IMG/VR virus record: IMGVR_UViG_2529293240_000018
Source of the DNA: a virus
Lineage: Duplodnaviria > Heunggongvirae > Uroviricota > Caudoviricetes
Direction: 5' to 3' (one strand)
DNA: 9,242 bases
Shown: piece after piece, positions 1 to 9,242 of the stretch
Numbering within the stretch: position 1 is the first letter of the stretch
How the letters are laid out: every line of letters begins with the position of its first letter
Position numbers and translations under genes: made by a program
Notes under the pieces: generated by a model
Databases searched by the model: none
Told to the model about the DNA's origin: nothing
The model's input: only the letters and a program-made list of their open reading frames with translations

Positions 1-717
1 GTGAAAGTACTCAACGAGCTAAGGCAGTTTTATCCTCTTGATGAGCTTCTCAGGGCTGCGGAGATACCGCGCAGTACGTTTTATTACCATCTAAAGGCTC
101 TCAGCAAGCCTGACAAGTATGCGGACGTTAAAAAGCGTATTGGTGAGATTTATCACGAGAATAGAGGCCGATACGGATACCGTAGGGTAACGCTGTCTCT
201 TCATCGAGAAGGGAAACAGATTAACCATAAAGCTGTTCAGCGCCTGATGGGAACCCTCTCACTTAAAGCAGCGATTAAGGTCAAGCGATACCGCTCTTAC
301 AGAGGAGAGGTAGGGCAAACCGCCCCTAATGTTCTCCAAAGAGATTTCAAGGCTACGCGGCCAAACGAGAAGTGGGTTACCGATGTTACTGAATTTGCAG
401 TCAATGGGCGCAAGCTGTATTTGTCTCCAGTAATAGATCTCTTCAACAACGAAGTTATTTCTTACAGCCTTTCGGAAAGACCAGTGATGAACATGGTTGA
501 GAATATGCTCGATCAGGCATTCAAAAAGCTTAATCCTCACGAGCATCCTGTTCTGCACTCTGACCAGGGATGGCAGTATCGTATGAGAAGATATCAAAAT
601 ATCCTTAAAGAACATGGTATTAAACAAAGCATGTCCAGAAAAGGCAATTGTCTGGATAATGCTGTGGTGGAGTGTTTCTTTGGAACCTTAAAGTCGGAGT
701 GTTTTTATCTTGATGAG
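1..717 (+). mobile_element. IS150 (IS3 family) internal fragment; the 5' part with orfA lies upstream of the window and the 3' end is replaced by IS2
   Basis: Translation from position 1 matches my recollection of IS150 OrfB (InsK: MKVLNELRQFYPLDELLRAAEIPRSTFYYHLKAL...[30 protein letters not shown]). Homology stops exactly at 717, where the IS2 terminal repeat begins. Confidence 0.8.
1..717 (+). pseudogene. insK: IS150 transposase OrfB (InsK), truncated after codon 239 by the IS2 junction
   Basis: The 267-aa ORF in the track (1..804) is chimeric: codons 1-239 are InsK-like, and the last 28 aa ([28 protein letters not shown]) are translated from the IS2 right inverted repeat. The DDE region (HSDQGWQY ... 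[10 protein letters not shown]) is retained but the C-terminal ~44 aa are missing. Confidence 0.8.
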
Positions 718-728
718 TGGATTTGCCC

Positions 729-1634
729 CTATATTTCCAGACATCTGTTATCACTTAACCCATTACAAGCCCGCTGCCGCAGATATTCCCGTGGCGAGCG
801 ATAACCCAGCGCACTATGCGGATGCCATTCGTTATAATGCTCGAACGCCTCTGCAAGGTTCTTTGCTGCCGTTAACCCGTCTGGTTTGGGCATGATACTG
901 ATGTAGTCACGCTTTATCGTTTTCACGAAGCTCTCTGCTATTCCGTTACTCTCCGGACTCCGCACCGCCGTGTTCTTCGGTTCAAGTCCCAACATCCGGG
1001 CGAACTGGCGTGTTTCATTAGCCCGGTAGCATGAACCATTATCCGTCAGCCACTCCACTGGAGACGACGGAAGATCGTTGCCGAAGCGGCGTTCCACCGC
1101 TCCCAGCATGACGTCCTGTACTGTTTCACTGTTGAAGCCGCCGGTAGTCACCGCCCAGTGCAGTGCCTCACGATCACAGCAGTCCAGCGCGAACGTGACA
1201 CGCAGTCTCTCTCCGTTATCACAGCAGAACTCGAACCCGTCAGAGCACCATCGCTGATTGCTTTCTTTCACGGCTACTCTGCCTGTATGTGCCCGTTTCG
1301 ATGGCGGTACAGCAGGTTTTCGCTCAAGCAACAGCGCATTCTGGCGCATGATCCGGTAAACACGTTTGGCATTGATCGCAGGCATACCATCAAGTTCTGC
1401 CTGTCTGCGAAGCAGCGCCCATACCCGACGATAACCATACGTGGGCAGCTCTCCGATAACATGGTGTATACGGAGAAGCACATCCGTATCATCAGTGTGA
1501 CGACTGCGGCGGCCATCCATCCAGTCATCGGTTCGTCTGAGAATGACGTGCAACTGCGCACGCGACACCCGGAGACAACGGCTGACTAAGCTTACTCCCC
1601 ATCCCCGGGCAATAAGGGCGCGTGCGCTATCCAC
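729..1634 (-). CDS. insD: IS2 OrfB (InsD), DDE transposase catalytic part, 301 aa
   Basis: Translation (GTG start) [30 protein letters not shown]... matches IS2 InsD. It overlaps the end of orfA in the -1 frame. Confidence 0.9.
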
Positions 1635-1957
1635 TTTTTTGCCCGTCCATATTCAACGGCTTCTTTGAGGAGTTCATTTTCCATCGTTTTCTTGCCGAGC
1701 AGGCGCTGGAGTTCTTTAATCTGCTTCATGGCGGCAGCAAGTTCAGAGGCAGGAACAACCTGTTCTCCGGCGGCCACAGCAGTAAGACTTCCTTCCTGGT
1801 ATTGCTTACGCCAGAGAAATAACTGGCTGGCTGCTACACCATGTTGCCGGGCAACGAGGGAGACCGTCATCCCCGGTTCAAAGCTCTGCTGAACAATTGC
1901 GATCTTTTCCTGTGTGGTACGCCGTCTGCGTTTCTCCGGCCCTAAGACATCAATCAT
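1592..1957 (-). CDS. insC: IS2 OrfA (InsC), 121 aa, HTH/leucine-zipper regulator
   Basis: Translation [56 protein letters not shown]...[20 protein letters not shown] is IS2 InsC as I recall it. Confidence 0.9.
1634..1640 (-). promoter_or_regulatory. IS2 programmed -1 ribosomal frameshift heptamer A AAA AAG in the orfA/orfB overlap
   Basis: Minus strand reads GGGCAAAAAAGTGG; in the orfA frame this is gcA AAA AAG tgg. IS3-family elements use this motif to make the OrfAB transposase (established knowledge). Confidence 0.55.
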
Positions 1958-2031
1958 CTGTTCTCCAATGACTAGTCTAAAAACTGTATTAAGACTATCA
2001 CTTAAATAAGTGATACTGGTTGTCTGGAGAT

Positions 2032-2916
2032 TCAGGGGGCCAGTCTAGCAACAGTGAACGTTGTGTTGCCATTCATATCAATACCCGGCGGAGCCTTACG
2101 CCAGATGGCCGCCGCGATATCTGCCGGGCTGCCGCCGTACACGCCAACATAAAGCGAACCGGGTGTTAATGGATACTGACTGACTCCGGCTTTTTGTTCT
2201 GTTTTTTTCGGATTATGGGTGACGTAAACATCCACCACGTTTTCCACCGTGGAGAGTATTTCACCCCGGATGGCTTCCAGAATATTCCGGGCATTACGGG
2301 CAACTGAATTACGTCGGCGGTTTTCAAAGTCCGCACGGGTTTCCTCATCGCTGCCCGGCACACCGGCACTGGCGTTAGTGACACCTGACCAGCCAGGTAT
2401 TGCCTTATAAATTTTATTCAGCGTCCCCACAGGACAGCCGACGGGGCCGGTGGACAAATTCAGAAATACCGCATCAACCTGCCCTGATGCGCCGATAGTG
2501 ACGTCTGACTGACTGACATACTTATAACCGGCCTCATCCTGCGCCATACTGCCCGCCGGGATCAGCGTGCCAACCAGCCCGGTACAGGTCGCTGTTACTG
2601 TCGTACCTGTGGCCCCGCGGCGCTCCAGGAAATAAATCCTGCCTATTGCATCCTGAAAGCGACCACTGGAAAAGTCAGGGTTGATCTGGTTAACGATATA
2701 CAGCAACTGATCGTTTTTATCCGCAATAATGGCGCTTTCGCTGGATGCAAGTTGTCCCTGCGGACTGCTCAGACTGGTACTCATGGCCCCGCCCAGCGCC
2801 GCCGAAAAATCAGCAAGCCTGCCGCTCAGAATATCCGCTTCATCCGGCACATTCAGCCCGCTATCCGAAATCTGTACAGCGGGCACTGCGGTAGAAAAAG
2901 ATTTATTTTCACTCAT
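2032..2916 (-). pseudogene. Phage baseplate J-like protein (Mu gp47 / P2 gpJ-like), C-terminally truncated at the IS2 junction
   Basis: 294-aa ORF; the last 4 codons (RLAP) and the stop come from the IS2 terminus (2032..2047). Position downstream of gpV-like and gp46-like genes, with a 4-bp start/stop overlap with the upstream gene. Internal segment ETRADFENRRRNSVARNARNILEAIRGEILSTVENVVDVYVTHNP loosely resembles the gpJ core. Family call is by synteny and weak similarity. Confidence 0.5.
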
Positions 2917-3269
2917 AGCAGTACCGTAAAAATGTCATTATTGGTATCTGTAATACGCAGCACACCTGTTACTGTCCGGGTTTGATCAGCTGTGACCAGG
3001 CAGACAGCGGCGCTCACGGTCGGCAGTTTAAGTGCTTCCTGTTGCAGAGTGGCATTCACCAGTTGTGTGCCGGGCCAGTGTCCGAGGATGCGTGGCCAGT
3101 AAGGTATGCCAGCCGTTGAGTCGTACCAGCACTCCCCCAGAAAAGTACTGCACGCACACGCCACATCCTGAGCTACCGCATGGGGATTATCAGTAATGGC
3201 AAGATTTCCGGTATCATCAAGCAGGATATCCCATGTCCCGGTGTCAAGAAGAAGTGATCGTGACTGCAT
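2913..3269 (-). CDS. Phage baseplate protein, Mu gp46-like by position and size (118 aa)
   Basis: Intact ORF between the gpV-like and J-like genes in the canonical hub-V-gp46-gp47 order; no diagnostic motif recognised. Confidence 0.4.
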   Translation of the reverse strand: MQSRSLLLDTGTWDILLDDTGNLAITDNPHAVAQDVACACSTFLGECWYDSTAGIPYWPRILGHWPGTQLVNATLQQEALKLPTVSAAVCLVTADQTRTVTGVLRITDTNNDIFTVLL

Positions 3270-3281
3270 GTTTTCTCCTGT

Positions 3282-3939
3282 TTACCGGGGTCCCTGCGTG
3301 GTTGAGCCGCCGGACTCAACGCCGCCGTGAACGTGGTTTCCAAAATCAATACCCCCGATGTTCGAACCGCCGGAAAGCCTGGACTGCCCGGTAACGTCAA
3401 GCCCCTTACTGACGGCGGTATCGCCGTTCAGCGCAATTTGTGGTGAATTAACGGTGAAGCTTTTCGGCGCATTAATCACACCCTCAGGCGCGGATATCTC
3501 CACTTTCCAGGGAGATACAATCCGTATCTGGTTGTCATCAAATACCACAAACTGGACGGGATCACCGTTGAGCACGCCACCCAGCCAGATGGCATCAGCA
3601 TAATTATGGGTACGCTTTGATCCCGGCATCGCAGCCTGACGCGTGGCTTTTACCGCACTGATATCCCGATCGCAGATGGCAAGAAAACCGATATCCCCCA
3701 CATGTGGCGGCATAATCACCGCATTACCGCCCCCCTGTAGTCGCCATACGGGAATGTTATAAATCACCTCATGTTCAACCGGGGAACCGTCTGCTGCAAC
3801 GCCCATTACCATCGGTCGGGCCTCAATAAATCCCTCTTCCACGGCTACCACCCGTCCCAGAGTGATAAACGCATGACGTCCGAGAAACTGCCGCAGCATA
3901 AAGTCCTGTGCATTGATTTCGCTGTTCACGTCTGTCGGG

Positions 3940-3959
<20 letters not shown>
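3282..3959 (-). CDS. Phage baseplate assembly protein V / central spike (Mu gp45 / P2 gpV-like), 225 aa
   Basis: C-terminal glycine-rich apex motif ...GGSNIGGIDFGNHVHGGVESGGSTTQGPR resembles the P2 gpV C-terminus (..HTHKHPGDSGGTTGSP..). Overlaps the upstream gene by 20 bp, typical of a phage morphogenesis operon. Confidence 0.65.
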
Positions 3960-5616
<1,657 letters not shown>

Positions 5617-5685
5617 TGGAGCACCTGTGTTGTTCTGAGGTGAGCATATCACCTCTGTTCAGGTGGCCAAATTCAGTGTGCCACT

Positions 5686-5967
5686 TCACTTTAGCTCACC
5701 GTTTTGCAGGAGAATGTCGAGCACATCCATCTGGTCGATTTCAACCAATCTACGAAGAACATAAGCGGCATCTATACCTACCTCTTCGTTTCGCTCGGCT
5801 TTAAGCTCAGCAATGCGCTTTGCGATATTAGCTTTTATTAGGTTTTTGCATCCTTGTACGGCGGCAGAATCCTCACTGTAACCCGCCCTGATGGCTGCTT
5901 GCGTGGCATTGAGATCTTTCAGGTACTCACGGGCAAACAGCTCTTGTTTGTCGGTGAGCTTTGCCAT
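5686..5967 (-). pseudogene. Phage terminase small subunit (TerS), N-terminal 93 aa, C-terminally truncated by IS911
   Basis: MAKLTDKQELFAREYLKDLNATQAAIRAGYSEDSAAVQGCKNLIKANIAKRIAELKAERNEEVGIDAAYVLRRL... has the typical small-terminase N-terminal motif (MAKLT.KQE.F..EYL.D.NATQAAIRAGYS). The stop codon is the TGA of the IS911 terminus. A GGAG Shine-Dalgarno sits about 10 nt upstream of the ATG. Confidence 0.75.
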
Positions 5968-6098
5968 TATTTGTGCTCCGTTTATCCGTTAAAAGGGATA
6001 TCAGTTAAGTTATCCCGTGTAGGGTATAAGCCATTATCAAGCCCACCAGTAGATGGACTTTGTAATGAAGAGCCGTTGTGAAAGTAGCTCTCAGGTTG

Positions 6099-6302
6099 TC
6101 ATTTTTCCCTTTTCTGCCTACCTGCCCACTGTTTTGCAATGTACAGGCAGTCATCGAAAACTCGGCCTTTTCTGCTGGCTTGTGAACAACGGCGGTAATG
6201 CTCCACCGCCATGTCAGCGCCAGTCATAGCCGCGTTCTGGTCGTACCCAAGCTTTATTAACTCGGTTGTTACATTTTTATGTATGAAATCAATCGGAGTC
6301 AT
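6099..6302 (-). CDS. Hypothetical small phage protein, 67 aa
   Basis: Open frame MTPIDFIHKNVTTELIKLGYDQNAAMTGADMAVEHYRRCSQASRKGRVFDDCLYIAKQWAGRQKREK, co-oriented with and upstream of terS. Its start codon overlaps the stop of the upstream small ORF (ATGA). No family recognised. Confidence 0.45.
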   Translation of the reverse strand: MTPIDFIHKNVTTELIKLGYDQNAAMTGADMAVEHYRRCSQASRKGRVFDDCLYIAKQWAGRQKREK

Positions 6303-6415
6303 GCTGGTTTACCATCAGGGAAATCCCCCATGTCACATAGCTTGAACTGAATCAGATCCTTCACAAGCTGCTCAGCCTTTTTAATGGCCTTCTTCTCTTT
6401 CTTCCGACGAGTCAT
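6299..6415 (-). CDS. Small lysine-rich ORF, 38 aa (below the ORF-track cutoff), possibly 5'-truncated by IS600
   Basis: ATG at 6413-6415 (minus): MTRRKKEKKAIKKAEQLVKDLIQFKLCDMGDFPDGKPA, with its TGA overlapping the ATG of the 67-aa ORF. The frame stays open upstream into the IS600 end 10 bp away, so the true N-terminus may be lost. Confidence 0.3.
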   Translation of the reverse strand: MTRRKKEKKAIKKAEQLVKDLIQFKLCDMGDFPDGKPA

Positions 6416-6489
6416 GAGAGCGCTATGAGGTAGCCTGAGTTTAACGGACACTCCTTCCTGAAATAGAATGGCATCAGAAGGAGCTAATA

Positions 6490-6792
6490 ATGAGCAGAAA
6501 AACCCAACGTTACTCTAAAGAGTTCAAAGCCGAAGCTGTCAGAACGGTTCTTGAAAATCAACTTTCGATCAGTGAAGGCGCTTCCCGATTATCCCTTCCT
6601 GAAGGCACTTTAGGACAATGGGTTACCGCCGCAAGAAAAGGGCTCGGTACTCCTGGTTCCCGCACGGTGGCTGAACTGGAATCTGAAATTCTGCAACTGC
6701 GTAAGGCGTTAAATGAAGCTCGCCTTGAGCGAGATATATTAAAAAAAGCAACAGCGTATTTTGCACAGGAGTCGCTGAAAAATACGCGTTAA
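6490..6792 (+). CDS. IS600 OrfA (HTH/leucine-zipper regulator), 100 aa
   Basis: MSRKTQRYSKEFKAEAVRTVLENQLSISEGASRLSLPEGTLGQWVTAARKG...DILKKATAYFAQESLKNTR; intact. Confidence 0.85.
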   Translation: MSRKTQRYSKEFKAEAVRTVLENQLSISEGASRLSLPEGTLGQWVTAARKGLGTPGSRTVAELESEILQLRKALNEARLERDILKKATAYFAQESLKNTR

Positions 6793-7668
6793 TCGAACAA
6801 TGGCGACAACAATTTCCCATTGAAGCGATGTGTCAGGTATTTGGTGTATCCAGGAGCGGTTATTACAACTGGGTACAGCATGAACCCTCAGACAGAAACA
6901 AAGTGATGAGCGGCTAAAACTGGAGATTAAGGTGGCACATATCCGCACTCGCGAAACATATGGAACCCGGCGGCTCCAGACGGAGCTGGCAGAGAATGGC
7001 ATCATCGTTGGTCGTGACCGACTGGCACGTCTTCGTAAGGAGCTAAGGCTACGCTGTAAGCAGAAACGCAAGTTCAGAGCGACTACGAACCCGAACCACA
7101 ATCTGCCAGTTGCGCCAAATCTGCTGAACCAGACGTTCGCTCCTACAGCACCAAATCAGGTCTGGGTGGCGGACCAAATCAGGTCTGGGTGGCGGACCTG
7201 ACGTATGTTGCCACACAGGAGGGATGGTTGTACCTCGCTGGCATCAAAGATGTTTATACGTGCGAAATTGTCGGCTACGCCATGGGAGAGCGCATGATAA
7301 AAGAGCTGACAGGTAAAGCCCTGTTTATGGCGCTCAGGAGCCAGCGCCCACCTGCCGGGCTAATCCACCACTCTGATCGAGGTTCACAGTACTGCGCATA
7401 CGATTACCGGGTCATACAGGAGCAGTCTGGTCTGAAAACATCAATGTCGCGTAAAGGTAACTGTTACGACAACGCTCCGATGGAAAGCTTCTGGGGAACG
7501 CTGAAAAATGAGAGCCTGAGCCACTATCGTTTTAATAACCGGGATGAAGCCATCTCAGTAATACGGGAATACATTGAGATTTTCTACAATCGTCAGCGTC
7601 GTCACTCTCGTCTGGGGAATATCTCCCCGGCAGCCTTCAGGGAAAAATATCATCAGATGGCTGCTTAA
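6741..7668 (+). pseudogene. IS600 OrfB transposase, disrupted by a 1-bp deletion and a 23-bp tandem duplication
   Basis: OrfB homology runs through three frames: frame 0 from the A7 slippery run at 6741-6747 (..FPIEAMCQVFGVSRSGYYNWVQHEPSDR); frame 2 from about 6896 (KQSDERLKLEIKVAHIRTRETYG...APNQVWVAD); frame 1 after the duplication (LTYVATQEGWLYLAGIKD...HSDRGSQY...[18 protein letters not shown]...). Confidence 0.8.
7151..7196 (+). repeat. Perfect 23-bp tandem duplication (2 copies of CCAAATCAGGTCTGGGTGGCGGA) inside IS600 orfB
   Basis: Read directly: 7151-7173 and 7174-7196 are identical. It duplicates the codons for PNQVWVAD and shifts the frame. Confidence 0.9.
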
Positions 7669-7691
7669 AAAAGAACAAATGGTAGTGTCCG

Positions 7692-8307
7692 CTATTGCCA
7701 GTACACCTCATAACCGCGTTCGATCGGTTTAGGGGGAAGTGGTGCCTGAACGATGACATCACACCGGCTACAGGCCAGTTTGGGACGTATGGTTTCGATA
7801 ACTTTAAAGGCGGTATTAATGATATCCAGTTGCTCTGAGATTGTTTCCCCCATTTCTTTCAGAACACCTCCACAGGCCGGGCAACTGGTTTCAGCAGGCA
7901 GAAGGCGATGTGTCTCCCGGGGAAGTTCTGCCGGCAGCGGTTTTCGTGAAGATTTTCGTCCCGGGAATTCAGGCTTACTGGCGATCGGGTTTTCTGACGG
8001 GGGACTGGTGTCAGGTGAATCTGTGACTGACGATGCATCTTCCAGAAGATTTCTGGCTGTGTTCAGCCGGTTTTCCAGTTCCGACAGTCGTTTTTCTGCC
8101 TGTCGGATCTGATTTTCAAGCTTATGACGCTTTTTCTCTGAACTCTGGCCGAACAACATACGACGCAACCTGTCGAGTTGCGCTTTTCAGCCGTTCAATT
8201 TCCTGCTCATAGCCCGCGACCTGACAGGCATACTGTCGAAGCCGACTCTGTTGCTTACGCAACATGGCTTTAAGCAGCTCAATATCATCGGGGAGTTCAT
8301 TGTTCAT
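7692..8307 (-). pseudogene. IS66-family transposase TnpC, N-terminal ~205 codons only, with an internal frameshift
   Basis: The 61-aa (8122..8307) and 158-aa (7692..8168) ORFs are two frames of one gene: MNNELPDDIELLKAMLRKQQ...EQEIERLK | AQLDRLRRMLFGQSSEKKRHKLENQ...CPACGG.... Removing one base from the T4 run at 8184-8187 (plus) rejoins them. Homology ends at 7711; the last codons come from IS600. Confidence 0.75.
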
Positions 8308-8319
8308 TCCCTTGTTTTA

Positions 8320-8669
8320 TCACGGGTTATATCCGGATGCCAGGCCGTTCTGTCCGTTTGGGATGTTGCCACGGATCCCCTCCAGTAGCATGGATAACTG
8401 AGCTGGCGTCAGGTGCACTTCCTCCCGGGTCACCGGCCAGAGAAGCGGCCCCGTTCCAGGCGTTTGGCGAACAGGCATAACCCGTCACGATCGGCCCACA
8501 GTATTTTCACCATTTTGCCACTGCGGCCCCGGAAGACGAAGATATGCCCGGAGAACGGGTCATCTTTCAGCGTGTTCTGCACCTTCGAAGCCAGGCCATT
8601 GAAGCCACAACGCATATCTGTGATGCCAGCGATGATCCAGATTTTGGTACCGGTCGGCAGCGTTATCAT
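8320..8669 (-). pseudogene. IS66-family TnpB (orf2), apparently carrying two frame-disrupting indels
   Basis: Frame 1 gives MITLPTGTKIWIIAGITDMRCGFNGLASKVQNTLKDDPFSGHIFVFRGRSGKMVKILWADRDGLCLFAKRLERGRF. A second frame continues WPVTREEVHLTPAQLSMLLEGI. A third gives DPWQHPKRTERPGIRI. Breaks are near 8436-8446 and 8366-8380; exact positions need a reference alignment. Confidence 0.6.
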
Positions 8670-9164
8670 CGGATACCCCCTTTCATTTCGCGGATTAGCG
8701 CCCGTAACAGTTCCGGAGTGAGAGGGTCAAACAGTTTTACCACACCTGATTTTAAGATGCAGCTCGCACCGTGGGACGTTTCCGGGAGCCCCCTCAGGGC
8801 GCTCATCATGCTTGTTACGCCAGAAGGGATTTGTAACTGGTCTGGTCGGCTCCGGCGTATCAGTCAGAGCCACCGGGACAGGCATGCATTCCTGTATGTC
8901 ATCATCGCTCAGTAAGCCGTCCTCGTACTGGCTTTTCCATTTAAACAGCAGGTTATTATTGATATCGTGTTCTCTGGCGATCCGGGCAACAACAGCCCCA
9001 GGCTGTAACGCCTGCTTAGCCAGACGGACCTTAAATTCACGGCTATAGCTGGTTCGCCGTTCTTTTCGCCATGAGCCTTCTCTGATTTGAGGCTCTGTTA
9101 ATTCCTTCTTTCTGTTGGCATAAAGGATGGCGTCAAGTTGAGCGAATGAAACTGAATCGGGCAA
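8667..9164 (-). pseudogene. IS66-family TnpA (orf1), with a frameshift near the C-terminus
   Basis: 145-aa ORF (8727..9164) ...RTSYSREFKVRLAKQALQPGAVVARIAREHDINNNLLFKWKSQYEDG...CELHLKI. The expected C-terminus (GVVKLFDPLTPELLRALIREMKGGIR, stop overlapping the tnpB ATG in ATGA) is in another frame; the break is near 8741-8750. Confidence 0.6.
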
Positions 9165-9242
9165 TGGCCATGCGATACCGGATGCAAGAAATCGCTGAAA
9201 AAGCGTATGTATTGTGGAATGACTGAGACCCAGACGCTGAGC

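Follow-up and report, generated by a model that had tools for sequence, protein, structure and literature searches.

A Shigella flexneri J17B prophage remnant reduced by insertion sequences of five different kinds

Layout of the locus

The window, i.e., the whole stretch of 9,242 nucleotides that was analysed, lies at the end of a contig in the draft assembly of Shigella flexneri J1713/SFJ17B (strain J17B). It is a dead prophage remnant in the chromosome of this strain that insertion sequences (IS) of five different kinds have reduced in size, and displays the following features, with prophage matches given in coordinates of the intact prophage contig (L001) of the enteroinvasive E. coli (EIEC) VL46:

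1..717, plus strand: IS150 fragment, nt 566-1282 of 1443, 99.7% identical to a K-12 IS150 annotated as a mobile element
718..2047, minus strand: complete IS2, aligning over its full length with four other copies, each with a 5-bp duplication
2048..4440, minus strand: prophage piece 1, 99.8% identical to L001 20001-22393
2032-2916, minus strand: truncated baseplate J ORF, first ~289 of 413 codons, with its stop inside IS2 (Pfam Baseplate_J)
2913-3269, minus strand: sheath initiator (Pfam Sheath_initiator)
3282-3959, minus strand: spike, with the spike N-terminal domain
3940-4440, minus strand: truncated hub gene, last ~167 of 289 codons
4441..5688, minus strand: complete IS911, inverted repeats at 4440-4467 and 5662-5689, 99.8% identical to an annotated IS911 copy with a GTA duplication
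5689..6425, minus strand: prophage piece 2, 99.5% identical to L001 37621-38358
5689-5967, minus strand: truncated small terminase, first 93 of 184 codons, with a stop provided by the IS911 end (Terminase_2 domain)
6099-6302, minus strand: 67-aa ORF within prophage piece 2
6299-6425, minus strand: C-terminal part (last ~41 codons) of a 198-aa phage protein
6426..7710, plus strand: IS600 with both ends intact, aligning over its full length with six 1264-bp copies, all with 3-bp duplications
7150..7195, plus strand: 23-bp tandem duplication, ACCAAATCAGGTCTGGGTGGCGG twice, the copies 100% identical, breaking the frame of IS600 orfB
7711..9242, minus strand: fragment of ISSfl3 (IS66 family), 99% identical to annotated ISSfl3 (Pfam zf-IS66, TnpB_IS66, HTH_Tnp_1)
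8307 down to 7711, minus strand: truncated tnpC of ISSfl3, first ~198 codons
~8326-8669, minus strand: tnpB of ISSfl3 (TnpB_IS66)
~8666 to the window end, minus strand: truncated tnpA of ISSfl3 (HTH_Tnp_1)

All six boundaries between these segments could be mapped to the single base and lie exactly where an earlier note, made from the letters alone, had placed them. That note had also put the IS share at roughly two thirds, for which we measured 66% (6112 of 9242 bases), and had likened the locus to the decay of IS-rich Shigella and E. coli lineages, in agreement with its source in an IS-rich Shigella flexneri. Since no subject in a whole-window search of E. coli genomes and plasmids spanned more than 45% of the window, we analysed it segment by segment. 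Probes across the six junctions (80+80 nt each) recovered only the separate halves, and no junction, from complete E. coli genomes and plasmids, and an Rfam search of the window gave no match. A PacBio RS II plus HiSeq assembly of the same strain (J17B, CP100042) covers window 1-7710 in one alignment at 99.92% and reproduces five of the six junctions exactly.

The insertion sequences

The hallmarks of the IS3 family are present, namely inverted repeats at the termini and a pair of successive ORFs (the first with HTH_Tnp_1, the second with the rve DDE domain); the genes called on the identical contig bear Pfam HTH_Tnp_1, HTH_21, rve and rve_3. Identity to reference copies is 99.7% for IS150, 99.5-99.9% for IS2, 99.8% for IS911 and 97.4-97.9% for IS600, and the latter three align end to end with other full copies (annotated by RefSeq as IS2, IS911 and IS600 family transposases). 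The IS150 fragment begins at the GTG of insK/orfB and lacks the final 161 bp of the element; in J17B the rest of IS150 runs on to the left end of the element, which meets K-12 coordinate 1,492,142 in sokB, upstream of trg. IS2, with orfB at 729-1634, orfA at 1592-1957 and terminal inverted repeats at 726-757 and 2007-2038, links IS150 nt 1282 to the middle of the baseplate J gene. It is 1330 bp long in the window against 1331 bp in other copies, the difference being an indel at 1985 relative to J17B, and IS911 is likewise 1248 bp in the window against 1249 bp both in J17B and in a copy on a plasmid.

IS600 has a phage gene on one side and mid-tnpC sequence of ISSfl3 on the other, and measures 1285 bp against the usual 1264 bp, owing to the 23-bp duplication in orfB, which is present in the complete IS600 of the PacBio assembly and absent from a second J17B IS600 copy and all control copies. 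In the long-read genome the right end of the complete IS600 abuts precisely nt 429 of this second, 5′-truncated IS600; the IS600-end/ISSfl3 junction (7710/7711) is real, but it is the truncated copy that carries it. ISSfl3 belongs to the IS66 family by its tnpA-tnpB-tnpC order, its domains and its identity to named copies. The part in the window corresponds to 3999/4001-5535 of a full copy at ~2963-5716 (L010), with the distal ~1,036 bp missing and the outer 181 bp beyond the window end, and it is a fragment because J17B keeps only 1,718 of ~2,754 bp.

The prophage pieces and their intact relative

The alignments to the intact VL46 prophage end exactly at 2048, 4440, 5689 and 6425, and the two phage pieces are collinear parts, in the same orientation, of this one myovirus-like prophage. 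A contractile-tailed prophage of the ipaH-associated kind would be expected to combine collinear structural genes of an E217-like myovirus module with an ipaH gene beyond its tail-fibre end. In VL46 the prophage adjoins an ipaH gene (ipaHa), and homologous prophages in other genomes display an LRR_TTSS/NEL gene at the tail-fibre end. In J17B that end is replaced by IS2 and IS150, which hides any former ipaH gene. IS911 occupies the place of 15,227 bp of missing prophage (L001 22394-37620), and beyond ISSfl3 in J17B the phage resumes at L001 39934, with only 38359-39933 missing there. Three prophage stretches are absent, and every gap is filled by IS DNA with the exact terminal nucleotide of an IS at the breakpoint.

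Other isolates (L004, L005) have the IS2/baseplate J junction together with an intact hub gene, which shows that the decay proceeded in steps, the IS2 event preceding the IS911 deletion. This sister lineage also has an IS911 in the same orientation 43 bp away (L001 37577 vs 37621). A nested one-sided series of IS911 deletions, uniting the window with L004/L005, was rejected because both flanks differ (22393|37621 vs 37577|~37579) when compared over the bases up to the IS, where the L004/L005 contigs stop. Contigs L029-L034 are uninterrupted paralogues. None of the 15 hub variants listed is broken at the IS911 site (their breaks lie elsewhere), no simple IS911 insertion was found at L001 37621, and a full small-terminase search for shortened variants marking other IS911 sites returned near full-length homologues only. 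Because GG^CT is found at both breakpoints, a microhomology deletion was considered, with IS911 inserting afterwards into the scar; it was rejected, as the insertion would leave a 3-bp duplication.

IS ends and target-site duplications

A simple insertion is expected to leave a duplication of 5 bp for IS2 and of 3 bp for IS911 and IS600. In the window, the bases flanking IS2 are ATGAG and GCAAC, those flanking IS911 (ends TGAAGTGG...CCACTTCA) are CGG and CTT, and those flanking IS600 (ends TGAGGTAG...ACACCTCA) are CTA and TAA, so that 0/3 complete elements have the target duplication of a simple insertion. Nine distinct control sites, scored with the same end definitions as the window copies, all have a perfect one: ATTTC, ATGAC and ATGGC for IS2; CTG, AAG, AAC, GCC and GAC for IS600; and GTA for IS911 (9/9 vs 0/3, Fisher exact p = 1/220). 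The phage pieces also do not form composite transposons, being bracketed by unlike elements (IS2/IS911, then IS911/IS600).

The central claim of the earlier note, that five IS elements abut each other and phage DNA with no target-site duplications, thus stands after exact end-mapping, a search for matching direct repeats having found none at IS2, IS911 or IS600. Its description of unrelated genes on both sides of every IS holds for IS2 (between IS150 and phage) and IS600 (between phage and ISSfl3), but not for the phage pieces, which come from one collinear prophage remnant. In no uninterrupted reference were the flanks contiguous once the IS was removed; in the intact prophage, 15,227 bp separate those of IS911. 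This distance, together with the missing duplications, supports IS-associated deletion or recombination rather than simple insertion, as the note had proposed.

Recombination between like IS copies

The present data fit both IS-mediated deletion and recombination between copies. We favour recombination between like IS copies as the route by which the remnant was whittled down by IS-associated rearrangement, beyond mere insertion, and give this reading a probability of roughly 0.6. Simple insertions would have come first, of ISSfl3 into the phage lysozyme gene and IS600 into ISSfl3 tnpC, and likewise of IS150 into sokB beside trg and IS2 into IS150. Extra copies of IS2, IS911 and IS600 would then have inserted nearby in the prophage, and RecA-type homologous recombination between two like-oriented copies of one IS may have deleted the intervening DNA; the single IS left behind would take its two flanks from different parent sites and hence have no duplication. 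Recombination at IS911 would have removed 15.2 kb with most tail, head and packaging genes; that at IS600, 1.6 kb of phage and parts of ISSfl3 and of an older IS600; and that at IS2 would have removed or inverted all between IS150 and baseplate J.

Such a history is consistent with the exact IS ends, the contrast in duplications (0/3 vs 9/9), the collinearity, the 15,227-bp gap and the reproduction of the structure in the same-strain long-read assembly. Homologous prophages in other Shigella/EIEC genomes bear simple IS2 and IS600 insertions with duplications, which would be its raw material. Furthermore, copies in the PacBio assembly are damaged too, IS600 by the 23-bp duplication that breaks orfB and IS911 by being 1 bp short of what we take to be its canonical length, which makes it less plausible that these copies supplied their own transposase. 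No genome was found to carry the two-copy intermediate that this model predicts. The complete IS600 of J17B followed by the nt-429 copy needs three IS600 insertions within 3 kb under recombination; a single transposase-mediated event would explain this tandem more economically.

Alternative routes of rearrangement

Transposase-catalysed intramolecular events, in which an IS3-family end joined a nearby target in a one-step deletion or inversion with no duplication, are possible but rather unlikely. Each breakpoint is the exact terminal nucleotide of an IS, although the same is equally expected from recombination between two simple insertions. The exact joining of the complete-IS600 right end to nt 429 resembles the attack of an IS end on a target, and the sister-lineage IS911, 43 bp away and in the same orientation, suggests local IS911 activity, but its two differing flanks do not make a nested one-sided series. 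Intramolecular deletions and inversions have been described in plasmid assays for the junction and dimer forms of IS911 and IS2, whereas IS3-family elements mainly transpose by copy-out-paste-in via circles, leaving the donor site untouched. A reactive tandem (IS)2 dimer or an abutted-end junction is a possible form of such an event. It is doubtful that the junctions are the natural footprints of one-step intramolecular joining by IS3-family transposases, with the IS600-nt 429 junction of J17B as its preserved product; if they were, part of Shigella genome reduction would be done directly by transposase and not by host homologous recombination.

It also seems unlikely that the IS2 junction arose without DNA loss, through a large inversion or translocation involving copies of IS2 (or IS150) in inverted orientation. 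The left flank lies at trg/sokB (K-12 1.49 Mb), and the intact VL46 prophage adjoins ompC-rcs-yfaS; IS-to-IS inversions, moreover, predominate among Shigella rearrangements (PMC8072062). However, this prophage family occupies many chromosomal sites, with several copies per genome (e.g., beside sit-like ABC transporter, rsmF-like methyltransferase and bioA-like aminotransferase genes), and hence a different position needs no inversion. An inversion would imply that the missing IS150 half and the tail-fibre/ipaH prophage end lie together elsewhere in the chromosome.

Comparison with known systems

IS-driven prophage decay of this kind in Shigella is already well documented. Published work describes the expansion of IS1, IS2, IS4, IS600 and IS911 in Shigella (PMC7373316, Hawkey et al. 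2020), deletions by recombination between direct repeats and inversions between inverted ones (PMC8072062, Seferbekova et al. 2021), and a reconstruction in which inversions on Shigella branches number 103/114 (PMC8072062). These studies list IS150 and ISSfl3 for S. flexneri and place ipaH genes amid prophage genes and IS (PMC7373316, PMC8072062). The organisms, the elements and the outcome (pseudogenes, deletions and rearrangements at IS) are the same as here, and nothing in the J17B remnant differs in kind; it adds one locus at base level, which the accessible parts of these papers do not single out (PMC7373316, PMC8072062). Its significance is modest, as a clean base-level example of the stepwise dismantling of Shigella prophages by IS.

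The same IS pairs recur in nested insertions on Shigella/EIEC pINV (IS911 in IS600, L025; IS600 in ISSfl3, L009), but those have perfect 3-bp duplications and both target halves, whereas the window lacks one half of each target IS. Deletions of the rbs operon beside a resident IS150 reportedly arose in the E. coli long-term evolution experiment, and are said to be explained by insertion of a further copy that then recombined with the resident one. The window resembles these deletions in that one flank of a resident IS3-family element is retained, the other being distant DNA with no duplication; the rbs series has one fixed endpoint, whereas the single sister-lineage IS911 shares neither flank with that of the window. 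Reactive tandem (IS)2 dimers and abutted-end junctions of IS911, IS2 and IS30 give deletions and inversions from an exact IS end. J17B likewise has two directly abutting IS600 copies, yet a true (IS)2 dimer consists of two complete copies a few bases apart and the second J17B copy begins at nt 429, so it is not one.

Fidelity of the draft assembly

The window makes up the final 9.2 kb of a contig from a 2011 draft, which crosses four multi-copy IS and stops 2 bp further on, beside the site where IS2 interrupts another ISSfl3 copy, and its single IS600 corresponds in the PacBio genome to a complete and a partial copy in tandem; even so, it is very improbable that the draft was threaded wrongly through multi-copy IS into juxtapositions absent from the cell, given that CP100042 matches 1-7710 at 99.92% and contains the IS600-end/ISSfl3 junction, that independent short-read contigs from other samples stop in these IS2 and IS911 termini at identical phage bases (L006), and that the 737-bp piece flanked by IS911 and IS600 agrees with 730-bp S. 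flexneri contigs bearing a 91-aa terS fragment. An assembly artefact is refuted for five junctions. The long-read comparison, which the earlier note had suggested as a check against a chimera, bears the structure out at these five; at 7710/7711 the draft is distorted by a collapsed tandem IS600, and it appears to have merged the complete IS600 with the second, truncated copy. Draft assemblies can thus silently fuse adjacent IS copies.

Short indels, mostly of 1 bp, account for nearly all other differences between the draft and the PacBio genome. Over window 6854-9242 there are nine gaps relative to J17B with 32 gap positions, 23 of which are the IS600 duplication; five of the nine fall in the ISSfl3 part, where they break tnpC, tnpB and tnpA in the draft only. 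Many apparent frameshifts in the IS genes of the window are therefore draft indels and not biology, and in annotation the genes are best marked as a prophage remnant and IS fragments rather than as functional phage or transposase genes.

Insertion sequences without target-site duplications

IS DNA accounts for 6112 of the 9242 bases (66%), matching an earlier estimate of roughly two thirds, and the assignment of its elements rests on full-length alignments to RefSeq-named copies (97.4-99.9% identity) and on Pfam domains found in the genes called there.

Insertion sequences in the window (position, strand, element)
1-717, IS150 fragment (nt 566-1282 of 1443; 99.7% identical to the K-12 element), opening with the start codon of insK
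718-2047, minus, IS2, complete
4441-5688, minus, IS911, complete
6426-7710, plus, IS600, both ends intact
7711-9242, minus, ISSfl3 (IS66 family) fragment, tnpA-tnpB-tnpC'

None of the three complete elements is bordered by a duplicated target, the flanks being ATGAG/GCAAC for IS2, CGG/CTT for IS911 and CTA/TAA for IS600. To check that duplications would show, we applied the same end definitions to other full IS copies from Shigella/EIEC loci, and recovered ATTTC (L017), ATGAC (L014, L019) and ATGGC (L025) for IS2, CTG and AAG (L020), AAC (L014, L015), GCC (L009) and GAC (L013) for IS600, and GTA for an IS911 copy nested in an IS600 (L025). Perfect duplications are thus found at all nine distinct control sites versus 0/3 in the window (Fisher exact p = 1/220), in agreement with the earlier note, which had reported their absence. 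A diverged IS600-like element (91.6%) on an EIEC plasmid likewise lacks a duplication. The three complete elements did not arrive between their present flanks by simple insertion, and DNA has been lost or relocated at each of them.

Prophage and backbone DNA at the junctions

As a coordinate reference for the phage DNA we used L001, 42 kb of DNA from EIEC strain VL46 in which a contractile-tailed prophage is intact, with ipaHa past its tail-fibre end. Window 2048-4440 corresponds to L001 20001-22393 (99.8%) and encodes baseplate J' (289/413 codons), the sheath initiator, the spike and hub' (the last 167/289 codons); window 5689-6425 corresponds to L001 37621-38358 (99.5%) and encodes a small terminase' (93/184 codons), an ORF of 67 aa and the final part of a 198-aa protein. 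The alignments end at exactly the positions first proposed as IS/phage boundaries. Since both pieces keep the order and orientation of the intact prophage, IS911 occupies the exact place of 15,227 missing bp (L001 22394-37620), which hold 18 whole genes (tail, head, portal and large terminase) and two partial ones. In the intact prophage, both IS911 breakpoints fall within the tetranucleotide GG^CT (L001 22392-22395 and 37619-37622; window 4439-4440 and 5689-5690), which could reflect chance or a target preference.

Just left of the window in the genome, the left end of IS150 adjoins K-12 coordinate 1,492,142 within sokB (13482/13483 of L002, the corresponding locus of the long-read S. flexneri J17B genome), followed past sokB by trg, ydcI, ydcJ, opgD, ydcH and rimL; the hokB/sokB pair hit by IS150 is a toxin-antitoxin locus and lies upstream of trg. 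IS150 of K-12 likewise lies in a hok/sok-type locus, hokA/sokA.

Comparison with the long-read assembly

In reverse orientation, the window is 100% identical over its 9242 bases to the terminal part of contig AFOW01000022.1 (assembly GCA_000217895.2), which extends only 2 bp past window 9242. This assembly is that of Shigella flexneri J1713 (PMC6397287), with SFJ1713_ locus tags and proteins labelled 'Shigella flexneri SFJ17B'; CP100042, the chromosome of S. flexneri 3a strain J17B completed from PacBio RS II and HiSeq reads (PMC10732043), is therefore a long-read re-assembly of a strain identical by name to that of the draft. Window 1-7710 aligns to J17B in one piece (7715 columns, 1 mismatch, five 1-bp gaps), and the long reads thus confirm five of the six junctions (717/718, 2047/2048, 4440/4441, 5688/5689 and 6425/6426).

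At the sixth, J17B has a complete IS600 and, immediately adjacent, a second one whose first base is IS600 nt 429 (corresponding to window 6854); ISSfl3 comes next, and its first base is the one seen in the window.

IS600 tandem in J17B (position, feature)
L002 4367-6489, IS600 plus partial IS600, equal to window 6426-7710 plus 836 bp extra

Hence, the junctions read from the draft are reproduced at five positions, and the IS600-end/ISSfl3 junction (7710/7711) is real but belongs to the second, 5'-truncated IS600. The draft has only one IS600 copy here, most likely a collapsed repeat in which two copies were merged, but it may instead be a recombination pop-out in one stock. Past ISSfl3, phage DNA restarts in J17B at L001 39934, within the lysozyme gene, and continues through the holin and a tRNA cluster; the phage loss on this side is only 1,575 bp, and with it went some 1,036 bp of ISSfl3 and the initial 428 bp of an older IS600.

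The IS600 of the window contains a perfect 23-bp tandem duplication in orfB (7150-7195), which brings the copy to 1285 bp versus 1264 and breaks the transposase frame. This duplication is real, because the complete PacBio copy carries it too, and it occurs in no other IS600 examined. Apart from its absence from the second J17B copy, the draft-PacBio differences (window 1985, 5614, 6107, 6898, 7670, 8187, 8374, 8421-8445 and 8753) are nearly all 1-2 bp indels, mostly at short base runs. The draft indels are most crowded in ISSfl3, close to the contig end, and break the frames of IS911 orfA and ISSfl3 tnpA, tnpB and tnpC in the draft only; they are, with these apparent frameshifts, probably draft sequencing errors. 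The contig end adjoins the ISSfl3 position equivalent to 5537-5541 of a full copy (L010), which in another ISSfl3 copy, on an S. flexneri plasmid, is occupied by IS2 (L025 4544-5874), which would explain why the assembler halted near window 9242.

Origin of the junctions

The absence of duplications and the 15,227 bp that separate the IS911 flanks in L001 support the earlier note's reading of IS-mediated deletion or recombination over simple transposition. We favor, with a probability of about 0.6, a mechanism in which ordinary insertions would have come first and two copies of one IS, lying in like orientation, would then have recombined, because simple insertions of the same IS are abundant in this prophage family and could furnish the raw material, because the IS911 and IS600 copies of the window look defective as transposase sources, and because such recombination is already the established explanation of Shigella rearrangements (PMC8072062). 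A tentative alternative, and the main rival, is that transposase joined DNA within one molecule in a single step; its best support is the precise joint of the IS600 end to IS600 nt 429 in J17B. On the IS150 side, the junction has neither the prophage's tail-fibre/ipaH end nor the backbone from the hokB side. For the IS2 event only, an inversion instead of a deletion is conceivable though rather unlikely. Assembly artefact is excluded at the five junctions reproduced by J17B and accounts only for the merged IS600.

IS1, IS2, IS4, IS600 and IS911 have expanded in all Shigella alongside genome reduction, and IS150 and ISSfl3 are present in S. flexneri (PMC7373316); IS-linked rearrangements are documented, as is the placement of chromosomal ipaH genes amid IS and genes of prophages (PMC8072062). 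The window is a correct and well-resolved case of this known IS-driven process, a kind of feature already known, as was anticipated when it was likened to the genome decay of IS-rich Shigella/E. coli.

Distribution and relative age

Probes of 80+80 nt across the six junctions recovered none in one piece among 5,426 complete E. coli genomes and 72,556 plasmids. Besides J17B and the draft, seven short-read contigs encode the chimeric baseplate J' protein with its stop within IS2, nine contigs in total. In one type (L006), the contig is bounded by the IS2 and IS911 termini found in the window; another (L004/L005, a sister lineage of S. flexneri) shares the IS2 junction but keeps the hub gene intact, so the IS2 event is older than the IS911 deletion. 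The sister lineage has also lost 13.3 kb of this prophage at a scar that lacks an IS (L001 23268|36550, with a 4-bp overlap at positions 1051-1054 of L004 and L005), so the prophage decays without IS too. Its IS911, in the same orientation, lies at L001 37577, 43 bp from the window's terS breakpoint; a nested one-sided series joining the two IS911 events was rejected, since the flanks differ on both sides. In further isolates, 730-bp S. flexneri contigs that encode 91 aa of the terminase are compatible with the 737-bp piece between IS911 and IS600.

The collection lists the spike protein in 1,351 blocks. In the ten Shigella/EIEC loci read (L011-L020), the prophage family sits at a number of chromosomal sites, frequently as two copies in one genome; an LRR_TTSS/NEL (ipaH-type) gene lies just past the tail-fibre genes in seven of these ten, and simple IS insertions are seen in several. 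Hub fragments broken at other positions are present in S. flexneri, S. sonnei and S. dysenteriae.

Follow-up and report, generated by a model that had tools for sequence, protein, structure and literature searches.

The window, by which we mean the whole 9,242-nucleotide stretch of DNA analysed here, is 100% identical to a contig of Shigella flexneri SFJ17B (AFOW01000022.1, assembly GCA_000217895.2) and holds a copy of IS911 set between two truncated phage genes (Table 1). IS911, which occurs in Shigella and E. coli and belongs to the IS3 group of the IS3 family, is one of the most closely studied insertion sequences. The copy in the window shares with it the TGAAGTGG...CCACTTCA ends, which are imperfect terminal inverted repeats of the form 5'-TG...CA-3' (24 of the 36 terminal bp match, counted by eye), two ORFs in 0/-1 phase, the ATT start of OrfB and the A AAA AAG heptamer through which OrfAB is made. 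The expected N-terminal helix-turn-helix and C-terminal DDE integrase-core (rve) domains are likewise present, with PF01527 and PF00665 listed on a 399-aa gene call, and the fused product read from the deposited sequence scores 380 bits (residues 19-384) against positions 1-368 of 369 of the IS3 family transposase model NF033516, whose cut-off is 160 bits. At the nucleotide level, query positions 161..1411 share about 99% identity with E. coli elements that carry the annotation 'IS3-like element IS911 family transposase', and the alignment to the 1249-bp copies of S. flexneri SFBU1023 contains 0 mismatches and 1 gap (1248/1249 positions match), an identity at the level of an isoform (taken as roughly >=95% over about 1250 bp). 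Many other copies encode the identical product of the 279-aa orfB ORF. The element itself is an ordinary IS911 of the S. flexneri type that lies in a degraded prophage, and the initial annotation was correct in calling its ends and orfB intact: no damage is seen in either end, in the slippery site, in the ATT of orfB or in the frame that follows.

Table 1. Positions of the IS911 copy, its reading frames and the flanking phage genes in the window.
Feature	Position	Strand	Remarks
IS911 copy, 1248 bp	4441..5688	-	left end TGAAGTGG... from 5688 (5688..5681); right end ...CCACTTCA to 4441 (4448..4441)
Upstream ATG inside the element	5645..5647	-	IS nt 42-44; shares the OrfA frame if the run is A6
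GAGGTGAT, Shine-Dalgarno-like	5648..5655	-	abuts the upstream ATG
Canonical orfA ATG	5614..5616	-	frame differs from that of the OrfA body
A-run after the orfA ATG	5608..5613	-	six A, then G at 5607; other IS911 copies A7
ORF opened by the canonical ATG	5500..5616	-	38 codons, MKKEILAQ...AFPQ*, out of frame
orfA as read with A6	5315..5647	-	110 aa, ending ...NSSR
A AAA AAG slippery heptamer	5360..5366	-	programmed -1 frameshift; intact
orfB frame	4449..5372	-	intact; open from IS nt 317; ATT 5369..5367; integrase-core (rve)
Phage terminase small-subunit gene, truncated	5686..5967	-	93 aa; PF03592; EGM61817.1, S. flexneri SFJ17B
Phage baseplate hub gene, 3' part	3940..4455	-	cut by the IS911 right end

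The flanks of the element point to a history beyond simple insertion. The TGA stop of the terminase stump is formed by the first three bases of IS911, and the hub gene, which runs uninterrupted for 870 bp in E. coli VL7S7, is represented by its 3' part. A simple IS911 insertion is bordered by direct repeats of 3 bp (occasionally 4 bp), as can be seen at other copies (for example, ATC/ATC in L025), whereas the copy in the window has AAG on one flank and CCG on the other. This is consistent with a deletion, or with recombination between IS copies, following insertion. Because a truncated terminase gene is joined to a truncated hub gene without target duplication, we infer that the element marks an IS-associated deletion of the prophage genes formerly located between those for terminase and baseplate. 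Neither junction was found in any record of 5,426 complete E. coli genomes, in which the IS alone or the separate flanks were matched; a phage collection gave matches to the IS and none to a junction, and the 93-aa terminase fragment, used as a probe for a second assembly, is on record in one contig only.

The window also contains IS2, IS600 and ISSfl3, a content typical of the usual Shigella IS clutter. Two of these neighbours carry changes of their own. The IS600 copy (about 6416..7710) has a 23-bp tandem duplication, ACCAAATCAGGTCTGGGTGGCGG, in its orfB (window 7150..7195, plus strand), which splits orfB into gene calls of 89 and 159 aa and is absent from other IS600 copies. When compared with four other IS2 copies, the one in the window (718..2047, minus strand) lacks 1 nt at about 1985 (TAATAC-AGTTTTT); this deletion is outside any single-base run, some 63 nt from the IS2 left end and upstream of an intact orfA.

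Reading frames at the start of orfA

The deposited minus strand reads ...ggtgctccaATGAAAAAAGAAATTTTAGCGCAGAG around the orfA start and, over a longer stretch, ...CAGGTGCTCCAATGAAAAAAGAAATTTTAGCGCAGAG. The ATG is followed by six As where the IS911 norm is seven, and this shortened run (A6, as opposed to A7) is present in the deposited sequence and deviates from that norm. It is also the sole difference from the finished S. flexneri copies, and no single-base run in IS911 is longer than A7. The body of OrfA is shifted by one base relative to the canonical ATG, which opens a short nonsense frame instead; the same 38-aa product has been called in two other drafts. When one A is inserted in silico, the 100-aa OrfA returns with the N-terminus MKKRNF. 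This exact A7-form protein is on record in 662 contigs under names such as 'IS911 ORF1', and the relatives ISEc52 and a Cronobacter IS3-family transposase begin with MKKRNF or MKRRNF. In the deposited sequence orfA is not read from its canonical ATG (MKKRNF...), and this departure from IS911 is probably an artefact. The initial annotation had made three claims here, namely that six As stand where seven are needed, that the canonical ATG is out of frame and that MKKRNF is the authentic N-terminus, and all three agree with what was found; comparison with the SFBU1023 copies gave A7 in the latter, with the single gap of the alignment in the run.

Its account of the start codons fared less well. 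It had named a GTG spanning the IS boundary as the sole in-frame upstream start, without a ribosome-binding site, and had expected, if A6 is real, little or no OrfA or OrfAB from this copy. The 124-aa ORF that opens at this GTG (5689) includes an in-frame ATG inside the element, and directly before that ATG stands GAGGTGAT, which pairs over eight contiguous bases with the 3' end of 16S rRNA. The computed duplex energy is -12.4 kcal/mol, as against -7.7 kcal/mol for the canonical ATG, a value at about the 1st percentile among all 316 ATGs of the window. Of the three candidate starts, the upstream ATG has the strongest ribosome-binding complementarity, with a short spacing of 4 nt after GAGG. 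A consensus promoter scan of positions 5300..6100 found no promoter. At the IS boundary itself, the TGA of the terminase stump overlaps the GTG of the 124-aa ORF as GTGA (5686..5689, minus strand), a stop-start arrangement through which translation could be coupled, provided that the stump is expressed.

The upstream ATG of A7 copies is the first codon of a short upstream ORF, 16 codons long, which overlaps the start of orfA. A6 joins this ORF to orfA, so that a 110-aa OrfA and a 399-aa OrfAB can be read. The exact 110-aa protein is on record in 30 contigs, and its match to the NCBIfam IS3 transposase model begins at residue 19. Simulated -1 fusion gives an OrfAB of 399 aa with A6 and 389 aa with A7, and each of these two exact sequences has a database entry as an IS911 family transposase, the longer one being listed at NCBI as 'IS3-like element IS911 family transposase' (WP_236745547.1). 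NCBI's own gene call on AFOW01000022.1 (L024 3598..4796) is 399 aa long and begins at the upstream ATG. Judged from the reading frames, a loss of OrfA and OrfAB does not follow even if A6 is real. Taken as a whole, the earlier reading stands for the A6 run, the lost frame, MKKRNF and the intact ends and orfB, and does not stand for the start codons or for the loss of OrfA/OrfAB.

The A6 run in other genomes and in the draft assemblies

Outside the drafts, A6 is rare. Among species-representative genomes, 23/23 exact matches are A7, including 13/13 in S. flexneri SFBU1023; the 23 also include copies from ECMA0423. Complete E. coli genomes hold 972 records with the exact A7 87-mer vs 20 with the exact A6 86-mer, and metagenome contigs hold 52 A7 vs 2 A6 copies (n=54), each of the latter two with 95% identity and about 24 gapped positions. 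In the E. coli records and metagenome contigs A6 then has a background frequency of about 2-4%. In some elements A6 is genuine. For instance, P0003, an IS911-like orfA of E. coli O121:H19 and others, has A6 in 145 contigs, complete genomes among them, and its A6 is genuine, fixed in an orfA that has truly decayed. P0003 has the same N-terminus as the OrfA of the window and A6 in the same run; however, it differs in a second frameshift, an A5G at the slippery site (...EILKRLPRS), and in further amino acids, whereas the window copy is otherwise intact. The exact A6 86-mer also occurs on ETEC plasmids in several assemblies, and in the one inspected it lies in an IS911 fragment that IS30 has cut. 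The natural A6 copies that were inspected are thus otherwise decayed and the window copy is otherwise pristine, which was counted in favour of an artefact. IS911 start regions were also met in two assemblies of unrelated organisms, a Clostridia MAG (L004, CAMBHV010000085.1; 93% identity to the window over 429 bp) and Actinacidiphila (L017, JANCAF010000141.1; 96% over 312 bp), and both are probably contaminating enterobacterial contigs.

The S. flexneri-type A6 products, on the other hand, are concentrated in drafts of 2011-12 with adjacent accession series (AFGV, AFGY, AFHD, AFOW, AKMV, AKMX, AKMZ, AGRC and ADUV). In these drafts the insertion sites with A6 are numerous and unrelated to one another (AFHD, AKMV and AFGY each have at least 5), and A6 is patchy where the same site can be compared between assemblies. 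At the fructosidase/IS4/integrase/focA site the run is A6 in AKMZ, AFHD, AFGV and AKMV (in AKMV seen from the right junction only) and A7 in SFBU1023 and ECMA0423. The yfhM site has A6 in AFHD and AKMV and A7 in AFGV; the integrase-403 site has A6 in AFHD and in the 2457T draft ADUV01000068.1 (in the latter, right junction only) and A7 in G1663, SFBU1023 and ECMA0423; and one further site has A6 in AFHD (L031) and A7 in NEDR (L058). In a sample drawn through OrfB, and for this reason free of selection on run length, 1/5 draft copies are A6 vs 0/4 copies from G1663 and NEDR. A6 is not confined to drafts, as it is also found in the long-read complete S. flexneri genomes CP026871, CP026765, CP026768, CP044152 and UGYS01000001, with one insertion site being A6 in three long-read assemblies (L047, L051, L054).

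The same drafts shorten other long runs. Drafts were compared site by site with good references, leaving out the A6 site, and the discordant runs numbered 1/723 for runs of four bases, 2/358 for five, 1/50 for six (longer in the draft), 3/21 for seven (all shorter in the draft) and 1/2 for eight (shorter in the draft). Over 5085 bp the draft L033 differs from G1663 by 0 substitutions and 3 run-length differences. True divergence should yield more substitutions than indels, given general mutation rates, so this pattern indicates consensus errors at long single-base runs. The draft batch therefore shows length-dependent run shortening without matching substitutions, a statement that holds at the level of the batch, as SFJ17B itself offers one further case that is ambiguous. 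This lies in the IS600 copy at window 7667..7672 (plus strand), at the 3' end past the orfB stop, and reads A6 vs A7 in L001, L011 and L025, with one SFBU1023 IS600 copy (L002) likewise A6. A global deficit of 7-base runs in the drafts was also sought, and showed no clear difference after allowing for locus selection; the window itself keeps two other 7-base runs, at 2202..2208 and 6741..6747. ECMA0423 was excluded from the reference set of the site-by-site comparison because it is itself full of 1-nt deletions. This assembly (CP178302.1, labelled 'E. coli'; L007, L009, L011, L013, L015 and L018-L020) has dozens of such deletions per few kb, counted relative to SFBU1023 and the drafts, and looks like an unpolished long-read assembly.

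Origin of the shortened run

The explanation that we favour, and hold to be likely, is that the missing A is an under-call of a 7-base run in the 2011 draft consensus and not a mutation of the bacterium. The true copy would read ATG AAA AAA AGA AAT TTT (MKKRNF) and would make OrfA and OrfAB in the usual IS911 way, OrfAB through the programmed -1 frameshift at A AAA AAG. The weight given to this explanation follows from setting the error frequency of the batch, roughly 15-35%, against the 2-4% at which A6 is really found. It is favoured further by the identity of this IS911 to finished S. flexneri copies at every position but the run, by the A7 found in other assemblies at sites where drafts have A6, by the 0/13 A6 copies of SFBU1023, and by the length-dependent shortening of other long runs in the drafts. 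The features resemble the known run-length under-calls of flow-based and long-read consensus sequences: the longest single-base run of the element is one base short at many copies and sites of one batch, and other runs of 7 or more bases are shortened as well. The batch was presumably sequenced by pyrosequencing (454), although the argument rests on the error pattern and not on the platform. The initial annotation had added the caution 'if real' and named a read pile-up at the homopolymer as a check, and this was apt; it gave too little weight to an artefact, for A6 tracks the drafts with run-length-dependent shortening.

Several observations make the under-call less certain. The resemblance is a pattern of the batch, and A6 is also found in long-read complete S. 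flexneri genomes. The fructosidase-site copy is A6 in 4/4 of the drafts that hold it, which could reflect inheritance instead of error. The junction of the window is on one contig only, the density of 7-base runs in the draft loci overall is not clearly depleted, and the two 7-base runs retained in the window show that under-calling is not universal.

Alternatively, A6 may be a genuine and recent 1-nt deletion that arose when replication slipped in the A7 run, in this one copy. We regard this as unlikely. In its favour, A6 is inherited elsewhere, as in the 145 contigs of P0003 and on the ETEC plasmids, and it occurs in 2/54 metagenome contigs and in several complete S. flexneri genomes, including the site shared by three assemblies. 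The element also sits in a decaying prophage beside an IS600 disrupted by its 23-bp duplication, a change that is no run-length error and so indicates that real decay is ongoing in the region. What speaks against a genuine deletion is, above all, frequency: a base rate of about 2-4% must be set against at least 20% in the draft batch. In addition, the copy is otherwise identical to active copies, the drafts shorten other long runs alike in the DNA compared, and whether one and the same insertion site is A6 or A7 varies from assembly to assembly in a patchy way.

If the deletion is nevertheless real, the canonical start is lost and its ATG would lead to the 38-aa nonsense peptide, leaving only N-terminally extended forms of OrfA and OrfAB, with 12 residues in place of MK, from the upstream ATG, whose presence together with GAGGTGAT fits such a scheme. 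These forms would need transcripts that cover the upstream ATG, supplied by read-through from the terminase fragment or by a minicircle junction promoter. If tRNA-Lys slipped by -1 on AAA AAA G, traces of wild-type protein could be made as well. Such a copy would be partly disabled and, because its ends are intact, still mobilisable by the transposase of other IS911 copies.

A reading that we hold to be very improbable treats A6 as a real allele, kept by selection or arising again and again, with the A7 run serving as a mutational switch. Such a switch would toggle between the canonical OrfA start and OrfA/OrfAB fused to the upstream ORF, forms that would differ in expression or activity, with gene conversion or transposition carrying A6 from copy to copy. 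The idea draws on the recurrence of A6 at many sites in several S. flexneri assemblies, on the fusion retaining every domain (IS3 transposase model, residues 19-384, 380 bits) and on the upstream ATG having the best ribosome-binding complementarity of the three candidate starts. However, other strains have A7 at the very positions where drafts have A6, and for this reason spread by transposition was rejected. The recurrence also tracks the assemblies that shorten other long runs, no A6-specific substitutions mark a lineage, and for phase variation in a repair-proficient cell a run of seven bases is short. Only marginally more credible is the proposal that A6 is real and the A7 run a slippage-prone switch, thrown repeatedly at different S. 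flexneri IS911 copies, with loss of one A giving extended OrfA and OrfAB of altered expression or activity.

The shortened run is thus most likely not real, and would be ordinary if it were. Its biological weight is small, since a one-base change in a run of one IS911 copy is routine decay even when genuine. The practical consequences are for annotation and for IS censuses. In these draft Shigella assemblies, long single-base runs make any count of 'defective' or 'intact' IS copies unreliable, and the artefact appears to have been carried into protein databases as seemingly distinct IS911 proteins of 110, 124 and 399 aa, one of them with a RefSeq WP_ accession. A minor by-product of the analysis concerns wild-type IS911, whose 16-codon upstream ORF (window 5597..5647, minus strand, as it would lie with A7) ends just past the orfA ATG and has a strong Shine-Dalgarno match.

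Follow-up and report, generated by a model that had tools for sequence, protein, structure and literature searches.

The short hairpin located upstream of the small terminase gene terS in the window (the whole stretch of DNA analysed here, 9,242 nucleotides in length) belongs to a non-coding cassette of approximately 90 nt that lambdoid phages carry between their lysis and terminase genes, and the main element of this cassette is a different hairpin, designated hairpin B, which is a genuine selected RNA structure. Read along the late strand, the cassette consists of hairpin B (6067-6031), a 48-nt A domain (6029-5982) of which the hairpin first noticed (hairpin A) is the apical stem, the sequence CGGAG and a start codon (Table 1). 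The initial annotation had placed hairpin A correctly, but had overlooked the larger conserved cassette and hairpin B within it. The reading that we prefer, albeit tentatively and as something that falls short of being probable, is that hairpin A represents the tip of the second stem-loop domain in a portable two-hairpin intercistronic leader that doubles as a recombination joint, and that is vestigial in the window.

Table 1. Coordinates of the cassette and of the surrounding phage DNA in the window.
Feature	Positions	Strand	Remarks
Lambdoid prophage remnant, full extent	5689-6425	minus	99.5% identity to the E. coli CFSAN029787 prophage
terS fragment	5689-5967	minus	First 93 of ~184 codons; IS3-family insertion at ~5688
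Shine-Dalgarno sequence GGAG of terS	5976-5979	minus	8 nt before the AUG; CGGAG conserved in hkbM-type and terS-type copies
A domain, 48-nt imperfect palindrome	5982-6029	minus	Lower stem UUAU.CC / GG.AUAA closes hairpin A; four TTATCC-like half-sites
U4 tract immediately 3' of hairpin A	5991-5994	minus	Replaced in L149, L169 and L188; not a conserved part of the element
Hairpin A, GGGAUA-ACUUAACUGA-UAUCCC	5995-6016	minus	Apical stem of the A domain; 5' arm invariant in 135 copies
Hairpin B	6031-6067	minus	Lower stem of 5-6 bp, invariant CA/GA internal loop, upper stem of 9 bp; covarying core
Hairpin C, GAGAGCU-N11-GGCUCUU	6068-6092	minus	Directly upstream of hairpin B; from the fold of the intergenic region
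67-aa ORF upstream of the hairpin	6099-6302	minus	phrog_4439 match, E = 5e-34; function unknown

Hairpin B and the portable cassette

Hairpin B folds with an energy of -17.4 kcal/mol on the minus (late) strand as compared to -9.0 kcal/mol on the plus strand, a strand-specific stability that is due to several of its pairs being G.U. When ten diverse copies were aligned, 96% of the cells were paired and 10 of the 15 pairs had changed on both sides; the covariation observed was not reached in any of 500 shuffles, and slid controls were just 29-46% paired in these ten copies (25-53% over both hairpin B alignments). The same numbers were obtained for 56 distinct sequences gathered by means of a covariance model, in an alignment (A3) that is itself fitted to the model. 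At least three sequence types of hairpin B can be distinguished, which differ from one another by compensatory changes, while no variation was observed in the internal loop, 5'-CA / GA-3'. The covariance model (R1) matched the window at 6026-6073 with a score of 61 bits, and in the whole genome of Sf6 only two copies of hairpin B were detected, both of them on the late strand between Rz and gene 1. Rfam returned no gathering-score match in the window, and just chance-level microRNA matches in the interval 5850-6250 at E values up to 10. Literature on boundary sequences, late-operon stem-loops, DUF2560, RNase III in connection with late transcripts, and prophage small RNAs was consulted, and the element was found to be undescribed there. 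Hairpin B is unannotated, and the lambdoid phages in which it is confined to the lysis-to-terminase interval represent at least seven enterobacterial genera. The cryptic prophages DLP12 and Qin of strain K-12 harbour no copy of the cassette or of hairpin B, and K-12 data sets are therefore unusable for this element.

The cassette as a whole is widely distributed. The region from approximately 5975 to 6092 of the window matches more than 160 GenBank phage records at 87-99% identity, and its flanks are without match; phages that carry the cassette include HK97, HK022, HK620, Sf6, epsilon34, ES18 and Stx phages of the 1717/2851 type, and wherever the phage is annotated, the match falls in non-coding DNA of the late strand, invariably between the lysis cassette and the terminase genes. 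With respect to the neighbouring genes, 52 of 116 distinct contexts have an ORF of 45 codons or more whose stop codon lies 0-14 nt before the start of hairpin B, and where module A is present a Shine-Dalgarno sequence and a start codon are found 60-69 nt downstream of hairpin B in 43 of 79 contexts. In 32 of these 79 contexts, which are of the Stx type, no gene start follows the cassette, and this argues against a purely translational role. Hairpin C, which adjoins hairpin B in the window, also precedes it in ES18 (after rha) and in one further locus, L092. In loci L014, L034, L078, L106 and others a canonical intrinsic terminator (GCGGGGCUUUUUUAUUG) is situated immediately before hairpin B, from which it follows that the cassette comes after, and does not replace, the terminator of the upstream accessory gene.

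The sequences to either side of the cassette vary from phage to phage. Downstream of GGATAAA four continuations were recognized, these being hkbM/DUF2560, a second gene, terS (as in the window) and a non-coding sequence of the Stx type, and at least six contexts were recognized upstream of hairpin B, a stop codon closing some of them and a true intrinsic terminator others. The three types of hairpin B occur with the downstream continuations in many combinations, each type being found with terS. On either side the cassette thus has many different genes as partners, and the breakpoints coincide exactly with its structural edges, in the manner of a portable joint. Boundary ('bsq') or linker sequences of mosaic lambdoid genomes have reportedly been described for HK620 and Sf6, and such boundary sequences were foreshadowed by the modular theory of Susskind and Botstein. 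The cassette resembles them in being a short, conserved, non-coding sequence at a gene boundary, with unrelated and differing genes on its flanks and mosaic breakpoints at its edges. The record of Sf6 lists bsq2 to bsq7, none of which is at the cassette site, and no bsq feature was present in the stretch of HK620 read from lysis to terminase genes. The cassette differs from a bsq or a plain homology patch in that one of its halves, hairpin B, has been preserved through compensatory changes and is therefore a selected structure.

In HK620 (L003 1496-1848) and HK97 (L004 680-1332) gene-free gaps of 350-650 nt begin with a copy of hairpin B. The gap of HK620 ends with hairpin B and the A domain, while in HK97 hairpin B and the A domain lie inside the gap, approximately 100 nt before gp74. 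These gaps look as if gene cassettes had been lost between copies. HK97 retains the start codon of hkbM after the cassette, with no hkbM gene being annotated.

Hairpin A in the window and among related phages

The phage DNA around hairpin A is restricted to 5689-6425 and is held between two IS copies, with IS3-family genes on either side, namely an IS3-family transposase at 5600-5688 (98.9% identity) and a second IS3 orfA that begins at 6490. The CFSAN029787 prophage to which this remnant is related is apparently intact, and its terS, located downstream of the lysis genes, specifies a protein of 184 aa; the intact terS is that present in locus L141. In the window a 93-aa ORF (5686-5967), the AUG of which is at 5967, corresponds to the N-terminal half of the small terminase (phrog_51, terminase small subunit, E = 5e-36), and the gap of 131 nt that separates it from the 67-aa ORF holds the hairpin. 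Owing to the truncation of terS by an IS and to the loss of the upstream late operon, the cassette is vestigial in the window, where it is a dead relic whatever its role in a live phage. The phrog_4439 ORF is unannotated in the intact E. coli relative (L141 3780-4111), where a gap of 332 nt extends from the upstream gene to terS.

The remainder of the window is made up of IS pieces and a truncated myovirus baseplate block. IS debris, at 1-1957, 4449-5689, 6490-7668, 7692-8168 and 8727-9164, accounts for most of the window and comprises several copies or fragments of IS3-family orfA/orfB as well as one fragment of the IS66 type. The myovirus-type baseplate genes (2032-4455, minus strand) encode Baseplate_J, a spike with a GpV apex motif and a baseplate hub; this run is cut by an IS at approximately 4449 and is unrelated to the lambdoid fragment that carries the hairpin. 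The two phage fragments are islands amid IS debris, a pattern that is typical of Shigella-like genomes.

The sequence GGGATA-N10-TATCCC has a single occurrence in the window, at 5995-6016 on the plus strand, and the 6-bp stem with a 10-nt loop that had been reported from inspection is thereby confirmed; the right repeat had been identified, its span having been given as 5994-6015, one base to the left of the true one. The AAAA noted upstream of it on the plus strand is present at 5991-5994 and reads as UUUU 3' of the stem on the late strand. Also borne out was the location of the hairpin on the late-strand transcript, between the 67-aa ORF and terS and upstream of the ribosome-binding site, while the distance to the latter, put at about 25 nt, was approximate, as the GGAG begins 15 nt and the AUG 27 nt after the stem. 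A folding-energy calculation had been proposed as a check, and on the minus strand the 22-mer GGGAUAACUUAACUGAUAUCCC does fold, at -6.9 kcal/mol and with a z of -3.3, but 4.3% of all 22-nt minus-strand windows do equally well or better. Perfect 6-bp inverted repeats with loops of 3-12 nt occur at 3.7 per kb in the window, and hairpin A alone is within chance expectation and unremarkable. In the isolated 68-nt leader hairpin A forms with a probability of 86%; when the first 40 nt of terS are added, the minimum-energy fold is without hairpin A and contains other pairings instead.

What makes hairpin A non-random is its conservation. Its 22-mer lies within a conserved block of 53 nt, and is found in more than 160 GenBank phage records and in 135 copies from the fetched phage loci, the latter representing 23 distinct sequences; the 5' arm does not vary among these copies, and the 3' arm is altered in four singletons, two of which change a pair to G.U and two of which break one. 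As there was not a single case of change on both sides of a pair, the pairing of hairpin A appears to be neither supported nor refuted by covariation. Nucleotide diversity was determined for 72 loci picked by HkbM protein identity and not by leader sequence, and the 64-nt leader had a value of 0.0117, the stem one of 0.0069 and the loop one of 0.0165, as compared to 0.068 at third codon positions of hkbM, the adjacent gene. Diversity in the stem and leader is thus 6-10 times lower than at neighbouring synonymous sites, a difference which indicates that the A-domain sequence is under constraint.

Hairpin A was found to be absent from the leaders of hkbM homologues (45-74% amino-acid identity) of Citrobacter, Serratia and metagenomic origin. 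In these leaders hairpin B is retained, having undergone compensatory changes, and GGCUUAUCCC or something close to it comes next, then a short spacer and a Shine-Dalgarno sequence. The Citrobacter locus was the one useful distant match obtained from a scan of genome contigs for HkbM, the other matches being mostly identical copies. Of 75 phages whose HkbM proteins are identical, one has the same short allele as these leaders, without hairpin A; the natural allele that lacks the A domain reads GGCUUAUCCCAACAACCGGAG. Among 80 loci encoding terS homologues (66-91% identity) the cassette was present in seven (three of 46 distinct upstream contexts) and missing from 73, with one of the 80 carrying hairpin B alone; its presence at just these seven speaks against a leader dedicated to the regulation of terS. 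Conservation in related prophages, with compensatory changes, had been put forward as a further check on hairpin A, and the outcome is divided: the stem is strongly kept in phages of E. coli, Shigella, Salmonella and Klebsiella, but it has no compensatory changes and is absent from distant leaders and from most terS homologues. On the best reading of these comparisons hairpin A is probably an optional, lineage-restricted addition that is naturally dispensable, and the alleles, when compared, suggest an origin of the A domain in inverted duplications of an ancestral UUAUCCC motif.

Alternative readings of hairpin A and the A domain

It is a real possibility, albeit one that we think unlikely, that hairpin A has no function, being an inverted duplication of the leader sequence UUAUCCC that merely persists within a lambdoid block spread and homogenised by recombination. 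Such an origin would be in agreement with the natural presence or absence of the hairpin, which is polymorphic even alongside an identical HkbM protein and extends to the distant leaders that are without it, with the complete lack of compensatory changes, with the marginal stem that drops out of the minimum-energy fold once terS sequence is included, and with the combinatorial reassortment that surrounds it. The low diversity of the leader could itself reflect homogenisation by recombination rather than function. Against an absence of function, however, are the 6-10 fold reduction in diversity of stem and leader relative to neighbouring synonymous sites, the retention of the GGAUAA partner of the lower stem at constant spacing even where the U tract has been replaced, and the coincidence of the cassette boundaries with structural boundaries.

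A serious rival, even if we judge it decidedly unlikely, is that the A domain acts at the level of DNA as a putative protein-binding site, for which the 48-bp imperfect palindrome with its four TTATCC-like half-sites would provide the sequence and which a DNA-binding protein of phage or host would recognise, Rha and KilA-N proteins being among the candidates. The inverted repeat has arms of 19 nt that are 74% complementary, in agreement with the RNAalifold consensus, and its primary sequence is invariant without covariation. Moreover, the A domain folds at -9.2 kcal/mol on the late strand as compared to -14.3 kcal/mol on the plus strand, an asymmetry that is opposite to that of hairpin B and does not favour an RNA of the late strand; as it folds better on the anti-late strand, the A domain fits a DNA palindrome as well as it fits an RNA. 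Genes for Rha or KilA-N proteins are situated upstream in HK620, Stx-1717, phiKp_30, ES18 and two further loci (L206 and L137). Sf6 and the intact relative of the window, on the other hand, carry the cassette without Rha or KilA-N among their annotated neighbours, the rest of the Sf6 genome shows no excess of the motif (6 matches as compared to 5 expected), and no known operator consensus is matched; by inspection, the IHF consensus is one off in spacing and DnaA boxes agree at 6-7 of 9 positions. A dispersed operator motif of the TTATCC type, and likewise a small-RNA target complementary to the linker, were tried for the Sf6 genome and rejected, both being at chance level.

We consider it highly improbable that hairpin A and the UUUU that follows it constitute a weak intrinsic terminator or attenuator, which would limit read-through into terS by polymerase that is not antiterminated, or the 3' end of a small RNA composed of hairpin B, a single-stranded linker and hairpin A. 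The cassette does share with Rho-independent terminators and attenuators a stem-loop followed by a U run and positioned upstream of a gene; with a hairpin at either end, a U tract after the 3' one and a conserved single-stranded linker in between, the architecture is like that of a small RNA, and the cassette is 98.9% conserved in Stx-type contexts that lack a downstream gene. Of the four options that the initial annotation had weighed, namely an attenuator, an RNA processing site, a protein-binding site and nothing at all, the attenuator was nevertheless unsupported; a processing or protein-binding site stays a candidate. The stem is weak and A-U rich, with G-C at just three of its six pairs, and the loop of 10 nt is outside the form of an intrinsic terminator, which has a G+C-rich stem and a loop of 3-8 nt; the four U are followed by AAC, so that the tail (UUUUAACG) has 4 U in 8 positions where at least 5 of 8 are expected. 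The U tract has also been lost in three loci, in which AACAAG or CACAAG takes its place while the hairpin and its GGAUAA partner are retained. When the window region and HK620 were scanned for promoters and terminators, nothing was called on the late strand at the element, hairpin A being missed in either, and the true intrinsic terminators of some contexts lie directly upstream of hairpin B. In lambdoid late operons, furthermore, terminators far stronger than this one do not stop polymerase once the phage antiterminator Q has modified it. For the small RNA in particular, there was no match to an Rfam family, and the linker was without a complementary target in the genome of Sf6. Hairpin A is, on this evidence, unlikely to be a transcription terminator.

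Three further readings were tried and rejected. A mini-ORF of nine codons, AUG GCU UAU ACC CUA CAC GGG AUA ACU UAA (MAYTLHGIT, 6005-6034, minus strand), the start codon of which is in the 3' arm of hairpin B and the stop codon in the hairpin A loop, showed no coding signature: among its variants there is one frequent change that is synonymous, along with at least six that are non-synonymous and one that removes the start codon, and neither Citrobacter nor Serratia has kept the peptide. An insulating role, in which hairpin A would prevent occlusion of the Shine-Dalgarno sequence, was not supported, as the computed accessibility of the latter is no better with hairpin A (0.32) than without it (0.41-0.48). 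An attenuator-like switch of the 1-2-3-4 kind has an alternative conformer that is just 1.9 kcal/mol worse, and is otherwise unsupported.

Proposed role and significance of the cassette

In the portable two-hairpin leader that we prefer, hairpin B, which often lies directly past the stop codon of an upstream accessory gene, would cap the upstream message, while the A domain together with the Shine-Dalgarno sequence would form the leader of the downstream cistron, and the cassette would thereby act as intercistronic punctuation of lambdoid late operons. Its conserved sequence may at the same time provide the homologous joint at which modules of the late region are swapped. Intercistronic stem-loops such as the RNase III sites of phage T7 and the REP hairpins of the malE-malF operon process or stabilise polycistronic mRNA, and hairpin B is similar to these in being strand-specific, in having an internal loop and in following directly after stop codons in a long operon. 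It differs from the T7 RNase III sites in that, with approximately 15 bp and a 2x2 loop, it is shorter than classic substrates. Hairpin A is without counterpart in either of these systems, and is far too short for a T7-like RNase III site, which comprises approximately two turns of double-stranded RNA.

A more far-reaching form of this proposal, which we regard as quite unlikely, is that the cassette is a dedicated and hitherto undescribed gene-junction element, in which a nuclease or a phage protein would read the CA/GA loop and the TTATCC repeats, which would set the processing or translation of the flanking cistrons, and which would serve as the standard exchange joint for accessory genes and terminase modules.

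The hairpin as it was originally reported is of very little significance, and should not be annotated as a terminator. Of wider relevance is the occurrence of an unannotated covarying hairpin, coupled with an invariant leader, at the mosaic joints between lysis and terminase genes of many enterobacterial temperate phages, Stx phages included. Were the cassette to control processing or translation, or to guide exchange, it would offer a testable handle on how accessory genes plug into the late operon and on why mosaic breakpoints are placed where they are. Hairpin B and the invariant A domain together represent a modestly interesting lead for phage RNA biology, with hairpin B being a better lead than hairpin A.

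Follow-up and report, generated by a model that had tools for sequence, protein, structure and literature searches.

The window (the whole stretch of 9,242 nt that was analysed) carries on its minus strand an open reading frame of 67 codons, ORF67, and directly upstream of it a frame from which the earlier note had read a lysine-rich protein of 38 aa. The two frames overlap in an ATGA stop/start junction, as that note had described with the strand left unstated; the strand is minus (Table 1). Downstream and in the same orientation lies a terS gene that is cut short, so the earlier placement of terS behind the two ORFs was correct. The segment is bounded by an IS911 copy on the terS side and by an IS600 copy on the other.

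Table 1. Features around ORF67, with positions in the 9,242-nt window.
Feature	Position	Strand	Basis
IS911 copy	4440-5688		RefSeq copies annotated IS911, 99% identical
terS, cut short by IS911	5967..5686	minus	Terminase_2 match
Folding intergenic element between ORF67 and terS	5968..6098	minus	folding energy, conservation
ORF67, intact 67-aa gene	6302..6099	minus	ORF list; PHROG 4439 match
Stop codon TGA of the regulator remnant	6299-6301	minus	sequence reading
ATGA stop/start overlap of regulator gene and ORF67	6299-6302	minus	sequence reading and relatives
3' remnant of the 198-aa Rha-like regulator gene, S158 to A198 (last 41 native codons)	6424..6302	minus	tblastn
IS600 terminal sequence, 9 foreign codons and GTG start	6451..6426	minus	comparison of the junction with L001
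IS600 copy cutting the regulator gene	6426..7710	plus	RefSeq copies 98% identical

The 38-aa peptide is exactly MTRRKKEKKAIKKAEQLVKDLIQFKLCDMGDFPDGKPA, read from an ATG at 6415 in a frame ending at 6299 (6415..6299, minus strand). Its frame is open into the IS600 end 10 bp upstream of this ATG, as had been noticed before, and continues for 12 codons beyond it, up to a GTG at 6451. A start at this GTG gives an ORF of 50 aa, the first nine codons of which lie in the terminal repeat of the insertion sequence starting at 6426. The suspicion that a longer gene ends in the 38-aa frame was confirmed when tblastn against the window recovered a 198-aa gene of intact prophages behind it: residues 158-198 of the intact protein are encoded with 41 of 41 residues identical, and the ATG at 6415 is the internal Met161 codon of that gene. 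DNA homology begins at the IS600 junction. Positions 4001-4738 of L001, an intact E. coli prophage, correspond to 6425-5689 of the window, which is exactly the whole stretch between the two insertion sequences.

Codon 157 of the regulator gene is interrupted by IS600 after its second base, and the first 156 codons together with two bases of codon 157 are lost. No further piece of the regulator was found in the window by tblastn of the intact protein, residues 1-157 being missing, and the window lacks the 470 bp of its 5' part altogether. An exact-match search with the IS600/regulator junction gave no hit among species-representative genomes. By eye, the ATG at 6415 is preceded by no Shine-Dalgarno sequence, and the 38-aa peptide had no family match in Pfam or PHROGs. 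The hybrid ORF of 50 aa consists of MSVKLRLPH, derived from IS600, followed by the native SALM…, and is evidently a chance product of the IS600 junction. By the same comparison, the 38-aa ORF is a 3' gene remnant and no gene of its own; the IS600 cut left an internal Met161 codon in place, and hence an illusory ORF. Fragmentation of a known gene, which had been named as the outcome that would overturn the idea of a small-gene pair, was found for the 38-aa ORF; ORF67 is not such a fragment.

The insertion sequence next to the remnant is indeed IS600: RefSeq copies that share 98% identity with it carry the annotation "IS3-like element IS600 family transposase". The copy spans 1285 bp, against the usual 1264 bp of IS600, and two ORFs (6932-7201 and 7189-7668) make up its split orfB. 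Its 3-bp flanks, cta and taa, are mismatched, and no target duplication is present. An ORF on its far flank (7692-8168, minus strand) is presumably a fragment of an IS66-family transposase. The missing 470 bp of the regulator gene, the unmatched flanks, and this IS66-family-like far flank together suggest a later IS-mediated rearrangement. On the other side, terS matches Terminase_2 (E 2.8e-27, profile positions 1-87 of 141) and is cut after codon 93 of 184 by IS911, its last codon and stop (5686-5688) being already IS911 sequence; homology to the intact prophage ends there at 5689. From the reading of ORFs, positions 1-804 are taken to be an IS150-type orfB interrupted by an IS2-type element (729-1957, minus strand), and 2032-4455 (minus strand) presumably hold phage baseplate/tail-type genes, seemingly from another prophage than the terS fragment. 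If these readings hold, the window would be a patchwork of insertion sequences and prophage scraps.

In intact prophages, the gene order is holin, lysozyme, Rz, the 198-aa Rha-like gene, ORF67, a structured spacer of about 130 nt, terS (184 aa), terL, and portal. The regulator gene is thus located between the lysis genes and terS; in the intact prophage a terminator-like hairpin follows Rz, and no consensus promoter was found before the regulator gene. A 456-bp query spanning both ORFs was found over 80% or more of its length in 17 complete E. coli genomes, six of which reached at least 99%. The exact 67-aa protein adjoins an intact 198-aa gene and a 184-aa terS in at least six places. L102, a second prophage, in strain CFSAN029787, is 99.5% identical to the window across all 737 bp.

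One record names the 198-aa gene "Rha family transcriptional regulator", others call it "hypothetical protein", and its homologue in Erwinia phage Midgardsormr38 is annotated as Rha family transcriptional regulator, too. The name comes from RefSeq/GenBank annotation and not from Pfam. The intact L001 regulator had no Pfam match at E≤0.01, and the Erwinia homologue scored 20.4 bits against Phage_pRha (PF09669), below the cut-off of 29.9. The L001 regulator matched phrog_63 (anti-repressor Ant) with E 6.9e-11 and phrog_4936 (transcriptional regulator) with E 2.5e-10. On the basis of these two matches and of Bro-N sister proteins (8 of 8) with the same C-terminal domain, the intact regulator is classified as Rha/Bro-N/ANT antirepressor-like in the broad sense. 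The rha gene of P22 and phi80 inhibits phage growth in IHF-deficient hosts.

ORF67 matches PHROG 4439 with E 5e-34 and 117 bits, residues 1-66 aligning to profile positions 1-66 of 74, and by this match is a full-length member of that family, the function of which is uncharacterised. The earlier statement that neither ORF belongs to a recognisable family holds for Pfam, and fails for ORF67 because of PHROG 4439; no Pfam, NCBIfam, or PADLOC family matched ORF67. A profile search in 5.8 billion proteins recovered 459 relatives, every one a "hypothetical" protein from an Enterobacterales prophage. In an exhaustive HMMER search of 1.84 billion cluster representatives, 186 clusters matched, nearly all of them stand-alone proteins of 50-110 aa; a few of the proteins are extended at the N-terminus and have no recognisable domain. 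Compared with the L038 copy, ORF67 differs at 7, 2, and 30 sites in the first, second, and third codon position, respectively, with 26 synonymous and 6 non-synonymous differences. This third-position bias and the 459 homologues make ORF67 more than a chance frame, and by these measures it is a real, intact gene of a conserved phage family under purifying selection. The ORF67 in the window is three codons shorter than the L001 copy, and its A-run is one base shorter; as the 67-aa form is present in intact prophages as well, the shorter form is not a sign of decay.

The earlier note had placed one of the two ORFs below the usual annotation cutoffs. This does not apply to the 38-aa ORF, which is no gene, and it does apply to ORF67, which PGAP leaves un-annotated in three RefSeq E. 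coli loci examined (L001, 4124-4336; L002; L102). A conserved 67-aa gene under purifying selection is skipped there, and this is an annotation gap. The record of Erwinia phage Midgardsormr38 annotates the ORF67 homologue as ORF92.

The AlphaFold2 model of ORF67, computed from an alignment of 63 sequences, has a mean pLDDT of 84.6 and pTM of 0.71, with helices at residues 3-18, 22-38, and 42-62 and a basic tail behind them. The three-helix bundle is predicted with confidence, the basic tail forming the C-terminus. Its conserved residues cluster at the end of helix 2, in the loop, and at the start of helix 3 (HYRRxSQASxKG…FDDCL). The hairpin of helices 1 and 2 in the ORF67 profile repeatedly matches very long TPR-type proteins (P0162, P0182, P0197, and others). 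These TPR-type repeats (…LGRREDALAAAQEAVDLYRALAQ…) match profile positions 10-42 and were rejected as relatives; the similarity is probably that of analogous helical hairpins and not homology.

To describe the neighbourhood of the family, 80 viral contigs encoding ORF67 relatives were fetched, of which 79 loci were evaluable, and the 45 upstream codons were counted by alignment score. The tail of the regulator is encoded directly upstream of ORF67 in 67 of these 79 loci and in 30 of the 37 distinct ORF67 variants, down to 52% identity. Among the viral loci that carry the tail and have an intact junction, each distinct one inspected has the ATGA overlap, as do L001, L003, and L015. Two types of upstream protein occur. 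All eight proteins of one type match Bro-N, and four of seven of the other match Phage_pRha weakly; both types have a common C-terminal domain of about 77 aa (…GSxLMxxRK…LxQ…DLGDFPDG), with the invariant positions S, G..GS, RK, K, L.Q, and D.G.F..G. In Stx-type prophages, the gene before an ORF67 relative of 76% identity encodes a Bro-N protein of 190 aa, and the two overlap by the same 4 nt. The C-terminal halves of this Bro-N protein and of the Rha-like protein align with E 1e-17, and the ends of the two are near-identical (…DLGDFPDGESA and …DMGDFPDGKPA, respectively).

The domain of about 77 aa matched no Pfam family, and a homologue search with it returned short fragments only. Its resemblance to ORF11CD3 is faint (hhalign probability 5.8%). 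The codons of the tail are also biased in the third position, and the domain, too, is under purifying selection. Its structure was modelled with low confidence (pLDDT 61.7, pTM 0.27) as long helices with no compact fold, and in that model the part of the tail left in the window is one basic helix and the DMGDFPDG tail. A loose helical tail would agree with a need for a partner or for oligomerisation, as far as such a weak model may be followed.

A second subfamily of ORF67, of about 85 aa, has no tail neighbour and lies in early regions, after a CII-family gene (Proteus phage) or near RusA (Klebsiella siphophages). In Proteus phage vB_BPM-V3 (L004, 2691-3258; also L073-L076), the 85-aa protein is encoded directly after a CII-family gene, overlapping it, and before replication genes. 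In both contexts, the small protein comes after a DNA-binding regulator.

The spacer that separates ORF67 from terS folds strongly, with three hairpins (MFE -35.9 kcal/mol, z -4.9). When aligned with Sf6 and Stx2 phage 1717, it includes the ribosome-binding site and ATG of whichever gene comes next, and for this reason it looks like a mosaic boundary. No Rfam family matched over the whole window at gathering thresholds, nor on 5900-6450 at E≤1. About 100 nt at the 3' end of the spacer recur with 90% or higher conservation in 111 phage records (Sf6, Stx2 phage 1717, and mEpX1 among them), where they carry no annotation, and the pairing in the middle hairpin of the spacer is kept with different bases in Sf6. 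The 456-bp query was matched in 2536 of 5426 E. coli genomes; the listed ones beyond the 17 full-length matches cover the spacer stretch only.

In intact phages, the regulator and ORF67 would be part of the late operon. No obvious ribosome-binding site of its own was seen by eye for ORF67, and reinitiation at the ATGA is therefore probable; ORF67 would be made by termination-reinitiation, and its production would be coupled in this way to that of the Bro-N/Rha-type regulator. Among the regulators, the N-terminal DNA-binding domain is swapped (Rha-like or Bro-N), and the C-terminal helical domain ending in DLGDFPDG is always retained directly before ORF67. Because regulators with exchanged heads keep one tail in front of ORF67, its role as a partner of this tail is favoured: ORF67 could be a small partner or modulator acting on or with the C-terminal domain, and the two could form a late-expressed regulatory or antirepressor-type module. 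That ORF67 acts with or on the regulator tail is the most economical reading of the conserved arrangement. In its stronger form, in which the ORF67 family and the domain of about 77 aa make an obligate, undescribed two-protein module, with coupled translation and with binding to the tail that switches, stabilises, or restrains a late antirepressor-like activity, the proposal is tentative and rather doubtful. If it were true, the window would by chance have kept just those parts of the two proteins that interact.

Several observations count against a partnership. Near-identical ORF67 variants occur with different tail types, and no lineage-specific co-variation is visible; the second subfamily lacks the tail, which argues that an ORF67-type protein can work without that domain; and the linkage of tail and ORF67 could be a mere recombination breakpoint in the middle of the regulator gene. 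ORF67 may be independent of the regulator, as a small protein that serves host takeover or binds the transcription machinery, or as an anti-defence accessory gene, with its position being inherited linkage only; this is possible, if on the unlikely side, and the one tail kept across exchanged heads is what favours the partner reading instead. Through its linkage, in many prophages of Enterobacterales, to this shared tail, ORF67 is a concrete candidate partner for Rha/Bro-N regulators, whose mode of action is mostly obscure. No paper on the regulator/ORF67 pair was found in the literature. The module of tail and ORF67 is a modest new observation, while ORF67 itself is a member of a catalogued, uncharacterised family.

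For the window itself, the segment 5689-6425 is very probably a 737-bp orphan scrap, bounded by IS911 and IS600, from immediately before the packaging genes of a lambdoid prophage, in which the regulator gene is cut by IS600, terS is cut by IS911, ORF67 is intact, and the whole is likely silent. Neither the DNA-binding domain of the regulator nor the late-gene promoter of the phage is present in the window, a scan for the sigma-70 consensus found no promoter-like site on the minus strand at 5650-6550, and the IS600 transposase genes read away from both ORFs; the fragment is therefore most likely silent and non-functional. Weak or read-through transcription of it is possible. As the intact ORF67 does not differ from the protein encoded in intact prophages, and as translation coupled to the hybrid 50-aa ORF is conceivable, one might suppose that the remnant is still expressed, by read-through or from an outward promoter of low strength in the IS600 end, and that only ORF67 retains a domesticated function in the host. 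This is quite improbable given the minus strand without a promoter-like site and the outward-reading transposase genes; moreover, the flanking genes are destroyed, and near-identity of 99.5% over 737 bp points to recent decay, not retention.

A novel pair of coupled small genes, as the earlier note has it, does not hold. Its ATGA overlap is real and conserved, and the frames lie on the same strand, with the overlap kept in relatives; its small upstream partner is the remnant of the 198-aa gene, and the window has no intact upstream gene that would bring ribosomes to the junction, the regulator being cut and no promoter-like site having been found. Open frames and the strongly basic character of the 38-aa peptide, together with the overlap, could speak for a genuine pair of 38 aa and 67 aa, such as a toxin-antitoxin or small regulatory pair, and yet this is very improbable: every intact relative has the 38-aa sequence as residues 161-198 of a protein of 198 aa, and the 38-aa ORF begins at an internal Met 10 bp from the IS600 end with no Shine-Dalgarno sequence visible. 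The toxin-antitoxin candidate was rejected, as neither peptide has a Pfam match related to such systems, the 38-aa peptide lacks any Pfam or PHROGs match, ORF67 and the intact regulator have no PADLOC match, and the upstream ORF is a remnant. A single gene split by a frameshift into the 38-aa and 67-aa parts, for which the abutting of the two frames with a -1 offset could be quoted, is practically out of the question, since relatives with as little as 52% identity, among them L102, Erwinia phage Midgardsormr38, and many viral contigs, have two ORFs joined by the same ATGA, fused-looking cases are rare frameshift variants (L043) only, and ORF67 is modelled as a complete domain from its own Met.

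What had been the sole unassigned coding capacity of the window is resolved as ordinary prophage decay. The result has little weight for the window, where it removes a false small-gene call and leaves prophage decay in an IS-rich genome.

Among known families, ORF67 is similar end to end to PHROG 4439, a family of small stand-alone proteins in Enterobacterales prophages. RMF (PF04957) was rejected as a relative. The likeness is a weak local match of ORF67 residues 29-56 (E 0.029, 14.9 bits against a gathering cut-off of 27.9), the predicted fold and the length differ, and the match is taken as chance. The relatives of the regulator swap N-terminal domains on a common C-terminus, as do proteins of the Rha/Bro-N/KilA-N/ANT group (PF09669, PF02498, PF04383, and PF03374), in which domain shuffling was reportedly described by Iyer et al. 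in 2002. Unlike them, the remnant described here has lost its N-terminal DNA-binding domain entirely. In Stx2 phage 1717 and HK620, the same position between Rz and the packaging genes is occupied by a KilA-N/ORF11CD3 protein and an 85-aa ORF with a 4-nt overlap (L021, 1748-2499, in Stx2 phage 1717; L015, 4734-5554). The 85-aa ORF of Stx2 phage 1717 was rejected as a homologue of ORF67 (hhalign probability 0.5%), and both the N-terminal and the C-terminal domain of its regulator differ from those of the Rha-like regulator, but the pair is followed by the same conserved intergenic boundary sequence as ORF67. The combination of a regulator and a small ORF overlapping it, placed between lysis and packaging genes, may be a cassette design that recurs.

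Follow-up and report, generated by a model that had tools for sequence, protein, structure and literature searches.

A frame-disrupted IS600 copy in the Shigella flexneri SFJ17B draft genome and the possible origin of its lesions in a collapsed repeat

The stretch of DNA analysed here (the window; 9,242 nucleotides) is identical to positions 78070-87311 of contig AFOW01000022.1 from the Shigella flexneri SFJ17B draft assembly (GCA_000217895.2), ends 2 bp before the contig end, and is a patchwork of IS elements and prophage pieces. Window positions 6426-7710 are a copy of IS600, a known insertion sequence of the IS3 family, and the orfB of this copy, as recorded, is broken by a 1-bp deletion and a perfect 23-bp tandem duplication. 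We infer that consensus error in a collapsed repeat is a somewhat more likely source of these lesions than genuine mutation.

IS600 belongs to the IS3 group of the IS3 family, measures 1264 bp and was first described in Shigella sonnei (ISfinder). It is one of the five IS families expanded across all Shigella lineages (PMC7373316). Defective copies of it are to be expected. Frameshifts or small duplications in multi-copy insertion sequences of early drafts should not be taken for biology unless reads support them.

Materials and methods

The window copy was aligned with three reference copies of IS600, each of 1264 bp, from E. coli O26:H11 11368, an S. flexneri plasmid and an S. boydii plasmid. 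Reading frames were taken from the ORF list and from six-frame translation, protein domains from Pfam, and repeats from Tandem Repeats Finder and a repeat search. The product expected from an orfB that bears the duplication and retains an intact A4 run was built (124 aa, MCQVF...PNQVWVADQIRSGWRT) and compared with known proteins.

The lesions were sought in 5,426 complete E. coli genomes and in the 72,556 plasmids of PLSDB by short-query megablast, with 40-42-mers that normal IS600 copies cannot seed. A 91-bp query over the duplication was non-discriminating, the two halves of a normal IS600 merging into one place of 100% identity.

Identity and ends of the element

The element occupies 1285 bp on the plus strand (6426-7710), against 1264 bp in the three reference copies, and its end motifs, TGAGGTAG...CACCTCA, were found in the window and in all three references. 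Identity to the references is 97.8% when gap columns are counted; over the 1264 reference positions, pairwise comparison with the O26, S. flexneri plasmid and S. boydii plasmid copies gave 3-5 differences (99.6-99.8% identity), above the 95% nucleotide identity over full length that marks an isoform of IS600. An earlier note on this DNA, made from the sequence alone, had named the element IS600, and the alignment bears this out. Matching elements are annotated by RefSeq as 'IS3-like element IS600 family transposase, programmed frameshift'.

The terminal inverted repeats, located by a repeat-pair search at 6426-6452 (left) and 7684-7710 (right), are the same as in the references: alignment columns 1-40 are invariant, and the outermost 37 bp at both ends match exactly. 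The terminal arms comprise 29 nt and are 72% complementary, and the 5'-TG...CA-3' ends of the IS3 family are present, with TGAGGTAG... at 6426 and ...CACCTCA at 7710.

The window copy resembles known IS600 copies in its ends, orfA and slippery site, and in its domain order (HTH_Tnp_1, HTH_21, rve). It differs from them in an orfB broken by -1 bp and +23 bp, from the common form in having A6 and not A7 after the stop codon, and from a simple insertion in having no 3-bp target duplication.

Reading frames as recorded

The first frame, orfA (6490-6792, plus strand, 100 aa), is intact, carries an HTH_Tnp_1 domain (Pfam, E=1.5e-20) and differs from the references by a single synonymous change, 6633 C>A. 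Together with the unaltered ends, this upholds the earlier statement that orfA and both inverted repeats are intact. The A7G slippery motif of the programmed -1 frameshift (6741-6748, plus strand), recognised from sequence and codon phase, is likewise unchanged against the references, and homology to OrfB begins in the -1 frame, in the IS3-family arrangement of orfA followed by orfB in the -1 frame at an A-rich slippery heptamer.

Beyond this point, OrfB homology is spread over three frames. The first stretch ends with ...HEPSDRNKVMSG at the stop codon 6915-6917, the second (...KQSDERLKLEIK...PNQVWVADQIRSGWRT) at 7199-7201 and the third (PNQVWVADLTYV...HQMAA*) at 7666-7668. Because one A is lost from the A4 run, translation after the normal frameshift stops at 6915-6917, and the predicted -1 frameshift product has 142 aa and is devoid of the catalytic (DDE) domain. 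The middle orfB fragment (6932-7201, plus strand, 89 aa) carries HTH_21 and is an exact match of EGM61820.1 of S. flexneri SFJ17B, encoded on one contig only; its last 8 residues, QIRSGWRT, are out of frame. The C-terminal fragment (7189-7668, plus strand, 159 aa, GTG start) holds the whole rve (DDE) core (Pfam rve, rve_3 and rve_2), is identical to EGM61821.1, which occurs in SFJ17B only, and includes the change 7298 C>T, which replaces Thr by Ile in orfB.

In a repaired OrfB the rve domain begins at residue 107 (Pfam), and the duplication falls at its N-terminal edge, on the codons for PNQVWVAD, the Asp of which we take, from IS3-family alignments, to be the first residue of the DDE triad. 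The second frameshift does not restore the frame lost by the first: -1 plus +23 gives +22, or +1 modulo 3. In place of the continuous orfB with HTH_21 and rve that characterises the IS3 family, both domains are present and split over three frames, so that the copy is defective as recorded while its family membership is unchanged. As recorded, it is predicted to be incapable of making OrfAB transposase.

The two lesions

The first frame jump had been ascribed to a missing A in the run at 6896-6898, and the alignment agrees: at column 471 the window has A3 where the references have A4 (AGAAAC vs AGAAAAC; plus strand), a 1-bp deletion that shifts orfB and, according to the translations, leads to the premature stop.

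The second jump, attributed earlier to a 23-bp tandem duplication over the PNQVWVAD codons, was recovered by the alignment, the repeat search and Tandem Repeats Finder (7150-7195, plus strand). Both units, 7150-7172 and 7173-7195, read ACCAAATCAGGTCTGGGTGGCGG, and ACC follows at 7196-7198; Tandem Repeats Finder reported one array, 7150-7198, with a period of 23, 2.1 copies, 100% matches and a score of 98. Since ACC follows the second unit, the phase of the repeat is ambiguous by 3 nt, and the coordinates 7151-7196 given in the earlier note describe the same event. The extra 23 bp are an exact copy of the adjoining reference sequence, and chance is not expected to produce a perfect tandem 23-mer in a sequence of 9.2 kb (roughly 9242 x 4^-23). 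In the reference sequence the unit starts with ACC and is followed by ACC, a 3-bp direct repeat that brackets it, and this microhomology fits the replication slippage that had been suggested as its origin. The duplication is interior to IS600, with ~725 bp of the element to its left and ~520 bp to its right.

A further homopolymer difference, an A6 run that overlaps the orfB stop codon (7667-7672, plus strand; A7 in common IS600), was considered as a homopolymer error and rejected. Its exact 42-mer, which also served as the positive control for the short-query megablast, was recovered from 221 complete E. coli genomes (252 places); the run is a natural variant and not a lesion. The earlier note had passed over this run, as it had the missing target duplication and the unrelated flanks described below.

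A 7-bp quasi-palindrome (TCAGGTC...GACCTGA, 7155-7203) spans the 3' boundary of the duplicated unit, and normal IS600 has it too; a role for it was dropped, its fold being no better than that of shuffled sequence (z = -1.2). Rfam gave no match anywhere in the window.

Occurrence of the lesions elsewhere

The 124-aa product expected from the duplication with an intact A4 run is identical to EGM61860.1 and EGM62570.1, both of SFJ17B and encoded on two other contigs (the longest of 324 kb); among 15 billion proteins, it was found in no other genome. These exact matches at two other loci imply that at least three IS600 copies of the SFJ17B assembly carry the duplication. As encoded, the duplication is thus not private to the window copy, and the earlier view of the lesions as private to one copy does not hold for it. 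Among the three duplication-bearing copies, the A3 run and the Thr>Ile change occur in the window copy only, according to the protein matches.

At the DNA level, IS600 is represented by ~9,600 places in the 5,426 complete E. coli genomes and ~2,900 in PLSDB, together ~12,500. Neither a 40-mer over the duplication junction nor a 41-mer over the A3 run had a match in these two collections, outside which the Shigella chromosomes lie. A 36-mer over the junction had no exact match in GTDB representatives, JGI metagenomes or IMG/VR, and a 39-mer over the A3 run had none in GTDB representative genomes. With Shigella chromosomes outside the DNA collections, absence elsewhere is weaker evidence than it appears.

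Proteins of other strains that start at GTG with 'MAHIRTRE...' were considered as a sign of the A3 deletion and rejected, for their DNA has A4. The GTG start is an annotation choice, made likewise in S. flexneri 2457T.

Small indels in repeats of this and other draft assemblies

Every multi-copy element of the window carries private small indels in comparison with close relatives. In IS2, one base is missing at 1985 relative to four reference copies (CTAGTA>CTGTA), outside any homopolymer. In IS911, compared with an S. flexneri plasmid copy, A7 is reduced to A6 in ATGAAAAAAAGAAAT at orfA codons 2-4 (~5607), which as recorded frameshifts orfA at its start, and there is one substitution; this homopolymer difference is of the same kind as the A3 run of IS600. 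The lambdoid fragment has T5 for T6 at 6101 (vs E. coli CFSAN029787). ISSfl3 has five private indels in 1.5 kb relative to 3-4 plasmid references (8184 +T, 8373 -C, 8420-8422 -3, 8441 -C and 8750 +T), which break tnpB and the N-terminus of the transposase into short ORFs; the fragment is either an old relic or a poor consensus at a contig end. No internal indels were found in the 2.1-kb baseplate segment (2314-4443). Across the window repeats, private indels and substitutions occur in about equal numbers. Mutation-accumulation data for E. coli show about one indel for every ten base substitutions.

In four other drafts (S. flexneri 2747-71, K-218 and K-304; S. sonnei 3226-85), every IS600 copy recovered has 1-6 small indels. 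Among their lesions are an A7>A6 change in the programmed-frameshift site, a 17-bp deletion at the same site and clusters at IS600 positions 700-800. Strain 2747-71 (AFHB01000004.1) has two inverted IS600 copies a few kb apart on one contig, and these share a 1-bp deletion at IS600 position 767. As the copies in other drafts were found via truncated proteins, ascertainment accounts for one lesion per copy near 750-800 but not for the extra lesions.

Flanks of the element

On its left, IS600 adjoins a lambdoid prophage fragment (5689-6425), 99.5% identical to E. coli CFSAN029787, with the 5' part of a terminase small subunit gene and the 3' part of a hypothetical gene (198 aa) that IS600 interrupts. 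On its right lies a fragment of ISSfl3/ISSfl4 (IS66 family; 7711-9242, minus strand), identified by blastn against plasmid copies and by NCBIfam IS66, that begins inside the transposase gene. No 3-bp target duplication was found around IS600: the left flank ends in ...GCGCTA (CTA) and the right begins with TAACCG... (TAA). The flanks are unrelated, the uninterrupted phage and ISSfl3 targets showing that neither continues the other. Unrelated flanks and the missing target duplication point either to recombination between two IS600 copies or to a contig joined through the repeat, and the IS600 of the window is accordingly read, from its junctions, as a recombinant copy or a chimeric contig join.

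A 38-aa ORF beside the junction was tried as a marker of the same insertion and rejected, as many uninterrupted prophages carry it as an ordinary phage gene. A second genome with IS600 at the same site was not found via the relatives of this ORF.

Origin of the lesions

For the 1-bp deletion an artefact is probable, the change being doubtful because it is private, lies in a homopolymer and belongs to an assembly with many such differences. For the duplication the balance tips only slightly in the same direction; it is doubted because it is known from one assembly only, is shared by several copies of a repeat that was collapsed and is internal to the element. A multi-copy and slightly polymorphic repeat assembled from short reads would yield consensus errors, the 1-bp deletion among them and probably the duplication too, and the true copy in the window would then be an ordinary, probably intact IS600. 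An artefact is supported by the absence of both alleles from the ~12,500 IS600 places, by indels that are specific to repeats and by the indel-laden IS600 copies of other drafts, and the unrelated flanks without target duplication are compatible with a contig joined through the repeat. The drafts of 2011-2012, SFJ17B included, were presumably assembled from 454 pyrosequencing reads with the Celera Assembler. The window shares with the consensus and homopolymer errors of early pyrosequencing drafts its private 1-bp indels, many of them in A or T runs and confined to multi-copy elements, and IS600 with many small indels is found in other such drafts; the difference is that a perfect 23-bp tandem duplication would need a layout or stitching mistake. 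The earlier description of an inactivated transposase stands in so far as orfB is split as recorded, but its biological reality is doubtful, given draft repeats with an abnormal load of small indels.

Other observations speak against an artefact. A perfect duplication bounded by ACC...ACC is a classical product of replication slippage and would be atypical of base-calling errors; the three copies do not reproduce a single consensus, as the other two have A4 and Thr>Ile is seen on one contig only; the A6 run proved natural, so not every homopolymer difference is an error; and the lesions of other drafts near 750-800 are partly due to ascertainment. A real duplication, possible but in our judgement rather unlikely, would go back to a single event of slipped-strand mispairing between the ACC triplets, which lie 23 bp from each other, and would represent a dead IS600 allele now at no fewer than three SFJ17B loci, spread either when IS600 copies recombined or underwent gene conversion, or when the OrfAB of intact copies transposed it in trans; the 1-bp deletion would then be a later private mutation or a sequencing error. 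Besides the microhomology and the two further SFJ17B genes that encode the duplication on other contigs without A3, this account is favoured by the intact ends, orfA and slippery site, with which the element retains what a substrate needs, by hybrid flanks that show or suggest recombination between IS600 copies, and by the many IS600 copies of S. flexneri, which could supply transposase (PMC7373316). It is weakened by the confinement of the allele to one draft assembly, by the unreliable IS consensus in SFJ17B and related drafts, and by the three further private changes (A3, 6633 and 7298) that would be needed after a supposedly recent event. IS3-family transposases, moreover, act preferentially in cis, as is known from IS911, which would make mobilisation in trans inefficient; for the window copy such mobilisation is possible in principle. 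If the duplication were real, a dead allele at three loci would imply gene conversion or mobilisation in trans and would provide a convenient natural marker of the spread of a dead IS, of modest interest to transposon specialists.

It is improbable that both lesions are real and record the private decay of one dead IS600 copy, which, once inactive, would have acquired a deletion in a homopolymer, a duplication by slippage and a missense mutation. Both lesions are exactly as described, both ORF fragments are unique to the window contig, and pseudogenes and IS remnants abound in Shigella genomes (PMC7373316); against this, the duplication is encoded at two other loci of the same assembly, and the indel/substitution ratio across the window repeats is far above what real mutation would lead one to expect. 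Still more improbable is that the duplication tags a transposase-dead IS600 lineage, copied to three or more chromosomal sites of SFJ17B by the transposase of intact copies; in a variant of this reading, IS600 activity may be damped by a DNA-binding OrfAB stump of 142 aa made from the copy. Truncated OrfAB derivatives of IS911 studied in the Chandler laboratory, OrfAB[1-149] among them, reportedly bind the inverted repeats and cannot catalyse transposition; we know of no such study for truncated OrfAB of IS600. If A3 were real, the predicted product, with the HTH and leucine-zipper portion and no DDE domain, would resemble OrfAB[1-149], from which it differs in being predicted from sequence alone. 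Non-autonomous IS derivatives (MITE-like or defective IS) likewise offer a parallel in their intact ends, dead transposase gene and an allele encoded at three loci or more, but the window element is full length and not miniature, and its multi-locus pattern may be an effect of assembly or gene conversion and not of transposition. A dead lineage, if true, would provide a naturally marked case in which a full-length IS3-family element was mobilised in trans, against the cis preference of the family. Consensus error in a collapsed repeat is the somewhat likelier reading.

Neighbouring elements

Upstream of IS600, the window contains IS2 (718-2047), phage baseplate genes (2314-4443) and IS911 (4441-5688, minus strand). 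The ORF at the start of the window (1-804, 267 aa) corresponds in the contig to a 440-aa protein with HTH_28 and rve that looks like an IS transposase, and IS2 is inserted into or beside this putative transposase ORF (1-717). The baseplate/spike module at 2314-4443 comprises Baseplate_J, a sheath initiator, a spike protein and a truncated hub, and is 99.5% identical to enteroinvasive-type E. coli chromosomes; IS911 cuts the hub gene, and a rearrangement near 2314 cuts the other side.

IS600 and IS911 are also found together on a plasmid of S. flexneri 89-141 (NZ_CP026804.1, 6740-9267), where IS911 interrupts IS600 at IS600 position ~450. The two halves of that IS600 overlap by 3 bp in window coordinates (6873-6875), as for a 3-bp target duplication, and the 12 bp to the left of the element resemble the left flank in the window, with 3 mismatches.

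Follow-up and report, generated by a model that had tools for sequence, protein, structure and literature searches.

An ISSfl3 remnant cut by IS600 at a draft contig end of Shigella flexneri SFJ17B, in which most of the indels are probably consensus errors

Introduction

At the right-hand end of the window (the whole stretch of 9,242 nt analysed here), all three genes of an IS66-family insertion sequence can be recognised, and all three are broken. Are these breaks the marks of an old element that has decayed in its host, or do they belong to the draft assembly from which the DNA was taken? An earlier note on this sequence took the former view: it described a heavily decayed element, truncated by IS600, and cited the uninterrupted genes nearby as grounds for regarding the lesions as real pseudogenising mutations in an old element and not as poor sequence.

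The window forms the last 9.2 kb of contig AFOW01000022.1 (hereafter contig 22; 87,313 bp) of the Shigella flexneri SFJ17B draft genome (GCA_000217895.2). The contig extends 2 nt past the window; position 9242 is thus the edge of the window and contig, and no biological truncation occurs there. As a whole, the window is a prophage remnant interrupted by four different IS elements. IS2 (718-2047) interrupts the baseplate/tail module of the prophage (2314-4443; baseplate J, sheath initiator and spike protein), which an IS911-like element cuts off at ~4441.

Results

The element is ISSfl3

A megablast search with window positions 7650-9242 against complete E. coli genomes and PLSDB plasmids returned thousands of matches annotated as IS66-like element ISSfl3 family transposase, TnpA or TnpB. 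The best of these are Shigella flexneri virulence plasmids (99.3-99.5% identity), and many Shigella pINV plasmids are at least 99.3% identical to the fragment. All of the ISSfl3 matches begin at window position 7709; the bases that precede it are those of IS600. For pairwise comparison we used an intact, annotated ISSfl3 in NZ_CP026804.1 (locus L001), in which tnpA, tnpB and tnpC are all complete and lie on the strand that matches the minus strand of the window. Against this reference, window positions 7709-9242 show 1531/1539 identities, with 7 gap bases and 1 mismatch. The window copy was further aligned with five intact ISSfl3 copies from finished genomes, each with different flanks. The element is therefore a member of the IS66 family, and specifically ISSfl3, which is known from S. 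flexneri pINV plasmids and from EIEC/Shigella chromosomes (e.g., NZ_CP026804.1 and NZ_CP007038.1) and to which the window copy is 99.5% identical over 1534 nt. It has the tnpA-tnpB-tnpC order and spacing of the reference, including the ATGA overlap of the first two genes and the gap of ~20 nt between tnpB and tnpC; the Pfam content of the retained parts also agrees.

The earlier assignment to the IS66 family is borne out by this result, and the gene order and frames had been read correctly. A programmed frameshift, or an alternative IS66 gene structure in which the frames seen here would be the proper ones, was considered and ruled out: the three ORFs are uninterrupted in every finished reference copy.

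Intact ISSfl3 is 2754 bp long, with terminal repeats GTAAGCGCCCC. Its ends were set by the five-copy alignment; a scan of one reference copy for inverted repeats did not detect the short terminal ones. The inverted repeats seen in the reference copies begin GTAAGCG..., and one chromosomal reference copy (locus L013) is flanked by an 8-bp target duplication, GGGAAGTC. Unlike these complete elements, the window copy comprises a single internal segment (Table 1) in which we count six indel events, and the DDE domain and both inverted repeats are missing from the window. The left inverted repeat and codons 1-33 of tnpA belong to element nt 1-181, past the end of the window and contig; nt 1719-2754 (1036 bp), where the DDE domain and right inverted repeat reside, are missing from this copy.

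Table 1. Coordinates of the ISSfl3 fragment, its genes and the adjoining IS600 in the window, and of the genes of the reference element.
Feature	Position	Strand	Remarks
ISSfl3 (IS66 family) fragment	7709..9242	-	element nt 182-1718 of 2754; 99.5% identity to annotated intact ISSfl3
tnpA, codon 34 to stop	8666..9242	-	frameshifted by +T in T-run 8750-8753; stop overlaps tnpB start
tnpB	8327..8669	-	343 nt vs 348 in intact copies; read as 79-aa product
tnpC, N-terminal 199 of 533 codons	7711..8307	-	leucine-zipper and zinc-finger regions only; +T frameshift
IS600 (IS3 family)	6426..7710	+	ends TGAGGTAGCC... and ...ACACCTCA; adjoins ISSfl3 nt 1718
Reference ISSfl3 genes	tnpA nt 83-757; tnpB 754-1101; tnpC 1121-2722		element coordinates

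Six indel events and no private substitution

In tnpA, the break that had been placed near 8741-8750 proves to be an additional T in a run (8750-8753) that is T3 in intact copies. As written, the gene reads 171 codons from the window edge, and the 145-aa fragment called from it matches PF01527; its stop codon and the start codon of tnpB share the ATGA at 8669-8666. Three lesions fall in tnpB: a C is lost between 8441 and 8442, 3 nt are lost at 8419-8423, and another C is lost between 8373 and 8374. The first and last of these are the breaks that the earlier note had located near 8436-8446 and 8366-8380; the 3-nt loss was not on its list. The resulting 79-aa product matches PF05717 (TnpB_IS66). 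In tnpC, the alignment confirms the exact site that had been named for an extra base, the T-run at 8184-8187, which is extended from T3 to T4.

The frameshift in tnpC divides the gene as written into a 61-aa piece and a 154/158-aa piece. With the extra T at 8184 removed, 199 residues of TnpC are followed by 5 residues of read-through into IS600 (EVYWQ), for a total of 204 aa; the earlier note had put the end of tnpC, at IS600, after about 205 codons. The fragment matches PF13007 and PF13005 only, and the intact TnpC encoded on another contig of this assembly (contig 37, below) adds PF03050 (DDE_Tnp_IS66) and PF13817. Neither of the latter two, which mark the DDE transposase domain, is found in the window copy, where TnpC ends at codon 199 of 533. 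The missing DDE domain identifies this copy as a remnant, and not as a member of another family.

A further observation from the alignment with the five intact copies is that the six indel events are accompanied by no private substitution at all in 1534 nt. The sole mismatch, at 8519 (G/C, in tnpB), is a natural polymorphism that also occurs in three of the intact copies, and none of the six indel events was found in any of the finished ISSfl3 copies examined. The description of the element as old and heavily decayed is not supported by this combination of 99.5% identity with changes that are indels only, because an old pseudogene would gather more substitutions than indels.

Truncation by IS600

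The terminal ...CCTCA of IS600 abuts ISSfl3 nt 1718, and tnpC stops exactly at the terminal CA of IS600; the two bases of this CA (7709-7710) can be assigned to either element. A break that coincides exactly with an IS600 terminus is the signature of a true insertion, and the truncation of ISSfl3 by IS600, which the earlier note had recognised, is best read as real. The adjoining element has the hallmarks of the IS3 family (TG...CA termini, imperfect inverted repeats, and orfA and orfB with a programmed frameshift) and, like IS600, the ends TGAGGT...ACCTCA. Its identity to annotated IS600 is ~97.8% overall and ~99.8% outside indels (3 substitutions in 1264 aligned nt).

Unlike annotated IS600, this copy measures 1285 bp and not 1264, has a split orfB, and is flanked by no 3-bp target duplication. 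The difference in length is due to a 23-bp tandem duplication (7150-7172/7173-7195) and two missing A's, at 6895 and 7666. The duplication, a perfect repeat of ACCAAATCAGGTCTGGGTGGCGG, lies in orfB and, together with the loss at 6895, divides that gene into pieces of 89 and 159 aa. It is missing from the IS600 of contig 37 and from two reference IS600 copies, and no other perfect short tandem duplication was found in three loci (27 kb) of the SFJ17B assembly. It may be either a slippage mutation or the mark of contig stitching within a repeat.

A search for a 3-bp target duplication around IS600 found CTA on the left (6423-6425) and TAA on the right (7711-7713). Furthermore, what adjoins IS600 on the left is not the rest of tnpC but a phage small-terminase gene, represented by its 5' end (start near 6415, minus strand). 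A phage fragment across IS600, combined with the lack of a target duplication, points to IS600-IS600 recombination, to an IS600-mediated adjacent deletion, or to a chimeric join. In the sequence of events that we envisage, an IS600 copy would have inserted in tnpC at element nt 1718/1719, and the distal 1036 bp of ISSfl3 would have been separated later, likely by IS600-IS600 recombination or by an adjacent deletion.

No single-piece match across the IS600/ISSfl3 junction was obtained among PLSDB plasmids or complete E. coli genomes, and a 40-mer that spans it is absent from the GTDB representative genomes. A candidate for the same junction on the S. boydii plasmid CP026876.1 was rejected: IS600 and ISSfl3 are 285 bp apart there.

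The truncation alone would leave this ISSfl3 unable to transpose, whatever the status of the indels. Without a catalytic domain and without one end (or either end, as far as the contig shows), the copy is an immobile remnant in the SFJ17B chromosome, and the only role left to it is that of a passive partner in homologous recombination with other copies of ISSfl3.

Indels in repeated and in unique DNA of the SFJ17B assembly

The assembly contains at least three copies of ISSfl3: that of the window on contig 22, one at the start of contig 37 (AFOW01000037.1) and one at the end of contig 15 (AFOW01000015.1). All three are at contig ends, with 5-6 indel events each. Together they show 12 distinct indel events in ~6.3 kb, compared with 1 in the five finished copies (~14 kb), and 7 of the 12 fall in runs of at least three identical bases.

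The lesions recur across contigs. Those in tnpB are common to contigs 22 and 37, which differ by 5 SNPs in tnpC; the base loss at 8373/8374 (-G at 8374) is present in all three copies; and site 8442 is deleted in two copies and changed from G to A in the third. The tnpB deletion sites lie on, or no more than 2 nt from, positions that vary among ISSfl3 copies. The two +T insertions, in the 8184 and 8750 runs, are private to contig 22.

On contig 37 (locus L006), an otherwise intact tnpC carries at ~1590-1615 an inserted C and a deleted A, 21 nt apart. The pair amounts to a compensated frameshift: the 533-aa ORF stays open, and 7 codons are rewritten. This is another sign of indel noise in the ISSfl3 copies of SFJ17B. 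Contig 15 (locus L014) reads, from ~2392 on, through the ISSfl3 right inverted repeat directly into inverted tnpA sequence, GGTTCGCCGTTCTTTTCGCC (equivalent to window 9050-9069), an arrangement which indicates that one ISSfl3 has another nested within it. The breaks of contigs 15 and 37, which stop at an identical ISSfl3 coordinate, are ~10 nt from this nested point.

The broken products appear to be confined to this assembly. An exact look-up of the 79-aa TnpB fragment returned two contigs, both from GCA_000217895.2, and in an index of 153 billion gene positions the 79-, 154-, 145- and 89-aa products were found in this assembly only. A 41-mer over two of the tnpB lesions was found neither in GTDB representative genomes nor in metagenome contigs; its intact counterpart, used as a control, occurs in 11 metagenome contigs. 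Nor did PLSDB or the complete E. coli records yield a sequence closer to the window than the intact reference. Short-read drafts of other strains collapse ISSfl3, so that the absence of lesions there is weak evidence where single-copy lesions are concerned.

The spectrum is different in unique DNA of this assembly. A comparison of 6.7 kb of Mu-like prophage DNA with two finished genomes gave 18 private substitutions, one in-frame 12-nt indel and no frameshift; the contrast between this DNA and the window ISSfl3 in the ratio of indels to substitutions is significant (Fisher p = 4e-5). Against two finished E. coli genomes, the 12-nt indel is a deletion of CGCCAGCTGGCG from the Mu-like prophage (locus L006, ~10532), where non-coding DNA separates the genes for the phage protease and for head morphogenesis. 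In the window itself, a few substitutions occur in the unique phage part (2314-4443). The only gaps there are two apparent ones of 1 nt, both a few bases at most from an end of the aligned block, where the phage sequence is cut off, and we attribute them to the alignment edges. Indels in the window are thus confined to repeated IS DNA, with none in unique DNA. Real decay of IS copies and poor resolution of repeats both predict such a distribution; it is the spectrum of changes and their recurrence across contigs that favour poor repeat resolution.

The argument that intact neighbours vouch for the lesions stands in part. The reading frames of IS2, of the IS911-like element and of the phage genes are indeed uninterrupted. 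The contrast is weakened, however, by the broken IS600 of this window, and in IS2 one A is missing from the non-coding leader, at 1985.

Discussion

We conclude that the window ends in a remnant of a catalogued element, ISSfl3, which was cut by IS600, and that most of its six indels are probably errors of the draft consensus. The explanation that we favour for the latter is that a 2011 draft assembly met, at the end of a contig, a multi-copy repeat that it did not resolve. The errors would then be of two kinds: homopolymer miscalls, and bases dropped where pooled reads of different ISSfl3 copies disagree. Deletions at variable sites in tnpB are what would be expected if reads of diverged copies had been pooled and the contested base dropped. 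In view of the contig-end position, the recurrence across contigs and the indel-only spectrum, the earlier claim that these are real pseudogenising mutations, and not poor sequence, is not secure, and we consider it more likely wrong.

The alternative, that most or all of the indels are real, would describe an ISSfl3 remnant, dead before or after IS600 hit it, that has drifted neutrally with frameshifts in its three genes. Some of the evidence does point in this direction. The deposited sequence does contain the lesions, and two of them, the +T insertions, are specific to the window copy, which means that the consensus was not merely copied from contig to contig. The single-C losses at 8373/4 and 8441/2 lie outside homopolymers. 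The adjoining IS600 carries a 23-bp tandem duplication, a type of lesion that is typical of replication slippage and that sequencing chemistry does not normally make. Unique DNA of the SFJ17B contigs is free of frameshifts, which argues that base calling was generally sound, and degenerate IS copies are numerous in Shigella genomes. We nevertheless regard real mutation on this scale as unlikely, if by no means far-fetched. Six indels with no private substitution would turn the usual spontaneous spectrum upside down: substitutions are ~10 times as frequent as indels in E. coli mutation-accumulation work, and the unique DNA of this very assembly has 18 substitutions to 1 indel. Moreover, 5-6 independent indels would be required in each of three copies on the terminal branch of one strain; the common tnpB lesions would have to be accommodated on different SNP backgrounds; and the lesions, which searches of other assemblies, plasmids and metagenome contigs did not recover, affect only copies that sit at contig ends. 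Two variants of real change (an ISSfl3 lineage in SFJ17B with a tnpB-inactivating cluster that multiplied with TnpB supplied in trans, or an indel-biased mutation of IS copies that spares unique DNA) strike us as scarcely credible.

Intermediate readings can also be framed. One SFJ17B copy of ISSfl3 might truly carry the tnpB cluster, its reads having been spread by the assembler to other contig ends, with the +T changes at 8184 and 8750 as sequencing errors. This would fit the sharing of the tnpB lesions by contigs 22 and 37, and in part by contig 15, as well as the private nature of the +T changes, both in T3 runs; the single coordinate at which contigs 37 and 15 break, beside a nested ISSfl3, shows a tangled repeat graph. 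We judge it quite improbable: the tnpB cluster occurs in no other strain searched, the true carrier copy is left unspecified, and without the reads the proposal yields the same picture as consensus error throughout. A different kind of doubt concerns the contig itself, which may be chimeric across IS600, such that the IS600/ISSfl3 junction is real somewhere and its link to the phage remnant is an assembly join marked by a 23-bp overlap. The perfect duplication (7150-7195) within a 1.26-kb repeat, the only one in 27 kb of the assembly, would be accounted for in this way, as would the lack of a target duplication around IS600 and the uniqueness to SFJ17B of the 89-aa ORF that the duplication creates. 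However, target duplications are also lost in genuine IS-IS recombination, which is frequent in Shigella, and one duplication is no proof of a stitching error; we consider such a join improbable. It would in any case affect linkage only, and leave the identity of the ISSfl3 fragment unchanged. Consensus error in a multi-copy repeat thus remains the reading that we prefer for the indels.

TnpC stubs of similar length are found in other strains. S. flexneri 2457T has an N-terminal stub of 190 aa, named 'ISSfl3 orfC' (AAP17437.1), and serotype 1a strains have a 174-aa form. These proteins end ...CDVIGTTSS and ...INTAGNAANLLI, as opposed to ...PIERGYEVYWQ in the window, and they are without the T-run frameshift. 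We considered the 2457T-type truncated proteins as the same locus and rejected this, since the break points differ; the stubs are therefore products of independent events. Their existence in other S. flexneri strains suggests that such remnants are commonplace and arise independently; in Shigella, it is routine for IS copies to be truncated or nested.

Both elements, ISSfl3 and IS600, have been catalogued, and the finding carries little biological weight: this is an ordinary dead ISSfl3 fragment cut by IS600. Frameshifts in a multi-copy IS at the ends of draft contigs are no proof of old pseudogenes without read-level support, and a copy that differs by indels alone, with no private substitution, gives a useful warning.
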